Positions 1-64,000 of a DNA stretch of 64,000 nt are shown piece after piece. The notes beneath the pieces are model-generated. The model ran no database searches. It had not been told where the DNA came from and was given only the letters and a program-made list of their open reading frames with translations. Position numbers and translations under genes: made by a program. How positions within the stretch are numbered: the stretch's first letter is position 1; each line of letters starts with the position of its first letter. Origin of the DNA: Gemmatimonadaceae bacterium (GTDB taxonomy: Bacteria; Gemmatimonadota; Gemmatimonadetes; Gemmatimonadales; Gemmatimonadaceae); NCBI GenBank assembly GCA_031411975.1, contig JANOCB010000096.1, forward strand, positions 22,971-86,970. The letters are read 5' to 3'.

Positions 1-399
1 CTGAGTGGCACACACCGCAGCGCGGCCGGACGTGTCACGACGTATGCCATGTACACCGATCCACCGCTGGGGCGCATCGGCATGAGCGAGAGCGACGCCC
101 GCCGTGCGATGGCCAGCGGCCGGCGATTCCTGATCGGAACGCAGGAGATGGCGAACGTCTCGCGCGCCAGGGAGGAAGGCGAGACCACGGGAGTGATTCG
201 CGTGCTGATCGACGCCGAGACGCGCCGGTTTGCCGGGATCACCATGCTCGGCATACACGCCGACGAGATTGTGCAGGTGATCGCCGCCATGATGGCGGCC
301 AACGCTCCGTACGAGGCCCTGCGGGACTTTCTCCCCGTGCATCCGACGGTGACGGAGTTTTTTCCGACGATCCTCGGGCAGCTCGTGCCCCTGACATGA
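1..399 (+). CDS. Pyridine nucleotide-disulfide oxidoreductase, C-terminal dimerisation domain (5' end lies outside the window)
   Basis: Frame-1 ORF runs from the window edge. The C-terminal sequence (…GITMLGIHADEIVQVIAAMMAANAPYEALRDFLPVHPTVTEFF) resembles the dimerisation domain of FAD-dependent disulfide reductases (Lpd/MerA/RclA-like). Confidence 0.55.
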   Translation: MSGTHRSAAGRVTTYAMYTDPPLGRIGMSESDARRAMASGRRFLIGTQEMANVSRAREEGETTGVIRVLIDAETRRFAGITMLGIHADEIVQVIAAMMAANAPYEALRDFLPVHPTVTEFFPTILGQLVPLT

Positions 400-457
400 C
401 GGCCCCCGTTCCGGCGCGGCATATTGCACGGCTCCGTCTCACATCTTCCGCCGCTGC

Positions 458-925
458 ATGTTCGACATCGTTCTCTACACTCCCGAAATTCCGCCCAACA
501 CCGGCAACGTGATCCGGCTCGCCGCCAACACGGGCGCGCGACTGCATCTGGTGGAGCCGCTCGGCTTCAATTTCGAGGACAAGCAGCTCGAACGCGCGGG
601 GCTCGACTACCGGGATCTCGCCGACGTGTCGATCCACGCCGACTGGGCGACGTGCCGGAGACATCTCGGTGACGCGGCGCGGTGGTTCGCCTTCTCGGCG
701 CGCGGCACGATGCGCTACACCGACGTGGCGTTCGCGCCGGGCGACGTGCTGGTCTTCGGCCCCGAGTCGACCGGCTTCTCCGACGCGATGCTGTCGGACT
801 TCGAGCCCGAACACCGCATCCGCCTGCCGATGCAGCCAGCGCGCCGCAGTCTCAACCTGTCGAACTGCGTGGCGATCGTGGCATACGAGGCATGGCGGCA
901 ACAGGGCTTCGCCGGCGGCGCCTGA
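458..925 (+). CDS. trmL: tRNA (cytidine/uridine-2'-O)-methyltransferase, SpoU/TrmL family
   Basis: 155-aa ORF with the typical TrmL N-terminus (MFDIVLYTPEIPPNTGNVIRL) and SPOUT-fold conservation throughout. Confidence 0.8.
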   Translation: MFDIVLYTPEIPPNTGNVIRLAANTGARLHLVEPLGFNFEDKQLERAGLDYRDLADVSIHADWATCRRHLGDAARWFAFSARGTMRYTDVAFAPGDVLVFGPESTGFSDAMLSDFEPEHRIRLPMQPARRSLNLSNCVAIVAYEAWRQQGFAGGA

Positions 926-982
926 GCATTGCTTCCCGCGAGGGCGCCGCGTTCCTTTCCGGACTCCCTCAGCGATCGCACC

Positions 983-2563
983 ATGCCCATCCGTCATATT
1001 TCGCTACTGCTCTGCCTTGCGGCATCGACTGCCAGCGCACAGAGCGCATTCGTACAGGTGCTCCGCGGTGACACCGTGGTCGTGGAGAAGTTCACGCGCA
1101 CCGCGACGCGGCTCGACGTCACGCTGGCCGCGAAGGGTGCCGGTCTGCAGTACCTGACAAGCGAGATCGGCCCCGATGGCACACTCGGCGCGATCACGCT
1201 GACCGTGCTGGCCCCCGGCGCAGCCGCCGGCGCCGCACCGATGATCACGGCACGGGCCTCGATTGCGGGTGATACGGCGATCGCGGTCATCGAGCGTGGT
1301 GGCGCGCCGCAGACACAGCGCATTCCGACGAAGGCCGGGGCACAACCCGCCATCGCCAATCTCGTGTCCTACATCGAAACGATGCTGCTGGCGGTGCGTC
1401 GTGCGAAGACGGCCACGGGAACCGTCACCACCTTCTCGATCGTGAATGGACAGACCGCGGCGCTCACATTCGCGAACACCCTGAGCGACTCCGTGACGGT
1501 GTCGGCCGGTGCCGGGTCGGTGTACGTGATCACCGACAGTGCCGGCAGGATCCGTCGCGGCGGCAGTCTCGATGGCGCGCTCGTCTTCTCTCGCGTGGAG
1601 GGCGTCGCCGTCACCAAGCTGGCCTTCGCCAAGCCCGACTACTCGCCGCCGCCCGGTGCACCGTACACGGCGGAGGCGGTGACCGTCCCGACACCACTCG
1701 GTCACACCCTGGGTGGCACATTCACGAAGCCGACCGGTGTGACGGTGCCGCTGCCTGTGGTCATCAGCATCAGCGGCAGCGGCCCGCAGGACCGCGACGA
1801 GTACATCAGCCTCATACGGAATGGCTACCGCCTCTTTCGGCAGGTGGCCGACACCCTTGGCCGGCGCGGGGTGGCGATGCTGCGCATGGACGATCGCGGC
1901 GTGGGAGAATCAGGCGGCAACTTCGCCACGGCGACGAGCCGCGACTTCGCCAACGACGTGCGCGCCGCCATCACGTACCTGCGGACGCGGAACGATGTCG
2001 ATGCGCGCCGAATCTTTCTCGTGGGTCACAGCGAAGGGGGCCTGATCGCGCCAATGGTGGCAGTCGATCAGCCGTCACTGGCAGGCATCGTGCTGATGGC
2101 CGGACCCGGACGCACCGGCCGCGAGATCCTGCAGTTCCAGAACCGGTATGCCATCGAGCACGACACGACGCTCTCGCCCGCGAAACGCACGGAGATGCTC
2201 GCGAAGATGCCGAAGATGCTCGATTCCGCGTTGAGTTCCACGCCGTGGCTGACCTTCTTCGGTGCCCACGATCCGCTGGCGACGGCGAAGCAGGTGAAGG
2301 TTCCGGTGCTGATTCTGCAGGGCGCCGATGACCAGCAGGTGATCGCGGCCGAAGCGCCCATACTGGCGAAGGCATTCCGCGCCGGCGGGAACCGTGACGT
2401 CACGATGCAGGTATTCCCGGAGTTGAATCACTTCTTCATCCGGCAGCCCGGCGGGGCACCGGCGGGGTACTCCACACTGCCGACGAACCTGGCGTCGGCC
2501 GAGGTCCTCGGCGTGGCCGCCGACTGGATCGTGCGCAAGGCATCGCGCGGTGCGGCGCACTGA
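983..2563 (+). CDS. Secreted alpha/beta-hydrolase (serine hydrolase, GHSEGG nucleophile elbow)
   Basis: Signal peptide (MPIRHISLLLCLAASTASAQS). GHSEGG motif with a downstream acid/His arrangement typical of dienelactone-hydrolase/S9-like alpha/beta hydrolases. The ORF track begins at 929; the ATG at 983 is preferred because of the signal peptide. Confidence 0.65.
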   Translation: MPIRHISLLLCLAASTASAQSAFVQVLRGDTVVVEKFTRTATRLDVTLAAKGAGLQYLTSEIGPDGTLGAITLTVLAPGAAAGAAPMITARASIAGDTAIAVIERGGAPQTQRIPTKAGAQPAIANLVSYIETMLLAVRRAKTATGTVTTFSIVNGQTAALTFANTLSDSVTVSAGAGSVYVITDSAGRIRRGGSLDGALVFSRVEGVAVTKLAFAKPDYSPPPGAPYTAEAVTVPTPLGHTLGGTFTKPTGVTVPLPVVISISGSGPQDRDEYISLIRNGYRLFRQVADTLGRRGVAMLRMDDRGVGESGGNFATATSRDFANDVRAAITYLRTRNDVDARRIFLVGHSEGGLIAPMVAVDQPSLAGIVLMAGPGRTGREILQFQNRYAIEHDTTLSPAKRTEMLAKMPKMLDSALSSTPWLTFFGAHDPLATAKQVKVPVLILQGADDQQVIAAEAPILAKAFRAGGNRDVTMQVFPELNHFFIRQPGGAPAGYSTLPTNLASAEVLGVAADWIVRKASRGAAH

Positions 2564-2619
2564 TGCATGTTGTTCGCAGAGAAGGTGTCGACTTGCTGCT
2601 AACCCTGACTTCTGAATTC

Positions 2620-3162
2620 ATGCCGTCTCGCCTGACCTGTGTTGCCGCGGCCCTGCTGGTCGCCACCTCGCTGCACGCGCAGAAGCCCGTCCGGGTGGAT
2701 CCCGATATTCGCAAGGGTGTGTTCACCTTCAATCCTTTCGCCCTGTTTGCCGAATATGTGGCGGGCGATCTGGAGGTGAAGGCGGCATCGACCGTGACGG
2801 TTGGCGGCGGATTCAGTGTGGTCGGCATCGACGATTACAACAATTACCGCGCGCTCGAGGCCAAGGTGCGGTACTACCCGGCGGAGAAAGCGCTGCAGGG
2901 CTTCTCGGTTGCCGGTACCGCCGGTTTCGCGACCGGCTCGGATCTGGACTACAGTACGCCGAATGGTCCCACCCGCCGGCGTGTGACCCGCCCGACGATC
3001 GGGACGGAACTGAGCTACCAGTGGATCATCGGACCGTCGTCCCGTTTCGTCGCCGTGACCGGTCTCGGTCTGAAGCGGTTTCTGGGCGACGAATCCAACG
3101 CCGATCCGCTGAATGTGCCGATCCTGCCCACCGCGCGAATCAACATCGGCATCGCGTTCTGA
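2620..3162 (+). CDS. Small outer-membrane beta-barrel-like protein (hypothetical)
   Basis: Signal peptide (MPSRLTCVAAALLVATSLHAQ). Alternating amphipathic strands rich in G/Y/T and a C-terminal aromatic residue (…INIGIAF), typical of OmpW/OmpA-like 8-strand barrels. Confidence 0.5.
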   Translation: MPSRLTCVAAALLVATSLHAQKPVRVDPDIRKGVFTFNPFALFAEYVAGDLEVKAASTVTVGGGFSVVGIDDYNNYRALEAKVRYYPAEKALQGFSVAGTAGFATGSDLDYSTPNGPTRRRVTRPTIGTELSYQWIIGPSSRFVAVTGLGLKRFLGDESNADPLNVPILPTARINIGIAF

Positions 3163-3188
3163 TCGCCGCCGTCACCTGACGCCGCACC

Positions 3189-3228
3189 GGCCGCCGCTCC
3201 CCACACCTGGAGCGGCGGCCGACGTGTT
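3189..3228 (+). terminator. Stem-loop terminator candidate downstream of the small outer-membrane protein gene
   Basis: GGCCGCCGCTCC-CCACACCT-GGAGCGGCGGCC is a perfect ~11-12 bp GC stem, followed by GACGTGTTTA (weak T tract). Confidence 0.5.
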
Positions 3229-3239
3229 TACGGGAGTGT

Positions 3240-5039
3240 TTGACACCGGGCCGACCGCAGAGCAGCCTTGACCTGTTCCCGTCGTCCGGCCCCCACCCCC
3301 GGAGTTTGCCCGTGTCGTCAATCAGAGCGTCCACCATCGCCGGTCTCGCGCTCCTCGCGCTGCCGGGTGTGCTGCACGCGCAGCCACGCGTCACCGTCAC
3401 CCTGCCGGCTGCACGTGTCACCGCGCCGCAGGATGGCCGGCTGCTCTTCCTGCTCTCGGCCGACTCGACCGCCGAGCCGCGCTTCCAGATCCAGTTCGGC
3501 GCCAACACGCAGCTCGTCTTCGGCAGCGACGTGGACGGCTGGGCCCCGGGATCGGCGCGCACCGTGCCGGGGGAATCGTTCGGGTTCCCGATCCGGAGCA
3601 TGAAGGATGTGCCAGCCGGCACATACCGCGTGCAGGCCTTCCTGAACCGCTACGAGACCTTCACGCTCGGTGACGGCCGCCGCCTCAAGCTCGCGCCGGA
3701 TCGTGGCGAGGGGCAGCAGTGGGCCTCCAAGCCGGGCAACCTGTACAGCACGCCGCGCACCATCACCTGGGACCCGAAGCGGCCCGCCAGCATCGCGCTG
3801 TCGCTCGACAACGAGATCGCCGCACTCCCGGATCCGGCCACGCGCGAAACGAAGTACGTGAAGTACGTGAAGATCCGCAGCGAACGCCTGTCGAAGTTCT
3901 GGGGCCGCGACATGTATCTCGCGGCGTGGGTGCTGCTGCCATGGGGCTTCGACGAACATCCGTCGTCACGCTATCCGCTGGTGATCAACCACGGCCACTT
4001 CCCGATGTCACTCACCGGGTGGCGCGAGACGCCGCCCGATCCGAACCTCAAGCCCGACTTCAGCACGCGCTTCCAGCTGGCAGGCTACAATCGCATCCAG
4101 CAGGAGCTGGGCTACGAGTTCTACAAGGACTGGACCGGCAAGGGATTCCCGCGGGCGCTGATGATCGAGATTCAGCACCCCACACCGTACTACGACGACT
4201 CGTACGCGGTGAACTCGCCGAACAGCGGGCCATACGGCGACGCCATCCAGTACGAACTGCTCCCCGAGATCGAAAAGAAGTATCGCGGACTCGGTGCCGG
4301 CTGGGCACGATTCGTGTTCGGCGGCTCCACCGGCGGCTGGGAGTCGATGGCGGTGCAGATGTTCTACCCCGAGGAGTACAACGGCGCGTGGGTGGCCTGT
4401 CCCGACCCGATCGACTTCCGTCATTACACCACGGTCAACATCTACGCCGACACGAACGCGTACTTCATGACCAGCCGCTTCAAGCGCACGCCGCGGCCGG
4501 CACATCGCAACTTTCTCGGCCACGTGGATGCGACCGTGCAGGACATGAATCACTTCGAGTATGCGCTGGGATCACGCGGCCGCTCGGGTGATCAGTTCGA
4601 CGTGTGGGAGTCGACGTTCTCGCCAGTGGGGCCTGACGGATATCCGGCGCGCATCTGGGACCGGGAAACCGGAACGATCGATCCCAAGGTGGCCACGTAC
4701 TGGCGCGACCACTGGGACCTGTCGTTCATCCTGAAGCGCGACTGGGCCACACTGGGCCCGAAGCTCAAGGGCAAGCTGCGGATCTACGTGGGCGACATGG
4801 ATAACTACTACCTCAACAACGCCGTCTACGAGGTGGAGTCGTTCCTGAAGACGGCGTCGCCAGCCGCCGACGCCGTGGTGGACTACGGCGACCGTGATGA
4901 ACACTGCTGGAACGGTGATCACACGCGCAGCAATGCGTACTCGCGGTTGCGCTACCCGCAGATGGTGCTGCCGTGGGCGGTGGAGCGGATGCTGACGACC
5001 GCGCCAGCGGGCGCCGACCTGCGCAGCTGGCGGTACTGA
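3240..5039 (+). CDS. Secreted esterase-like protein (putative esterase/alpha-beta hydrolase family)
   Basis: 599-aa ORF with an N-terminal signal peptide (TIAGLALLALPGVLHAQP). FGGSTGGWESMAVQ resembles the GxSxGG nucleophile region of the enterochelin-esterase-like 'putative esterase' family. Start codon is uncertain. Confidence 0.55.
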   Translation: MTPGRPQSSLDLFPSSGPHPRSLPVSSIRASTIAGLALLALPGVLHAQPRVTVTLPAARVTAPQDGRLLFLLSADSTAEPRFQIQFGANTQLVFGSDVDGWAPGSARTVPGESFGFPIRSMKDVPAGTYRVQAFLNRYETFTLGDGRRLKLAPDRGEGQQWASKPGNLYSTPRTITWDPKRPASIALSLDNEIAALPDPATRETKYVKYVKIRSERLSKFWGRDMYLAAWVLLPWGFDEHPSSRYPLVINHGHFPMSLTGWRETPPDPNLKPDFSTRFQLAGYNRIQQELGYEFYKDWTGKGFPRALMIEIQHPTPYYDDSYAVNSPNSGPYGDAIQYELLPEIEKKYRGLGAGWARFVFGGSTGGWESMAVQMFYPEEYNGAWVACPDPIDFRHYTTVNIYADTNAYFMTSRFKRTPRPAHRNFLGHVDATVQDMNHFEYALGSRGRSGDQFDVWESTFSPVGPDGYPARIWDRETGTIDPKVATYWRDHWDLSFILKRDWATLGPKLKGKLRIYVGDMDNYYLNNAVYEVESFLKTASPAADAVVDYGDRDEHCWNGDHTRSNAYSRLRYPQMVLPWAVERMLTTAPAGADLRSWRY

Positions 5040-5044
5040 GACGG

Positions 5045-5097
5045 CTGATCAGTCCTGCGCGGCGCCGCCCGGGTCAGCGGCGCCGCGCGGTGATCAG
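5045..5097. terminator. Long perfect inverted repeat at a convergent gene junction (bidirectional terminator candidate)
   Basis: CTGATCA-g-tcct-GCGCGGCGCCGC-ccgggtca-GCGGCGCCGCGC-gg-TGATCAG: a 12-bp perfect core stem with a 7-bp outer stem. The TGA stop of the minus-strand gene (5074..5076) lies in the loop. Confidence 0.5.
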
Positions 5098-6276
5098 CAC
5101 CGCGATGTCATCAGGCCGCGGGTTGATGAAGTCGAGGCGCACGCGACCGTCGGGCAGGGTGCTGACGGTGGCCGGAATGGAGCTGTTGGTGAGCAGCCAT
5201 CCCGCTGGCAGCACCACCGCGTTGGCGGGCCGCCCGAAGCTCCGGTCCCACACCAGTTCGTCGTTCACGACCGTGTAGCGCGCCGGATCGGTGTAGGTCT
5301 CGAACATGCGAAGGCGCACGGTGCTACCGGCGATCACCGGTGCGAACCGGAACACCACCACCTCGGTCTGCGGCGTCACATCCGGCACGGCGAGCCCCGC
5401 CTTCGTGATCGCCTCACCCTTCAGCACCTCGTGGCGCAGCGGCTCGCCGGTGTCGAGGTTCATCGCACGCGGGTTGGTCACGGTGCTTCCGGCGCGCACG
5501 ATGTTGAGGTAGGTGGACGTGCCGGTGCGCGACTCGGTGTAGTCGTGATACAGGTCGAAGGCGTGCGTTTCCGGCTGCTGCAGGAAGTACACGATCTCGC
5601 GGTCCTGGTGTGCCCGCTCGCCAAGCCGAGCCGCCACGCTCGATGCCCCCGCACGCAGTGACTTCGCCGGCAGCGCACGCAGCGTCACCGCCGCCTCGCT
5701 GGGCGTGGCGTTCCAGAAGCTGATGCCGACGCGCCCATCGGGTTCCTGCAGCACCTGCGCCGGAAAGCTGGAGGCGACCAACTCGTACCCCACCGGCAGC
5801 ACGACCGCATTGCGCTTGATGCCGAGCGGCCGCGTGAAGACCAGCGTGTCGCCGCGGGTGAAGTAGCTGAGGCGATCCTCGTACGTCTTGAGGATCAGCA
5901 CGCGCTGCTCGCCACCGTCCGCAGGCACCGGCCGCGCCAACGACACGCGGATGTAGGTCTGCAGGCTGTCGCCGCGTACGCCGCCCGCGCGGGCCGCCGC
6001 GGCTCCGACCTCTTCGAAGGGCAGCGGTTTCCCCGACGCGCGGTCGAACACACTTTCGTCGGTGGCGATGCTCCCTTTGCGGATCGGATTGAAGTAGTAC
6101 CGCGCTCCCGGCGTGGTGGCGGTGACCTCGTAGATGATGCGGAACTTCCCCGAACCTGGCGCGAGCAGCTCGTAGCGCGTGTAGGCGTCGGCATCCGTCT
6201 GCCGCGGCGCCTCTTGCGCGACGAGTGGCAGGACGGCGAGACTGGCAGCGGTGCTGCAGGCGAGGAGTTTGCGCAT
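5074..6276 (-). CDS. Secreted hypothetical protein with two tandem homologous domains
   Basis: Signal peptide (MRKLLACSTAASLAVLPLVAQEAP). Internal duplication: …NAVVLPVGYELVASSFPAQVLQEPDGRVGISFWN… versus …NAVVLPAGWLLTNSSIPATVSTLPDGRVRLDFIN…. No recognisable catalytic motif. Confidence 0.55.
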   Translation of the reverse strand: MRKLLACSTAASLAVLPLVAQEAPRQTDADAYTRYELLAPGSGKFRIIYEVTATTPGARYYFNPIRKGSIATDESVFDRASGKPLPFEEVGAAAARAGGVRGDSLQTYIRVSLARPVPADGGEQRVLILKTYEDRLSYFTRGDTLVFTRPLGIKRNAVVLPVGYELVASSFPAQVLQEPDGRVGISFWNATPSEAAVTLRALPAKSLRAGASSVAARLGERAHQDREIVYFLQQPETHAFDLYHDYTESRTGTSTYLNIVRAGSTVTNPRAMNLDTGEPLRHEVLKGEAITKAGLAVPDVTPQTEVVVFRFAPVIAGSTVRLRMFETYTDPARYTVVNDELVWDRSFGRPANAVVLPAGWLLTNSSIPATVSTLPDGRVRLDFINPRPDDIAVLITARRR

Positions 6277-6405
6277 CGGTCGGCGGGCAGTGGGAGATGG
6301 TGACGCCTGACGCTACGGTGCTGCGCACCCGTTTGCCATACACGCCGGCGCACGGCACCGCGCCATTCTGGCTCCGCTGGGCACCTTCCACCCCGACTGC
6401 CGCTC

Positions 6406-7896
6406 GTGTCGCTCCTCGCCCTCCTCGATCACACCCTGCTGGGCGCCGCGTCACGGATCGCCCTCGACGCCGACACGCCGGCGGGCACCACCGAGTCGTT
6501 CACCTTCGGTGACCTCGAGGTGCGCAGCAACCGGCTGGCGTGGGTGCTCAACGATCGCGGCGTGCGCAGCGGCGACCGGCTCGCCTTTCTGCTGACCAAC
6601 CGCATCGAGATCATCGATCTCTGGCTCGCCTGTCTCAAGCTCGGCGTGATCGTGGTGCCGGTGAACGTGCTGTACCAGTCACGGGAGATCGCGCACATCG
6701 TCAGCGACGCCGAGCCGACCGCCGTGATCACCACCCCGGATCGCAGTGCCGATCTCGCCGACGGCGTCACGGTCTGGAACATCGAGCATCTCACCCGCGC
6801 GTGTGAGGCGCTCACGCAGGTCCGGGCCCGGCCTCTCTGCGTGCAGACCACCGTCTGCACCGCCGACACGCCGCTGGCGCTGGTGTACACCTCCGGCACC
6901 ACCGGTGCGTCGAAGGGTGCCGTGCTCACGCATGGTAATTTCTCCAGCAACGCGCTGGTGCTGAACGCCAGCTGGGCGATGCGCGACACCGATCGGCTGC
7001 TCTGCGCCCTGCCGCTCTTTCACGTGCACGGGCTCGGCAATGCGGTGCATTGCTGGCTGCTCAGCGGCTGCCATCTGAAGCTGGTGTCACGCTTCGAGGT
7101 GCAGAAGGCGGCCGCGCTGTTCAGCGACTACGCCCCCAGCGTGTTCTTCGGTGTGCCGACGATGTACGTGCGCCTGCTCGAAATCGAGGCGAACGTCGCC
7201 CGGTCGATCGGCGAACAGGCGCGGCTCTTCGTGTGCGGCTCGGCACCGCTGCCGCCCCAGGTGCTCGAGGAATTCCGGATCCGGTATGGGCACGTGATCC
7301 TCGAGCGCTACGGCATGACCGAAACGCTGATGAATGTCAGCAATCCCTATTTCGGCGAACGGCGCGCCGGCACGGTGGGCCTGCCACTGCCCCTGACTGA
7401 CGTGCGCATCGTGGCCGACGATGGCACCGACGTCCCTGATGGCACGAGTGGCGAACTCTGGGTGCGCGGTCCGAATGTCTGTGCGGGATACTGGCGGCGG
7501 CCTGACGCCACGCTCACGGCCTTCCGCGATGGCTGGTTCCGCACCGGCGACATCGGGGTCCGCGCGGTTGACGGCTACATCACGCTCGAGGGACGCCGCA
7601 GTGAGCTGATCATCTCCGGGGGCTTCAACATCTACCCGCGTGAGATCGAGGAGCTGCTGCTGGAGCAGTCCGGGGTGCGCGAGGCCACCGTCGTCGGCCG
7701 CCCCGACGCCACACGGGGTGAGGTACCGGTGGCCTATCTCGTCTGCGACGAGACCGTGGACACCGCGGCACTGGAGGCACGCCTGCGCACGCAGCTCGCC
7801 TCGTTCAAGATTCCGCGCGCCTTCGTGCGCGTCGACACGCTCCCGCGCACCGCGCTGGGCAAGGTCCAGAAGCACCTGCTGCCAGCGGCACCATGA
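6406..7896 (+). CDS. AMP-dependent synthetase/ligase (acyl-CoA synthetase)
   Basis: AMP-binding motif YTSGTTGASKGAVLTHGN, and the downstream …GYWRRPDATLTAF…GDIG… motifs of the ANL superfamily. Shares a 4-nt overlap with the downstream transporter gene. Confidence 0.85.
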   Translation: MSLLALLDHTLLGAASRIALDADTPAGTTESFTFGDLEVRSNRLAWVLNDRGVRSGDRLAFLLTNRIEIIDLWLACLKLGVIVVPVNVLYQSREIAHIVSDAEPTAVITTPDRSADLADGVTVWNIEHLTRACEALTQVRARPLCVQTTVCTADTPLALVYTSGTTGASKGAVLTHGNFSSNALVLNASWAMRDTDRLLCALPLFHVHGLGNAVHCWLLSGCHLKLVSRFEVQKAAALFSDYAPSVFFGVPTMYVRLLEIEANVARSIGEQARLFVCGSAPLPPQVLEEFRIRYGHVILERYGMTETLMNVSNPYFGERRAGTVGLPLPLTDVRIVADDGTDVPDGTSGELWVRGPNVCAGYWRRPDATLTAFRDGWFRTGDIGVRAVDGYITLEGRRSELIISGGFNIYPREIEELLLEQSGVREATVVGRPDATRGEVPVAYLVCDETVDTAALEARLRTQLASFKIPRAFVRVDTLPRTALGKVQKHLLPAAP

Positions 7897-9137
7897 CGCC
7901 GGCGATGCTGTCGCTGGGCGCACTGCTGCTGGTCATCCTCGGCAGTCTCACGTCGCGCATCAATGTCGGCGTGCTGGCGGTCGCCCTGGCGTGGCCGATC
8001 GCGATCTTCGCGGCAGGCTGGAAAGTCGATGCGGTGATGGGGACCTTCCCCAGCTCGCTCTTCCTCACGCTGGTGGGTGTCAGCGTGCTGTTCGGCGTGG
8101 CACAGGCCAATGGCACCATGCACGCCATCGCGACGTCTGCGGTGGGCCTGCTGCGGGGGCAAGCGGCGATGTTGCCACCACTCTTCTTCGTGATGGCGTG
8201 TGCGCTGTCCACCGCCGGCCCCGGTGCGATCTCGGCCACTGCCCTGCTCGCCCCGCTGGCGATGGGCATCGCGCTGCAGGCGAGGATGCCGGTGTTCCTG
8301 ACCGCGCTCATGATCGGCAACGGCGCCAACGCCGGCAACCTGTCACCGATCAGCGCCGTCGGGGTGATCGTGCACAGCGCGATGGAGAAGATCGGGCTCG
8401 ACGGGCATGTGTGGAGCGTGTGGTCGGCGAACTTGGCGGCGCATGTACTGGCCTCGATCGCGGCCTGGGTGTTGTTCGGCGGCCCGGCGCTGCGACGCGC
8501 TGGGACCGTCACGACCCTCGCCGCGGCCCCGCCGCTGACGTCGCGGCACTGGATCACCATTGGCGTGATCACGACATGGGTGATCGCCGTGATCGCGTTC
8601 AAGCTCAACCCGGGCTTGTCCGCCTTTGCCGCTGCGAGTGTCCTGCTGATCGCCGGCATCGGCGATGACGCCGAGAGCGTGAAGCAGATTCCGTGGGCGG
8701 TGATCCTGATGGTGTGTGGTGTGAGCGTGCTGATCGGTGTGCTGGAGAAGACCGGCGGCATGGATCTCTTCACCACGCTGCTCGCACGCATCGCCACACC
8801 CGACACGGTCAACGGCGCCATCGCCGGGATCACCGGCCTGATCTCCACCTACAGTTCGACGTCGGGCGTGATCTATCCAGCATTCATTCCGGCGGTGCCC
8901 GGCCTGGTGCAGAAGCTCGGCGGCGGCGACCCGTTGCAGGTCGCGATGAGCATCAACGTCGGTGCGGCGCTGGTGGACGTCTCGCCACTGTCGACCATCG
9001 GCGCGCTCTGCATCGCCGCGTTGCCGCAAGGAAGTGCCGATGCGAAGAAGCTCTTCCGCAATCTGCTGTTGTGGGGCTTCTCGATGACGCTGGCGGGCGC
9101 GGTGTTCTGTCAGCTGTTCATCGGGTTCTTTGCCTGA
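7893..9137 (+). CDS. Polytopic membrane permease, ion-transporter superfamily (ArsB/NhaD/CitMHS-like)
   Basis: 414 aa, ~10-12 hydrophobic helices. ATGA overlap with the acyl-CoA ligase stop indicates co-translation. Confidence 0.65.
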   Translation: MTPAMLSLGALLLVILGSLTSRINVGVLAVALAWPIAIFAAGWKVDAVMGTFPSSLFLTLVGVSVLFGVAQANGTMHAIATSAVGLLRGQAAMLPPLFFVMACALSTAGPGAISATALLAPLAMGIALQARMPVFLTALMIGNGANAGNLSPISAVGVIVHSAMEKIGLDGHVWSVWSANLAAHVLASIAAWVLFGGPALRRAGTVTTLAAAPPLTSRHWITIGVITTWVIAVIAFKLNPGLSAFAAASVLLIAGIGDDAESVKQIPWAVILMVCGVSVLIGVLEKTGGMDLFTTLLARIATPDTVNGAIAGITGLISTYSSTSGVIYPAFIPAVPGLVQKLGGGDPLQVAMSINVGAALVDVSPLSTIGALCIAALPQGSADAKKLFRNLLLWGFSMTLAGAVFCQLFIGFFA

Positions 9138-9165
9138 CGACAGTCCCACCTCCGCTGGGCTCCGC

Positions 9166-9906
9166 ATGCTGACGCCACGCCGTATCACATCGCTCGTTGC
9201 CGCCGCTGCGTTCTGCGCCGCACCGCTTCGCGCCCAGCGAAGCGATGCGCCCGTGCCCGAGGTTCGGCAGATCGTCACCTTCCTCTTCCAGCCCGGACGC
9301 TCCGCCGAGGCCGCAGCCATCTACGAAGCGCAGCTGAAGCCGATCTACGCCGATGTGGCGCCGATGATGCGGTTCCGGGCCTATCGCGAAGCCGAAAGCC
9401 CGGAGCCGCTCGACCTCGTGGTGGTGACCAGCTACCGGGGCATGGCGGGAATGGACGCGGCCAACGAGACGCTGCGCCGGCCGCACGTCTCGGGTCGATC
9501 AGCGTTCGCGCTCTACGGCACACTCTCCGCCATGACGCAGTCGCATCACGATCAGTTCGTGGAGATGCTGCCGCCGATCGGCCCCACACCCGACGACAGC
9601 GCGGGCATCACCGTGTTCGAGTATCTACGGGTCTCCACCGCTGATCAGCCCCGGTTCGTGCGCCTGCTCGACCCGTTCCGTCGCGCCGAGCAGGCGGCGG
9701 GGCTGTATCGGTGGTCGGAGATGGGGCGGATGCTGGTGAGCGACGGATGGGACTTTCTCCGCATCCATCACATGCGGTCGCTGGCCGACTGGCAGCGCTA
9801 CCGGACGTATCAGCGGCGCCAGGCCTCGAGTGGCGGGCCGCTCACGCTGATAGCAGCCCGCAAGGCGATCATCCTCAGGCAGGATGCGAGGCTGTCGGTT
9901 CGCTGA
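9166..9906 (+). CDS. Secreted hypothetical protein
   Basis: Signal peptide (MLTPRRITSLVAAAAFCAAPLRAQR). No recognisable domain. The ORF track starts at 9130; 9166 is preferred. Confidence 0.45.
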   Translation: MLTPRRITSLVAAAAFCAAPLRAQRSDAPVPEVRQIVTFLFQPGRSAEAAAIYEAQLKPIYADVAPMMRFRAYREAESPEPLDLVVVTSYRGMAGMDAANETLRRPHVSGRSAFALYGTLSAMTQSHHDQFVEMLPPIGPTPDDSAGITVFEYLRVSTADQPRFVRLLDPFRRAEQAAGLYRWSEMGRMLVSDGWDFLRIHHMRSLADWQRYRTYQRRQASSGGPLTLIAARKAIILRQDARLSVR

Positions 9907-10094
9907 GGCAGCAGCGAGGTGCCCAGGGGCGTGCTACCGTGTGGTCCCACGCCGACGGCCTGGCCGGAAGACCGGGAGAGAGATCGGCAGGTCAGGGCTG
10001 ACCTGCGCCGCTTTGGTCCACGAATCGAGCGAACTGTAGCATTCGAGCGACACCTGCACGGTGAATGTAGCGACCGCGACTGGAACATCAGAGC

Positions 10095-10152
10095 GCACAC
10101 AAAGTGTGCCAGCGGACACTACAATACTTAAATCGTTTCAGGACAACGATTT
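10095..10152. promoter_or_regulatory. Two short perfect palindromes in the AT-richer leader upstream of the PEP-CTERM gene
   Basis: GCACAC-AAA-GTGTGC (10095..10109) and AAATCGTT-tcaggac-AACGATTT (10130..10152) lie in a locally AT-rich 350-bp non-coding stretch. Operator-like. Confidence 0.3.
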
Positions 10153-10250
10153 ATCCACAGCGTGACGTGAAACGGACCCGACTGGAACACCCCATGCCAT
10201 TCCTCACGGTGTCCGCGGTCGGCTCCGACCTCACTCACTGATGCACAAGG

Positions 10251-11141
10251 ATGAATCGAATGCGTAAGACTTCGCTCGTGACCGCTGTCGCCGTCGCCGC
10301 GCTCAGCGCTGCGCCGCTCAGCGCCCAGACCTGGCAGGCAATCGGTACGCCGAACAACACCAACACCGGCGCCTACTGGAACAACCGCTCGGATGACAAC
10401 AACACCGCCGCTGTGGCGGCGGCAACATGTAACGTCGGCGCCATCCTGACCGGCGTGCCGGTCGGCGGCACCACCGCCACCGCCTGCGCCAACCAGGCGC
10501 CGGTGTTCCTGCCGCTCGCCTCTGCTCCACTGGCCACGACCGACGTGTTCCTCGGCGGCCTCAGCGGCGCAAACCCCGGCGCATTCCGCTTCTCGGCCGG
10601 CATCTACAACATCTCGTTGATCGGCCGCATTGCAGGTGTCTCCACGACCTCGTGGGGTGTCATCACCGACGGTGGCACGGTGATCAGCGCCGCCACGCTG
10701 GCGCTCGGCAACACCGACATCCGCTCGAACTTCGCACTCTGGATCACGCAGGCCGTGCCGATGAGCGTTGCCGGCACGATCTACACCACGACGCAGTCCA
10801 CCGGCGCCCTGGCGATCGGCTCGCGCGCGGCTTCGGTCAACCAGCAGTTCGCCATGTTCACCTCGGCGTCCACTGCTGCGATGACGACGCTGGCGAGTGA
10901 CACCTTCGGTGCGATCATGACGGGTGTGGAAGGCCGGATGTACTACGTCGGCATGGAAGACAATGCGAACTGCGGCCGTGGCTTCACCAGCAACCAGTGC
11001 CTCAGTGGCCCGATCTCTGACCGCGACTACAACGACATCCTGGTGTCGGTGCAGCCGGTGCCGGAGCCGGCCACGATCGGCCTGATGGGCTTCGGCCTGC
11101 TGGCGCTGGCCGGCGTCGCCAAGCGTCGCAACAAGGCCTGA
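10251..11141 (+). CDS. PEP-CTERM sorting-domain secreted protein
   Basis: Signal peptide. C-terminus PVPEPATIGLMGFGLLALAGVAKRRNKA is a PEP motif plus TM helix plus basic tail, i.e. the exosortase recognition signal. Asn/Thr-rich low-complexity mature region. Confidence 0.8.
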   Translation: MNRMRKTSLVTAVAVAALSAAPLSAQTWQAIGTPNNTNTGAYWNNRSDDNNTAAVAAATCNVGAILTGVPVGGTTATACANQAPVFLPLASAPLATTDVFLGGLSGANPGAFRFSAGIYNISLIGRIAGVSTTSWGVITDGGTVISAATLALGNTDIRSNFALWITQAVPMSVAGTIYTTTQSTGALAIGSRAASVNQQFAMFTSASTAAMTTLASDTFGAIMTGVEGRMYYVGMEDNANCGRGFTSNQCLSGPISDRDYNDILVSVQPVPEPATIGLMGFGLLALAGVAKRRNKA

Positions 11142-11262
11142 GACTCAGGCCCGCAGTTGCTCGACTTTCGATGAGGTGATCTGCAGATAGCGCGGACACG
11201 CTCCTGCAGGGCAGAACGGGTCGGCTCGCCTCCACAGGCAGCCGGCCCGTTCGTCGTTGGCC

Positions 11263-12765
<1,503 letters not shown>

Positions 12766-12860
12766 GGCGGGCGGGGCGGAGGGCCGTACGGCACCGGGGT
12801 GAACGCACGAAGGAAGTTTCCGGACCACTGCCCCGCCAGAGCCAGCCGGGGCCGACCATG

Positions 12861-14165
12861 TCAGCGTGCGATCGAGACCTCGAGTGTCACCCAGCCGCCA
12901 CGGATCGGATCGGTGAAGCTCTGACTGCGGGTCCGTCGCGGAAACCGCGCCGACACCGTCTGTCCCACGCTGCCAGCCGCTCCGCCCACCTCCGGCGTCA
13001 CCGTGATGAAGCGGCCCAGCGGCACCGCGACGCCGATGCTCGCACTGGCCGTGGTGCCGCTGGCAGCGAGCGTGGCGGGAATCCCGTTCAGTGTCGCGCG
13101 CGCGTTGCTCGACTCGCGCAGCACGCTCACCATCGGCAGCACGGTCAGTGCACCCACCGGAATGGCGGCCGTGGCGGTGGCGCCGGTGAAGTCGCCGATC
13201 GGAATCAGGCGGGTGGCCACGTCGGGCCGCTCGATGTCGATGGGGCGCGCATAAAAGCCGCTGACGGCCACGAACCCCGCGCCATCACTGCCCACATACC
13301 GCAGCAACCGCGCATCGGCGGTGAGCATGCCGCCACCGGGAAAGAGATTGCGCCCGCCGAGTGAGTCGGTGAAGCTGCGGGTCAGCTCCACGCTTGCACC
13401 GACGGTCATGTCTTGCGCCGCGTGCGAGACGCCGACGAGCCCGCGCACCGTGGTGCCGCGCCAGCTGACCACATCAGTGCCCGCCGGTTTCGGGTCGTAC
13501 TCCGCACCGGTGCGCAGCGAGAGCGACACGCCGCTGCTGCCCACGGGCTGCGTCAGGGCGTAGCGCAGGCCCATACGCGACGTGATGCCGAGTGCGCCCG
13601 CGTCGAGATCGATGGTGCTGGTGCCCACTGCGCCGATCGCCTGCGCCTGTGCGGCCGTGAGCGCCCCGGGCGATGACATCGACTGGGCGAAGACGCGCAA
13701 CGTGTCGCTGGAGCGCACGCGAAGGTCGAGCCGGACACTCACCGGTGTGACGCCGCCGAACTCCACCGGTGGCCGGCTTGCCGTGGTACTGGTGTCACCG
13801 GTGTAGCTGAGCGGAGTGAGGTCCACACGCAGGCTGGCGCGACGAAAACGTCCCGTCCAGCTGAGGGACGAGGCCTGTTCCGTGGCCCGGATGGCGCCCA
13901 CCGTATAGCTGCGGTACGTCGGCCGGATGATGAAGGCCTGCCTGAGGCGTTGATCCAGCAGCGGCAGCGGCTCGTCGAGGAGCTCGAGCGTATCGGCGAG
14001 CACCTCGGCGATGATGCTGTCGCGCACGCGCGTGCTGAGGGTGTCGGATCGGGGACGCGGTGTCTGCGCGAGCGCGGGCGTGCTGACCAGCAACGGCACG
14101 ACCGCCAGCAGCACCAGGGCGGCGCGGCTGGCGGTGAGGTACGGCACTCCCAGTACAGGGGTCAT
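12861..14165 (-). CDS. Secreted/outer-membrane hypothetical protein
   Basis: Signal peptide (AALVLLAVVPLLVSTPALAQTP). Ser/Thr/Gly-rich alternating pattern suggestive of a beta-barrel. No catalytic motif. The alternative upstream start at 14267 is less likely. Confidence 0.5.
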   Translation of the reverse strand: MTPVLGVPYLTASRAALVLLAVVPLLVSTPALAQTPRPRSDTLSTRVRDSIIAEVLADTLELLDEPLPLLDQRLRQAFIIRPTYRSYTVGAIRATEQASSLSWTGRFRRASLRVDLTPLSYTGDTSTTASRPPVEFGGVTPVSVRLDLRVRSSDTLRVFAQSMSSPGALTAAQAQAIGAVGTSTIDLDAGALGITSRMGLRYALTQPVGSSGVSLSLRTGAEYDPKPAGTDVVSWRGTTVRGLVGVSHAAQDMTVGASVELTRSFTDSLGGRNLFPGGGMLTADARLLRYVGSDGAGFVAVSGFYARPIDIERPDVATRLIPIGDFTGATATAAIPVGALTVLPMVSVLRESSNARATLNGIPATLAASGTTASASIGVAVPLGRFITVTPEVGGAAGSVGQTVSARFPRRTRSQSFTDPIRGGWVTLEVSIAR

Positions 14166-14208
14166 CTGGTCGTCGGTGCTCCGGGCGCTTTCCGTACCCA
14201 CGAAGGGA

Positions 14209-14637
14209 TCACGGCGACCTTGGGGACGGCTTCGTGGACGCCGGGTTGGTGGGACGGTTCGCCGCACGGTAGGCCCTCAGCTGCGTGGCCATGTCGTCCG
14301 CGGTGATCGTCCCGGCCCTGACCTGCGCGCGCAGGTCTCCAGCCCGTTCGCGGAGGCTTCGCTGGTAGGCACGCATGTCGGTGCGGAACTGCGCCTGCCC
14401 CTCCGGCATGCTGCCCATCCGCTCGACGCGTCGGGTGCGGGCGGCCTCCCGCTGCTCGGGAGACAGTGCCATCCGCCGGTCCCCGACCGCTTCGCGACGG
14501 GCGGCGGCAGCCTCACGGCGCTCGGCGGCCTGTTCGCGACGGGCCGCGGCGGGATTGGCCATGCCGGTGCTCTGCGCCTGGACGGCAGGCACGGTCAGCA
14601 GGGCGATGGCGGCGAGGAGAACGATGCGATGGGTCAT
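14209..14637 (-). CDS. Periplasmic LTXXQ-motif protein (CpxP/Spy/ZraP-like)
   Basis: Signal peptide (MTHRIVLLAAIALLTVPAVQAQS). Helical Ala/Arg/Glu-rich sequence with LSPEQREA (LTxxQ-like) and ITADDMATQL motifs. Confidence 0.45.
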   Translation of the reverse strand: MTHRIVLLAAIALLTVPAVQAQSTGMANPAAARREQAAERREAAAARREAVGDRRMALSPEQREAARTRRVERMGSMPEGQAQFRTDMRAYQRSLRERAGDLRAQVRAGTITADDMATQLRAYRAANRPTNPASTKPSPRSP

Positions 14638-14720
14638 GGCAGTCGATGACGAAGGTATCAGGGGAATCGCGCCGCGGTCATCGGCAGCGTGCCGAGGACC
14701 GCGGCGCAGCGGGACGGAGA

Positions 14721-15110
14721 TTACGGCTTGCGGGCGGAGTCGGCGCGCAGGTCCCGCACATCGCGGCGGCGGTCACGCTTGTCGGCCCGCAGGTCTCGCT
14801 TGTCGCGTCGCAGGTCGCGCGTGTCGCGCTTCAGGTCGCGGCGGTCGCCGTTGATCTCACGACGCTCCTCGCCGGTCACGGTGCCGTCGGCGCGGGCGTC
14901 CTTCACGTCGCCGCGGATTTCGCGACGGTCACTCTGGATCTCGCGACGGTCGCCCCGGATCTCACGGCGATCCCCGCGGATCTCGCGGGTGTCGCGGCGC
15001 ACTTCGCGCGTATCACGTGCCACTTCGCGGCGCGCGCCCGACTGGGCCTCCATGGTGACCGGGGCGGCGAGGAGGGCAACTGCAGCGAACATCAGGGTCC
15101 GGATACGCAT
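14721..15110 (-). CDS. Secreted protein made of charged heptad repeats (DRREIRG / DxRDLRx)
   Basis: Signal peptide (MRIRTLMFAAVALLAAPVTMEAQS). About ten consecutive 7-residue repeats (DTREVRR DTREIRG DRREIRG DRREIQS DRREIRG … DRRDLKR DTRDLRR DKRDLRA DKRDRRR DVRDLRA), mirrored by a 21-bp DNA periodicity. Confidence 0.5.
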   Translation of the reverse strand: MRIRTLMFAAVALLAAPVTMEAQSGARREVARDTREVRRDTREIRGDRREIRGDRREIQSDRREIRGDVKDARADGTVTGEERREINGDRRDLKRDTRDLRRDKRDLRADKRDRRRDVRDLRADSARKP

Positions 15111-15309
15111 GGGAAGGCTCCTGCGGCGTCTACCGCGTGTGATGTCTGTCGTGGCCGTGGTGGCCTCACCCACACAGACGCCAGCCGACGCGCGACGTTA
15201 ACGACCGCATGGCGATGCCCCCCTGGCGGGCACCCGGTGGTGCCGCTGCTCGCATCCTGCGGTGAGAGTGCGGTATCGTTGGAGATCCCTTCACCACGCC
15301 GGAACTGCC

Positions 15310-16398
15310 ATGCCGCTCACCCGTCGCGACTTCATTGCACGCACCGCTGCCACGGCCGCGTCGCTCACGCTCACCGAACGCCTGCAGGCGATGCGCCTCA
15401 CCGAGCCGGTGCTGCCGGTCGCTGACGCTGCCGTGGTGCCCCGTGTGATCAGCTCCACCAATGGCCTGCGCGGCGTGGCGCGGGCGTGGGAGATGCTGCA
15501 GCGAGGAGACGACACCCTCGACGCGATCATCGCCGGCGTGAACATCCAGGAGCTCGATCCTGACGATGATTCGGTGGGCCTCGGCGGTCTGCCCAACGAG
15601 GATGGTGTGGTACAGCTGGACGCGAGCTGCATGCACGGTCCGACACGCCGCGCCGGGGCGGTGGGATGCATCGAGGACATCGCCACGCCATCGCTGGTGG
15701 CGAAGGCGATCATGGACTACACCGACCACATCATGCTGGTGGGCAGCGATGCGAAGAAGTTCGCCCTCGAGATGGGCTTCACGCCGCAGAACCTGCTGAC
15801 CGAACGGTCGCGCCAGAACTGGCTCCGGTGGCGCGCGCGGCTCAATCCGGGTGACTTCCGCCTCGACTTCGACGACGACGTGGTGATCCGCGACACCCAT
15901 GGCACGATCAACATGAATTGTGTGAATGCGAAGGGTGAGATGAGCAGCGTGACCACGACGAGCGGCATGGCGTACAAGGTGCCGGGCCGTGTGGGCGACA
16001 GTCCGATCCTCGGTGCCGGCCAGTACTGCGACCAGAGCGCCGGTGCGGCAGGATCCACCGGCCGCGGCGAGGCCAACATCAAGGCCTGCGGCGGATTCCT
16101 GACGGTGGAGTTCATGCGTCAGGGTTTGACGCCCGAACAGGCCTGCCTGAAGACGCTGGAGCGGATGGTGAGCATGACCGAGGCGCGGCTGCTCAACGAC
16201 AAGGGACGTCCCCGCTTCGACATCAACGTCTACGCGATCGCGAAGGACGGGCGGTACGGCAGCGCCAGCATGTACGAGGGTGGCACCTTCGCGGTGGTCG
16301 ATGACAAGGGCGCGCGCGTGGAGAAGGCGGCGTTCCTGTTCCGGAAATCGGAGTATCCCACGGGCCCCGTTCCGGTGCAGCGCGCGCGGGCTCGCTGA
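15310..16398 (+). CDS. N-terminal nucleophile hydrolase: isoaspartyl peptidase / L-asparaginase (glycosylasparaginase family), Tat-exported
   Basis: Twin-arginine signal (MPLTRRDFIARTAATAASLTL). Asparaginase_2 family signature around DTHGTINMNCV…GRVGDSPILGAGQYCD, with a Thr nucleophile. Confidence 0.75.
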   Translation: MPLTRRDFIARTAATAASLTLTERLQAMRLTEPVLPVADAAVVPRVISSTNGLRGVARAWEMLQRGDDTLDAIIAGVNIQELDPDDDSVGLGGLPNEDGVVQLDASCMHGPTRRAGAVGCIEDIATPSLVAKAIMDYTDHIMLVGSDAKKFALEMGFTPQNLLTERSRQNWLRWRARLNPGDFRLDFDDDVVIRDTHGTINMNCVNAKGEMSSVTTTSGMAYKVPGRVGDSPILGAGQYCDQSAGAAGSTGRGEANIKACGGFLTVEFMRQGLTPEQACLKTLERMVSMTEARLLNDKGRPRFDINVYAIAKDGRYGSASMYEGGTFAVVDDKGARVEKAAFLFRKSEYPTGPVPVQRARAR

Positions 16399-16442
16399 TG
16401 CCGTGACTGGCCGAACGGCACCACGCCGCGTACGCTCTGTGG

Positions 16443-18032
16443 ATGCGCATTCACACATTCCTCGCCGGTGCCATCGGCACCCTCACGATCACGACTGCCA
16501 CCGGCGCACAGCGCCCGGCGCCGTTCCGTCTCGACGAGACGACCATTGCCGACGTGCACGCCGCCTTTCGGGCGAAGCGGCTCACCTGCCATGCGCTGGT
16601 GCAGGCGTATCTCGACCGGATCGAGGCGGTTGACACACGGGGGCCGGCGATCAACGCGCTCGTCACGATCAACACGAAGGCACTCGCCACCGCCGACTCG
16701 CTCGACCGGTTGTACCTGGCTCGCGGACCCGTCGGGCCGTTGCACTGCATTCCGATGATCGTGAAGGACAACATGGAGACGCACGACCTCCAGACCACCG
16801 CCGGATCGCTTGCACTCAAGGGCTGGGTTCCGCTGCGCGATGCCACGATGGTCGCGCGCATTCGCACGGCGGGCGCGATCGTGCTGGCCAAGAGCAACCT
16901 CGCCGAATGGGCGTTCTCGCCGTACGAAACCGTCAGTTCGATGCTGCCGGGATACACGAAGAACCCGTACGCGCTCGATCGCGTCACCGCCGGCTCGAGT
17001 GGTGGTACGGCGGCGGCGATCGCCGCCAGTGAAGGCACCGTGGGGCTCGGCACCGACACCGGCAACTCCATCCGTGGCCCGTCGTCGCATCAGGCGCTGG
17101 TCGGCATTCGCTCCACGATGGGGCTCACCTCGCGCGCTGGCGTGGTGCCGCTCGCCAATGGCAGCGACATCGCCGGCCCGATGGCGCGCACCGTCACCGA
17201 TGCCGTGGCGGTGTTGCAGGTGGTGGCGGGCGCCGACACCGCCGACGCCGTCACCGCACCCGCGGCGCAGCGCCGCGAGGTGGACTACACCCGCTTCGTG
17301 ATCCCCGGTGGATTGAAGGGCGCTCGCATCGGGGTACTCCGGCAGGCGTACGAGCGCCCGACCACCGACCGTGAGGTGGTGCAGGTATTCACGTCGGCAC
17401 TCGACGCGATGCGCGCGCAGGGTGCCACGATCGTCGATCCGGCGGGCATCGATTCACTGGCGGCGGTGCTGCGTGTGGCCGGGCCCGGGTGCGCCACGTT
17501 CCGGCACGACCTCGAGCGATACTTCGCGGCCCGCGGGCAGAACGCGCCCGTGAAGACCATCCGCGAGATTCTGCGGAGCGGCAACTTTCATCCCGCCGCG
17601 CAGCTGCGTCTGCAGGCCGCCGACACGGTCGTCGTCGCCCCCGAGGACAACCCCGGTTGCGCCGCGCGTGAGGCCATGCGCACGCGATTGCGCGCCGCAG
17701 TGACGCGGATGATGGACTCGTTGCAGCTCGACGCGCTCGTGTATCCGACATGGAGCAACCCGCCGCGGCTGATCGGCGACCTGAACACGCCGCATGGCGA
17801 CAACAGTCAGCTCTTTTCACCGACCACCGGCTTTCCGGCGATCACGGTGCCAATGGGGTACACGCGGAACAACACGCTGCCGGCCGGCATCACCTTCTTC
17901 GGCCGCGCGTGGAGCGAGGGGAAGCTGATCACGCTGGCCTACGGCTACGAGCAGGCGACGAAGCACCGGCGTGCACCTGCACTCAGGGCAACACGCTCAG
18001 CGCTTCGCCGTGGTGATCAGCAGCGCACCTGA
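16443..18032 (+). CDS. Amidase (amidase-signature family), secreted
   Basis: Signal peptide. Amidase-signature stretch GGSSGGTAAAIAASEGTVGLGTDTGNSIRGPSS with a Ser-cisSer-Lys context. Confidence 0.85.
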   Translation: MRIHTFLAGAIGTLTITTATGAQRPAPFRLDETTIADVHAAFRAKRLTCHALVQAYLDRIEAVDTRGPAINALVTINTKALATADSLDRLYLARGPVGPLHCIPMIVKDNMETHDLQTTAGSLALKGWVPLRDATMVARIRTAGAIVLAKSNLAEWAFSPYETVSSMLPGYTKNPYALDRVTAGSSGGTAAAIAASEGTVGLGTDTGNSIRGPSSHQALVGIRSTMGLTSRAGVVPLANGSDIAGPMARTVTDAVAVLQVVAGADTADAVTAPAAQRREVDYTRFVIPGGLKGARIGVLRQAYERPTTDREVVQVFTSALDAMRAQGATIVDPAGIDSLAAVLRVAGPGCATFRHDLERYFAARGQNAPVKTIREILRSGNFHPAAQLRLQAADTVVVAPEDNPGCAAREAMRTRLRAAVTRMMDSLQLDALVYPTWSNPPRLIGDLNTPHGDNSQLFSPTTGFPAITVPMGYTRNNTLPAGITFFGRAWSEGKLITLAYGYEQATKHRRAPALRATRSALRRGDQQRT

Positions 18033-18503
18033 GCCGTGATCCAGACCAAACCGCGCCGACGCCTGCATCGGATCGAGGAACCGCACCAGTTCGACGTTAA
18101 CCGGGTTGAGCTGTCGCAGCTCGTCCAGCCCGCCCGGCAGACGCTGCATGTCGAGATACACCTGCAGCACCGATGACTTGCCGAAACTCTCGGCGGTCCT
18201 CGTCCGGACCCAGTTGCCGCGCAGCGCGCGGACCACTTCGAACATGTTGTTGAACTGTGTCGAGCGGATCTCGTCCCGGGTGATCGTCGAGCGGTCGCTG
18301 CGCGCCGCCGGTGAACCCGGAGCCACAGCGCGGAGCACCCCTGCCACCGAGTCGGGGGTGGTCGCTGTCACCACGCCCGAACTCGCGATCGATGTCGCGG
18401 TGCCGTCCGGTGCAGGTGCCGGTGTCGGCTTGGCCGACGAACAGGCGCTGAGGGCGGCGATTGCACCGAGGGACACGACCCACTGACGGCAACGTGGCGG
18501 CAT
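17997..18503 (-). CDS. Lipoprotein, hypothetical
   Basis: Lipobox (VVSLGAIAALSAC|SS) followed by a Pro/Thr-rich linker and a ~110-aa C-terminal domain. The ORF-track start at 18683 is probably too far upstream. 3' end overlaps the amidase gene tail. Confidence 0.4.
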   Translation of the reverse strand: MPPRCRQWVVSLGAIAALSACSSAKPTPAPAPDGTATSIASSGVVTATTPDSVAGVLRAVAPGSPAARSDRSTITRDEIRSTQFNNMFEVVRALRGNWVRTRTAESFGKSSVLQVYLDMQRLPGGLDELRQLNPVNVELVRFLDPMQASARFGLDHGSGALLITTAKR

Positions 18504-18842
18504 CTGGACAGGTGGCAAGAGGGACCGGCCCGCCGGACACCGGCGACGCCTTCTGGGGACAATGATGCCCCAGCACAGGGTCATACACCAACCGGCCAAT
18601 CGCCGTTGGGCTGCAATCGATGCCGGACGCAGGCGCGCGGCTGCCCCAGCGCCCGGGCCAGGTGTCCGCGAGCATGGCATCACACCCGGCCCCCTTCCGC
18701 ACCGCCGTCCGTGGGCCGATGATCACCCTCCGACGGGCAGCAGACACCCGGGGTGCCGCGTACTGGCATCACGTCAGACTGCTGTCGCCGTCCCCGCGCC
18801 GGTGCCTGGCGCGAGGCATGCCCCCCACACATCTCCCCGCAC

Positions 18843-21800
18843 ATGACGCGTTTCCCCTCGCGATCCGCGGTACCGCAGCTGCTGCTCGCCGCTGCCGGCG
18901 CCACCCTGCTGGGTGCACAGCAACCGGCCCGCGGCGCAACCACGGCGCCAGCAGCGCCCAGCCCCGCCGAACTGCTCAAGCGTGTCTCGTGGCGCTCGGT
19001 CGGACCAGCCAACAATGCCGGCCGCATCTCGGTGGTGGTCGGCGTGCCGGGCGACCCGCTCACGTACTACGTGGCCGGTGCCAACGGCGCAATCATCAAG
19101 ACCACCAATGGCGGCACCACCTTCACGCCGATCTTCGACGAGCAGAGCTCCGGCTCGATCGGCGCCATCGCCATCGCGCCGAGCGATCCGAACATCATCT
19201 ACGTCGGCACGGGCGAGGGGAATCCGCGCAACAACGCCTCGGTGGGCGACGGGATGTACAAGTCCATCGACGCGGGCGCACACTGGACGAAGATCGGCCT
19301 CGAGAAGTCCGACAAGATCGCCCGCGTCGTCATCGACTCGCGCAACCCCGACATCGTCTACGCCTGCGTGCTCGGCCGTGAGTGGGGCGCCAACCCCGAT
19401 CGCGGCGTGTATCGCACCGCCGACGGCGGCACCACCTGGAAGAAGGTGCTCTACATCGACGAGCAGACCGCCTGCTCCGACATCTCGGCCGATCCGAACA
19501 ACAGCAACATCATCTACGCCGGCATGTACACGTATCGCCGGTGGGCGTGGCACCTCGAATCGGGCAGCGGCCAGACGTCGGTGTGGAAGTCGGTGAACGG
19601 CGGCACCACATGGGAACGCCTCTCCGGCCCCGACATCCTGCGCGGCCTGCCGCGCAAGGCGATGGACCGCATCGGCGTGGCCGTGGCACCGAGTGATCCC
19701 GACATCGTCTACGTGATCAGCGAAACGAAAGATGAAGGGGAACTCTGGCGCAGTGACGACGCCGGCAAGTCATGGCGTACGGTGAACCGCGACCCGAACA
19801 TCAACTTCCGCCCGTTCTACTACGCCGACATCCGCGTCGATCCGAAGAATCCGAATCGTGTGTTCACGCTCTCGGGTGGCCTCTACTTCAGCGATGACGG
19901 TGGCCGCAACTTCACCACCATCGCCCGCGACGTGCACGGCGACCACCAGGCGATGTGGATCGACCCCGTCGATCCGCGCTACATCCTGGAAGGGAGCGAC
20001 GGCGGCTGGCAGGTGAGCCGCGATGGCGGCAAGAGCTGGGACGTGGTCAACACCTTCGCGTTCACGCAGTTCTACCACATCAACTACGACATGCAGGTGC
20101 CCTACCAGGTGTGCGGCGGTCTGCAGGACAACGGCAACTGGTGTGGTGCCAGCAACTCGCTCAGCGGTCAGGGCAACCGGCAGGCCGACTGGCGCAACAT
20201 CTCGGGGGGCGACGGATTCTTCACCGTGCCGGTCCTCGACAAGCCGTGGCTGGTGTACAGCAACTCGCAGGGCGGCATGCTCAACATCACCGACCAGCGC
20301 AGTGGTGTGCAGAAGACGATCTACCCCTACCCGAACCGGGTCGGCTCCGTCGGCGACGCGATGCTCGGCCACAAGTACCGCTTCAACTGGAACGCCCCGA
20401 TCGCGCTGTCGCCGCAGAACCCCGGCATCGTCTACTTCGGCGGCAACGTCGTCTTCAAGTCGAAGGATTATGGACTGAGCTGGGAGGTGATCTCCCCCGA
20501 CCTCACCACCAACGACCCGAAGAAGCAGGTCTCATCGGGTGGTGAGATCGTGGTGGACAACACTGCGGCGGAGTTCCACTCGTCGCTGCTCAGCATCGCC
20601 CCGTCCACGCTCGACGCGAACGTAATCTGGACGGCGTCCGACGACGGCCTCGTGCACGTCACGCGCGACGGCGGCACGACCTGGACGAAGAGCTTCGAGA
20701 ACGTGCCGGGCCTCAAGCCGAATGCCTGGCTGGCCACGATCGAGGCCTCGCGCTACGATGCAGGTACCGCCTACGTCACTGCCGATCACCATCAGGACGA
20801 CGACTACGCACCGTACGTGTTCATGACCACCGACTACGGTCGCACGTGGAAGAGCATTCGCGGCGACCTGCCGGAGCGTGCCTGGTGGACCCATGTGATC
20901 CGCGAGGATCCGAAGAACCGCAACCTGCTGTACGTCGGCACCGAAGCGGGCGTCTGGGCCTCGTGGAATCGCGGCGTGAACTGGGTCTCGCTCCGTGGTG
21001 CACTGCCGATCACGCCGGTGCGTGACATGCAGATCCATCCGCGCGACAACGACCTGATCCTCGCCACGCATGGGCGTGGCCTCTACATCCTCGACGACCT
21101 GACACCGCTGCAGAATCTCACCGCCGCGCAGACCGCCGACGCCGAGCTGTTCGATATCCGTCCCTCGATCCGCTGGAACATCTGGAACCGCGACGGCAAT
21201 CTCGGACAGCGTCGCTACGCCGGTGAGAACCCGCCGAACGGGGCGATGATCTCGTACTTCCTGAAATCGCAGCCCACCGGTGAAGTGAACATCGAGGTCG
21301 CCACCGCGTCGGGGGCCGTCGTGCGCCGGTTCCGTCGTGTGCCCGACGACGCAGGCGTCAATCGCATCACGTGGGACCTCCGCTACGAAGCCCCGGCTGG
21401 CGGTGGACTCGGTGGCCGTGGCAACCGTGGTGCCGCCGGTCCGGCGGTGGCCCCGGATACCTCACTGAAGGGGCTGCGCGAGCGACGTCGTGCCGCGGAA
21501 GCGGAGCGCGGCGGTGCAGGTGAAGAAGAAAACTTCTTCGGCCCGTCCTCGGCCGGTGTCTTGCCGGGGACGTATCAGGTCACATTGGTGGTCAACGGCA
21601 AGCGCTACACCAAGCCGGTCACCGTGCAGAACGATCCGCGTATCGAGATGACGGCGGCGCAGGTGGCGCAGCAGCACGACGCCGCCAAGGCCATCGAGGC
21701 CACGCAGCTGCGCGTGTCGCGTGTGGTGGCCGGTGTGGACGACCTGCTCCGCCAGCTGACCGGTGTGCAGACCACACTGCGCTCGGCGCGCAATGAGGCC

Positions 21801-22130
21801 CTCACGCCTGCCGCCACGGAGATCGACGGGACCATTCGCGACCTGCGGCACTTCCGCGATTCGGTCCTCGCACGACCGCTGGCCGGCCTCGGCTATCGCC
21901 AGTATCCCCGCCTGCGCGAGGAAGTGCAGACGATCAGCGGCATGATCGCCCGACCGATCTGGCCCATCACCGCCGGTGAACAGCTTCGCAGTGGCGAACT
22001 GGTGGTCGAGACCGACGATGCCCAGCGCCGCCTCGATATCATCGTCCGTGACCGCGTCGGCAAGATCAACGACCTGCTCAAGGGCACACAGCACGTCATC
22101 ACCCCGAACACGCCACGAGTTGTGCAGTAG
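18843..22130 (+). CDS. Secreted sortilin/VPS10-type BNR (Asp-box) beta-propeller protein
   Basis: Signal peptide (MTRFPSRSAVPQLLLAAAGATLLGAQQ). ~1095 aa with many repeated S-x-D-x-G-x-T-W Asp-box motifs (TNGGTTF, ADGGTTWK, VNGGTTWE, RDGGKSWD, RDGGTTWT, TDYGRTWK), characteristic of the large sortilin-like proteins. Confidence 0.8.
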   Translation: MTRFPSRSAVPQLLLAAAGATLLGAQQPARGATTAPAAPSPAELLKRVSWRSVGPANNAGRISVVVGVPGDPLTYYVAGANGAIIKTTNGGTTFTPIFDEQSSGSIGAIAIAPSDPNIIYVGTGEGNPRNNASVGDGMYKSIDAGAHWTKIGLEKSDKIARVVIDSRNPDIVYACVLGREWGANPDRGVYRTADGGTTWKKVLYIDEQTACSDISADPNNSNIIYAGMYTYRRWAWHLESGSGQTSVWKSVNGGTTWERLSGPDILRGLPRKAMDRIGVAVAPSDPDIVYVISETKDEGELWRSDDAGKSWRTVNRDPNINFRPFYYADIRVDPKNPNRVFTLSGGLYFSDDGGRNFTTIARDVHGDHQAMWIDPVDPRYILEGSDGGWQVSRDGGKSWDVVNTFAFTQFYHINYDMQVPYQVCGGLQDNGNWCGASNSLSGQGNRQADWRNISGGDGFFTVPVLDKPWLVYSNSQGGMLNITDQRSGVQKTIYPYPNRVGSVGDAMLGHKYRFNWNAPIALSPQNPGIVYFGGNVVFKSKDYGLSWEVISPDLTTNDPKKQVSSGGEIVVDNTAAEFHSSLLSIAPSTLDANVIWTASDDGLVHVTRDGGTTWTKSFENVPGLKPNAWLATIEASRYDAGTAYVTADHHQDDDYAPYVFMTTDYGRTWKSIRGDLPERAWWTHVIREDPKNRNLLYVGTEAGVWASWNRGVNWVSLRGALPITPVRDMQIHPRDNDLILATHGRGLYILDDLTPLQNLTAAQTADAELFDIRPSIRWNIWNRDGNLGQRRYAGENPPNGAMISYFLKSQPTGEVNIEVATASGAVVRRFRRVPDDAGVNRITWDLRYEAPAGGGLGGRGNRGAAGPAVAPDTSLKGLRERRRAAEAERGGAGEEENFFGPSSAGVLPGTYQVTLVVNGKRYTKPVTVQNDPRIEMTAAQVAQQHDAAKAIEATQLRVSRVVAGVDDLLRQLTGVQTTLRSARNEALTPAATEIDGTIRDLRHFRDSVLARPLAGLGYRQYPRLREEVQTISGMIARPIWPITAGEQLRSGELVVETDDAQRRLDIIVRDRVGKINDLLKGTQHVITPNTPRVVQ

Positions 22131-22145
22131 GACTTGAACGGCCGG

Positions 22146-22274
22146 CTCACACGGAGGCACGGAGCCGCAGCGATGACCGAGAGCACTGCTGTGGGAACTG
22201 CGCGCGACCGGCGCAGGGTTGTTCCCCGTCAGTCTTTCTCATCGTTTCTCTGCGGCTCCGTGTCTCCGTGTGAG
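22146..22274. repeat. Palindromic intergenic repeat element, copy A (REP/MITE-like)
   Basis: Terminal inverted repeats CTCACACGGAGGCACGGAGCCGCAG … CTGCGGCTCCGTGTCTCCGTGTGAG (24/25 complementary), ~80 bp apart, with an internal nested palindrome GGGAAC…GTTCCC. Lies between the convergent sortilin-like gene and fabZ. Homologous to the copy at 58788..58928. Confidence 0.5.
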
Positions 22275-22323
22275 ACTGGTTGCCGTTCTCTGTGGTGTTG
22301 ATGCCGCGCTACACGAGAAGCGT

Positions 22324-22803
22324 TCAGCCCAGCGCGGCCCGCTCACGGGCGTCGGCCACGCGCATGATCGTCGTCAGGTCAGCCCGTACCACGTCCACCG
22401 AGCCCACGCGTGCGATGCCACGCGTCTTGCAGACGCCGCGCTTGAACTGCTGCAGCTCGATCGTCAGGTCGAGCACGTCGCCCGGCGCGGCGCGGCCGCG
22501 GAACCGCACGTTGGTGATGCCCAGGAAGTAGCCCACTGCGCCGGCGCTGCCATCGATGAGCGTCACCAGCACCGCCGCCGAGAGCTGCGCGAGCGCCTCG
22601 ACGATCAGCAGATGCGGCATTTCGAGCGCGGCGGCATCACGGGTCGAGCCGATGCTGCTCCATTCGTTGCCCGTCACCGTCTTCACACCGGTCGCGCGCT
22701 TGCCCGGCTCCACGCTGGTGATGCGATCCACCAGCAGCAGCGGGAATCGGTGCGGGAGCAGCGTGAGCGGCTCGATCGATGCGGGCGACACGGGTGACGT
22801 CAT
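22324..22803 (-). CDS. fabZ: 3-hydroxyacyl-[ACP] dehydratase
   Basis: LPHRFPLLLVDRI…G…E…H hot-dog fold signature of FabZ. 159 aa. Confidence 0.85.
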   Translation of the reverse strand: MTSPVSPASIEPLTLLPHRFPLLLVDRITSVEPGKRATGVKTVTGNEWSSIGSTRDAAALEMPHLLIVEALAQLSAAVLVTLIDGSAGAVGYFLGITNVRFRGRAAPGDVLDLTIELQQFKRGVCKTRGIARVGSVDVVRADLTTIMRVADARERAALG

Positions 22804-22909
22804 CCCGACAATCTACCCGCCGAGAGGCAGCGCAAGCAGCGGGATGAGTGCCCACCAATCGATCCGCCCCGGGAAAAGAATCCTCTGCACGAGGCCGATA
22901 CTTCATCCG

Positions 22910-24688
22910 ATGACGATTGCGAGGCCGGTGCCCACCAGCACGCCACCACTCCCGCCGGATCCGTTCGACCGTGCGACCACCGACGGCGTGGTTGATCAGT
23001 CGCCCGTGCGTGTTCGTCTCGCACGCATTCTCGCTGGCCGCGATTTCCCCGCACTCTCGCAGCAGATCGCCGACACGATCACGGCCCTCGACGACAACGC
23101 CGGCTCGATGCAGCGGCTGACGAACATCGTCCTGCGCGAGTACAGCCTCACGCTGAGCGTCGTCCGCACCGCCAACAGCGCACAATACCGGCGCGCCGAC
23201 AAGCAGATCCAGAGCGTGACCCGCGCCATGATGCTCCTCGGTGCCCGAACGGTCCGGCAGCTGGCAAGCAGCCTGCTGCTGTTCGAGAACTACCGGAAGC
23301 ACTCCGCCGGGCTGAAGGAGCTGATGCTCCTCTCACTGATCACGGCGAACCACGCCCGCGCGATTGCACTCCGCCTTGGTATCATCGATCCCGAGGAGGC
23401 ACATCTCAGCGGCATGTGCCGTAACCTCGGCGAGGTGCTCGTGGCCTGCCACTTTCCGGTGGACTACGCCCGCATCCACACCCTCGTGCGCGAGCGCAAG
23501 CACCACGAGGCCAGCGCCGCACTCGCCGTGCTGGGATTCCGCTACGAGGAACTGGGCCAGGCCCTGTGCCGGCACTGGGGCATGCCGGAAGCCGTCGCCG
23601 AGAGCATGCAGAGTCGTGTCAGCAAGGCGAGTTCGCAGGTGAGCGCGGTGACCGCGTTCGCGCACGACCTCACGTCGATCATGTACCGGCGCGACGTCGA
23701 TTCAGGTGATGCGCGCAAGGATCTCGATGCCGTCGTCGCGCGGCATGCAAACCGAATCCGGCTCACGCGTGCACAGGTGGCCGAGGTGGTGGCGGTGGCG
23801 CTCGAGGAGACGCGCGAGCTCTTCCTGACGGCAAACGTGCACATCGACGCACTGCGCATGAAGCAGCTCTCCGAGGCTGCCTGCACCGCGCTCGGTGTGA
23901 CCGCACTGGGCAATGCCGTCTGGGACGAGACGCAGGATGACGCCAGCGCCGCACGACTCGCGCCGCTGCGCGAGCGGTTGCGTCAGGATCTCGAAAGCAA
24001 GGTGGACCCGGCAGCTGGGGTCGATCTCGGTCAGTTGTTGCTGCTCGCGCTCGAAGGTGCGTTGCGCGGTACACCGTTCGATCGCGTGGTGGCCTGCGTT
24101 CTGAGCCCCGATCGTACCCGCCTCCGCGCCCGTTCCGGCCTGGGATTCGGCATGGAGCGGTTGCTGGTGGAGTTCGATTTCCCGATGACACCACAGGGTG
24201 GCGCCATTCCCGCCGCGCTGCTGCAGGGTAAAGCGGTCTACGTGCCCGGTGACCGCGCGATGACCGTGCTCGAACAGCGCCTCGCCGGCAAACTCGGCAT
24301 CGCGCAATTCGGCCTCTTCCCGATCATCGTCGACGGACAGATCGTCGCCTGCCTCTATGGCGACCGGGCGGTGCGGGAGCCGTTGCCGGATGCCGAGGCG
24401 CTCGAGCACGTGAATGGCCTCATCTCGCTCGTCGTACGTGCGATCGAATTGCGCCGGAAGACTGGTGCAGCGTCCACCCCTGCGTCCACGCCGCCGGTCC
24501 CGCCCGGCGAAGACCCACGACTGACAGCAGAAGCCAAGGCCAACCTGGTGATGCGCCTGCTCAGGGGTGAGTCACTCGCCATGGTCGCGGAGAGCAGCGG
24601 CGTCAGCGCCGTGACACTCGAACTCTGGCGCACCGAGTTCCTCGCCGGTGCCATGGCGCGACTTGGCGCGACGGGTACGAGCAGCTGA
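22910..24688 (+). CDS. Signal-transduction protein: HDOD domain + GAF-like domain + C-terminal helix-turn-helix
   Basis: The N-terminal region (SQQIADTITALDDNAGSMQRLTNIVLREYSLTLSVVRTANSAQYRR…VTRAMMLLGARTVRQLA) matches the HDOD architecture. The middle has a GAF-like fold (…LQGKAVYVPGD…FPIIVDGQIVACLYGD). The C-terminus is a transposase-type HTH (LLRGESLAMVAESSGVSAVTLELWRTEF). The ORF track begins at 22556 and overlaps fabZ; 22910 (or 22847) is preferred. Confidence 0.6.
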   Translation: MTIARPVPTSTPPLPPDPFDRATTDGVVDQSPVRVRLARILAGRDFPALSQQIADTITALDDNAGSMQRLTNIVLREYSLTLSVVRTANSAQYRRADKQIQSVTRAMMLLGARTVRQLASSLLLFENYRKHSAGLKELMLLSLITANHARAIALRLGIIDPEEAHLSGMCRNLGEVLVACHFPVDYARIHTLVRERKHHEASAALAVLGFRYEELGQALCRHWGMPEAVAESMQSRVSKASSQVSAVTAFAHDLTSIMYRRDVDSGDARKDLDAVVARHANRIRLTRAQVAEVVAVALEETRELFLTANVHIDALRMKQLSEAACTALGVTALGNAVWDETQDDASAARLAPLRERLRQDLESKVDPAAGVDLGQLLLLALEGALRGTPFDRVVACVLSPDRTRLRARSGLGFGMERLLVEFDFPMTPQGGAIPAALLQGKAVYVPGDRAMTVLEQRLAGKLGIAQFGLFPIIVDGQIVACLYGDRAVREPLPDAEALEHVNGLISLVVRAIELRRKTGAASTPASTPPVPPGEDPRLTAEAKANLVMRLLRGESLAMVAESSGVSAVTLELWRTEFLAGAMARLGATGTSS

Positions 24689-24702
24689 AAGGCTGAACGC
24701 CA

Positions 24703-24750
24703 ATGACGGCCGCGCGAGCCGGCGTCAACGCCGACCCGCGCGGCCGTCAT
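24703..24750. terminator. Perfect 14-bp inverted repeat at a convergent junction (bidirectional terminator candidate)
   Basis: ATGACGGCCGCGCG-(20 nt loop containing GGCGT-CA-ACGCC)-CGCGCGGCCGTCAT. Lies between the HDOD regulator (+) and the SGNH lipoprotein (-). Confidence 0.5.
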
Positions 24751-24760
24751 ACCCGGACCG

Positions 24761-26029
24761 TCAGCGCTGCGCGATCAGTCCCTGGATCTCCGGGATCGTC
24801 GTCCGGTAGCGGAGATTGATCGCCCGCGCCGCCGCCCTGGCCAGCACTGCGTGCCCTGCCTCACTCGGGTGAATCCCGTCGAGGCTCAGGTAGACACCGT
24901 ACGGCAGCGGCGAGCCGAGCAATGCCTGCGTACTGTAGGTCGGCTTCACGTCCGAGCGCCCGTACAGCGCGTTCAGCGCCATGTAGGCGAACCCGATCCG
25001 CTCCGCCTCGGACTCGATGTGTGCGTTCATCGCGGCGAGCTGCGTGTTGATCAGGCTGGCGTCCGCCGGGGTGAGCACGTAGTCCTGCGTGCCGGGAATG
25101 TCGGCGCAGGAGAACGGGAACGCGCCCAGTCCGCGCGCCCTGTACACCGCAGCCGTCCCGACCGCCGTGGGAATGCGCACGGCGACGAAGTGCAGGTTCT
25201 GATCGCCGTCACAGTTGGCGTTGACCGCCACGTTGAGGGCGGCCAGAACGAAACGATCCGCCCAGAGCTCCGATCCGCGGCGGAAACTCGGGAAGGCAGC
25301 CACGTCGTCCACGAGGCCGACGAGGATGCCGCGCTTCACCTCGCCTGCGACCGCGTCGGCGATCTGCGTGAACACAGGCCTCCACGCAGCGACTGGCACC
25401 ATGGTCAGGCCGGGCACGGCAAGGCCACTGCGTGCACCGAGCACTTCGTTTCCGCCAAGCTCGACCGAGATGAACTTCGGCTTCTGGGCGAGTGCCGCTT
25501 GCAGCTGGGTCGTTCCCGGCTGGAGCACGCGGGTGTACATCGGCCCGTACTCCGTTCCTGCCTTCGACTCCGGTGTCGCGTTCACGACGTCGGACGTACG
25601 CGCGGCGACGATGGAGACATTCTGCGCGGGCAGGGTGATTCCATCTTCGTTCAGGGCGCACGAGAGCGTCAATGGATTCGCCCCGGCCCCTTCGCCGGAG
25701 AGACGGACTCCACTGCCGAGCGGTGCCATGAGTGGCGAGCGGCAGCCGGGCGACGCGATCAGCGGTGCCGACTGCTGGCGTCCCGCCAGACGTGCGAGCT
25801 GGCTGGTCCAGCCCTGCGCCTGTGCGGTCCCGGTGACACCGTCGCTCTGCCAGCCCATGCTGATACTGGTCCCGATCGAGACGAAGCGGTGGAACATCCC
25901 TTCTTCGTCGACGTCGGCACTGGCGCTCAGTGCCGGGCCGGTCGCCAGTGACGGGCTGGTGGCGTCGTCGCAGGCGGCGAGGCCGACGACGAGGGTGGAC
26001 AGCGTCAGGATGCGTGTGACGGATGACAT
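24761..26029 (-). CDS. SGNH/GDSL-family hydrolase lipoprotein
   Basis: Lipobox (LSTLVVGLAAC|DD). N-terminal block FVSIGTSISMG (GDS(L)-like block I) and C-terminal DGIHPSEAGH (block V, DxxH) of SGNH hydrolases. Confidence 0.6.
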   Translation of the reverse strand: MSSVTRILTLSTLVVGLAACDDATSPSLATGPALSASADVDEEGMFHRFVSIGTSISMGWQSDGVTGTAQAQGWTSQLARLAGRQQSAPLIASPGCRSPLMAPLGSGVRLSGEGAGANPLTLSCALNEDGITLPAQNVSIVAARTSDVVNATPESKAGTEYGPMYTRVLQPGTTQLQAALAQKPKFISVELGGNEVLGARSGLAVPGLTMVPVAAWRPVFTQIADAVAGEVKRGILVGLVDDVAAFPSFRRGSELWADRFVLAALNVAVNANCDGDQNLHFVAVRIPTAVGTAAVYRARGLGAFPFSCADIPGTQDYVLTPADASLINTQLAAMNAHIESEAERIGFAYMALNALYGRSDVKPTYSTQALLGSPLPYGVYLSLDGIHPSEAGHAVLARAAARAINLRYRTTIPEIQGLIAQR

Positions 26030-26050
26030 CTCTTCCTCCTTGCGATGGAT

Positions 26051-26073
26051 GGTGCGCGGTGAGTCCGCGCACC
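26051..26073. terminator. Short GC hairpin
   Basis: GGTGCGCGG-TGAGT-CCGCGCACC is a perfect 9-bp stem. A second hairpin follows (CCTCCCG…CGGGAGG). Confidence 0.3.
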
Positions 26074-26259
26074 ATCACAGTCGCGCACCGACCAGAGACG
26101 CCCCATCCGTCAGATGACGTAGTGGGGGGTGGCACGTGACGTAGGAGGGCCTTCCCGACAACTCACATCCGTACTCCCTCCCGCGCGAAGACCGTGAGAC
26201 GGGAGGTCCGGTGCCTCACCTCGCCAGCCGCAGGCGAGGACGACGCCGCGTTCGCAAGC

Positions 26260-27021
26260 TCAGCGCGAACCGCCGACGACGCCGCATGCGATGCGTGCGC
26301 CGCTGTTACCTGACGGATCGGTGCGCTGGTCGTCGGCTGCCGTATGAATCACCAGTGTTGCGCCATCGCTGTCGATCACCATGTTCGTGCCGCGCAGAGA
26401 GCCGCCGCGCGTCACGACGAGGATGCTTGCCGAGCTGTCCGCACCGACGGTGATGTTGTTCAGGTCACCGAGATGTGGGCCCTGCTTATTGTCGGTGCCG
26501 TGCTGCTTGCTGGTCGGATTCCAGTGCTCGCCGGCTGTGTCGAACGTCGGCGCATCGCACCGACCCACCATGTGCAGGTGAATCCCGTGTGAGCCGGGCG
26601 CGAGGCCGCGCAGCGTACCCGAGATCGACAACACCTGTGCGGCTTCGGTGATGTTCAGCGAGCCCAGATCGCGACCGCTCGACGACTTCATGGCGACCGT
26701 CGTGCGCATGTTGCCGCCGATCGAGTCCATCGTGGTACGCGTTGCAGCGACGGTGGAGTCTGCCGCTGAGCGAGCCGAGCTGGTAACGGTATCTGCCGTG
26801 CGTCGCGTGGCGTCGAGGATCGAGTCACGCGTGCGCCGAATGGCTGCGGTGGCAGAGTCGGTCGAGTTACGACCGCCCAGCGAGTCGCGCCTGATCGAGT
26901 CGGTGCGTGACGCGAAGGTCGAGTCGCCGGGAGCAGGCGACTGAGTGGAGTTGGGTCCGGCGGTACTGCAGGCAGCGAGGAGTGCAATGGCACTCGCGCC
27001 GACCAGATGTGTGTTGCGCAT
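26260..27021 (-). CDS. sodC: Cu/Zn superoxide dismutase, lipoprotein form
   Basis: Lipobox (ASAIALLAAC|ST). A Ser/Thr/Arg/Asp-rich linker, then the SodC metal-binding core (HGIHLHMVGRCD…GEHWNP…GPHLGDLNNI…HTAADDQRTDPSGNSGARIACGVV). Confidence 0.85.
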   Translation of the reverse strand: MRNTHLVGASAIALLAACSTAGPNSTQSPAPGDSTFASRTDSIRRDSLGGRNSTDSATAAIRRTRDSILDATRRTADTVTSSARSAADSTVAATRTTMDSIGGNMRTTVAMKSSSGRDLGSLNITEAAQVLSISGTLRGLAPGSHGIHLHMVGRCDAPTFDTAGEHWNPTSKQHGTDNKQGPHLGDLNNITVGADSSASILVVTRGGSLRGTNMVIDSDGATLVIHTAADDQRTDPSGNSGARIACGVVGGSR

Positions 27022-27199
27022 GTGAGCTCCAGACGGACGACAGCGGAGCACATCACATGCGCCGCGCGTCATCACGCCGATACGTGTGATGATGGCACAG
27101 TTGTGCGAAGCATGTTTGCGAGAACCGTACCACGAGTGGCACCGAGCGAACTGGTCCTGGGGCAGCATCGGGGGTGTCCATGCCGACAGTGACGGGCGC

Positions 27200-27745
27200 T
27201 CACTCGAACACCGCGCGCAGTGCACAGGCGAACCCGGGGAGCACGTCCCCCGCCGTCAGCACACCGTCGTCCGCCACCGCGAGTTCGCTGCCGTCTGCGA
27301 AGAAGATCGTCGCTCGCCGCTGCTTCGGTTCGATGAACCACGCCACTCGAACTCCCGCCTCAATCCAGTCGTGCATCTTGGCGACGACGGCCTTCCGGCG
27401 ATCGCTGGGGGACATGATCTCCGCCACCAGATCAGGCACGATGGCCGGGTAGCGATCCTCATCACGGCTCGGGAGACGATCGGCGCGGATGAAGGCGAGA
27501 TCAGGCGCGAGCACCGTGTCCGGGTCACGGGCGATGGGGAATCCCGTATCCTGCCCAAACACGAAGCCCAGACGCTTCGCGCGGGCGTAGTTCGCGACGA
27601 ACAAACACAGATTCGCGGCATAGAGCCCATGCCACAGCCTCGGAGGCTCTCGCACGATCATCCGCCCCCGCACCAGCTCGGTGTCCTTGTCCGGCGGCTG
27701 CCATTCAAAAAACTCGTCTGCAGTGAGCAAAGGCACTGGAGGCAT
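27200..27745 (-). CDS. Uma2-family endonuclease (DUF820, PD-(D/E)xK fold)
   Basis: PLLTADEFFEW…E…D…E-x-K arrangement typical of Uma2/DUF820 'putative restriction endonuclease' proteins. 181 aa from the ATG at 27745. Confidence 0.7.
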   Translation of the reverse strand: MPPVPLLTADEFFEWQPPDKDTELVRGRMIVREPPRLWHGLYAANLCLFVANYARAKRLGFVFGQDTGFPIARDPDTVLAPDLAFIRADRLPSRDEDRYPAIVPDLVAEIMSPSDRRKAVVAKMHDWIEAGVRVAWFIEPKQRRATIFFADGSELAVADDGVLTAGDVLPGFACALRAVFE

Positions 27746-27844
27746 GGAATGCTCCGAAGCTGAAAGTGGCACCGTGTGAACCCGCCACACGATGCCACCC
27801 TGTCGCGCAAGATGCGTCACCATTTTCACGCACCCGACATCAGA

Positions 27845-28780
27845 TCACCCCTGCGCGAGCACCGGCGTCAACCAGCCAAAGGTGTCGTCCGCACGACCGT
27901 TCGCGATGTCGAGAAAGGCCGTCTGCACATGCTTCGTCACCGGCCCCACCTTGCCCGCGCCCACTTTGATGCGGTCCACGCTGCGGACCGGCGTCAGTTC
28001 CGCCGCGGTGCCGGTGAAGAACACCTCGTCGGCCATGTACAGCATCTCCCGCGGAATCGTCTGCTCGCGCACCGGTATCCCCTCGCGCTGTGCGATGGCG
28101 ATGATGCTCGCACGCGTGATGCCACCCAGCAGCGACCCATCCAGTGGCGTCGTGATCAGCGCGCCCTCCGACACCAGGAACACGTTCTGGCCCGATCCCT
28201 CACTCACGGTGCCATTCGTGTTGAGTGCGATCCCTTCCGCGAACCCGTTGGACAGCGCTTCCATCTTGATCAGCTGTCCACCGAGGTAGTTGCCCGCCAC
28301 CTTGGCCAGCGACGGGATCGTGTTCGGTGCGAAGCGGTGCCAGGTCGACACGCACACATCAACGCCCTGCTCCAGCGCCTCGTCGCCGAGGTAGGCACCC
28401 CACGGCCAGCAGGGCAGGTACACCTCGATCGGGCTGGCGAACGGCACCATGCCTGCCGCGCCGTAGCCACGCACCACCATCGGGCGCAGGTAGCACGAGT
28501 CGAGCTCGTTCTTCACTACCAGCGCGCAGCACGCCGCACTGAGTTCATCCAGCGAGTACGGCAGCTCCATGCGGTAGATCTTCACGGAGTTGAACAGTCG
28601 CTGCAGATGCTCACGCAGGCGAAAAATCGCCGGACCGTTCGGCGTGTGATAGCAGCGGATTCCTTCGAACGCCGAGGAGCCGAACTGCATCGAGTGGGCG
28701 AGCACGTGCACCTGCGCGTCGTTCCAGGGGATGAATGCCCCGTCGCGCCAGATCCACTCGGTGGCCGCAATCTGACTCAT
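27845..28780 (-). CDS. ilvE: Branched-chain amino acid aminotransferase (PLP fold type IV)
   Basis: …GIRCYHTPNGPAIFRLREHLQRL…EGSGQNVFLV…EVFFTGTAAELTPV…: IlvE class IV aminotransferase blocks. 311 aa from the ATG verified at 28780. Confidence 0.85.
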   Translation of the reverse strand: MSQIAATEWIWRDGAFIPWNDAQVHVLAHSMQFGSSAFEGIRCYHTPNGPAIFRLREHLQRLFNSVKIYRMELPYSLDELSAACCALVVKNELDSCYLRPMVVRGYGAAGMVPFASPIEVYLPCWPWGAYLGDEALEQGVDVCVSTWHRFAPNTIPSLAKVAGNYLGGQLIKMEALSNGFAEGIALNTNGTVSEGSGQNVFLVSEGALITTPLDGSLLGGITRASIIAIAQREGIPVREQTIPREMLYMADEVFFTGTAAELTPVRSVDRIKVGAGKVGPVTKHVQTAFLDIANGRADDTFGWLTPVLAQG

Positions 28781-28812
28781 GATGTCGTCTGTCTGGTGAA
28801 ATGAGATGGTCG

Positions 28813-29601
28813 TTAGAGCAGGGAATTGACGGCGCCGCCGTCCACGAGAATGGCCTGCCCGGTGATGAATGCCGCAGGCTCCGACGCCAGGAAGGCGATC
28901 GTCGCGCCGCACTCTTCGGGCTTGCCCAGCCGTCCCGCCGGCGTCTGCGCGACCCAGCCAGCGAAGACCTGGTCGGTACTCACGCCTGTGCGCTGCGAGT
29001 TGGCGGCCGCGAGGGCATCGAGCCGCTCCGTCGCCGTGAAACCGGGCAGCACCGTATTGACGGTGACGCCGTCCTTCGCCACTTCGTTCGCGAGCGTGCG
29101 CAGGTATCCCGTCACGGCTGCGCGCAGACTGTTGCTCAGCACCAGCGACGGCACCGGCTCCTTCACCGCCTTGGACGTGATGCTGAGCACGCGGCCCCAC
29201 TGTCGCTCGCGCATCCCCGGCACGAATGCGCGCGTGAGCTCCACCACACTGCGCAACAGCAGCTCACTCGCCTTCGTCCACGCCGCCCAGTCGTGTTCCA
29301 TCGCCGGCGCCGTGGGGGGGCCACCGGTGTTCGCGATCAGGATGTCCACATGCCCGTAGCGTGAATGGGTTTCCCGCACCACGGCCTCGATGCCGTCGGC
29401 CGTCGACAGATCGGCCACGATCGTCAGCACCGGCACGCCCAGTGCCTCGAGCCGCGTCGCGGCCGCGGTGATCGACGCCTCGTCACGCGAACAGATCGCC
29501 AGCGAACACCCCTCGCGCGCCAGCGCTTCCGCTGCGGCGAACGCAATCCCCTTGCTCGCGCCACACACCAGCGCGACCCTGCCGCGGATGCCGAAATCCA
29601 T
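28813..29601 (-). CDS. Short-chain dehydrogenase/reductase (SDR family oxidoreductase)
   Basis: Rossmann motif VCGASKGIAFAAA, and NTGG…S-x(n)-Y-x-x-x-K (SNSLRAAVTGYLRTLANE) with the catalytic Tyr/Lys. 262 aa. Confidence 0.85.
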   Translation of the reverse strand: MDFGIRGRVALVCGASKGIAFAAAEALAREGCSLAICSRDEASITAAATRLEALGVPVLTIVADLSTADGIEAVVRETHSRYGHVDILIANTGGPPTAPAMEHDWAAWTKASELLLRSVVELTRAFVPGMRERQWGRVLSITSKAVKEPVPSLVLSNSLRAAVTGYLRTLANEVAKDGVTVNTVLPGFTATERLDALAAANSQRTGVSTDQVFAGWVAQTPAGRLGKPEECGATIAFLASEPAAFITGQAILVDGGAVNSLL

Positions 29602-29603
29602 GA

Positions 29604-29990
29604 CTACTTCGACCCGCTGCGGATGTAGGCGTCGGTGCCGTCGAGCCAGTCCTGCCGCGGCGGATTGAACACATCCATGTCCAGCGTGTCCTCCAGTGCT
29701 TCCGCGCGATGCCGCACCATGCTCGGGATCACCAGGACGTCGCCGGGCCGCACGTCGATGTAGGTGTCGCCGGGGTTGTCGGCATGTGCACCGATCCAGA
29801 AGCGCAGCGCGCCGGAGAGGATGTAGGTGAACTGTTCGTTGATGTGGTCGTGCGCCGGAACGATCGCCCCCTGCTTCAGGTGCACATGCGCCAGCATCAT
29901 CTTCTCTGAGGTGATCAGCTGACGGCTGATCAGCGGGGTCAGTTCCTCGACGGGAACGGTGTCCCAGGTGAGGTGACGCACGTCGGACAT
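29604..29990 (-). CDS. Cupin-domain protein
   Basis: HxH…E…H cupin metal-site pattern (PAHDHINEQFTYILSG…PSMVRH). 128 aa from the ATG. The ORF-track start at 30125 is TTG. Confidence 0.65.
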   Translation of the reverse strand: MSDVRHLTWDTVPVEELTPLISRQLITSEKMMLAHVHLKQGAIVPAHDHINEQFTYILSGALRFWIGAHADNPGDTYIDVRPGDVLVIPSMVRHRAEALEDTLDMDVFNPPRQDWLDGTDAYIRSGSK

Positions 29991-30143
29991 GAGTGGCGGA
30001 GTGAGGGTGATGCGTTCCGTGACGGTGGCCGCGCAATCTACGGGGACCGGTGGCTGGCTGCTGACGGCAGGCGAATCGCACCCACGTCGCACCACCGCAC
30101 CCTCTCTGCAACGACCGGCCACCAACCGCCTTAGATTCGCAGC

Positions 30144-31331
30144 GTGCCCGCCGAATCATCCCATCGCTTTCAGGTCCGCTGCGACTCCGGAATGCACCGG
30201 GTCGCCCTCGAACCCGAGCGATACTGGCGTCCCGCCAAGTGTCCGTCGTGCCGCGCACGGATGGACCGGCACCGTCTCCGGCGTGCGCGCCAGTGGCTGC
30301 TCGGCAATGCCCCCCGATCGGCCGTGCGCGTCGGCGACCGCCTCCGCATCGTGCCGGTCGAAGGCTTCGCGCTGCTCTTCCTGGCGCTGATGCTCCTCGT
30401 CACGCTGGTCCTGCACACCGTTGCCGATCTCTGGTGGCCAGCCACCGCGCTGCTCTTTCTCGGACGGTGGCCCTGGCTGCTCCCCGGCACTCCGATCCTG
30501 GCGCTGGCACTCGGCCTCGCCCATCGACGCGCCATCGTGACGACGCTGGCCGCCGGCATCGTCGGTCTCTTCGGAGTACTGAAGGTATCGCCGGGCGTCG
30601 GACGATTCGCCGCAACCGCCGATGCCGCCGGACAGGTACGCGTGATCTCGTTCAACATCGGTGGCACGGTGGTCGCACCGATGAGTCTCGTGGCGATGAT
30701 GGCCGAGTGGCAGCCTGACATTCTTGCGGTGCAGGAGTGCGGGGAGACGTCCATCGAGCAGCTGCGCGGCATGTCGAACTACTACCATGACATCGGCGTC
30801 ACCTGCCTGTTCACGAAGTATCCGATCATCCGCATCGACTCGCTGCGCCGTGAAGCCTTCCGGAATGCTCAGGGTGCTGCGTGGGTGAAGCGCTATCGAC
30901 TCAAGGGTCCCGATGGCGACTTCGATTTCACGAACCTGCACCTCGACACCCCACGCAAGGGGTTCGAGGCGATGATGGATGGTCGAGACGACGCCACCAC
31001 CACCATCGCCGACAAGACGGAGATCCGCGACCTCGAGTCGCGCCTGGCGCGCCGATGGGCCGACCTCGGTCCCGGCCCCCGACTCGTGGCCGGCGACTTC
31101 AACATGCCGACCGAAAGCGCCATTTACCGACGCCATTGGAGCTCGATGACCAACGGCTTCTCACAGGCCGGCTTCGGCTTCGGGTACTCGCGGCGCGCCG
31201 GCTGGATTCAGCTGCGCATCGACCATGTGCTCGCCGACGACGCCTGGGTGGTGCAGGCGGCACGTCTCCTGCCCGACTACGGCTCCGACCACCGGCCGAT
31301 GATGGTCGACGTCGCCCTGCGGACGCGGTGA
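30144..31331 (+). CDS. Membrane-anchored endonuclease/exonuclease/phosphatase (EEP) family protein
   Basis: N-terminal Cys-rich segment (RCDSG…KCPSC), then 3-4 TM helices, then an EEP catalytic domain (ISFNIGG…LAVQEC…GDFNMP…SDHRPMMVDV). The alternative start at 30261 is possible. Confidence 0.65.
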   Translation: MPAESSHRFQVRCDSGMHRVALEPERYWRPAKCPSCRARMDRHRLRRARQWLLGNAPRSAVRVGDRLRIVPVEGFALLFLALMLLVTLVLHTVADLWWPATALLFLGRWPWLLPGTPILALALGLAHRRAIVTTLAAGIVGLFGVLKVSPGVGRFAATADAAGQVRVISFNIGGTVVAPMSLVAMMAEWQPDILAVQECGETSIEQLRGMSNYYHDIGVTCLFTKYPIIRIDSLRREAFRNAQGAAWVKRYRLKGPDGDFDFTNLHLDTPRKGFEAMMDGRDDATTTIADKTEIRDLESRLARRWADLGPGPRLVAGDFNMPTESAIYRRHWSSMTNGFSQAGFGFGYSRRAGWIQLRIDHVLADDAWVVQAARLLPDYGSDHRPMMVDVALRTR

Positions 31332-32669
31332 TCAGCGCTTCGTCTGCGCATCGTCGTTGTGGCGCACCGGCACCTCGCTGCCATTCGCGCTGACCTTCGC
31401 CAGCAGCCCCTGCAACACCGCCGACGGATCGAACCCGTTGGCCCCACCGACACCCTCGAGCATCGTCTGGATGGCCTGCAGGCGCTGCCCCGCTGCCTGC
31501 GAGAGACCACCGCTGCCGGTGCCGCCGTCCATCACCACCATACGGTCCACCGTGATGGCGCCCACCGCATCGGCCGCCGTCCGGAACAGCTCGGGATACA
31601 TCTGCAGAACCAGCAGCTGCATGCCAGCCTCGCCGCTGTTGCGGATGTTCTCCAGGATCACCGCCGCCGCCTCGGCCTTCGCCTTGCCATCCTCGCGGAT
31701 CGGCGCCGCCGCAGCCTCGGCCGCCAGCTGCGCCGCCTGCAGCCGTGCACGCGCCGGCTCCACCTCGCGCACCTGCAGCTCAAGCTTCGTCAGCTCGATG
31801 CGCTGCAGCTCCACCTGACGCATCGCCGCCGCCTGCGCCTCCTCGGCCTTCGCGCTGGCGGTGCGCTCGGCGATCTGTGACTGCTGTTCGAGTTCGGCAC
31901 GGCGCACGCGGAGCAGATTCTCCGCCTCGGCGACCTGCGTGCTGTTCTGCGATTCGGCCACCTTGGCCCGCTTCTCGGCTTCGGCCTGCACCAGCTTCGT
32001 CTCGGCACGGGCGTTCGCTTCGGCGATCTCGGCGTTGCGCAGCACCTCGGCCGTCCGCATGCGACCGAACGCCGCCAGATAGCCCGCCTCGTCGGCGATC
32101 TGCTGGATCTTCAGCGTATCGAGCTGCAACCCCAGCTTGTTCAGGTCGCGGGTCGCTTCCTCCGCCAGCGACTGCTCGAACTTCGTGCGGTCCTCGTTCG
32201 CTTCTTCGGGCGACAGCGAGGCGAGCACACCACGCAGGTTACCCGTCAGCGTCTCCTGCGCCTGCTTCGCGATCTCGTTGGGGTGCACCCCCAGGAAGCG
32301 CTCCACCGCATTCCCGAAGACGCCCTCGGGCATCGACGCGATCTTCACGTTGGCCTGCGCCTGCACGTTGATCGGAATGCCGCCGCGCGCAAAGGTGTTC
32401 TGCACGTTGACGGGAATCGAGAAGGTCCGCAGGTCCATGTACGCCACCGTCTCGAGCAGCGGAATGCGGAACGCGCGCCCACCGCGCACCACGCGATAGC
32501 CGATTTTCGCCCCACTGTCGGTGGTGCGGTTCGGGCCTGTGATGATCGCCACCATGTTCGGCGGCACGATGATCAGGCACGACTTGATGATCGCCACGAG
32601 GGCCACCACGAGGCCGAAGAGCACCAGCGGAATCCCGATGAACGGGAGCAGCGACGACAGGTTGTCCAT
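31332..32669 (-). CDS. Flotillin / SPFH (band-7) domain protein
   Basis: N-terminal TM anchor, then an SPFH domain, then a long Ala/Glu-rich coiled-coil repeat region (flotillin EA-repeats). YqiK-like. Confidence 0.85.
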   Translation of the reverse strand: MDNLSSLLPFIGIPLVLFGLVVALVAIIKSCLIIVPPNMVAIITGPNRTTDSGAKIGYRVVRGGRAFRIPLLETVAYMDLRTFSIPVNVQNTFARGGIPINVQAQANVKIASMPEGVFGNAVERFLGVHPNEIAKQAQETLTGNLRGVLASLSPEEANEDRTKFEQSLAEEATRDLNKLGLQLDTLKIQQIADEAGYLAAFGRMRTAEVLRNAEIAEANARAETKLVQAEAEKRAKVAESQNSTQVAEAENLLRVRRAELEQQSQIAERTASAKAEEAQAAAMRQVELQRIELTKLELQVREVEPARARLQAAQLAAEAAAAPIREDGKAKAEAAAVILENIRNSGEAGMQLLVLQMYPELFRTAADAVGAITVDRMVVMDGGTGSGGLSQAAGQRLQAIQTMLEGVGGANGFDPSAVLQGLLAKVSANGSEVPVRHNDDAQTKR

Positions 32670-32699
32670 GGCAGGCAGGTTCGGAAGTGAAGGCGTGAT

Positions 32700-33236
32700 T
32701 CAGGAAACGAGCTGTCGGGCGAGCGGCATCACGAGGGCTACGTCACCCTCGAGCTGCTCCACCTGACAACGGCGGAACGCCTGGGAGGGCACGGTGGCGA
32801 ATGCCGGTGCCCGACGCGCGGCGATTTCAGTCAGCTGCCCGCCGATCAGCAGCGCGATGCGCCCCACGCCCGACGCATCGAACGGCACCACCAGCTCGGC
32901 TTCGGAGCCGATCCACGAGGCATCGGCGAGCATCGTCCCCGACTCACTTCGGCGCAGATAACGGAACAGCATGCCGACGCCAACCCAAACGCCGGCGCCC
33001 AGCACACCTGCCAGCGATGCGGTGAGCACCGGCGACCAGCCGCCAAGGCTGCCCAGCGCACCCACCGCGCCGAACGTGAGCGCGCCGAACGCCAGACTGC
33101 GGAGCGAGAAGAGCGCCCACACGCCGGCATCGTGTTCGACACCGCCGTGATGCTCACCCTCGCCGCCGGCGATCGCTCCCCAGCCCACGAACAGCAGGCC
33201 GAAGACCGCAGCGGCGACATACAGGGGAAACGGCAT
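32700..33236 (-). CDS. NfeD/YqiJ-like membrane protein partner of flotillin
   Basis: N-terminal TM helices (MPFPLYVAAAVFGLLFVGWGAIA…) and a C-terminal soluble OB-fold-like region. Lies immediately upstream of the flotillin gene in the same orientation, the canonical NfeD-flotillin operon. Confidence 0.6.
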   Translation of the reverse strand: MPFPLYVAAAVFGLLFVGWGAIAGGEGEHHGGVEHDAGVWALFSLRSLAFGALTFGAVGALGSLGGWSPVLTASLAGVLGAGVWVGVGMLFRYLRRSESGTMLADASWIGSEAELVVPFDASGVGRIALLIGGQLTEIAARRAPAFATVPSQAFRRCQVEQLEGDVALVMPLARQLVS

Positions 33237-33445
33237 GGTTGTGCTGGGAGAGGTGACGTCAGGTCCTGACGGCCGGGGCGCGCCGGGCACTCGAGGACGC
33301 GTGTGCGATCCCGTCGTCCGCAACGACCATCCGGTCCGTGGGGCCAACGGTTTCGTGCGAGGGAATCATAACGGTACTTATCACTGCCGCGTACCACCAC
33401 GTGGCGACCGGAGCACGTGGCGTCGTGCCACGCGTCCGGAAGGCG

Positions 33446-35191
33446 TCACTTGAGGCGAGGCCGTCCGGTGGCGGGATCCAGTCGAACGTAGCGACCGGCA
33501 ATCAGCATCAGCTCGGGAAGCAGGATGTCGCTCTCGAGTGAGTGCACTGCACCGGAGGGGCGCGTCGCACCCTCCACTCGCGCCGTCACCTCCGGCGCCA
33601 GGACTGCCGCCGGCAGCGTGAAATCGTCGTACGCTTCCGGTTCCACGTTCCAGCCAAGATCGCGCAGCGCTGCGACGGTCACGGCGGAGGTGGGCTGCGC
33701 CGCACTGATCAGTGACGGTGCCATCAGCTCACCGAGAAAGGCATCGGCGCGCCAGTGCCCCCGCACATTCGGCTGGATCGGCACCGTGCGCCGCGTGAAC
33801 CGACTGCTCTGCCCCAGTCTCGAAAACGCCGCCAGCGCATTCGGTCCGACGAAGATCGGATCCGGCGCGAGACTGTCGCCGTCGATCAGCGGAGCGAAGG
33901 CCCCGCGACCCCAGATCGTCCCAAGTCCGAGCACATGGCCGACCTCGTGCTGCAGCAGGTCGTCGAGCTTGCGATCACTGAGCGTGCCGTAACTGAGGAT
34001 GTTGAGCGAGACGGTGCCGAGCAACGGCAACCCGGTGGAGCGGATCACGCAGGGCCCGCCCTGACCGGCAATGCGCGGCGGCAGCGTGTCCAGCTTGACC
34101 AGCACGCGGATTCCCGTGATGAACTGGGCCACTCCCACGGCATTGCGACACTCGCCGGCGGTCAATCGGACGAACTCCCCGCCGGGCGCACTGCGAATCA
34201 CACTCCGCCACCTGGCCGCCACCCGCTCCATGCTCAGCCGCACCCGCAGCGGCAACGGGTTCTGCGCATCGCCATCGACGATGTCCAGGGGGAACTCCGA
34301 CGGTCCCTGCGCGGTGAGTGTGTCGCGGGAGATGAGGGTCCCGTTCGTGACGCTCACCACCACCCGGCCGAATGTCAGCGCCGTCAGGTGGCCACTGCCC
34401 ACCCGCATGGCCCCCGCAGGCTCGATGCCGATCAGCACCACACGGGTCGGCATCCCACGTCCGAGTGAATCGCGGGCCGTGATCGTGAAGGGGACGCTGT
34501 CGCCAACTGCCACGACACGGGGGGCGATGGTCACGCTCAGCTCCCGCAACGGGGTGACGCGCACCACCAGCCGGCGCCGTGTCGTGTCACGACCGATGAT
34601 CGCCAGCAGTGTCGTCGACCCTGGGCGCACTGCCTCGACCGTGGCCGTACCGACCCCGACCGGCTGCACGCGAGCAACGCTCGTGTCGGTCGACCCAAAG
34701 CGCGGTGCCACCTCTGCCAGCGGCTGCCCCGCCGTCGTCTCCACCCGTGACACGAGCTGGATCTGATCCACGAGTTCGACGCTGTCAGGGGCCTGCAGCG
34801 TGACGCGGACCGCGCGGCTGACGACGCGAATGGTGCGCGTCCCAAGCGCACCGGCTGAGGCCGCTGCCAGTTGAATCGACCCGACATTCCGGGCCCGGAT
34901 CACACCGCCGTCGCTGACCGAGATGACATTCGTGTCCGTCGTCGACCAGCGGGTGCCGACGAGCGCCAGGACGTCCCCGACACGGTTCACGCCGCGCGCC
35001 ACTGCCTGCACCGTATCGCCAAGGAGCACCGTGTCGCCGTCAACCTGCACGTCGAGCCGCGTCAGCGTGGTGAGCGGGAGCGGTGGTGCGTCGGTCGCGC
35101 CGCCGCCGCACGCCGCAACGCCAAGCGCCAGCGCGACGAATCGCAGGGCGGTCGGCAGGGCGCGCGACGCGCTTTCAGAGGGAGACGGCAC
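33446..35191 (-). CDS. Lipoprotein with bacterial Ig-like (Big_2) repeats and a C-terminal HExxH zinc-metalloprotease domain (leishmanolysin-like)
   Basis: Lipobox (LALGVAAC|GG). Repeated Ig-like segments (…ISVSDGGVIRARNVGS…, …ARVQPVGVGTATVEAVRPGS…). HEVGHVLGLG zinc-binding motif near the C-terminus. Confidence 0.6.
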   Translation of the reverse strand: MPSPSESASRALPTALRFVALALGVAACGGGATDAPPLPLTTLTRLDVQVDGDTVLLGDTVQAVARGVNRVGDVLALVGTRWSTTDTNVISVSDGGVIRARNVGSIQLAAASAGALGTRTIRVVSRAVRVTLQAPDSVELVDQIQLVSRVETTAGQPLAEVAPRFGSTDTSVARVQPVGVGTATVEAVRPGSTTLLAIIGRDTTRRRLVVRVTPLRELSVTIAPRVVAVGDSVPFTITARDSLGRGMPTRVVLIGIEPAGAMRVGSGHLTALTFGRVVVSVTNGTLISRDTLTAQGPSEFPLDIVDGDAQNPLPLRVRLSMERVAARWRSVIRSAPGGEFVRLTAGECRNAVGVAQFITGIRVLVKLDTLPPRIAGQGGPCVIRSTGLPLLGTVSLNILSYGTLSDRKLDDLLQHEVGHVLGLGTIWGRGAFAPLIDGDSLAPDPIFVGPNALAAFSRLGQSSRFTRRTVPIQPNVRGHWRADAFLGELMAPSLISAAQPTSAVTVAALRDLGWNVEPEAYDDFTLPAAVLAPEVTARVEGATRPSGAVHSLESDILLPELMLIAGRYVRLDPATGRPRLK

Positions 35192-35218
35192 GCGGGTAAG
35201 TTAGAGAGTGGCGCACAC

Positions 35219-37711
35219 ATGCGAACAACCGAACTGAACCGACAGATGCCTCCCGGCATCCAGACCCTGCCGATGTCCGAGACCCCTGTCCAGCCCGAAA
35301 CCCCCGCCTACGATCCCTCGGCCGTCGAAGCCTTCTGGCAGCAGCGCTGGGCCGATCGCGGGACCAACTCCCCCGACCTGGGCAAGGGCGCGGACCCGTA
35401 CTACCAGCTGATGATGTTCCCCTACCCGTCGGCGGAGGGGCTCCACATCGGCAACCTGTTCGCCTTCACTGGCGCGGACATCCATGGCCGGTACCAGCGC
35501 CTGCAGGGCAAAACGGTCTTTGAACCAATCGGTTTCGACAGCTTCGGGATCCATTCCGAGAACTTCGCGATCAAGGTCGGGGCCCATCCCGCCCAGCTGA
35601 CCCCGCGCAACGTCGGGAATTTCCGCCGGCAGCTCCACCGCGCCGGCCTGATGGTGGACTGGCAGAAGGAAGTCGTCACCAGCGACCCCAGCTATTACAA
35701 GTGGACGCAGTGGCTCTTCCTGCAGCTGTACAAGCAGGGGCTGGCGTACAAGAAGGCCGCCGCCGTGAACTGGTGCCCCAGCTGCAAGACGGTGCTGGCC
35801 AACGAGCAGGTCAAGGACGGACACTGCGAGCGGTGCGACTCCCTGGTGGAGCAGCGGCTGCTGGAGCAGTGGTTCTTCCGCACGTCGCAATACGCGCCCC
35901 GCCTGCTGGACAACATCGCCACGCTCGACTGGAGCGAGACCACCCGTCAGGCCCAGCGCAACTGGATTGGCCGCAGCGAAGGGGCGCACGTCACCTTCCG
36001 CGTGGCGAACGCCCACGACGTGACGGTCTTCACCACCCGCCCCGATACCATCTTCGGTGCCACCTGGGTGGTGCTGGCCCCCGAGCACCCGCTGGTCCAC
36101 GAGATCACCACGCCGGGCCAGCGTGCTGCGGTGGACGAGTACCTCGAGCGCACCAAGACACAGGACGTGGTCTCGCGGAAGGTCAGCAAGGAGAAGACCG
36201 GTGTCGCCACCGGTGCGGTCGCCATCAATCCGGCCACTGGTCAGCCCATCCCGGTCTGGATCGCCGATTACGTGCTCATGGAATACGGCACCGGCGCGGT
36301 GATGGGCGTGCCGGGCCACGACGAACGCGACTTCGAGTTCGCCCAGAAGTTCGCGTTGCCGATCGTGCGCGTGGTGGCCGGTGCCGACGACGACGCCAGC
36401 GCCCCGCTGGCCGAAGCCTACGCATCGAAGAGCGACGCCGACCTCCTCGTCAACTCCGCCCACTTCTCCGGCATGCCCGTGCCGCAGGCGAAGAAGGCCG
36501 TGGTGGCCTGGCTCGAGGAGCGCAGCAGCGCGACGCCGGTGGTGAACTACCGCCTCAACGACTGGTGCATCTCGCGGCAGCGCTACTGGGGCCCGCCGAT
36601 CCCGATCATCTACTGCGACAGCTGCGGCCCGGTGCCGGTCCCCGAGGACCAGCTCCCCGTCGTGCTGCCGCTGATCGACGATTTCCGTCCCGACGACAGC
36701 GGCATCTCGCCGCTGGCCCGCCACGACGAGTGGTATCGCGTGCCCTGCCCGCAGTGCGGCATCATGTCGCGCCGCGAGACCGACGTCAGCGACCCCTTCC
36801 TCGACAGCGCCTGGTACTTCCTGCGCTATCCGAGCGCCGATCGCGCCGACGTGCCGTTCGATGCCGCGCTCACGAAGAAGTGGCTGCCCGTCACCACCTA
36901 CATCGGTGGCAACGAACACGCCGTGCTGCACCTGCTCTACTCACGCTTCATCACCATGGTGCTGAAGGACGCGGGGCTGATCGACTTCGAGGAGCCGTTC
37001 ACCCGCTTCCGCGCGCATGGCATGATCATCCGCGAAGGCGCCAAGATGTCGAAGTCGAAGGGCAACGTCGTGAATCCCGACGAGCTGATCGACCGCTGGG
37101 GCGCCGACAGCTTCCGCACCTACCTGATGTTCCTCGGCCCCTACGAGGAAGGTGGCGACTACCGCGACAGCGGCATCACCGGCGTGCGTCGTTTCCTCGA
37201 TCGCATCTGGGGTTCGGTGCACGAGAGTGTCACCACGGGCACCACCGATGCGACCGTGATGCGCAAGCTGCACGCGACCATCAGGAAGGTCACGGAAGAC
37301 ATTCCCGCCCTCGGCTACAACACCGCCATCGCGGCGATGATGGAGTACGTGAACGTGCTGCGCGCCAGCGAGCGCATTGTGCACCGCGACGAGGTGCTGC
37401 CGCTGGTGCAGCTGGTCGCACCGTTCGCGCCACATCTCGCCGAGCAGTGCTGGGAAGTGCTCGGTCACACCGGCTCGATCTTCGACGCCGGCTGGCCCAC
37501 CTTCGATCCGTCGATGCTGGTGCGCGACACCCTCACGATCGCCGTGCAGGTCAACGGCAAGACACGTGGCACGGTGCAGGTCAGCACGAACGCCACGCAA
37601 TCCGATGTGTATGCAGCCGCGATGCAGGACCCGAACATCGCCAAGTTCGTGACCACCGAGCCGAAGAAGATCATCTACGTTCCGGGGCGTCTGCTCAACA
37701 TCGTCGTCTGA
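35219..37711 (+). CDS. leuS: Leucine--tRNA ligase
   Basis: Class I HIGH (…EGLHIGNLFAF…) and KMSKS (…GAKMSKSKGNVV…) motifs, and LeuS-specific editing and Zn regions. Alternative in-frame starts at 35246 and 35273. The long ORF on the opposite strand (35201..36931) is an artefact. Confidence 0.9.
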   Translation: MRTTELNRQMPPGIQTLPMSETPVQPETPAYDPSAVEAFWQQRWADRGTNSPDLGKGADPYYQLMMFPYPSAEGLHIGNLFAFTGADIHGRYQRLQGKTVFEPIGFDSFGIHSENFAIKVGAHPAQLTPRNVGNFRRQLHRAGLMVDWQKEVVTSDPSYYKWTQWLFLQLYKQGLAYKKAAAVNWCPSCKTVLANEQVKDGHCERCDSLVEQRLLEQWFFRTSQYAPRLLDNIATLDWSETTRQAQRNWIGRSEGAHVTFRVANAHDVTVFTTRPDTIFGATWVVLAPEHPLVHEITTPGQRAAVDEYLERTKTQDVVSRKVSKEKTGVATGAVAINPATGQPIPVWIADYVLMEYGTGAVMGVPGHDERDFEFAQKFALPIVRVVAGADDDASAPLAEAYASKSDADLLVNSAHFSGMPVPQAKKAVVAWLEERSSATPVVNYRLNDWCISRQRYWGPPIPIIYCDSCGPVPVPEDQLPVVLPLIDDFRPDDSGISPLARHDEWYRVPCPQCGIMSRRETDVSDPFLDSAWYFLRYPSADRADVPFDAALTKKWLPVTTYIGGNEHAVLHLLYSRFITMVLKDAGLIDFEEPFTRFRAHGMIIREGAKMSKSKGNVVNPDELIDRWGADSFRTYLMFLGPYEEGGDYRDSGITGVRRFLDRIWGSVHESVTTGTTDATVMRKLHATIRKVTEDIPALGYNTAIAAMMEYVNVLRASERIVHRDEVLPLVQLVAPFAPHLAEQCWEVLGHTGSIFDAGWPTFDPSMLVRDTLTIAVQVNGKTRGTVQVSTNATQSDVYAAAMQDPNIAKFVTTEPKKIIYVPGRLLNIVV

Positions 37712-37845
37712 CATCGAGGCGGCACACACCAACGCGAACGGCAACCTGGACCAGCGCGGCAACCTTCGGACGCGGAGCCGGTGTCAGACGGTCGATTCGC
37801 TCGCCGACGCATGCCGCGCCGGGAGTCTGACCGCCGGAGATTCTG

Positions 37846-39294
37846 ATGACGACGCTGCCCCTTGCCCGCTCCGCCCTGCTGATCGGTTTCTGCCTCCCCT
37901 TCGGCGCCCAGCCACTGCTGTCGCAGCGGACCCCGCCACCGCCGCCGCCGCGACCGGCGCCGGCACCGCGGCCGCAGATCTACCTCAACGGCATGACGAT
38001 GGCGTCCGGTGGGCTGCTCGGGATCACCCTGCGCTCCTCCTCCGGCCCCGCCGACACCCTCGGCATCCTCGTCGAATCGGTGCAGGATGACCTGCCCGCC
38101 GCGAAGGCAGGGATCACCGAGGGCGCACGGATCGCAGCGATCGATGGCATCGATCTCCGGCTCGAGCCGCGTGACATCGGCGATTCCGCCGCCGAGCGCC
38201 TCCCGGAGAGCCGGCTGCGTCGGGCCATCGCCACCAAGGCACCCGGTGAAAGCGTGGCGCTCGAAATCCACCAGGACGGCCGCACCCAGTCCAAGCGCGT
38301 CACGCTCGCCGAGTCGCCCGGCGCGCGCGTCTTCGCCGCGGCGAACCAGTCCGCGCGCCGTGTGCTCGGCGTCGGCTTCGCCCAGCGCGGGAGCATTCGC
38401 GACACCGCCGGCCTGCTGATCACGAGCCTCACCGACGGCGGCGCCGCCGAGAAGGCCGGCCTGTTGGAAGGCGATCGTGTGGTGAGCATCGATGGCATCG
38501 ACCTGCGCGTGCCCGCTGCCGATGCCGGCAGCCCCGAGGGCGTCGAGGCGCGCATCTCGCGCCTCCGCCGCGCACTCGATGCGGCGCGCGACTCGCAGCC
38601 TGTACGCCTCGAAGTCCTCTCCGAAGGTCGACGCCGCACGCTGTCGGTGATACCGAAGCAGGAGACCGGCTGGGGCTGGAGCATCTCACCAGGCCAGATG
38701 CAGGGCCTCGCCTCTGACATGCGTGCCAGCCTCGATCGCAACATGCGGCTCAGCGACGACGATCGACGCGAGATCGAACGGGCACGCAGCGAAGCGGTGC
38801 GTGAGGGGCAGCGCGCACGTGAGGAAGGCATGCGCGCCCGTCAGGAGGCGATGCGCGATGCGCAGCGCGACATGGCCGAGAGCCAGCGCGAACTTGCACG
38901 TGCGCGCATCGAGATCGAGCGAACCACCCGTGATGACGATGCGGACGACTCCGACATGCGCTCCACGCGACGCGACGACGCCCGTCGCCCGGGCGGCATG
39001 CTGCGCGGCCGCACCGACGGCGCGACACTCTCGCTCGACGGGTTGTCGCTCGCCACCGTCGACCGGGACTTCGGCCAGCAGTTCGGCAAGGGCGCAGAGC
39101 GCGGCGCGCTGGTCGTGCGTGCCCGCGACGAGTGGGAACCGCTGCGCGCCGGCGACGTGATCCTCACCATCGAGGGCCGCTCCGTGCGCGATGGCAACTC
39201 GCTCGACGTGACCATCGACCGCAGCCGCGACCAGCGCATCGAGATCCTCCGCAATGGCCGCCAGCAGACCATCACGCTCCGGCCTTCTCGCTGA
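37846..39294 (+). CDS. Secreted multi-PDZ-domain protein
   Basis: Signal peptide plus poly-Pro linker. Three PDZ-like modules (…GILVESVQDDLPAAKAGITEGARIAAIDGIDL…, …GLLITSLTDGGAAEKAGLLEGDRVVSIDGIDL…, …GALVVRARDEWEPLRAGDVILTIEGRSV…) separated by a charged helical region. Confidence 0.7.
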   Translation: MTTLPLARSALLIGFCLPFGAQPLLSQRTPPPPPPRPAPAPRPQIYLNGMTMASGGLLGITLRSSSGPADTLGILVESVQDDLPAAKAGITEGARIAAIDGIDLRLEPRDIGDSAAERLPESRLRRAIATKAPGESVALEIHQDGRTQSKRVTLAESPGARVFAAANQSARRVLGVGFAQRGSIRDTAGLLITSLTDGGAAEKAGLLEGDRVVSIDGIDLRVPAADAGSPEGVEARISRLRRALDAARDSQPVRLEVLSEGRRRTLSVIPKQETGWGWSISPGQMQGLASDMRASLDRNMRLSDDDRREIERARSEAVREGQRAREEGMRARQEAMRDAQRDMAESQRELARARIEIERTTRDDDADDSDMRSTRRDDARRPGGMLRGRTDGATLSLDGLSLATVDRDFGQQFGKGAERGALVVRARDEWEPLRAGDVILTIEGRSVRDGNSLDVTIDRSRDQRIEILRNGRQQTITLRPSR

Positions 39295-39357
39295 CCTGCG
39301 CTTGGACTGTGGAACGACAACAGCACATCGCCGTTGCCGCGCTCGCGAGATCGCCCG

Positions 39358-40830
39358 CTAGTACCGCACGCAGTTCCGCCCGTCGTTCTTGGCGCGGTAG
39401 AGGGCGGTGTCGGCGGCTGACAGCAGGTCGTCCACGGACGTGATCCGCGGTCCGGGAAAGAGTGACACGCCGATCGACACGGTCAGCGGCAACGTCACGC
39501 CCTGACCGCCGCTGAACGGCGTCGTCGTGATCCGCTCGCGCAGACGCTCGGCGAACGTCACCGCGCCTTCCATCGACGTCTCCGGCAGGACGATCACGAA
39601 CTCTTCGCCGCCGTACCGCGCCACGAAGTCGGCGCTGCGCACCGCGCCGCGGAGAATTTCGGCCGTGTCCTTCAGGACCCCGTCGCCGATCAGGTGGCCG
39701 CGAGTGTCGTTGATGGCCTTGAAGTGATCGAGGTCGAGCATCAGCACCGCCACCGAATGCCCGTAGCGTCGGGCACGATCGAGTTCGGAGACGAGCCGGT
39801 CGGTGAGCGCGCGACGATTCAGCACCTGCGTGAGCGGGTCGGTCTGCGCCAGCGCGGCCAGGCGCACGTTGTCGGCACGCGCCGTCTCGAGCAGGTGCGC
39901 GCGCTGGATCGAGGCCACCGCGGCCTTCACCACCGCGTCGGCGAATGCCACGTCCTCGTCGTCCAGCGGTGGCTCGCCCTCGCCACGACGCAGCAGGAAC
40001 ACCCCCGCCTGCTGGCGATCCACAAAGAATGGCAGCGCGATCACGCTGCGGGTCGGCACGATGGTGCCTTCACGCGCCCAGCGCTGCCGCAGTTCGGCGA
40101 ACAGCGGATGCACCGACACATCGGGGATCAGCACCGGACGCCCCGCTTCCAGTGCCACGCGGACTTCGGGATACTTGTCGAGGTCCATCGGCAGGTTGCG
40201 CAGCGACGGGTCGTCGAACGCCGCCGGGATCACAGCCGTCGTCTCACCGGGCCGCGCCAGCACCACTGAACAGCGGAACAGCCCGATCGCCCGCGCCACG
40301 CGGCGCACGAGCACGTGGTAAATCTCCTCGCTGCTCAGGTCCGCGCTGACCTCGCGCATGATGGCCATCAGCGTGCGACCGGTCTGCGCCTCTTCGCGCG
40401 CCTGGGCCAGGGCTTCCTGCGCGGTCTCCAGCTGGCGTCGCGTGATGTCGAGCATCGAGCGGGTGCGCAGGTTGGCGCCGATTCGCGCCAGCAGCTCGCC
40501 GGATCGCAGTGGTTTCCGCACCACGTCGGTCGCGCCGCTGGCCAGCGCACGCTCGACGATGTCCTCGGGGGCACTCGTCGACGTGACCAGCACCGGCAGG
40601 TCGAGCCAATGCTCCTCACCCTTGAAGGCCGTCAGGGTGTCGGCGCCGCCGTCGTCGAGCAGCTCCGAGTCCATCAGCAGCAGGTCGGGCACGAAGTCGC
40701 GTGCCGTCTCCACCGCCGCCACGCAGGAGTTCACTCCGCGCACGTCGTAGCCATGCTCGCGCAGCACCCAGGCGATGGTCTGCTGCACCGCTGGATCACT
40801 GTCCGCGACGATGATTCTCGGTGCCGTCAT
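39358..40830 (-). CDS. Response regulator receiver + GAF + GGDEF diguanylate cyclase
   Basis: REC domain (IIVADSD…LLLMDSEL…), GAF-like middle, and GGDEF domain with an RYGGEEF active site and an RxxD I-site context. Confidence 0.8.
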   Translation of the reverse strand: MTAPRIIVADSDPAVQQTIAWVLREHGYDVRGVNSCVAAVETARDFVPDLLLMDSELLDDGGADTLTAFKGEEHWLDLPVLVTSTSAPEDIVERALASGATDVVRKPLRSGELLARIGANLRTRSMLDITRRQLETAQEALAQAREEAQTGRTLMAIMREVSADLSSEEIYHVLVRRVARAIGLFRCSVVLARPGETTAVIPAAFDDPSLRNLPMDLDKYPEVRVALEAGRPVLIPDVSVHPLFAELRQRWAREGTIVPTRSVIALPFFVDRQQAGVFLLRRGEGEPPLDDEDVAFADAVVKAAVASIQRAHLLETARADNVRLAALAQTDPLTQVLNRRALTDRLVSELDRARRYGHSVAVLMLDLDHFKAINDTRGHLIGDGVLKDTAEILRGAVRSADFVARYGGEEFVIVLPETSMEGAVTFAERLRERITTTPFSGGQGVTLPLTVSIGVSLFPGPRITSVDDLLSAADTALYRAKNDGRNCVRY

Positions 40831-40941
40831 CGTCGCGCGTCGCTCATCGGTCGGAACGGATTGAAGGGAGGAGACCACCGGAAAGACGCCCATCATGCCT
40901 CGCTGGTCACGCGTGTTCGGCCGCCTCCCTCCATCGATCAC

Positions 40942-43497
<2,556 letters not shown>

Positions 43498-43632
43498 GCG
43501 CAGAGAGTGTAAACGTGACCGACGCCGGGTCGCGCGTGCGCCACGCGACGTCGGGAATGCTGACTACGGAACGAAAAGGTGCGCGCCGGAGCGCGGTACG
43601 TCATGCCACCGTCAGTGGCCGGCCGGTGGCCG

Positions 43633-44529
43633 TCAGCCCCAGGACCGCGCGATGACGAGCAGCAGCCAGGAGTTCCCCACGCGGTGAAAAATGTAGGTGC
43701 CGCCGCCATTGCTGGTTGCCAGCGCGCTGCCGTCGCGATGCTCCATCGGACGGTGCACCGTCACCACCGCATACTCCTTCCACAGCATCGCGGCAGACAC
43801 ACGGGTGTACGCCATCACGGCGCTCGTGTCCTGCAGTGCCCGCGACGCCCAGTAGCGCGAGCGCAGGACATTCAGGCCCTTGTCACCAAATGCGAGGTTG
43901 GTGCGAATGCCCCGCATCGCCGGCAGCGACAGCCCGGTCACCAGCGGCAGCACGTAACTCGCCGTGTCACCACGCGCATTGACCAGGCAACGCCCCGTCT
44001 TCGCATCGGTGAACTGTTCGGTGAGCCCGGCCGCAATGGCCTCGCGCCCTGCCTTGCCACTCCACACATCCCACCGCGGCCGCTCGCGACCGGTCTCCCA
44101 GTTCAGCACCGTGCGCAGCAACTCGCGCCCTTCCGGCGAGTCGAGCGGTGTCTCCACGGCATACGCCTGAATCAGCTTCTCGAACTTGTCCACGAGATCG
44201 GCCGTCGCCTCGCGCTTCGCGTCGGTGCTGTCGCGCGGAAACGCGCGCAGCCAGCCGTCGTTGCAGCGATCCTGACCGATGTCGGTGAAGTCCGACGTGC
44301 GCAGCAACTGCTCGCGGTAATCGTGCGCGAGATCCACCGCCGCCTCGAGTTCACTCTGCGGCCCGCGGCCCAGCAGCGACACGGCCGATCCACTCAGGAT
44401 GCGCGGGCGGAGCTCGCCGTCGGGCAGCGCGCGGGTCCGGCCGCACGCCGACAACGTCGCCATCGCGAGTGCTGCCCCCGCGAGGGAGAACGACCCCACT
44501 GACCGCCACCTGCGCGCCCGTGCACTCAT
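43633..44529 (-). CDS. Lipoprotein, hypothetical
   Basis: Lipobox (LAGAALAMATLSAC|GR). No recognisable domain. Confidence 0.45.
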   Translation of the reverse strand: MSARARRWRSVGSFSLAGAALAMATLSACGRTRALPDGELRPRILSGSAVSLLGRGPQSELEAAVDLAHDYREQLLRTSDFTDIGQDRCNDGWLRAFPRDSTDAKREATADLVDKFEKLIQAYAVETPLDSPEGRELLRTVLNWETGRERPRWDVWSGKAGREAIAAGLTEQFTDAKTGRCLVNARGDTASYVLPLVTGLSLPAMRGIRTNLAFGDKGLNVLRSRYWASRALQDTSAVMAYTRVSAAMLWKEYAVVTVHRPMEHRDGSALATSNGGGTYIFHRVGNSWLLLVIARSWG

Positions 44530-44557
44530 GCGCAGAAAGATACCGCCGCCGACGGTC

Positions 44558-45331
44558 TCAGGACAGCCGCGACGACCCTGCCGCAGCGCCGACCGGCGCC
44601 CGCTCCTCTTCGTCATCTGCCAGCTCCTGATCGATCTCGGCCTCTTCCGCGGCAACCTCGGCATCGATCGCCGCCTTCTCCCGCTGGTACCGCGCCCACC
44701 AGATCCGCGTCACCTCGCCCGCCAGCTCGCGGTTGCCCAGCCCGAACGCCAGCGCCAGCGCCAGCGCCACGGCGCCGAACAGGATCGCAAACGCCGTCGT
44801 CACGATGTCGGTGGCCACGCCGAGCTCCTGCAGGGCCATGAAGATCGCCAGCACCACGATCCCGCCGCGCCCCACCCGCGCCAGCGTCGGACCGCCATGC
44901 AGCGCCCCCGCCGCCGCCAGCAGCAACCCTTCCACGAACCCGCCCAGCACGATGCCCACGATCACGATCACGATGGCCGCGATGATGCTGGGGATGTAGC
45001 TGACGAGCTCGGCAAAGACATCGTTCAGCGACTGCAGCCCGGCCGCCGTACTCGCCACCAGCAGCACCGCGAACATCACGGCCCAGAACACGATGTTTCC
45101 GAACACCCGTGACGGATTCACGCGATTGCCGGCATGCTCCACCGCCGACGTCACCCCACCACGCCGCAGCAGATCGTTCACGCTCAGCTTCCGCAGCAGC
45201 CGCTCCACCCCGCGCTGGATCAGCTTCGCCAGCAGGTAGCCGGCAAAGAGGATCACGATCGCGCCCAGCAGCGCCGGCACGATCTCGCCGAGCGTCGCGA
45301 AGCTGTCCTGCAGTCGGGTCAGGAAATCCAT
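44558..45331 (-). CDS. Small membrane protein with 'conserved TM helix' repeats (MscS-related family)
   Basis: Three or four hydrophobic helices (…IVPALLGAIVILFAGYLLAKLIQ…) and an acidic C-terminal tail. Confidence 0.55.
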   Translation of the reverse strand: MDFLTRLQDSFATLGEIVPALLGAIVILFAGYLLAKLIQRGVERLLRKLSVNDLLRRGGVTSAVEHAGNRVNPSRVFGNIVFWAVMFAVLLVASTAAGLQSLNDVFAELVSYIPSIIAAIVIVIVGIVLGGFVEGLLLAAAGALHGGPTLARVGRGGIVVLAIFMALQELGVATDIVTTAFAILFGAVALALALAFGLGNRELAGEVTRIWWARYQREKAAIDAEVAAEEAEIDQELADDEEERAPVGAAAGSSRLS

Positions 45332-45493
45332 GTCCGGGCGATCAGATGGGAGGGGCCGTCAACCATGACAATTTAGCACCCGGCGTCCACAGGCGGCCAT
45401 CTCCCTCTCGCCGCATGGCACGAGAGGTCTGCGGCATTGTCGTTCTGCGGCTGTGCAGTTCTGCGTTCAGCCGTTGCGCCGCCGAAACCAAGC

Positions 45494-45748
45494 CTAGTTC
45501 CGCGTCCCGCGCTTCAGGTCGAAGATCGCCGACCGCCGGCATGCCGGGCAGACGAACCAGTCTCGTTTCCGCTGATAGCCGAGCCCGAACGATCCACCGC
45601 CGATCCCCTTCCGTGTCATGGCAGGGTGTGCCGCGCAGCGCGGGCAATGCGGCAGCGTGTCGCCCTGCACCGTCGCCCGGATTTCCGCCTGCTCGGCCAG
45701 CGAATACTGCGCGGGGCCATCAGCGGCCGGCGGGTGGTCGCTCACGAT
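45494..45748 (-). CDS. Small zinc-ribbon protein (hypothetical)
   Basis: CPRC…(29 aa)…CPAC four-Cys arrangement. GTG start overlapping the 3' end of the upstream dehydrogenase gene. Weakly supported. Confidence 0.3.
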   Translation of the reverse strand: MVSDHPPAADGPAQYSLAEQAEIRATVQGDTLPHCPRCAAHPAMTRKGIGGGSFGLGYQRKRDWFVCPACRRSAIFDLKRGTRN

Positions 45749-46782
45749 GCCACCTGAATCACCACCTTCCCGAATTGTGCCCCGCTCTGCAGCCGCGCAT
45801 ATGCCGCCCGGGCCTCGGACAGCGGGAACACCGAGTCGATCGGCGGCACGAGCCCGCCTGCCACAAACTCCGCCGACACCGCCGCCCACTCCGCTTCGTT
45901 GCCCATCGTCGAGCCGGAAATCGTCCACTGGTTCATGAACAGGCGCCGCACGTCGGTTTCGACCATCGGGCCACTGGTGCCGCCGCAAGTCACCAGCCGA
46001 CCGCCGCGGCCCAGCGACGCCAGCGAGCGCTTCCATGTCGCCGTCCCGACGCTGTCGATGACGACGTCCATGCCTCGTTTGCCGGTCGCGGCTCGAAGCA
46101 GCGCCGGGACGTCGTCGGTGGCGTGATTCAGCGTGTGCGTGGCGCCGAGCGTCCGGGCCCGGGCGAGCTTCTCCGGATCGGACGACGTCACCCATGTCGT
46201 TGCGCCACGGGCAGTTGCGATCTGAAGCGCGGCCAGCGCCACCCCGCCACCGATCCCCCAGATCAACACCTGCTCGCCTGACTGCACCCGCGCCTTGCCG
46301 ACCAGCATCCGATAGGCCGTCAGTGTCGCCAGCCCGAAACCCGCCCGCGCGGCCACCGGAATCTCAGGCGGCACCGGCGTCAGTCCCCATTCCGGCACCA
46401 CGCAGTACTCCGCCGCCGTGCCCGGCCGGCCCTCACCGAGGATGCCGTACTGCAGGCACAACGGATGCTCGCCACGCAGGCAGAAGGCGCACTGCCGGCA
46501 ACTCGACCCGGGATTCAGCACCACCGTGTCGCCGACCCGCACCCGGGTGACAGCCGCCCCGACCGCCTCCACCACACCGGTCGCGTCGGCCACCGGGACC
46601 CAGTCCGGCGTCAGCACCAACCCAGGCCAGCCCTGCAGCACGAAGAGGTCGAGCCGGTTGAGCGCCACCGCCTCGACCCGGATCCTGACCCCATGCGGCC
46701 CGTCCAGCGCCGGCTCGATGAGGTCGTCACGGACCGTCACTTGTTCCAGCTCACCATGGCCTGCCAGCACCAGTCCGCGCAT
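45742..46782 (-). CDS. Zinc-binding alcohol dehydrogenase / quinone oxidoreductase (MDR superfamily)
   Basis: GroES-like N-domain with the Zn-ligand context (GHEATGVVEAVG-like: ADATGVVEAVGAAV; CRQCAFC structural Zn site). Rossmann GIGGGVALAALQIA. Confidence 0.85.
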   Translation of the reverse strand: MRGLVLAGHGELEQVTVRDDLIEPALDGPHGVRIRVEAVALNRLDLFVLQGWPGLVLTPDWVPVADATGVVEAVGAAVTRVRVGDTVVLNPGSSCRQCAFCLRGEHPLCLQYGILGEGRPGTAAEYCVVPEWGLTPVPPEIPVAARAGFGLATLTAYRMLVGKARVQSGEQVLIWGIGGGVALAALQIATARGATTWVTSSDPEKLARARTLGATHTLNHATDDVPALLRAATGKRGMDVVIDSVGTATWKRSLASLGRGGRLVTCGGTSGPMVETDVRRLFMNQWTISGSTMGNEAEWAAVSAEFVAGGLVPPIDSVFPLSEARAAYARLQSGAQFGKVVIQVAS

Positions 46783-46892
46783 CGCGATGTAACCTGTGGT
46801 CTGAGTTATGATTCTCGCGCGCGCAGCCCATAGCGCCGCGCGGATTGTCCAGCGCGGTCACCCGCGTCTCCATCGGAACAGGATCCTGGCGA

Positions 46893-48182
46893 ATGATAGC
46901 GATCAAGGTGCCACCGCTCGGCGAGTCGATCGTCGAGGCGACCGTGTCACGCTGGCTCAAGCAGGAGGGCGAAGCCGTTGCAGCAGGCGACACCCTCGTC
47001 GAACTCGAAACCGACAAGATCACGGTCGAGGTGCCGGCCCTGAAGTCTGGCGTCCTCGCCGCACGCTCGAAGGCCGAGGGTGACGTGGTTGCCGTCGACG
47101 ACGTGCTTGGTCAGCTCGACGAATCCGGTGTCGCCGGTGGTGCCGCGATGGCGACGTCCCCCGCCGATCCGCCGCCGGTGCCTCACGACCCGTCCGATGG
47201 TCCGGCCCCGGTGCCGATCCTGCTGTCGGCCGCCGGCGATCCGCCGCCGCCGGTGCCGCATGACCCCTCCGACGGCCCTGCGCCCGTGCCGATCCTGATG
47301 CGATCGGCGCCAGCAGCGCGGCGCACGGCCGACGAAGCGGGCGTGGACATCGCGACGGTTGCAGGCACCGGTCGCGGTGGTGTCGTGAGCAAGACCGATG
47401 TGATCAACGCCGTGGCCGCCGGCGCCAAGCCGGCTCCCGCTGCGTCGGCGGCGCCGGCGGCCGCACCCGCACCCGCACGCACGGGTGAACGCGAGACGCG
47501 CGAGAAGATGACGACGCGCCGCAAGCGCATCGCCGAGAATCTCCTGCTGGCGCAGCACAGCACCGCACACCTGACCACCTTCAACGAGATCGACATGAGC
47601 GCCACCACGGCGCTGCGTGCCCGACTCAAGGACAAGGTCGAGAAGGAGCATGGCGTGAAGCTCAGCTTCATGCCCTTCTTCGTGAAGGCTGCCAGCATGG
47701 CACTGAAAGCCTACCCGCTGGTGAACTCGCAGATCGACGGCGACACGATCGTCTACAAGCACTACGTCAACATGGGCATCGCCGTCGCCAGCGACGCGGG
47801 CCTGGTGGTGCCGAACGTGAAGGACGCCGACCAGAAGGGGATGCTCGCCATCAGCCGTGACATCGCGAACCTGGCCAGCAAGGCGCGCAGCGGCAAGCTG
47901 GCGATGGACGACCTCACCGGCGGCACCTTCACCATCACCAATGGCGGTGTCTTCGGCTCGCTCATCTCGACGCCGATCATCAACTTCCCGCAGGTGGCCA
48001 TCCTCGGCCTGCACAAGACGCAGGACCGCCCGGTCGCCATCGACGGCAAGGTCGAGATCCGCCCGATGATGTACGTGGCCCTCAGCTACGACCATCGCGT
48101 CATCGACGGGCAGCAGGCCGTGCTCTTCCTCGTCCGGATCAAGGAGTTGATGGAAGATCCGGCCGCCATGCTGGTGGACTGA
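46893..48182 (+). CDS. sucB: Dihydrolipoamide acyltransferase E2 component (2-oxo acid dehydrogenase complex; likely succinyltransferase)
   Basis: Lipoyl domain (…[11 protein letters not shown]…), E3-binding domain, and catalytic domain with DHRVIDG. The linker contains a tandem duplicated 17-aa Pro-rich segment. lpdA follows. Confidence 0.8.
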
Positions 48183-48185
48183 CGC

Positions 48186-49598
48186 GTGCCCGCTGACATG
48201 ATTCCCGCCGATGTCGTCGTCATCGGCGGCGGCCCCGGGGGCTACGTTGCCTCGATTCGCGCCGCACAGCTCGGCCTCACCACCGTCTGCGTCGAGATGG
48301 ACAAGACGCTGGGCGGCACCTGCGTGAACGTCGGCTGCATTCCGTCGAAGGCGCTGCTCACCAGCAGCGAACATTTCGAGTTCGCGAAACATGCCGCCGC
48401 CGAACATGGCGTGGTGATTCCGAAGGTCTCGATCGATCTCGCGCAGATGATGAAGCGCAAGAACGACGTCGTCGGTGCGAACACGAAGGGCGTCGAGTTC
48501 CTGTTCAAGAAGAACAAGGTCACCTGGGCCCGCGGCGCCGGCACGCTGAAGGCCGGCAACGTGGTGGACGTGACCGCCGCCGATGGCACCGTCACCAGCT
48601 ATCAGGCGAAGAACGTCATCATCGCCACGGGATCGTCATCGGTCGAGCTGCCGTTCCTGAAGTTCGACGAGAAGCGCGTGGTGTCGAACATCGGCGCGCT
48701 GACGCTGGAGACAGTGCCGAAGAAGCTGATCGTCGTCGGTGGTGGCGTGATCGGCCTCGAACTCGGCTCGGTGTGGCGTCGCCTCGGTGCCGACGTCACG
48801 GTCGTGGAGTTCATGCCGACGATTCTCCCCGGCAACGACGACGACATCATCAAGGATGCGACGCGCGTGTTCACCAAGCAGGGACTGGTGATCCGCACAG
48901 GCACCAAGGTGACCGCCGCCGACCTGTCGTCGAAGAAGAGCATCAGGCTCACGGTCGAAAAGGACGGCGCCAGCGAGGTGCTCGATGCCGACGTGGTGCT
49001 GGTGAGCGTGGGCCGTCGCCCGCTGCTGCACGGCATCGACGCCGCGGCACTCGGCCTCGCGCTGCAGAAGAACGGCGCGATCCAGGTGGACGACCAGCTG
49101 CGCACGAACCTGCCCGGTGTGTACGCCATCGGCGACGTGGCGGGCGGCAAGCTGCTCGCGCACAAGGCCGAAGACGAAGGCGTGATCGCAGCGGAAGTCA
49201 TTGCCGGCAAGAAGGTGCACATGCACTACGCGGCGATTCCCGGCGTGGTCTACACCTGGCCCGAGATTGCGTCGGTGGGTCAGACCGAAGGCGAAGTGAA
49301 GGCCTCGGGGCGTGCCTACAAGGTCGGCAAGTTCCCGTTCTCGGCCAACGGTCGTGCGCGATGCCTGGGCGAGACCAATGGCTTCGTGAAGATCATCGCG
49401 GACGCGGCAACCGATGAGCTCCTCGGCTGTCACATCCTCGGCGCAAACGCCGGCGACCTGATTCAGGAGATCGTGCTGGCGGTGGAGTACCGGGGCTCGA
49501 GCGAGGACATTGCCATCACGACGCATGCGCATCCGACGCTGGGCGAGACGGTGAAGGAAGCCGCGCTGGCCGCGCTGGGGCGGGCGATTCACATCTGA
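48186..49598 (+). CDS. lpdA: Dihydrolipoyl dehydrogenase (E3)
   Basis: FAD motif (VVIGGGPGGYVA), redox-active disulfide (GGTCVNVGCIPSK), NAD motif (VVGGGVIGLELG), and dimerisation HAHPT. Confidence 0.9.
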   Translation: MPADMIPADVVVIGGGPGGYVASIRAAQLGLTTVCVEMDKTLGGTCVNVGCIPSKALLTSSEHFEFAKHAAAEHGVVIPKVSIDLAQMMKRKNDVVGANTKGVEFLFKKNKVTWARGAGTLKAGNVVDVTAADGTVTSYQAKNVIIATGSSSVELPFLKFDEKRVVSNIGALTLETVPKKLIVVGGGVIGLELGSVWRRLGADVTVVEFMPTILPGNDDDIIKDATRVFTKQGLVIRTGTKVTAADLSSKKSIRLTVEKDGASEVLDADVVLVSVGRRPLLHGIDAAALGLALQKNGAIQVDDQLRTNLPGVYAIGDVAGGKLLAHKAEDEGVIAAEVIAGKKVHMHYAAIPGVVYTWPEIASVGQTEGEVKASGRAYKVGKFPFSANGRARCLGETNGFVKIIADAATDELLGCHILGANAGDLIQEIVLAVEYRGSSEDIAITTHAHPTLGETVKEAALAALGRAIHI

Positions 49599-49682
49599 GC
49601 CTGCGGTGTTCGTCGCACGACGGACAGCGCAGCGGGTCGGTCAGCACCACGCGCGGCGCCGGGGAACATCATCTCCGGCGCC

Positions 49683-50888
49683 GTGTCGCGTTCACCACTT
49701 CCTCCGTTGCCGCACATGATGCTCGCCCACGCCCTCCCGGTCACCGCCACACTCGCCGCGTACGAAGCGCAGGCGGAGGCCCTGTGTGCCGCATATCGCG
49801 TCGGCAATCCGCAGGCGCTGCAGTGCTTCGGCAATCTGCACCCACGCTTCCTCGATCCCGTGGTCACGTGGAAGCCACTGTTCGCCTCGAACGAGGAGAT
49901 CCTCGCCGCAGCGCTCACCGCTGAGGATGCCCGCCTCGCCGTGGCGCGTCGGTACAGCTTCCAGGACTGGACCGCACTGGTCTCGCTGGTGCACGCGGTC
50001 GCCGACACCACGTCGGCGGTGCACCGCTTCGAACTCGCGGCCGAGTCGGTGATCGACGGTGACCTGACCACGCTGCGCCGACTGCTCGCCGAGGATCCGC
50101 TGCTCGTGCACGCGCGCTCCACGCGTGTCACCAACCAGGATCCGCCGGTGCACGGCGCCACGCTCCTGCACTACGTCGCCGCCAACGGAGTGGAGGGGTA
50201 TCGCCAGCGCTCCCCGGGCAACGCCATCGACGTGGCGACGATGCTGCTGGATGCCGGTGCCGATGTGAATGCCCTCGCCCGGATGTACGGCGGCAACTGC
50301 GCACCGCTGCCGATGCTGATCTCCAGCACACCGCCGTACGAGACCGGGGTGCAGGTCCCACTGGTGCACCTGCTGCTCGATCGCGGTGCATCGCTCGACG
50401 GCGTGGGGGAGTCCGACTGGCACTCCCCCGTTCGCACAGCGCTGCTCTTCGGTTTCGTCGAGGCGGCGGCGGCGGTCGTGTCGCGCGGTGCACGGGCCGA
50501 CACGCTGGAGATTGCCGCCGGGCTGGGCAACGTCCCGGCGGTGCGGGCACTCCTGTCGCGTGCCGGCACGGCCGAGCTGCAGACCGCGCTGGCCCTCGCG
50601 GCGCACAACGATCGCGTGGACGTCTGCGCCCTGCTGCTGGACGCCGGGGCGGACCCCAACGCCTTCAATCCCGCGGGCATGCACGCCCACGCCACCCCGC
50701 TGCACGGCGCCTGTGGCAGCGGCTACGTGCGCCTCGCCGCACTGCTGCTCTCACGTGGCGCCCGTCTCGACATCCACGATACGCTGTGGGACGGCACGCC
50801 CCGGGGCTGGGCCGAGCATGGGGGCCAGTGGGAGATCGTGGGGTTGCTGGATGCGCACGAGGGGCACGACGTCGATCAGGGCCGCTGA
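49683..50888 (+). CDS. Ankyrin-repeat protein
   Basis: Several ANK-like 33-residue units (…GATLLHYVAANG…AIDVATMLLDAGADVNA…; …TALALAAHNDRVDVCALLLDAGADPNA…; …TPLHGACGSGYVRLAALLLSRGARLD…). Alternative start at 49716. Confidence 0.65.
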   Translation: MSRSPLPPLPHMMLAHALPVTATLAAYEAQAEALCAAYRVGNPQALQCFGNLHPRFLDPVVTWKPLFASNEEILAAALTAEDARLAVARRYSFQDWTALVSLVHAVADTTSAVHRFELAAESVIDGDLTTLRRLLAEDPLLVHARSTRVTNQDPPVHGATLLHYVAANGVEGYRQRSPGNAIDVATMLLDAGADVNALARMYGGNCAPLPMLISSTPPYETGVQVPLVHLLLDRGASLDGVGESDWHSPVRTALLFGFVEAAAAVVSRGARADTLEIAAGLGNVPAVRALLSRAGTAELQTALALAAHNDRVDVCALLLDAGADPNAFNPAGMHAHATPLHGACGSGYVRLAALLLSRGARLDIHDTLWDGTPRGWAEHGGQWEIVGLLDAHEGHDVDQGR

Positions 50889-50907
50889 CCCGTCGTTCGC
50901 TCCCCCG

Positions 50908-50952
50908 GATTGACTCGGAGTCCGGTGGTCAGATTGACTCCGAGTCCGTTGG
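50908..50952. repeat. Tandem 24-bp direct repeat, each copy containing a GACTC-N-GAGTC palindrome
   Basis: GATTGACTCGGAGTCCGGTGG / GATTGACTCCGAGTCCGTTGG, in the convergent gap between the ankyrin and anti-sigma genes. Confidence 0.4.
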
Positions 50953-51018
50953 CCGATGCGTACCAAACGAGCGCGGGGCGGCGATCCGAAGATCGTCGCC
51001 CCGCTCTCGTCACCCGAC

Positions 51019-51042
51019 CAGTCGTCGCCGAGGCGACGACTG
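51019..51042. terminator. Perfect 11-bp hairpin immediately 3' of the anti-sigma gene
   Basis: CAGTCGTCGCC-GAG-GCGACGACTG. Confidence 0.4.
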
Positions 51043-51044
51043 CA

Positions 51045-51521
51045 TCAGAGCATCTTCGCGATCACGGCACCAAGCGCAAGAAATACCGCTGCCAGCAACG
51101 CCAGCACGGCGGGCTGCAACGTGATGCCCTTGTCGGCCGAGGCCGCCGGCATGGCACGCGCCACGACCGACTGCTCCGCGTGCACCGCCGGCGCCGCGAC
51201 GAGGCGGGTCGCCGTCGTCGGCGGCAGGGCGTTCATGATCTGCGCCGCCACGTGCGACGGAGTCCGGACGTCCTTCCGGGCCGAGGCCTCGCGGCTGATC
51301 TTCGACCAGAGCTGCGCTTCGGGGGTCAGCTGGTTGTTGGCCAGACGCGGGGCCGGAGCCTCGCCATCCAGCCAGGCATTCAACGCGGCCATCGCGCCAT
51401 CGGCGCGCAGCGGTACTTCACGATCAGCAACGGGACGCTCACCCATCGGCTTGGCCGAGGGCTGGTTGACCTCACGGTCACCACGCGTGCCTTCCGGATT
51501 CGGTGTCATGTCCATGTTCAT
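51045..51521 (-). CDS. Putative anti-sigma factor (tail-anchored membrane protein)
   Basis: Start ATG overlaps the sigma-factor stop (ATGA). Single C-terminal TM helix (LQPAVLALLAAVFLALGAVIAKML). No ZAS motif seen, so the call rests mainly on gene context. Confidence 0.45.
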   Translation of the reverse strand: MNMDMTPNPEGTRGDREVNQPSAKPMGERPVADREVPLRADGAMAALNAWLDGEAPAPRLANNQLTPEAQLWSKISREASARKDVRTPSHVAAQIMNALPPTTATRLVAAPAVHAEQSVVARAMPAASADKGITLQPAVLALLAAVFLALGAVIAKML

Positions 51522-52141
51522 GCGTACTTCTCCTCGAGAAGAGCCTGCAGCGCTTCGCGTGCACGATGCACACGCATTTTCAGCGCGCCGACGGTAGAGT
51601 CGAGCATATCGGCCATCTCCTCGTACGACCGGCCTTCCACGTGCTTCATGATGAAGGCCTCCCGCAACGACGGTGACAGCTGGCCAAGGGCCCAATCGAG
51701 GTCGACTCGGAGCTCACTGCGATTCAGCTCCTCGTCCGGCGTCGTCAGGTGAGACGGCTGATCATCCTCTTCGTAACTCACGTGCGTGCGTCGGATGTTC
51801 TTGAGCCAATCCTTGCAGCCGTTCGCTACGATACGGAAGATCCACGCATCGAACCGACCGCGCACTTCACCCAGGTGCGAAAACGCCTTGATGAAGGACG
51901 CCTGCATGATGTCCTCGGCGACATCAGGGCTTCCGGTCATGTTCAGTGCATGTCGGTACAGCGGATCGCTGTACTTCGTCACGAGGACGGCGAACGCTTC
52001 ACGATCACCCGCCAGCACGCGGGAGATGGAGCGAGCGTCGACATCCGCCTGCTCGGCGATGTCGGCCGGGAGTGTTTGGGAGGGAGTTTGCACGACGGCA
52101 CGATAACCGTTGTGTGTCTTCCCCCACAACATCCGATCTGG
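51518..52141 (-). CDS. ECF-type RNA polymerase sigma-70 factor
   Basis: Region 2 (…DREAFAVLVTKYSDPLYRHALNMTG…DIMQASFIKAF…) and region 4 (…LSPSLREAFIMKHVEGRSYEEMADMLDSTVGALKMRVHRAREAL…). Confidence 0.8.
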   Translation of the reverse strand, partial: PDRMLWGKTHNGYRAVVQTPSQTLPADIAEQADVDARSISRVLAGDREAFAVLVTKYSDPLYRHALNMTGSPDVAEDIMQASFIKAFSHLGEVRGRFDAWIFRIVANGCKDWLKNIRRTHVSYEEDDQPSHLTTPDEELNRSELRVDLDWALGQLSPSLREAFIMKHVEGRSYEEMADMLDSTVGALKMRVHRAREALQALLEEKYA

Positions 52142-52290
52142 CATGACGAGAGTTCCCATGGCACGAGGGAGACGACACAACCGCGCACGCGTCACATAGC
52201 GAGGTCAGAGCACCGGGTTGCCGCAGATGGCCGCGGTCGGCGCACGCCGGAACTCACGGCACGCGTCACACTCTTCAGGTCGCCAGCGCG

Positions 52291-53379
52291 TCAGCGCCAT
52301 CCACTGGCGCGAATCTCGTCCGAGTGCTGGCCAAGCAGCGGAGGCGGCAGTCGCACCGAGCCCCCCACACTCGAGGGCACACCGGTCAATGCCGACGCAC
52401 CGACGTCCGCGAGGGCCTCCAGCACGCCGCGCACCTCACCAACGGGGACGCCGGCCCGTTCACAGCGAGCCTTCCACTCCGTCGCGCCAGCGGTGCGAAA
52501 CGTCGCCTGCACCGCGTCGACGCAGCGCGCGCGGTTCGTGACCCGTCCGGCATTCGTGCGCAGCAGCGGATCGGCCCCGAGCCCGGCATCGCCGAGCACG
52601 CCCGTCAGGGCGAGCCACTGGGCATCGCTGCCCACCGTGATCACGATCGGCCGGTCGGCGGTCTCGAAGAGCTGATACGGAACGAGATTGGCGTGGGCGT
52701 TTCCCCAGCGTGTGGCCTCCCGGCCCGAGACGAGAGCGTTCTGCGCCACGTTCACCAGCGCTGCCCGTGCGCTGCCCGCGAGTGTCACGGACAGGCGACG
52801 CTCCGACGCGGAGAGTCGTGACCGGCCAACGAGCGCCGAGAGGATGGCAATCGTCGCATCCTTTCCGGTCAGCACGTCAACCAGCGCGACGGCGGTACGC
52901 ACCGGCTGCCCCTTCGGATCCCCCGTGACACTCATCCACCCCGACTCGGCCTGAACGGCGAAGTCGTATCCCGGGCGCGACGGTTGCTCGGCGTATCCTC
53001 CTATCGAACACCAAACGAGCCGTTCATTATCCATCAGTAACTCGACATCATCGATTCTTTTTCGCGGCAGTGCACCGGGAAGAAAATTTTCGACGACGAC
53101 GTCGGCATCGCGGGCGAGGTGTCGGATGAGCGCCTGATCGACCTCACTGTCGAGGTCGGCGACCAGCGACCGCTTGTTCCGGTTGCAGCTCAGGAAGTAT
53201 GCCGATTCTCCCCGATCGTCGAACGGCGGCCCCCACCCCCGCGTCTCGTCACCGCCGCCGGGTCGCTCCACCTTGATCACGTCGGCACCGAGATCCCCCA
53301 GCATCATCGTACACAACGGACCAGCAAGCACTCGGCTCAGATCCAGCACACGGACCCCTGAAAGCGGCAATGCTGTCAT
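52291..53379 (-). CDS. CoA-transferase family III (CaiB/BaiF-type)
   Basis: N-terminus LSGVRVLDLSRVLAGPLCTMMLGDLGADVIKVERPGGGDETR is the family-III signature. Confidence 0.85.
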   Translation of the reverse strand: MTALPLSGVRVLDLSRVLAGPLCTMMLGDLGADVIKVERPGGGDETRGWGPPFDDRGESAYFLSCNRNKRSLVADLDSEVDQALIRHLARDADVVVENFLPGALPRKRIDDVELLMDNERLVWCSIGGYAEQPSRPGYDFAVQAESGWMSVTGDPKGQPVRTAVALVDVLTGKDATIAILSALVGRSRLSASERRLSVTLAGSARAALVNVAQNALVSGREATRWGNAHANLVPYQLFETADRPIVITVGSDAQWLALTGVLGDAGLGADPLLRTNAGRVTNRARCVDAVQATFRTAGATEWKARCERAGVPVGEVRGVLEALADVGASALTGVPSSVGGSVRLPPPLLGQHSDEIRASGWR

Positions 53380-53598
53380 CGTGATGGCTTGATGATGTGT
53401 TCATTTTGACTTCTCGAAGAAACGGCGACACCAGCGGACCCCGGCATGGCACTCCCTTGCTTTTTCGTCATGTGACCTTACTTTGATCTTGTTGTCACGC
53501 AGCCGCGTCGCGCCCGATGGGCAGGGACGTGGCGCTTCGTTGTATCTGACGCGCCGATCCGGGTCTTTTGCCCGACGCGATGGCGCCCATTCATCTGT

Positions 53599-54366
53599 AT
53601 GGATCCCATGACTCCCGACGTGCCCGTTGCTGCCACGGAGGTCGTTGCCGTTCCGGCGGCGCCCGTGAAGCGCAGCCCAGGTCATCGCGGCACCGACATT
53701 CGCGACACCGTCGCTGAAATGACCGCCCGCGCGAACGAAATCCAGTTCGAAGCTGGCAGCAAGATGGCGAATGCGCTCCGGAACATCGTGCGTGCTGCCA
53801 TCGCCGACACCGAGCTGAGCCTGGAGAGCACCCGGGACGTCGTCGATTACTTCCGTCGTCGCGCCCTGATGTCCACCGAGGACGCGCAGGGACTGCTGGA
53901 TGAGGTCGCGGAGTATGCGTCGAAGCGCAAGCCGGTCGAACCGCCGGCCGGCAAGACGCCGCCCGGAAAGCCGAATGCCGCCAAGGTGACGCCGCTGGCC
54001 AGTCTGGCCGAGCGACTGTCGCTGCCTGCGGCGCCGGAAGGGAATGTTGGTCGGCCGACTGCCGGACCGCCGACCATTTCCTCTCCGGCACCTGCTCCGG
54101 TCAAGGTGGCGCCGCCATCGCCGATCCCGGAGCCGGCAGTGATTCCGCTCGCGAAGACGTCCGTGGCCAAGGCCGCCCCGAAGGTCGAGGCCAAGCCGGC
54201 AGCCAAGGTCGAAAAGGCTGCCCCGCCCGCAGCAAAGGCCGCAGCGCCGGCGAAGGCGGCGGCTGCCCCTGCCGCCAAGACCGCCGCCAAGGCCCCGGCA
54301 GCAAAGGCCCCAGCCACCAAGACTGCGGCCAAGACACCAGCCAAGACCGCAGCCAAGAAGAAGTGA
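53599..54366 (+). CDS. Histone H1-like / phasin-like protein with an Ala-Lys-Pro repeat tail
   Basis: ~110-aa helical N-domain, then a ~120-aa low-complexity tail of AAKAP/KTAAK repeats ending in KKK (AlgP/H1-like). Confidence 0.5.
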   Translation: MDPMTPDVPVAATEVVAVPAAPVKRSPGHRGTDIRDTVAEMTARANEIQFEAGSKMANALRNIVRAAIADTELSLESTRDVVDYFRRRALMSTEDAQGLLDEVAEYASKRKPVEPPAGKTPPGKPNAAKVTPLASLAERLSLPAAPEGNVGRPTAGPPTISSPAPAPVKVAPPSPIPEPAVIPLAKTSVAKAAPKVEAKPAAKVEKAAPPAAKAAAPAKAAAAPAAKTAAKAPAAKAPATKTAAKTPAKTAAKKK

Positions 54367-54369
54367 AGG

Positions 54370-54423
54370 TCGGCGCTTCGGCGCCGCGCTCGACCCATCG
54401 CCCGCTGCGCCTCCGGTGCAGCG
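54370..54423 (+). terminator. Tandem hairpins including a UUCG tetraloop stem, 3' of the AKP-repeat gene
   Basis: CGGCGC-TTCG-GCGCCG, followed by CCGCTGC-gcctccggt-GCAGCGG. Confidence 0.45.
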
Positions 54424-54517
54424 GGCGATTCGTTGTCACCCCACCCGCGTCGTGCACGCCGAAGCCGCTCGTGGTAGCTTCGCCCGCCATGTCCCGCCAG
54501 CGCGCCCGTCACTGCCG

Positions 54518-55465
54518 ATGACACGAACCGTCACCGCCACGGCCCCCGCCCGCATCGATCTCGCTGGGGGATGGACCGACGTGCCGCCGTATACCACGGA
54601 GGTCGGCGGGGCCGTCTGTAACGTGGCAATCGAGCTGTTCGCCGTCGCGACGGTCAGCGCGGCCACTCGGGCCGAAGCCCCCGCCAATGCCCTGATCCGA
54701 GCGGCATGGCTGCGGGCCGGCGGGCCCGATGTGACGGTCACCCTCTCCTCCGACATTCCCATCGGGTCCGGACTGGGTGGCTCGTCGGCGGCGGGGGTCG
54801 CACTCGCGGCCGCGCTCGGCAGATGGAGCGGTCGCGACTACTCTCCACATGAACTGGCCGAGCTGAGCCGGAGTACCGAAACCGAGACGCTGGGGCTCGC
54901 TGGCGGCTGCCAGGATCACTTCGCGGCCGCCTATGGCGGTGCACTGCTGCTCGAATGCGAGGCGGAAACCCGCGCCTCCCCCATCACGCTCCGCGACGCG
55001 ACCATCGAGGCACTGCACAGCCGCGGAGTCATCGCCTACACCGGCGAATCCAGAATGTCAGCCAACACCATCACGGCAGTAATGCGCTTGTATCGCGATA
55101 ATGATGCAGTGACCTGCGGAGCACTCCGCACGATGGCCGAGCTCGCACCGCAGGTGGCTGACGCACTCGCAGACGGTGACCTCGATCGGATCGGCAGACT
55201 GCTGACGAAGCAATGGACCGCCCAGCGATCGCTGCACGCCAGCATCACCACCCCTGCGATCGATGCGATCGTGGCCGAGGCGGCCGAGGCTGGCGCGCTG
55301 GGCACCAAGGCGCTCGGCGCATCGGGCGGCGGCTGTGTCTTCGTGCTGGCTGCCGAAGGGAAAGAACAAGCCGTTCGCGCGGCGGTCGCCCGTCATGCCA
55401 CTCTCCTGCCGTTCCGCGTCGCGCGGAGCGGAGTCCAGATCCTCGACACCGGCGCCCCAGACTGA
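54518..55465 (+). CDS. GHMP-family sugar kinase
   Basis: GHMP ATP-binding motif PIGSGLGGSSAAGVALAAAL. N-terminal APARIDLAGGWTDV matches the galactokinase/heptose-kinase-like substrate loop. Confidence 0.75.
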   Translation: MTRTVTATAPARIDLAGGWTDVPPYTTEVGGAVCNVAIELFAVATVSAATRAEAPANALIRAAWLRAGGPDVTVTLSSDIPIGSGLGGSSAAGVALAAALGRWSGRDYSPHELAELSRSTETETLGLAGGCQDHFAAAYGGALLLECEAETRASPITLRDATIEALHSRGVIAYTGESRMSANTITAVMRLYRDNDAVTCGALRTMAELAPQVADALADGDLDRIGRLLTKQWTAQRSLHASITTPAIDAIVAEAAEAGALGTKALGASGGGCVFVLAAEGKEQAVRAAVARHATLLPFRVARSGVQILDTGAPD

Positions 55466-56622
55466 TGCCGATCCGACCGGGCGATGCCCGCAGCCTGACC
55501 GAGACGCTCGTCCGCGTCGATTCGCGGAATCCGACCCTCGTCCCCGGAGCCCCGGGTGAAACTGGCGTCGCTCATGTCCTCGCCGAGGTGCTCGGCGGGT
55601 GGGGCTTCCGGCTCGAGTGGCAGGATGTGCGCGACGGGAGGGCGAACCTGCTGGCGCGCATCGGCACGCCGGAGCCCGGGGCACCCGTGCTGATGTTCAA
55701 CGGGCACCTCGATGTGGTGGGCACCGATGGCATGGACCACCCGCCTTTCGTGCCGGAAGTCCGGGACGGTCGCATGTACGGGCGGGGCAGCTGCGACATG
55801 AAGGCGGGCGTCGCAGCCATGTCGGTGGCCGCGTGGCAGGCGGCGCAGCAGGGCATCCGCGGCGAGATCATCGTGGCAGCGGTGATCGACGAGGAGTTCG
55901 AGTCGCTGGGCACCCGCGCCATGCTGGAGCGTGGCGTCCGTGCCGATGTCGCCGTCGTCACCGAGCCCACCCGACTCGCCATCTGTCCGGCGCATCGCGG
56001 ATTCGTCTGGATCGAGTTCACCTTCACGGGGCGTGCGGCACATGGCAGTCGATACGACCTCGGCATCGACGCCATTCAGCATGCCGCCCTGGTGCTGACG
56101 GCGCTCGATCGGTTTCAGCAGACCGTACTGCCGGGGCGGACGCATCCCCTGCTTGGTCGTGCCTCCCTGCACGCATCGACCATCGCCGGTGGTGTGGGCT
56201 GGAGTACCTACCCCGAGGGGTGCACCCTGCGTGTGGAGCGACGCACCGTGCCCGGCGAGACGACCGCATCGGTCCTGCGTGAGGTGGAGGGCATTCTCGC
56301 CGAACTCAGGGTGGTCGAGCCACAGCTCGCGGTGACGGTGCGCATCGACACGGCGCAGGGGCCGAGTGATGTGTCGGTCGATGCACCGCTCGTCCAGCGG
56401 CTGTCGGCAGCGCACGAATCGGTGCGCGGGGCCATGCCGCCGATCGAGGGATTGAGCGCCTGGACCGATGCGGCGCTGCTGAACGACGCCGGCATCCCTG
56501 CCGTCTGCTTCGGGCCGGGTGATACTGCCCTCGCGCATGCGGCCACCGAGTACGTACCGCTGGCCGAGATCGATGCGGCGACGGCCGTCCTGACGGCCTT
56601 CGCGCTCGACTGGTGCGCCTGA
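55465..56622 (+). CDS. M20-family metallopeptidase / deacylase (ArgE/DapE-like)
   Basis: ATG overlaps the kinase stop (TGATG). Metal ligands in NGHLDVV…GRGSCDMKAG…DEEFESLG…, and a dimerisation lid. Confidence 0.8.
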   Translation: MPIRPGDARSLTETLVRVDSRNPTLVPGAPGETGVAHVLAEVLGGWGFRLEWQDVRDGRANLLARIGTPEPGAPVLMFNGHLDVVGTDGMDHPPFVPEVRDGRMYGRGSCDMKAGVAAMSVAAWQAAQQGIRGEIIVAAVIDEEFESLGTRAMLERGVRADVAVVTEPTRLAICPAHRGFVWIEFTFTGRAAHGSRYDLGIDAIQHAALVLTALDRFQQTVLPGRTHPLLGRASLHASTIAGGVGWSTYPEGCTLRVERRTVPGETTASVLREVEGILAELRVVEPQLAVTVRIDTAQGPSDVSVDAPLVQRLSAAHESVRGAMPPIEGLSAWTDAALLNDAGIPAVCFGPGDTALAHAATEYVPLAEIDAATAVLTAFALDWCA

Positions 56623-56644
56623 CCCTGATGCCACGGACCTGCCG

Positions 56645-56854
56645 GTGACTGCAGCACAATACGACGCCCTCGAGCGCGCGATCGTGGATCGCTCCCGCGT
56701 GGCGATTCGGATCAACGGGGCCGAGATGGTCGTGATTCCGGAGCAAATCCTGATGAAGGATGGCCGGGAGCTGCTGGTGACCCAGAATCCGTCCAGCGGG
56801 CTGCCGCTGCATCTGAAGATCGACGACATCGAGCGGGTCGAGGTGGTGCGGTGA
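56645..56854 (+). CDS. Small hypothetical protein (69 aa)
   Basis: In-operon ORF whose stop overlaps the rnhA start (GTGA). No known motif. Confidence 0.4.
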   Translation: MTAAQYDALERAIVDRSRVAIRINGAEMVVIPEQILMKDGRELLVTQNPSSGLPLHLKIDDIERVEVVR

Positions 56855-57474
56855 GCGCTCGGTTCCCGCTGGTGGCGGTGTACGCCGACGAGAGCTGTCT
56901 GGGCAATGGAAAGAAGGGCCAGACTCCCGGAGGTGCCGGGGGGCTCGTCGAGTACCAGATGCGCAGCGGTGACATCGTGTTCCGCGACTTCTGGATCAGC
57001 GAGCCCGACACCACCAACAACCGCATGGCATTGCAGAGCGTCATTCAGGCGTTCACGCACCTGTCGGCCAAGGGCGAGCCGCTGAGCGTGGTCTTCACCA
57101 CCGATTCGCGATACCTCGTGGACGGCATGTCGTCATGGGTGCACGGCTGGGTGCGCAAGCAATGGCGGAAGGCCGACGGCAAGCCGGTGGAGAACGTGGC
57201 GCTCTGGCAGCAGGCGCTGCAGGCCGTGTCGGCGGGACGGCATGAGGTGGAGTGGCGCTGGGTGAAGGGCCACGCCGGCCATGTGCAGAACGAATGGGCG
57301 AATGAACTGGCGACGCGGGCGGCGGCAAACCAGACGCAGTCGGGCGGGCTGATCGAATCAGGGTATCTGTCCTGGGTGGAGTCGCGTCCACTCGCGGTGC
57401 GAAAGAGCGGTCCGCCGTCACCATTTCCGGACGCATCCTCCTTCAGGGCCGCGAAGGCCCTTCCCGCTGCGTGA
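56851..57474 (+). CDS. rnhA: Ribonuclease HI with a ~55-aa C-terminal extension
   Basis: DEDD catalytic residues in VAVYADESCLGNG…TNNRMALQSV…VFTTDSRYLV…WVKGHAGHVQNEWANELA. Confidence 0.8.
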   Translation: MSARFPLVAVYADESCLGNGKKGQTPGGAGGLVEYQMRSGDIVFRDFWISEPDTTNNRMALQSVIQAFTHLSAKGEPLSVVFTTDSRYLVDGMSSWVHGWVRKQWRKADGKPVENVALWQQALQAVSAGRHEVEWRWVKGHAGHVQNEWANELATRAAANQTQSGGLIESGYLSWVESRPLAVRKSGPPSPFPDASSFRAAKALPAA

Positions 57475-58526
57475 CCTCTCCATATTCTGCAGCGATGACT
57501 GCTGACCCGACCGTTCTCGATCGCATCTTCAACCGACTCGTGCGGGCCTTGTCGGTCGGCAGCCCCGACCAGCTGTCGGCCCCGTTCACGGTCTCCGACA
57601 TCGTCCAGGCGCTCGTGCCCTATCGCACGTATCGCGCGGAGCTCGGGGTGGACACGGTGCAGGACTACGAGCACGCCGTGCTGGAGTTGCTGGCCGGCGA
57701 GCGCGGATTGCTGGTGGTGGATCCGGACACGGTGGCCGCGATTCGCAAGGAACTCGCGTCGCCTGACCCCGACACCGGTATGCTGCACCGCCTGCAGCAG
57801 GTCGAGGCCCGGCTCGGTGCCGTCCGAATGCCGATCCTGATCGACGAGCGTGCCACCGCGCCGCGCGAGGAGCCGGTGCGCGAGTCGGGCACGCCGCGAG
57901 ACGTGATCCTCTCCGACGCGGCCGTGATCGGTGCCGCGATGGATCTGGAGGATGCCGAGCTGGCACGTGCGGCATCCGTCGATCAGCGGCGTACACCGGC
58001 GGCGACGACACCAGCACCGCCGCTGCCAGTGGCCTCGCCAGCAGGCACGTTGCCGTCGGTGGCCGATCTGACGGCACTGGTGCCTGCCGAACCACCGGGC
58101 ACGACCCCGCTGCAGTCTGTGCAGGGCGTGACGCTGGCGAGTGCCGCGACGCTCGCGCGCATCACCCCCCTCAACACGCCGTCGGTGTATGGCGACCCGA
58201 TCGACTTCCGCGGTGTCCGGCACGCGCCGGTGGACATCGGTGGCGTGATCTTCCTGTTCGGCATGATCGCGCGCGAGTTGGGCTTCCATGTCGAGGCGCT
58301 GTCGAGTGGCTTTCCTCGCTGCGAAGCCAAGCGACAGCTGGCCCCGGGCAAGTGGGCGCGCCTGCGCATCGACTTCGAGCTGGAGAGCCGGCATTTCCGC
58401 GATGCCGGCCGCAATCCGGCCACGGTGGACCTGATCATCTGCTGGCGCGACACCTGGCCCAACCGCCCCGCCTCGATCGACGTGCTGGCGCTCGACCGCA
58501 TCCTTCCGACTCTCGCGCGCGACTAG
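57471..58526 (+). CDS. Hypothetical protein, possible PD-(D/E)xK-like C-terminal domain
   Basis: GTG start overlapping the rnhA stop. Pro/Thr-rich middle linker. The C-terminal ~130 aa contain PVD…(≈30 aa)…EAK and IDFELE acidic motifs. The nuclease assignment is speculative. Confidence 0.45.
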   Translation: MTSPYSAAMTADPTVLDRIFNRLVRALSVGSPDQLSAPFTVSDIVQALVPYRTYRAELGVDTVQDYEHAVLELLAGERGLLVVDPDTVAAIRKELASPDPDTGMLHRLQQVEARLGAVRMPILIDERATAPREEPVRESGTPRDVILSDAAVIGAAMDLEDAELARAASVDQRRTPAATTPAPPLPVASPAGTLPSVADLTALVPAEPPGTTPLQSVQGVTLASAATLARITPLNTPSVYGDPIDFRGVRHAPVDIGGVIFLFGMIARELGFHVEALSSGFPRCEAKRQLAPGKWARLRIDFELESRHFRDAGRNPATVDLIICWRDTWPNRPASIDVLALDRILPTLARD

Positions 58527-58531
58527 CCCCG

Positions 58532-58762
58532 ATGCCCAACACCGCTGCCATCGACCGTGGGGGGCCGTGTCCCTTCTGCACCCACCTGTTGCCGCAGGGC
58601 CGCGCCGTGACGTTCTGCCCGCACTGCGGCATGAACGTCACCGTGGCGCAGTGCCCCGCCTGCAGCAGCGAAGTGCAGGCGGGGTGGCACTACTGCGTGA
58701 CCTGCGGGCGCGACGTGAGTGCGATGCCGATCATTCAGGGCACCCTTCCGCGGGAGCCGTAG
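58532..58762 (+). CDS. Double zinc-ribbon protein (76 aa)
   Basis: CPFC…CPHC…CPAC…CVTC: four CxxC pairs. Confidence 0.5.
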   Translation: MPNTAAIDRGGPCPFCTHLLPQGRAVTFCPHCGMNVTVAQCPACSSEVQAGWHYCVTCGRDVSAMPIIQGTLPREP

Positions 58763-58787
58763 CGAGGATCGGGCACCGCCGATTTCT

Positions 58788-58928
58788 CTCACACGGAGGC
58801 ACGGTGCCACGGAGGGATTGCTCGCGGCGCCGCCGGGGTCTTTTCCATGCCATCTCCTCTGAGCGCACGTGCAGCGCGGGAGGTCCCTGCGCAGGGTTCT
58901 GCTCCGTGACTCCGCGCCTCCGTGTGAG
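58788..58928. repeat. Palindromic intergenic repeat element, copy B (REP/MITE-like)
   Basis: CTCACACGGAGGCACGGTGCCACGGAGG … GCGCAGGGTT … CCGTGACTCCGCGCCTCCGTGTGAG. Shares its termini and an internal GCGCAGGGTT block with copy A (22146..22274). Lies between the convergent zinc-ribbon and KAS III genes. Confidence 0.5.
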
Positions 58929-58959
58929 GGGCGTTGTGGCATCCCATGTGCGAACGTGC

Positions 58960-59964
58960 TCAGTACGTGATCGCCGCACCGCCGAGTGAGAGACCGGCGG
59001 CGAGCCCGAACAGCAGCACACGGTCGCCGCGGCGCACGCGTCCCGACGCAATCGATTCGGCCAGGGCGAGCGGCATCGATGCCGCGATGCAGTTGCCACG
59101 GGTGGCGAGGTTCTGAACGATCTGCTCCTCGCGAAAGCCCAGCAGCTTCCAGCCCAGTTCAATGCCGTGACGGCTCGCCTGATGCGGCACCACCGCCGCG
59201 ATGTCGTCACGCTGCCAGCCCGCGTCGGCGCAGAGTGCGTCCATGAACGGCAGCAGCAGCGGCGCCGCCTTGCGGAAGAGTTGCGGGCCCCGCATGGCGA
59301 AGAGGTTGTGCGCGAGCGTGGTGGCCGGATCGTTGGGATGATGCAGCGTTCCGCCACCGCTGATCTGACTCAGCTCGGCGCCGCTGTGCCAGGTCTGCAG
59401 CCGTGTGCAGTGCAACGCGCTCTCCGTGTTGCCGGCATGCGAGACGATCACCGCCGCTGCGGCATCGCCGAACAACACCGCACTTTCGGGCTCGGCAGGG
59501 TTCAGGCTGTGCCCGGCGTTCTCGCTGCTGAACACGAGCACGTGTCGGTGCGCGCCTGCGGCGACGAGCCGCGCGGCCACGTCGAAGGCGGCGAGGAAGG
59601 AGAGACAGGTGGCATTGACGTCGAAACAGGACGCCACCCCTTCCGGTGCACCGAGCTCCCGCTGGACGAAGACGGCGGTGCATGGAATCGCCTGCTGCGG
59701 CGTGCTCGAGGCACCGATGATCGCCGTCAGGTCGCCGGCCGTGAGCCCCGCCATCGCCAGGGCCTCCCGTGCCGCCGACGCGGCCATCACCGACGAACTT
59801 TCACCATCGGCACGACGCCGTTCGCGGACCCCGGTTCGATCGAAGATCCAGCCGGGCGCGAGGCCAAGCTGGGCCTCCAGCTCATCGTTCGTGACGATGC
59901 GTGCCGGCAGATACGCCCCTGCGCCCGAGATGCGCACAGGGAGTGAGGCAGGAGTCATGGTCAT
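58960..59964 (-). CDS. 3-oxoacyl-ACP synthase III-like condensing enzyme (FabH/OleA/DarB-type)
   Basis: Cys-His-Asn triad context (…FDVNATCLSFLAA…, …VVPHQASRHG…, …TRGNCIAASMPLAL…). 334 aa. Confidence 0.8.
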   Translation of the reverse strand: MTMTPASLPVRISGAGAYLPARIVTNDELEAQLGLAPGWIFDRTGVRERRRADGESSSVMAASAAREALAMAGLTAGDLTAIIGASSTPQQAIPCTAVFVQRELGAPEGVASCFDVNATCLSFLAAFDVAARLVAAGAHRHVLVFSSENAGHSLNPAEPESAVLFGDAAAAVIVSHAGNTESALHCTRLQTWHSGAELSQISGGGTLHHPNDPATTLAHNLFAMRGPQLFRKAAPLLLPFMDALCADAGWQRDDIAAVVPHQASRHGIELGWKLLGFREEQIVQNLATRGNCIAASMPLALAESIASGRVRRGDRVLLFGLAAGLSLGGAAITY

Positions 59965-61301
59965 GACGCCTGCAGCTCGCGGGCGGCATCGCGCTTCCAG
60001 CTGCAGACCACCCGGCGCCGCTTCATGCCAGCAGGCAACGGTGCGATGCCGTCGCTCACCATCACCGCGGTCGCATGGCAGCCGTACTCCGCGAGCGACG
60101 AGCGCACGCTCTGCTCGAGCCGGGCTGCGACGTCGCGGAACGACGCCCCCGATCGCACGACCACCTGCAAGGACAGCGCGCCCGGTACCGACTGCTCGGC
60201 GCGATACTCCGCGATCTGCGTATCGGCCAGCAGCACCATGCGTCGGATCGCATCGGGGAACACCGCCCGCAGCGAGTCGTCCGACTGCGGAAACCAGCAG
60301 AGATCATCCTGACGCCCCTCGATTGCGGCGATGCGCTGCCAGGAGGAGCCGCAGGGGCACGGTGCCATGTCGAGCTGGAGGATGTCGCCAAGGCGGTACC
60401 GGATGATCGGCTGCGTGCGACGCCAGAGATCGGTGAGGATCGGGGTCACACGCGAGGGGTCGGCGGCGGACACCGTTTCACGTTGCATCACCATCACATC
60501 CTCCTGCACATGGAGTGATCCGCGGCGGCAGGTCACCGCAACGAGGCCCTCCGTGCACTGATAGACCTCACCGACGGGCACCTGGAACACCTGTTCGAGT
60601 CGGGCGCGGTCATGGGGTTCGATCACCTCGGCCACCGAAACGAGGCGCGTGGGGTGCACGTGCAGCGTGCCATTCTCCCGGGCATCGGCCAGGAGAGCCA
60701 GCAGCGACGGCGGTCCGACGATCAGCCTGGGGCGGAAGGTGTTGAGCGTCGCGATCACCTGGGCGAGGGGCTGCATGAGGTCGAAGAACCGGAACTGCAC
60801 CACGGACGACGTGCGCTCGTACAGTCGGCTGTTGGCACGCAGGAAGAAGGCGACGCGGTGACCGGGGCGAAGGTCGGGAATGGCGCGGGCGAGGATGGTG
60901 CCGGCCCAGCGCGTCTGCTCCTCGGGGCTGACGAGGAAGAGTCCGCGGTGTCCCGACGTGCCGCTGGAAAGCCCGACGGTGCAGCCATCGATGTCGGCGG
61001 AAAAGTCGCGGTCCTGCTCTGCCCGGAGTGCGACTTCCATGGCACGCTCACGCAGAATGCCCCGTGTGTTGAAACGGTCGAAGTGCCGCATCATCAGCGC
61101 CTTGTCCAGCGTCGGGAAGTTGCGCCAGTCGGCGGTGGCGCGACCGGCCCAATGGTCGCGGTGGAAGGGGCTCGTGGCGCGCACGTCGCGCACCAGCTCC
61201 GCCGCACGCCGTTCGTGCCATTCAGCCAGCCGGGTTCCATGCAGCGTGACGGCACGCCATCGCGCCGCGATGTAGTGCGCGGCGATGTCGAGGCGCGTCA
61301 T
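59961..61301 (-). CDS. Adenylate-forming enzyme, coenzyme-F390-synthetase / PaaK / CapK-like
   Basis: P-loop-like GLSSGTSGHRGLFLV and a C-terminal …RYRLGDILQL… of the PaaK/F390-synthetase clade of the ANL superfamily. ATGA overlap with the KAS III start. Confidence 0.6.
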   Translation of the reverse strand: MTRLDIAAHYIAARWRAVTLHGTRLAEWHERRAAELVRDVRATSPFHRDHWAGRATADWRNFPTLDKALMMRHFDRFNTRGILRERAMEVALRAEQDRDFSADIDGCTVGLSSGTSGHRGLFLVSPEEQTRWAGTILARAIPDLRPGHRVAFFLRANSRLYERTSSVVQFRFFDLMQPLAQVIATLNTFRPRLIVGPPSLLALLADARENGTLHVHPTRLVSVAEVIEPHDRARLEQVFQVPVGEVYQCTEGLVAVTCRRGSLHVQEDVMVMQRETVSAADPSRVTPILTDLWRRTQPIIRYRLGDILQLDMAPCPCGSSWQRIAAIEGRQDDLCWFPQSDDSLRAVFPDAIRRMVLLADTQIAEYRAEQSVPGALSLQVVVRSGASFRDVAARLEQSVRSSLAEYGCHATAVMVSDGIAPLPAGMKRRRVVCSWKRDAARELQAS

Positions 61302-61323
61302 TCTTGCATCCCGATCAAGCGGG

Positions 61324-61407
61324 TGATCAAGGGGTCAGACACCATGGTGCCGATCAAGGGGTCAGAGCCCTTGAAAACGCATCGCCCGATCAAGGGGTCA
61401 GACACCT
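61324..61407. repeat. Three spaced copies of a ~20-bp direct repeat in the only intergenic gap of the operon
   Basis: tGATCAAGGGGTCAGACACC (61324), cGATCAAGGGGTCAGAgCCC (61351), cGATCAAGGGGTCAGACACC (61388), plus a partial CGATCAAG at 61312. Spacings are 27 and 37 bp. Confidence 0.5.
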
Positions 61408-62228
61408 TGAACATGCTCCGCCCATGCCAGCGTCTCCGGACAGTGCGTCGGCAGGATCGTGACGTCGGGCCGAGCGCGCGCGAAGTCGCGCAACCCGCGC
61501 AACGTCGTGCGCAGCGCCGGCACATCGTCCTGCATCAGGGCGGTGATCCAGTGCGGCGGACGGAATTCGCGGAACGCCTGCGAGGTCCAGGCGCCATCGG
61601 CGCAGAGCAGCACGTCACCCGAGGCGGTCCGCACCAGGGCACCGATCTGACCGCGGGCGTGACCGGGGAGCGGTACGAGCCGGATGCTGCCGTCGCCCAG
61701 CAGATCGTGCGTGGCGCCGAGATGGGGCAGTGATGCGGCGTCGAAGCCAGTGATCACCTCGGCGCGTTCGCCGAAGTCATCCGGAAAGAGTTGTTGCACG
61801 ATTCCCCGCCGGACGGCGTCGACGCCCCGCGACACTCGTTGCAGCGCGAGTGCCTCGCGGGTGACGACGAAGCGGGCCGATGCGAAGTCGCGAAGCCCGG
61901 CGACATGGTCGGCATGCAGGTGCGACACGATGATCGTGCCCACGGCCTCGGGCTGAACACCAAGCTGCTGGACACCCTCGGCCACCGGGATGCCGACGAT
62001 GGTTGGGGTGGCGTACTTGTAGAGTCGCTCCGGCCACTGCGCAAAGGCGTCGAGCAGTCGCGGGGCGTACCCGGTGTCGAAGAGGATGGCGCCGCGCTGT
62101 GGATGCCGAAGCAGGAAGGCAGGCGCGTGACATCGGACTTCGTCCCAGCCAGTGCCGGTCGCGATGAGCGACGACCGCGCGCTGCAGTACCCAGTATCGA
62201 GCACGTCGAGTTGCATTGTCGGTTTCAT
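61398..62228 (-). CDS. MBL-fold metallo-hydrolase
   Basis: HxHxDH motif (IIVSHLHADHVAGL) plus downstream His/Asp ligands (…PLPGHARGQ…, …LPTHCPET…). Confidence 0.8.
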   Translation of the reverse strand: MKPTMQLDVLDTGYCSARSSLIATGTGWDEVRCHAPAFLLRHPQRGAILFDTGYAPRLLDAFAQWPERLYKYATPTIVGIPVAEGVQQLGVQPEAVGTIIVSHLHADHVAGLRDFASARFVVTREALALQRVSRGVDAVRRGIVQQLFPDDFGERAEVITGFDAASLPHLGATHDLLGDGSIRLVPLPGHARGQIGALVRTASGDVLLCADGAWTSQAFREFRPPHWITALMQDDVPALRTTLRGLRDFARARPDVTILPTHCPETLAWAEHVQGV

Positions 62229-63220
62229 GTTTCGATACTGTCTCGACGAAGCGCATCGATGGTACGCGATACACCATCGGCAGCTGAAACCCGTGGCATG
62301 TAGCCCAGCACGGTGCGGGCCCGACTGATGTCGTAGGTCTGCGTCAGCGCCAGGATCCGGGCCGAATAGCGCGTGAGCGTCGGCTCGCGTCGCGTGACCA
62401 CAGCAACGGACTCCATCACCGCGGCAGCTGCCAGCGCCACCGGCAGCGGGATTCGACGCGACGGATAGGGCAGGCCGACCCCGTGGAGCAGGGCGCGGAT
62501 CATCTCCCAGAGCCTGACATGCTCACCGCCGGTGATCAGGAAGCAGCCGCCGACGCCAGCCTCCGTGTGCAGTGCGCACTCCACCGCCTGCACCACGTCG
62601 TCCACATGGGTCACGTCCACGGCGTTCGTGCCATCACCGATCTGCGGCAGTCGGCCGTCGCGGGCCGCGCGAAGCAAGCGGGGCACGAGGGCGCGATCCC
62701 CATCACCGTAGATCGCCTTCGGACGCAGGATGACCGTTGCCATCCGGCTGGAGGCCGCTGTGACGAGCGCTTCCGCCAGCAGCTTGGTACGGGCGTACTC
62801 GCTGGAATGCCGGCCAGGACAGGGCGCGTCGTCCCCGACATCGTGCTGGTCGCTCCCGGCAAAGATCACGGCCGGCGACGAGATGTGGACCAGTCTTCCG
62901 ACGCGACCTGCGTCTGCAGCGGCAAGCACGTTGGCGGTGCCGGTGACGTTGGCGGCTTCGAAATCGGCCCGCGCACCCCACGGTGCCGACAGGGCGGCGC
63001 AGTGCACGATGGCGTCGCACCCCGCCGCAGCGGCGGTGAGTGCGGCCAGGTCGGTCAGGTCGGCGCGAACGACCTGCACCTCGGGGGCAAACTGCAGCCG
63101 GGAGCGCTCCCGCCCCTGGGCACGGACGGTGAGCCCACGGGCGGCGAGCGTCCTGACGACGTGCCCCCCGAGAAAACCGGAGGCACCGGTAACCAGAACC
63201 GAACGGGGAGGCAGTGTCAC
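62225..63220 (-). CDS. NAD(P)-dependent epimerase/dehydratase (3-beta-hydroxysteroid-dehydrogenase-like extended SDR)
   Basis: VLVTGASGFLGGHVV Rossmann motif and YxxxK (SSEYARTKLLAE). ATGA overlap with the MBL gene. Confidence 0.85.
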   Translation of the reverse strand: MTLPPRSVLVTGASGFLGGHVVRTLAARGLTVRAQGRERSRLQFAPEVQVVRADLTDLAALTAAAAGCDAIVHCAALSAPWGARADFEAANVTGTANVLAAADAGRVGRLVHISSPAVIFAGSDQHDVGDDAPCPGRHSSEYARTKLLAEALVTAASSRMATVILRPKAIYGDGDRALVPRLLRAARDGRLPQIGDGTNAVDVTHVDDVVQAVECALHTEAGVGGCFLITGGEHVRLWEMIRALLHGVGLPYPSRRIPLPVALAAAAVMESVAVVTRREPTLTRYSARILALTQTYDISRARTVLGYMPRVSAADGVSRTIDALRRDSIET

Positions 63221-63251
63221 GACGTGAGTCTACACTCGCGCCCGCCGCAGG

Positions 63252-64000
63252 TCACACGATGCTGCGGCTCAGCCGCTCGAGCGTATGGGCGGCGACGACG
63301 GTGGCCGTGGTCGATCCCCGGGTGCCATCGTGGAGCAGCCGGGAGGCGAACTCGAGCTCGAAAATGGCGAGCAGTGCGTGCAGGGCGCCGCCACCGGTGC
63401 CGTAGCCTTCGAGGCAGGCCTTCCTCGCCTCACGTTCCCAGAGCCATGCGATCTCGAGAGCCTTCTCGTCACCACCGGCATCAACGGCGGCCATCGCCGC
63501 CGACTCGGCAATCGACACCAGCATCCGGGCCACGTCGCGCCAAGGGGATTGCGGCATGACGCGCTCGCGATCGGGCAAGGCGGGGTCTCCATCGAACTCG
63601 ACCACGCACAGCGAGCGCGGTGGTGACATGAGGACGTTGTGGAGACGGAGATTGCCGTGAATCCGGTGGATCAGCCCCGGCGAGCGCTCCGCCGCGGCGC
63701 CGAACTGCTGCAACTTGCCGGGCAGCACATCGAGCGCGTCGAGCAGTGCAGTGCGCTGGTGTTCGCCATGTCGGTAGGCGAGGGAGGCAGCGCTCAACGT
63801 GGACCAGGCCCGTGCCACCCACACTTCCACATCGCCGATGTCTGCGGGAATCGCGCCGGCAATTACCCCTCTGTCGAAGGGCCGTCCGAGCGCGGCGTGC
63901 AACTCCCGCGTCGCGACGCCGACGGCGCGCACGTCATCGAGGGCAACGGCCTGCAGTGAGGGATCGCCCTCGAGAGATCGCCGCAGACGGTGCACGAGGA
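63252..64000 (-). CDS. Aminoglycoside-phosphotransferase-like kinase (APH/choline-kinase fold), N-terminus outside the window
   Basis: Brenner/catalytic-loop motif IHGNLRLHNVL and a downstream …VEFDGD… (DFG-like Mg-binding D). The ORF is open to the window edge. Confidence 0.55.
   Translation of the reverse strand, partial: LVHRLRRSLEGDPSLQAVALDDVRAVGVATRELHAALGRPFDRGVIAGAIPADIGDVEVWVARAWSTLSAASLAYRHGEHQRTALLDALDVLPGKLQQFGAAAERSPGLIHRIHGNLRLHNVLMSPPRSLCVVEFDGDPALPDRERVMPQSPWRDVARMLVSIAESAAMAAVDAGGDEKALEIAWLWEREARKACLEGYGTGGGALHALLAIFELEFASRLLHDGTRGSTTATVVAAHTLERLSRSIV

Follow-up and report, generated by a model that had tools for sequence, protein, structure and literature searches.

Two intergenic palindromes of a Gemmatimonadaceae genome as probable gene-less members of a multi-phylum family of octamer-armed GxxExxY cassettes

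Two palindromic elements, copies A and B, in a 64,000-nucleotide stretch of Gemmatimonadaceae DNA (the whole stretch that was analysed, hereafter the window) are probably gene-less 'shell' members of a cassette family that occurs in many phyla, has arms made of tandem octamers and encloses a GxxExxY nuclease gene in its full-length form. We put the probability of this reading at roughly 0.6. The arms of the family have one architecture across phyla and are tightly associated with GxxExxY genes, elements are present, absent, replaced or inverted at orthologous sites of relatives, and both copies in the window can fold into long hairpins. These two are most likely decaying passengers, not regulators.

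Two palindromic elements between convergent genes

The original prediction described two elements with inverted, near-identical termini and a common internal block, each situated between convergently transcribed genes, and our analysis bears this out. Copy A (22146..22274, 129 bp) is composed of two arms and an imperfectly palindromic interior of 73 nt. It starts 15 nt after the stop of a Sortilin/BNR-repeat gene (18753..22130, plus strand) and is followed, 49 nt beyond its end, by the stop of a FabA-like dehydratase gene on the minus strand (22324..22803). Copy B (58788..58928, 141 bp, interior of 87 nt) lies between a double-zinc-ribbon gene (58352..58762, plus strand), whose stop is 25 nt before the element, and the gene of FabH (ketoacyl-ACP synthase III; 58960..59964, minus strand), whose stop is 31 nt beyond it. 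The 17-mer CTCACACGGAGGCACGG matches exactly at 22146-22162 and 58788-58804 on the plus strand and, with one mismatch each, in inverted orientation at 22258-22274 and 58912-58928 on the minus strand. When up to three mismatches were allowed there were four matches in the window against 0.6 expected, a number that no shuffled sequence reached, and a relaxed scan of the window found no copy besides A and B.

A repeat finder delimited inverted arms of 28 nt with 93% complementarity in copy A and of 27 nt with 89% complementarity in copy B. The left arm of A (22146-22173, plus strand) reads CTCA followed by CACGGAGG, CACGGAGC and CGCAGCGA, the third of these units being degenerate, and its right arm (22247-22274) reads, on the minus strand, CTCA, CACGGAGA, CACGGAGC and CGCAGAGA. 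In copy B the left arm (58788-58814, plus strand) reads CTCA, CACGGAGG, CACGGTGC and CACGGAG, and the right arm (58902-58928, minus strand) reads CTCA, CACGGAGG, CGCGGAGT and CACGGAG. Inverted termini are thus present, as had been predicted, but the single formula proposed for the right end does not hold to the letter, as the sequence there is CCGTGTCTCCGTGTGAG in A and CCGCGCCTCCGTGTGAG in B. The 10-mer GCGCAGGGTT is common to both interiors (22211-22220 in A, 58889-58898 in B), which otherwise cannot be aligned with each other.

Folding, suggested as a check of the original prediction, gave near full-length hairpins for both copies on both strands, with energies of -92.3 kcal/mol (z -10.2) on the plus strand and -79.3 kcal/mol (z -6.6) on the minus strand for copy A, and of -82.7 (z -3.9) and -83.0 kcal/mol (z -5.3), respectively, for copy B. 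No canonical promoters were found at the elements. Intrinsic (Rho-independent) termination was rejected for both copies: no terminator-like site was called on either strand, the tails being GACTGGTTGCC and GGGCGTTGTGG, and the canonical bidirectional terminator that had been proposed is contradicted by the lack of a U-tract. Searches of the window and of 18 related loci against Rfam yielded no match at the gathering score, and noise alone at E <= 10.

Octamer arms and their distribution

The arms are CTCA followed by two to three tandem octamers CACGGAGR, mirrored at the opposite end. Across related loci the general unit is C-R-C-R-R-A-G plus one base, of which CACGGAG+R is the flavour found in the window, and the arrays are capped by CTCAC...GTGAG (or GTGAA); A and B both have at least two tandem units C-R-C-R-R-A-G+N inward of an inverted CTCAC...GTGAG. 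An arm usually holds three units (three in 100 arms, two in 46). The eighth base of the unit is a purine in 93% of the cases (G 131, A 92, C 11, T 5) and is often unlike between the two arms of an element, which argues that the heptamer is conserved beyond mere pairing. Palindromy often extends outward from CTCAC by a few to 19 nt, for example by AGCCACAGCAACTCCC in the elements of two relatives of the window organism (L205 and L206).

A scan with the arm pattern CTCACACGGAGRCRCGG, using one genome per species, reported at least 117 loci, where chance alone is expected to give a few hundred matches to a 32-bit pattern over 1.2e12 positions. Among the 137 matches listed, however, the next unit (AG) was completed in 103, versus 6% by chance, a third unit was present in 97, and an inverted array was found within 600 nt in 57; about half of the listed arm matches had no inverted partner nearby. 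The loci listed across genomes thus contradict the outcome by which the original prediction would have fallen, namely that the two copies in the window are the only ones. The hosts listed belong to Gemmatimonadota, Verrucomicrobiota/Kiritimatiellia, Opitutia, Planctomycetota, Spirochaetota, Chloroflexota, Acidobacteriota, Bacteroidota and Pseudomonadota (Gammaproteobacteria), the GC content of the loci listed ranges from 39 to 76%, and twelve of these loci are in a single Longimicrobium MAG. In AT-rich hosts the arms are still GC-rich and the interior is AT-rich (L092, L104). Carriage by phages was rejected, as 2.9 million viral contigs gave only five arm matches.

Element sizes are bimodal, with hairpins of 56-90 nt and forms of 120-520 nt in which the arms enclose about 100-500 nt of unrelated sequence; one locus (L027) holds four hairpins in tandem. 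By a crude ORF-based classification, which is unreliable in high-GC DNA, about nine elements are between convergent genes, 22 between tandem and four between divergent ones, and there are additional copies within ORFs, so that the preference for convergent junctions supposed in the original prediction was not seen. Arms occur in frame within RHS ORFs of Kiritimatiellia (L098, L004), and in L139 an hsdR gene has cassettes fused to its first codons. A full-text literature search, with subscription journals outside its coverage, found no description of the arm strings. The octamer composition of the arms, their spread over phyla and the GxxExxY gene of the full-length form had escaped the earlier, sequence-only reading of the window.

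This architecture bears on the two classes, REP/BIME and MITE, to which the elements had been likened and with which they share a small, non-coding, dispersed body that is palindromic or ends in terminal inverted repeats. REP/BIME-type elements mobilised by a RAYT (TnpA-REP) HUH transposase would also be expected to be intergenic, palindromic and multi-copy in some genomes. The arm, however, is a purine-rich octamer array with the head CTCAC, and not a self-complementary or self-palindromic 20-40-mer with a GTAG-type head; the arms are near-identical across phyla, unlike the species-specific REPs, and no HUH transposase was found among the neighbours. We therefore rejected this identity, which appears highly improbable. 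As for a classical MITE, that is, a deletion derivative of an insertion sequence on whose termini a DDE (or similar) transposase acts in trans, A and B do have terminal inverted repeats (27-28 bp) around a small non-coding body, the family is dispersed, and both filled and empty sites exist among relatives. Target-site duplications, which the original prediction had advised looking for, are missing, as no direct repeats flank A or B. Of 70 elements, only eight had repeats in their flanks that exceeded the 99th percentile of controls; these eight belong to one hsdR lineage or a tandem array and show a duplication of about 28 nt of the host start. Furthermore, no transposase domain was detected among 206 ORFs adjoining arms, nor was a parent insertion sequence found that has a transposase and ends in these terminal repeats; the arms are tandem octamers of variable number, and the only recurrent cargo is the GxxExxY nuclease. 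The label MITE-like can be kept loosely, for gene-less copies of a gene-carrying form, while the classical MITE was rejected and is improbable.

The GxxExxY cassette

The full-length form of the element encloses one gene, encoding a GxxExxY protein (TIGR04256 / PF13366 PDDEXK_3) of about 120-150 amino acids. A fold search assigned this protein to the PD-(D/E)XK nuclease fold, with an invariant D...ExK triad; this was the informative search, as one by sequence, with the GxxExxY profile against the PDB, found no relative. In a Gemmatimonadaceae MAG, a full cassette of 485 bp (L050) encloses an ORF of 150 amino acids, and the same MAG also holds a gene-less element of 152 bp (L045). A homologous gene in Planctomycetota (L065) is flanked by two hairpins of 77 nt, and both ORFs are GxxExxY (TIGR04256, E about 1e-38; PF13366). 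The gene is flanked by complete hairpins, and not by single arms, in L151 and L191 as well, and decayed remnants of GxxExxY genes lie between the arms of Sedimenticola loci. A full cassette with the exact ends CTCACACGGAG...CTCCGTGTGAG was found in L210/L211. L211 comes from the same run (SRR20217183) as L119, a sequence identical to the window over the aligned region of FabH and copy B, a shared run being not necessarily a shared genome. The Gemmatimonadaceae organism of the window is known from metagenomes only.

The association was also evident from the protein side. A metagenome scan for GxxExxY relatives gave 74 loci, 66 of them with both flanks, and octamer arrays were found within 200 nt of the gene in 62 of these 66, on both sides in 47, the rest of these loci having a background of 0.49 arrays per kb. 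Thirty-four of the 66 show the canonical layout 5′-(C)TCAC(GCGGAGNC)n - ORF - (GNCTCCGC)nGTGA-3′. The flavour of the unit depends on the lineage, with CGCGGAG counted 181 times, CGCAAAG 89, CGCAGAG 60, CGCGAAG 23 and CACGGAG 9. The 5′ arm lies in the leader of the gene and the 3′ arm is often translated as the C-terminal tail of the protein, the consensus end of 52 homologs being ...RIVNxLxPSASPRLRVN. Within the loci scanned, no recurrent gene other than GxxExxY was found inside arms. Arms and cassettes have unrelated housekeeping genes as neighbours, and none of these encodes a transposase, which indicates that the cassette is a one-gene unit.

Proteins of the GxxExxY / PDDEXK_3 type are very abundant, E <= 1e-10 being reached by 7,994 of the 8,000 candidates scored, and gene-less frames are scattered in intergenic spacers of many phyla. 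The proteins are annotated without function, and one source mislabels them as iron-transport proteins. The full-text literature searched for GxxExxY, PF13366 and TIGR04256 mentions PF13366 only as 'unknown' with multiple transfers, and leaves the arms undescribed.

Neither A nor B encloses a PDDEXK_3 / TIGR04256 ORF. As their interiors are only 73 and 87 nt and a tblastn search of the 64-kb window found no match to the GxxExxY gene, we regard them as gene-less derivatives of the cassette or members that are free of cargo. Copy B may retain traces of the gene. At 58815..58835 on the minus strand, CGGCGGCGCCGCGAGCAATCC matches CGCCGACGCCGAGCAATCC of L210, the last codons of the ORF just inside the 3′ arm of that cassette, with a local score of 21 against 11.8 +/- 2.7 (reached in 11 of 2000 shuffles), and may be what remains of a GxxExxY ORF at its 3′ end. 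The block of copy B that contains GCGCAGGGTT (58879..58898, minus strand) reads CCCTGCGCAGGGACCTCC and resembles CCCTGCGCATCGACCTGC, which encodes ALRIDLL, the catalytic-Asp motif of the L210 ORF; the ortholog of this block in a close relative (L120) scored z = 5 against the L210 cassette. These matches, short and borderline as they are, are suggestive of copy B being an internally deleted cassette. Copy A, including 22211-22220, gave nothing over noise when compared with the GxxExxY ORF.

It is possible, if doubtful, that the hairpin (arm-loop-arm) is the primary mobile unit and is moved by some other host or element factor, in which case GxxExxY would be a mere lodger and A and B would never have borne a gene. 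The short hairpins are the commonest form, the Longimicrobium MAG contributes twelve loci, L027 has four hairpins in tandem, whole hairpins flank the gene in three loci, the interiors of elements are mutually unrelated, and copy A has no ORF relic. On the other hand, arms accompany the gene at 62 of 66 loci, no other gene family was found inside arms in the loci scanned, copy B has its borderline relics, and the arms supply the leader of the gene and often its C-terminal tail. Chance lodging is hard to square with arms that are so integrated into the gene. Still, within the reading of A and B as shells of a cassette family, the arms that stand unpartnered, about half of those listed, and the genes that lie between whole hairpins suggest that the hairpin, and not the gene, may be the basic unit.

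Turnover at orthologous sites and relation to known elements

Relatives of the window organism were ordered by the protein identity of FabH, which with the zinc-ribbon gene flanks site B, and of the FabA-like dehydratase, which with the Sortilin gene flanks site A. At site B, the element in the relative with 96% FabH identity (L120) is orthologous to copy B. Of two relatives with 90% identity, one (L122) is empty, with a spacer of 19 nt, and the other (L121) is filled by an element with window-like arms and an unrelated interior. Two further ones at 85-86% (L123, L124) have an unrelated small gene and no arms. At site A, two relatives with 92% FabA-like identity are filled, by elements of 134 bp (L205) and 150 bp (L206), and those at 90% (L204) and 83% (L207) lack the element and have a different neighbour, with spacers of 36 and 32 nt, respectively. 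L120 and L205, L122 and L206, and L121 and L204 share a sample or contig, and each pair is likely to represent one genome. Presence/absence polymorphism is thus found at orthologous sites, with insertion boundaries that are imprecise at the level of single bases.

Copy B has diverged at the neutral, synonymous-site rate: between the window and L120 the element is 90.8% identical and the third codon positions of FabH are 91.6% identical, and of four changes in the arms two keep wobble pairs and two break pairs. A different pattern was obtained with L121, whose arms are identical to those of copy B at 24 of 27 and 25 of 27 positions, while its interior matches no better than shuffled sequence (51 matches versus 47 +/- 2.4) and the third positions of FabH are 57% identical. 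Conservation of the arms far above neutral in this relative fits re-insertion, and equally selection on the arms. Compensatory changes in the stem, which the original prediction had named among its criteria, were not demonstrated with three alignable orthologs, which are too few; the four 'compensatory' pairs seen among them are all in the poorly aligned centre. Within an element the two halves resemble each other no more closely than orthologs do, giving no sign of concerted evolution in the interior.

These comparisons weigh on the suggestion that the host retains these elements as bidirectional terminators, or as 3′-end stabilisers of the mRNAs of convergent gene pairs. Both copies do lie 15-50 nt past the stops of convergent genes, their hairpins are very stable on both strands, and the site-A orthologs can still fold into full-length hairpins (z about -9.7) although their interior has diverged. 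Such a role is nevertheless unlikely given the lack of a U-tract, the empty orthologous site of L122, the neutral drift of copy B with half of its arm changes breaking pairs, and the occurrence of members in all genomic contexts, including tandem and divergent spacers and ORFs. In addition, the exact heptamer is conserved across phyla, which the structure by itself would not require.

At site A the interior of the element can also differ in orientation. The interiors of L205 and L206 are 96% identical when one is read as the reverse complement and 64% identical in the forward direction, and their flanks are 88-92% identical with orientation unchanged, which indicates that the interior was flipped between the arms. 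One arm of L206 holds four octamers where that of L205 holds two. Such a flip, together with the repeated GGA-containing units, could speak for a regulatory RNA (a CsrA/RsmE sponge) or a recombinase-flipped inverton, as CACGGAGG fits the CsrA/RsmE motif, CANGGANG. Yet homologous recombination suffices for inversion between 27-bp inverted repeats, and an element between two gene 3′ ends leaves nothing for a switch to control. The GGA units are buried in the stem, there are no promoter-like sites, and no Rfam match was obtained even at E <= 10; the family is moreover present in Bacteroidota, in which CsrA is not known to be widespread. We rejected the sponge on the grounds of the paired GGA units and of taxonomy, and both forms of this explanation are highly improbable.

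The closest known analogue of the elements is the intervening sequence (IVS) of 23S rRNA, found in Coxiella, Leptospira, Salmonella and others (PMC4990558). The IVS of Coxiella ends in a 28-bp stem with GACAGAT heptamers repeated in tandem a variable number of times, and its inner ORF is decaying; RNase III, of which the stem is a substrate, cuts the IVS out, and the insertion is thereby harmless (PMC4990558). The window elements and their family resemble IVSs in being apparently selfish insertions whose complementary termini form a long stem, in the variable number of short tandem repeats in the arm, which A and B both display, and in the optional single small decaying ORF, as ORF-less versions exist (PMC4990558). 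The sporadic distribution of IVSs has been put down to horizontal transfer (PMC4990558). There are clear differences: IVSs lie in helix 25 or 45 of 23S rRNA, whereas the window copies are in intergenic spacers; the unit of the present family is the octamer CACGGAGR; and the IVS ORF encodes a four-helix-bundle S23p protein (PF05635), whereas that of the cassette encodes the PD-(D/E)XK protein GxxExxY. An IVS proper was rejected for A and B, as Rfam found no rRNA in the window and both lie between protein genes. A motif regex found no S23p-like ORFs near arms in the collected loci, so the link to rRNA IVSs is one of analogy, and the same holds for RNase III cutting when it is carried over to the window elements.

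Correia/NEMIS elements of Neisseria and ERIC/IRU elements of enterobacteria are imperfect palindromes of 100-150 bp. They occupy transcribed regions between genes, where they form long mRNA hairpins that affect processing or stability, and their sites may be filled or empty between strains. The window elements share with them the palindromic size class, the long hairpins and the filled and empty sites. Those families, however, are confined to a genus or family and have no sequence relation to the present one, Correia elements make a TA target duplication, and neither type has octamer-array arms or a known gene-carrying form. Rickettsia palindromic elements are selfish palindromic repeats that can sit in frame in protein genes, as do the arms in RHS ORFs and the cassettes at the hsdR start, but they are restricted to Rickettsia and lack both octamer arms and an accompanying nuclease gene. 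Free-standing homing endonucleases of the PD-(D/E)XK type, for instance I-Ssp6803I, have one cognate site and no bracketing inverted arrays; the cassettes likewise place a small PD-(D/E)XK nuclease in a compact selfish unit and make no target duplication, but occupy many unrelated sites and are bracketed by inverted repeat arrays. Octamer-array arms, multi-phylum spread and PD-(D/E)XK cargo set the family apart from known elements.

Taking A and B as shells of the GxxExxY cassette family, we infer that shells are selfish passengers rather than signals selected by the host, which would have arisen as internally deleted cassettes or as hairpins that never carried cargo. Their movement or copying probably depends on the nuclease that full-length cassettes at other places in the genome supply in trans, and this enzyme may recognise the repeated octamers or a cruciform or hairpin formed by the arms. 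When transcribed as the 3′ tail of the convergent flanking genes, the arms would form a long double-stranded RNA stem. By analogy with the IVSs of 23S rRNA, this stem could serve as a target of RNase III, or it could stop 3′ exonucleases, and such processing would make an insertion nearly harmless. The 5′ arm of a full cassette, rich in GGAG, is situated immediately before the start codon and may be sequestered by the CUCC-rich 3′ arm, which would keep expression of the nuclease low. Only tentatively do we extend this to a class of single-gene selfish cassettes, whose nuclease would recognise the arrays and thereby copy or move the unit, and whose arms would render the transcript self-excising or self-insulating. 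Just as tentatively, this might be the design of the 23S rRNA intervening sequence extended to other places, namely intergenic spacers and even the opening codons of host genes.

The copies in the window are most likely ordinary decaying relics whose practical message is modest, and their interest lies in the family that they reveal, which brings together a repeat and a protein family, both hitherto anonymous, as a single selfish-element system that can be tested. If the cassette is indeed recognised by its nuclease, the very large GxxExxY family would gain a biological role, and the system could offer a model, possibly a general one, of how rRNA intervening sequences arose. The family also marks repeats that are able to invert, expand and recombine within genomes, and it accounts for a class of assembly breaks, an example being contig L118, which ends within copy B.

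Tandem copies and variation in unit number

In a Caldilinea MAG (locus L027, 1648-2001), the hairpin element is 77-78 nt long and occurs four times in tandem with a period of 91-93 nt. The repeat period takes in a 14-nt spacer along with the hairpin, and as the spacer is repeated with it, the four copies arose by tandem duplication. Differences in unit number were found between two contigs, L208 and L209, which carry an identical Longimicrobium GxxExxY gene but have unequal numbers of CTCCGTGTC units in their 3′ hairpins; in L208 the hairpin downstream of the GxxExxY stop codon (approximately 1648-1800) is strongly expanded. The octamer arrays grow and shrink.

Cassettes and arms within host genes, and annotation of the GxxExxY protein

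At locus L139 (117-816), an hsdR-type restriction gene (ResIII/HSDR_N) is occupied in its first codons by two cassettes, one carrying GxxExxY and the other decayed, an arrangement seen also in L133, L135-L137, L140, L142, L144, L150 and L177. Such loci contain three copies of a host start region of about 28 nt (CCAACCATGAACGAAnCCGAAnACAGAG). Each cassette ORF has a duplicated host ATG as its start codon and terminates in an ATGA that overlaps the ATG which follows, so that translation could be coupled through the cassettes into hsdR. In Kiritimatiellia, arms were found in frame within giant RHS/YD-repeat ORFs (L098, 6241-6397; L004, 2231-2435 and 6486-6690). They are translated as SHTEARR... 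and ...LRASVSPCE, and the segment between them is a normal-looking RHS repeat (TYAYDHIGN...).

Many GxxExxY proteins in the homologous-protein search carry the JGI label 'iron complex transport system substrate-binding protein', and one NCBI record reads 'Fe3+ hydroxamate ABC transporter substrate-binding protein'. These iron-transport labels look like a propagated mis-annotation of a 140-aa PD-(D/E)XK protein.

Element B and other repeats of the window

For the window's own strain, one short-read contig (L118, 3594-3680) terminates within element B; the palindrome breaks assemblies. In the two relatives with 85-86% FabH identity, a small ORF lies in the spacer between FabH and the zinc-ribbon gene (L123, 3670-4101; L124, 11194-11712). 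It encodes a hydrophobic N-terminus and, after it, Arg/Asp/Tyr repeats of the RYERDRYE type; the window lacks this ORF.

Two tandem 36-nt units (CCGATCAAGGGGTCAGAGCCCTTGAAAACGCATCGC; 83% identical) at 61350-61421, each holding a small dyad, CAAGGG..CCCTTG, sit a short way upstream of the start of a minus-strand 446-aa ORF (59961-61301) and could be operator or leader repeats. In-frame coding repeats at 47169-47300 and 54253-54357 comprise two copies (84% identical) of a proline-rich unit of 57 nt, together with Lys/Ala-rich units with 24- and 42-nt spacing (AAGGCGGCGGCTGCC...), the latter resembling histone-like or AlgP-type tails.

Follow-up and report, generated by a model that had tools for sequence, protein, structure and literature searches.

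In Ole-type head-to-head condensation, OleB, OleC and OleD form an assembly with OleA remaining separate, and the KAS III family as a whole comprises condensing, not thiolytic enzymes. OleA, PpyS and NocG need a glutamate base to deprotonate a plain acyl chain (PMC9486936), whereas CorB and MxnB perform a non-decarboxylative chain-to-chain condensation (PMC5506619, PMC5724707), a chemistry that the authors of the CorB study tie to the proline of an HQP signature. The locus described here combines a KAS III-type ketosynthase with an adenylating enzyme, an MBL-fold hydrolase and a reductase, and was initially compared with the Ole system.

Within the window (the whole stretch of 64,000 nucleotides analysed), all five minus-strand ORFs of the original prediction are present as placed, but the five-gene operon proposed from them reduces to a conserved unit of four genes (Table 1). 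Positions 58960-63220 of the minus strand represent the bare four-gene form of this cassette, in which no carrier protein is encoded. Pfam and NCBIfam profile searches agreed with the enzyme labels assigned initially. Of three claimed ATGA overlaps we found two, each of 4 nt, at the SDR/MBL (62225-62228) and the F390/KAS junction (59961-59964); the kinase-like ORF is separated from the SDR gene by 31 nt, and the MBL and F390 genes do not overlap in this window. The spacer between the latter is marked by exact copies of TCTGACCCCTTGATC at 61325-61339, 61352-61366 and 61388-61402 (chance expectation 0.11), the last one overlapping the MBL gene at its 3' end. It is missing from the other Gemmatimonadaceae loci, where both genes abut or overlap. 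Because they overlap in the relatives L095, L012 and L013, the spacer is a lineage-specific insertion breaking this overlap.

Table 1. Features of the four-gene cassette and its borders in the window
Feature	Position	Strand	Remarks
OleD-like extended-SDR / 3-beta-HSD-family NAD(P)H reductase (SDR)	62225-63220	-	331 aa; cassette gene 1
MBL-fold di-metal hydrolase, lactonase-like (MBL)	61398-62228	-	276 aa; Lactamase_B
MBL/F390 intergenic spacer	61302-61397	-	96 nt; three direct repeats of TCTGACCCCTTGATC
F390-synthetase-related adenylate-forming enzyme, PaaK/F390 clade (F390)	59961-61301	-	446 aa; TIGR02304
KAS III-type ketosynthase, CorB/MxnB-related non-housekeeping subfamily (KAS III)	58960-59964	-	334 aa; last gene of the cassette
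Maltokinase-like ORF, outside the cassette	63252-64000	-	C-terminal 249 codons; cut by window edge
Double-zinc-ribbon gene, convergent, boundary marker	58532-58762	+	76 aa; Pfam DZR 39.6 bits

The fifth ORF, interpreted at first as an added small-molecule kinase, gave a weak maltokinase-like match (TIGR02457, 61 bits; cut-off 375), and its full-length orthologue of 484 aa had no match in Pfam. In 4 of 4 aligned orthologues HGN replaces HGD and EFD replaces DFE, positions confirmed by alignment to maltokinase structures as those of the catalytic aspartates; judged by these replacements, the protein is probably inactive. The family counts 86 proteins; wherever a source is named, it is Gemmatimonadaceae. 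In two related genomes (L096, L097) the cassette is missing and the kinase-like gene, with the thiolase gene on one side, is bordered on the other by genes that elsewhere flank the far end of the cassette, which rules it out as a fifth cassette gene. Since its place is kept in relatives lacking the cassette, it is a resident neighbour belonging to the genomic backbone, having no part in the pathway, and with this degenerate ORF the phosphorylated metabolite suggested by the original prediction loses its support. At the opposite border, L001, L003 and L095 have the zinc-ribbon gene after the cassette, and at the empty site of L097 it stands directly after the kinase-like gene; in L096 the latter is followed by two unannotated ORFs, RNase H, an M20 peptidase and a GHMP kinase. 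At these sites, the cassette acts like a discrete unit of insertion or deletion.

Synteny was evaluated in 80 species-level loci (GTDB species). The SDR-MBL-F390 triad is contiguous in approximately 73 of them, and in 65 all four families, i.e., the triad and KAS III, share one strand, the gene orders KAS-SDR-MBL-F390 (31 loci) and SDR-MBL-F390-KAS (27 loci) both being found. Because this same-strand recurrence extends over carriers from at least 10 bacterial phyla, the linkage of the four families is far above chance. The expectation of a real, conserved, non-housekeeping gene set was borne out in this way. Catalytic residues of the four enzymes are kept in 76-100% of 69-93 orthologues. Beyond chromosomal loci, the cassette occurs on a conjugative plasmid of B. 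mycoides, on a Paraburkholderia plasmid and, in the bare four-gene operon form, on a Ketogulonicigenium plasmid, where it is adjoined by a TetR regulator. In E. coli, it lies between narI and purU in 674 of 5426 complete genomes (12%, approximately 1 in 8). We regard the cassette as a self-contained, horizontally mobile biosynthetic unit. In at least three loci whose flanks are complete (L005, L066, L073), the triad occurs without KAS III, and that of L005 adjoins genes for CoA-transferase subunits and an acyl-CoA synthetase; hence, the substrate of the triad may be a beta-keto or hydroxy acid of other origin.

Among the triad enzymes, the F390-related protein passes the curated threshold of its family (TIGR02304, 384 bits against 252), in line with the proposal of a ligase from the PaaK/F390 clade in place of an OleC-type ANL enzyme. 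Its nearest solved structures (42-51 bits) are PaaK-type ligases, AjiA1 and 6siw ('PaaK-like ligase'), and the motifs S112-S-G-T-S-G-x-R-G, Y247-Q-C-T-E-G, D306, G329-R-x-D-D and K427 are conserved in addition to C258, C315 and C317. The SDR matches Pfam Epimerase (132 bits) and 3Beta_HSD (115 bits). In NCBIfam it matches OleD best (NF042422, 246 bits over residues 8-323, under the 580-bit cut-off), as do its counterparts from E. coli, B. mycoides, Herpetosiphon, Scytonema and Ketogulonicigenium. The likeness to OleD noted at the outset was therefore recovered at full length in 6 of 6 lineages, though at 146-246 bits and below that cut-off. The G12xxG15xxG18 motif, R37, S114, Y142 and K146 are kept in 76-82 of 82 orthologues. 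For the hydrolase, a Lactamase_B match (52.9 bits) corroborated the predicted MBL fold. The best NCBIfam matches, the AHL lactonases AttM, AidB and AiiA and 4-pyridoxolactonase, reach 42-85 bits, far under their cut-offs, and AHL lactonases are the best solved structures as well. Lactonases were the best match in 4 of 5 lineages tested, the Ketogulonicigenium protein having no NCBIfam match at the 1e-10 limit. The metal ligands H103, H105, D107, H108, H190, D211 and H262 are kept in 85-86 and W214 in 80 of 86 orthologues. PqsE, a known MBL thioesterase, did not appear among the solved-structure matches.

The ketosynthase consists of the Pfam domains ACP_syn_III and ACP_syn_III_C, and PGAP labels its orthologues beta-ketoacyl-ACP synthase III. 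It stays below the cut-offs of PRK07204 (313 bits against 402) and TIGR00747 fabH (228 against 292) and clears the threshold of PRK09352, the 'beta-ketoacyl-ACP synthase 3' subfamily, with a margin of 3 bits (251.9 against 249). Compared with solved structures, it scored highest with CorB (229 bits) and MxnB (228), ahead of FabH (112-176), PqsD (90) and OleA (62-67), so CorB and MxnB are its closest solved relatives. The identity is 39-40% with both, compared with 35% with FabH, and the alignment runs end to end, including a common insertion relative to FabH. A neighbour-joining tree, rough, without support values and containing reference sequences rebuilt from alignments, places CorB/MxnB beside the two main clades of cassette ketosynthases and apart from two FabH sequences serving as outgroup. 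The Cys-His-Asn triad C120/H261/N291 is invariant. I/V93, S264 and C292-I293 are the same as in CorB/MxnB, but A263 stands where these have Pro266, the HQP proline being found in 0 of 69 cassette ketosynthases. The position of the glutamate base of OleA, PpyS and NocG is occupied by Ile, Val or Leu in every one of these 69; by this and by its low OleA scores, the enzyme is not OleA-like, in contrast to the original suggestion.

In our preferred reading, which we rate at a probability of roughly 0.5, the cassette would activate an acid, carry out a single Claisen condensation, release the product by hydrolysis and reduce its beta-keto group, so that a beta-hydroxy-acyl, lipid-like scaffold results. 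The F390-related enzyme, with its adenylation motifs intact, would adenylate a carboxylic acid and transfer it to a thiol, presumably that of CoA or of the ketosynthase cysteine. KAS III would load the acyl chain on Cys120 and, through a Claisen condensation, form a single C-C bond to yield a beta-keto thioester. The odds are about balanced between malonyl as nucleophile (decarboxylative, FabH-like) and a second beta-keto-activated chain (CorB/MxnB-like); against the extension of a starter, CorB and MxnB as nearest characterised relatives join two chains into a pyrone. The lactonase-like MBL may free the product through hydrolysis of the thioester or of a lactone derived from that thioester, in analogy to PqsE in quinolone synthesis, although it resembles lactonases and not this thioesterase. 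With NADPH, the OleD-like SDR would reduce the beta-keto to the beta-hydroxy acid, as suggested by its full-length OleD homology and the conserved Arg37, Ser114, Tyr142 and Lys146. Release and reduction could take place in either order, and adenylation could come first (starter activation) or last (product activation). All these chemical steps are proposed from family-level homology, SDR, MBL and KAS III lying below curated equivalog cut-offs.

The genes found adjacent to the cassette point to a hydrophobic, hydroxyl-bearing product. By count, these are GT1 (15), KR-type SDR (12), ATP-grasp (9), GT21 (5) and GNAT (3), besides the exporters EamA and ABC, and in the E. coli loci the membrane enzymes PAP2_3, FA_hydroxylase and FA_desaturase; neither an ACP nor a PKS was seen in the surveyed neighbourhoods. 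In other lineages, enzymes particular to each lineage appear to decorate the scaffold, either glycosyltransferases (GT1 or GT21), an ATP-grasp ligase together with a FemAB-like GNAT, or, in E. coli, a PAP2 phosphatase with a fatty-acid hydroxylase and a desaturase. With accessory genes varying to this extent, one common scaffold across lineages is our assumption.

The foremost alternative, though an unlikely one, is a head-to-head pathway of Ole type in which two enzymes are non-homologous replacements, as envisaged by the original prediction. KAS III would join two acyl chains to form a 2-alkyl-3-keto acid, SDR would reduce it, the F390-related enzyme would adenylate the beta-hydroxy acid and take the role of OleC in beta-lactone formation, and MBL, processing the lactone, would take that of OleB, the product being a beta-lactone, an olefin or a mycolic-acid-like 2-alkyl-3-hydroxy lipid. 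The end-to-end OleD matches in six lineages, the chain-to-chain chemistry of CorB/MxnB and the lactone-opening relatives of MBL are consistent with this, as is the tight coupling of SDR-MBL-F390 with a ketosynthase of variable position, paralleling OleBCD and its separate OleA. It conflicts with the distance of KAS III from the OleA structures, the missing glutamate base and HQP proline and the low SDR score relative to the OleD cut-off; moreover, if MBL hydrolysed the beta-lactone, it would regenerate the hydroxy acid in a futile cycle.

More doubtful still is a pathway in which a CorB/MxnB-like KAS III fuses an acyl and a beta-ketoacyl chain from fatty-acid synthesis into a 4-hydroxy-alpha-pyrone of the pseudopyronine/photopyrone type, the adenylating enzyme supplying one chain and SDR and the lactonase-like MBL modifying or opening the ring. 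The structural ranking, shared insertion, shared residues and tree position of the ketosynthase argue for it, yet the identity to CorB/MxnB hardly exceeds that to FabH, the HQP signature is missing, the tree has the limits stated above, and the cassette is devoid of the PKS/carrier-protein context of the cor and mxn clusters. Furthermore, PpyS and PyrS act alone, needing no reductase, ligase or hydrolase (PMC4578411).

We consider equally improbable a catabolic lactone/hydroxy-acid module, with MBL opening a lactone, the F390-related enzyme making the CoA ester, SDR oxidising the hydroxyl group to a ketone and the enzyme of the thiolase superfamily cleaving or rearranging the beta-keto thioester. 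This would suit the lactonase-like MBL, PaaK-type ligases as classic catabolic CoA ligases, the L005 triad with CoA-transferase and acyl-CoA synthetase genes in place of KAS III, and the TetR neighbour in Ketogulonicigenium. However, the condensing nature of KAS III enzymes, the biosynthetic and export character of the accessories (glycosyltransferases, ATP-grasp ligase, FemAB-like GNAT, EamA, ABC exporters) and the lack of a consistent link to uptake or beta-oxidation genes contradict it. A housekeeping FabH beside unrelated genes by chance, for which the narrow PRK09352 pass and the PGAP label would speak, is effectively refuted by the synteny across ten phyla. The failed fabH profile, the empty-site relatives, the plasmid-borne copies and the accessory island of E. 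coli, all strains of which, to our knowledge, have fabH elsewhere, also speak against it.

In agreement with the original prediction, which recognised no named pathway, none was found for the cassette in NCBIfam, PADLOC or searches of full-text literature, and we found no paper or curated family naming the four-gene pathway. A four-enzyme unit for which we found no described function is widely shared, its carriers spanning at least 10 phyla and including roughly one in eight of the complete E. coli genomes.

Comparison with loci from other genomes revealed that the extended SDR, the MBL-fold hydrolase, the F390-synthetase-related adenylating enzyme and the KAS III of the window form a conserved four-gene cassette. 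Loci were retrieved from GTDB species-representative genomes by means of an alignment of F390-related proteins, and the window proteins were compared by tblastn with the best 80 of at least 600 pattern-matching stretches (570 confirmed). Among these best 80 loci, the SDR, MBL and F390-related genes (hereafter the triad) are contiguous and on one strand in ~73, the exceptions being mostly contig ends. A KAS III gene is found on the same strand as the triad in 65 loci. It directly precedes the triad in 31 of these, follows it in 27 and is more loosely arranged in four belonging to Acidobacteriota and Planctomycetota. The synteny across phyla thereby stood up to examination, while the five-gene operon of the original prediction has to be reduced to a unit of four genes, its fifth ORF being a neighbor that belongs to the genomic backbone. 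According to the titles of the records, all four genes occur together in at least 10 phyla, i.e., Gemmatimonadota, Chloroflexota, Armatimonadota, Abditibacteriota, Acidobacteriota, Planctomycetota, Deinococcota, Bacillota, Cyanobacteriota, and Pseudomonadota. Four loci from Acidobacteriota and Planctomycetota (L033, L038, L047, and L049) display a diverged order (SDR ... KAS-MBL ... F390) with partner proteins of 32-37% identity and intervening genes that include a GT21 glycosyltransferase; L038 hosts an additional partial MBL/F390 copy.

Coordinates of the cassette genes, their neighbors and the E. coli island (window positions unless a locus is named)
Feature	Position	Strand	Basis or remark
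Kinase-like ORF	from 63252, runs past window edge	-	ORF call
Extended SDR	62225-63220	-	ORF call, Pfam/NCBIfam
MBL-fold hydrolase	61398-62228	-	ORF call, Pfam/NCBIfam
F390-synthetase-related enzyme	59961-61301	-	ORF call, Pfam/NCBIfam
KAS III	58960-59964	-	ORF call, Pfam/NCBIfam
Zinc-ribbon gene	58532-58762		downstream, convergent with the cassette
Seven-gene E. coli island (KAS III, SDR, MBL, F390-related, PAP2_3, FA hydroxylase, FA desaturase)	L090 4170-11051 (NZ_CP141085.1)		

In annotated records the cassette is plasmid-borne in Bacillus mycoides (a conjugative plasmid), Paraburkholderia, Pontibacillus and Ketogulonicigenium, the last having it as a bare operon of four genes. Besides E. 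coli, cultured carriers include Brevibacillus, Paenibacillus, Herpetosiphon, and Ketogulonicigenium. In E. coli the cassette lies between narI and purU and is followed by PAP2, fatty-acid-hydroxylase and desaturase genes. This island is present in 674 out of 5426 complete genomes (~12%, about one in eight), including isolates from human infections, at an identity of 90-100% (>95% in all but two).

The family labels initially given to the five minus-strand ORFs between 58960 and 64000 were borne out by Pfam and NCBIfam. Regarding the gene junctions, three ATGA overlaps had been reported, of which only those at SDR/MBL and F390/KAS III are present; the MBL and F390-related genes are separated by 96 nt, and 31 nt lie between the end of the kinase-like ORF and the SDR start. 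In related Gemmatimonadaceae the MBL and F390-related genes overlap or abut, with locus L095 showing 4-nt overlaps at all three junctions, so that the spacer of the window is best seen as a lineage-specific insertion. It contains three copies of TCTGACCCCTTGATC, compared with 0.11 expected by chance. These direct repeats (61302-61409) comprise a 15-nt exact core, TCTGACCCCTTGATC, within units of up to 22-36 nt, spaced by 27 and 36 nt; no other copy exists in the 64-kb window, and they are absent in the other Gemmatimonadaceae loci. They could be explained as a repeat element, an array of protein-binding sites or a small inserted piece, and a weak hairpin resembling a terminator (61383-61404) overlaps them.

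The KAS III and zinc-ribbon genes converge, and the intergenic stretch after the KAS III stop codon contains an inverted repeat (58788-58928) whose 27-nt arms are 89% complementary and 87 nt apart; it may serve as a terminator in both directions or be a small repeat element. A scan for promoters and terminators yielded nothing exceeding the shuffled background, and a search for flanking direct repeats marking a mobile insertion at the cassette gave none that was convincing. Beyond the zinc-ribbon gene follow a protein with no Pfam match, an RNase H, an M20 peptidase, and a GHMP kinase, which look unrelated to the cassette. Positions 1-52000 of the window were listed solely by a codon-position GC screen. 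The window has a high GC content (65-70%) and its closest relatives are Gemmatimonadaceae metagenome-assembled genomes; exact matches to its F390-related protein were confined to two short contigs of 3.7 and 5.7 kb.

The kinase-like ORF was evaluated using the full-length gene of L003 (6592-8046), a locus 78-80% identical to the window. The encoded protein of 484 aa matches only maltokinase-type models (61-70 bits vs a cut-off of 375), and a Pfam search gave no match. HGN replaces the catalytic HGD and EFD the metal-binding DFE in each of the four orthologues examined, which are 71-80% identical to the window copy. In the alignment with the maltokinase structures 5jy7 and 4o7o, the two motifs fall on HGD and DFE, i.e., the maltokinase/APH catalytic aspartates (HGD, DFE/DFG) are missing at both positions. 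The protein is probably a pseudokinase, or else an enzyme whose chemistry has changed. The family consists of 86 proteins (~480 aa), every source name being Gemmatimonadaceae, and the gene adjoins a divergent thiolase gene in every locus examined. An initial impression that it is sporadic, given its absence upstream in L012 and L013, was superseded by at least 25 contigs that appear to carry it together with the cassette.

A functional linkage was considered from this co-occurrence and is ruled out by two loci of more distant genomes, L096 and L097, sharing the same backbone neighborhood with zero cassette genes. In L097 the zinc-ribbon gene directly follows the kinase-like gene; in L096 the latter is followed by two unannotated ORFs, RNase H, M20 peptidase, and GHMP kinase. 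The cassette is therefore an insertion/deletion polymorphism (window ~58763-63251) in a backbone of which the kinase-like gene is a part, the linkage reflecting a conserved insertion site without a functional tie. Co-transcription with the cassette is possible. The "phosphorylated metabolite" suggested earlier along with an added kinase is not supported, this ORF carrying HGN/EFD and residing at the site also in L096 and L097.

In fold, length and catalytic triad, and also in the HQA motif that follows the catalytic histidine, the KAS III resembles FabH, the housekeeping enzyme by which fatty-acid synthesis is initiated. Within the cassette ketosynthases, the triad (C120/H261/N291) as well as HQA or HQG are found in 69 out of 69 sequences. 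In contrast to FabH, it possesses NCI for NTS and Ile for Phe87, and it scores below the fabH equivalog cut-off (TIGR00747, 227.8 vs 292.1 bits). It likewise stays below PRK07204 (313.6 vs 402 bits), and passes marginally for the broad subfamily PRK09352 (251.9 vs 249). Among solved structures, the stand-alone ketosynthases CorB (229 bits) and MxnB (228), which act in corallopyronin and myxopyronin alpha-pyrone formation, are its closest characterized relatives, followed by FabH (112-176), PqsD (90) and OleA (62-67). Identity amounts to 39-40% with CorB/MxnB compared with ~35% with FabH, a pattern recurring in orthologues from five other lineages, and the alignment to CorB/MxnB runs end to end with a common insertion. 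Common to both groups are an aliphatic residue in place of Phe87 of FabH, HQxS (vs HQAN) and NCI (vs NTS), corresponding to I/V93, S264, C292, and I293. A neighbor-joining tree, rough, without support values and with reference sequences rebuilt from alignment printouts, positioned CorB/MxnB beside the two main cassette-ketosynthase clades and apart from two outgroup FabH sequences.

Two active-site positions bear on the type of condensation. Pro266 of the HQP motif in CorB and MxnB, at the tip of helix alpha5, was tied by the CorB authors to non-decarboxylative chemistry (PMC5506619). In OleA, PpyS, and NocG, a glutamate base (E117 of X. campestris OleA, E105 of PpyS, E100 of NocG) deprotonates the unactivated acyl chain (PMC9486936); 69 out of 69 cassette ketosynthases have I, V or L there instead. 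Furthermore, the NCBIfam matches of the KAS III contain no OleA model. Given the low OleA scores and the absent glutamate, the enzyme is not OleA-like, and the OleA role originally suggested for it is not upheld. Judged from its sequence, the KAS III may act either by malonyl decarboxylation or by joining a beta-keto-activated chain.

The adenylating enzyme is a clear member of TIGR02304, "F390 synthetase-related protein" (384.2 bits vs a cut-off of 251.9), a family name that records homology and assigns no function. It scores below the gathering score of Pfam AMP-binding (23 vs 29.9 bits). With the model of coenzyme F390 synthetase (FtsA, TIGR03335) it reaches 20 bits vs 458.7; the name "F390 synthetase" expresses distant homology only. 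Its solved relatives are PaaK-type ligases, the motifs SSGTSGxRG, YQCTEG and GRxDD as well as K427 are conserved, and 513 representatives (50%-identity clusters) were found at E <= 1e-30. C258, C315, and C317 (window 60345-60530) are invariant in 92 out of 93 orthologues, C249 of YQCTEG is present in 84 of the 93, and PCxCG forms a conserved motif. These cysteines may constitute a metal site or an acyl-thioester site; we know of no such site in PaaK-type ligases.

In the MBL hydrolase, the di-metal ligands H103, H105, D107, H108, H190, D211, and H262 (HxHxDH) are kept in 85-86 out of 86 orthologues. Its nearest relatives, at low scores, are AHL lactonases and 4-pyridoxolactonase, and its best score with the AiiA/AttM/AidB equivalogs is 85 bits vs a cut-off of 390. 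Three positions beyond the bridging D211, 80 of the 86 orthologues have Trp and only four have Tyr; this position presumably corresponds to the catalytic Tyr194 of AiiA. The SDR has GxxGxxG, Arg37, Ser114, Tyr142, and Lys146. OleD is its best NCBIfam match over the full length in six out of six lineages (146-246 bits, below the equivalog cut-off of 580), which makes the SDR a homologue of OleD without establishing orthology. Among solved structures, a decarboxylating sterol-4-alpha-carboxylate 3-dehydrogenase comes closest; both relatives act on beta-keto/beta-hydroxy acid motifs.

Considering these assignments, we propose a route of activation, condensation, release and reduction toward a beta-hydroxy acid, to which we assign a probability of roughly one half. 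The adenylating enzyme would activate an acid, the KAS III would perform a single Claisen condensation, the MBL hydrolase would hydrolytically free the beta-keto product following the logic of PqsE, and the OleD-like SDR would reduce it with NADPH to the beta-hydroxy acid. In this explanation each enzyme receives a distinct, non-futile role, with all of the chemistry deduced from homology at the level of families. The Pqs alkylquinolone operon, in which PqsA is an acid-CoA ligase, PqsD a FabH-like condensing enzyme and PqsE an MBL-fold hydrolase releasing the beta-keto acid from the thioester, unites the same three enzyme classes and represents an analogy of logic. Differences are the PqsD score of 90 bits, the absence of PqsE from the solved-structure matches of the MBL hydrolase, PqsA being an ANL ligase instead of a PaaK/F390-type enzyme, and the lack of an OleD-like reductase.

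The Ole-type scheme put forward in the original prediction shares four matching roles with the cassette, namely condensation by a thiolase-superfamily enzyme, NADPH-dependent beta-keto reduction, ATP-dependent adenylation and hydrolysis. As in OleABCD, the gene of the condensing enzyme changes its place while the other three stay closely together, and the SDR is homologous to OleD, which was correctly recognized, as were the PaaK/F390-clade ligase and the MBL enzyme in place of OleB. However, the adenylating enzyme (TIGR02304) has no OleC match, the hydrolase belongs to Lactamase_B in contrast to the alpha/beta-hydrolase OleB, with no alpha/beta-hydrolase detected within the cassette, and the SDR score is less than half of the OleD cut-off. 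With tests for OleA, OleB and OleC membership all negative and a futile lactone hydrolysis implied, we consider this scheme rather unlikely.

At a similarly low level we place a speculative, hitherto unrecognized and phylum-spanning route running parallel to Ole, leading to chain-joined (2-alkyl-3-hydroxy, mycolic-acid-like) lipids or beta-lactones. As part of this tentative reading, the OleD-type reductase would be kept, and a CorB/MxnB-related KAS, a PaaK/F390-type enzyme and an MBL hydrolase would replace OleA, OleC and OleB, respectively. If true, its products would be glycolipid aglycones in Chloroflexota and other phyla, and the E. coli product a membrane lipid in ~12% of complete genomes.

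A CorB-like route to a pyrone would fit the closest relatives of the KAS III. Those enzymes, however, are sited in large trans-AT PKS clusters and handle carrier-protein-bound chains, whereas the cassette comes without PKS or ACP and its enzyme lacks Pro266 (HQP); we thus regard pyrone formation as improbable. Three loci with full flanks (L005, L066, and L073) contain the triad with no KAS III within 6-8 kb, and the triad substrate may there be a beta-keto or hydroxy acid supplied by another route. In L005, genes for both subunits of a CoA-transferase and for an AMP-binding acyl-CoA synthetase follow the triad. The CoA-transferase genes in place of KAS III would suit a catabolic module for a lactone or hydroxy acid, to which we give an equally small chance. 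A housekeeping FabH beside unrelated genes is effectively excluded by the synteny, the KAS III being a patchy, accessory gene (E. coli island, plasmids, absent from L096/L097) outside any fab cluster.

In respect to the possible product of the proposed route, 116 ORFs inside or directly beside cassettes of other lineages were scanned. Recurrent partners, chiefly in Chloroflexia, are GT1 glycosyltransferases (15) together with KR-type SDRs (12). GT21-type glycosyltransferases (5) recur as a separate group. In Bacillota, ATP-grasp ligases (9), FemAB-like GNAT proteins (3) and an EamA exporter were found, and the Paraburkholderia cassette has an ATP-grasp and GNAT pair. The E. coli partners are membrane lipid-modifying enzymes, a PAP2_3/hydroxylase/desaturase trio that resembles tailoring enzymes of sphingolipids or ornithine lipids. 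The cassettes of the window and of Ketogulonicigenium consist of the four core genes only. ACP/PP-binding, PKS and NRPS domains were sought in the 116 adjacent ORFs and in the large flanking ORFs and none was found, the latter encoding TPR or WD40 proteins or proteins without a known domain. This pattern of partner genes suggests that the scaffold is hydrophobic, bears a free hydroxyl and/or carboxyl group and is decorated in a lineage-dependent manner. A connection with the long-chain 1,2-diol glycolipids known from Chloroflexota and Thermus/Meiothermus would be speculative and is not claimed. Also, a defense system was discarded, as PADLOC gave zero matches for the five proteins at E <= 0.001.

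Every cassette component belongs to a known superfamily, and the overall logic resembles Ole and Pqs chemistry. Nevertheless, no description of the cassette was found in open-access full text, NCBIfam, Pfam, PADLOC or the PDB. In the literature, a "coenzyme F390 synthetase" gene appeared as table entries only, and reports on Ralstonia RSp0194 and on ladderanes proved irrelevant. PGAP applies the generic names beta-ketoacyl-ACP synthase III, NAD(P)-dependent oxidoreductase, MBL fold metallo-hydrolase, and F390 synthetase-related protein. No curated NCBIfam model gives any of the proteins a function, in agreement with the initial statement that no named pathway is matched.

The cassette hence represents a conserved and mobile gene neighborhood that automatic annotation labels just generically. 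Since E. coli and further cultured carriers exist, its function is directly testable. If it makes a new lipid or signaling molecule, this would add a pathway of carrier-protein-free Claisen chemistry, provide a function for the TIGR02304 family, and explain a strain-variable E. coli island located near lipid-modifying genes.
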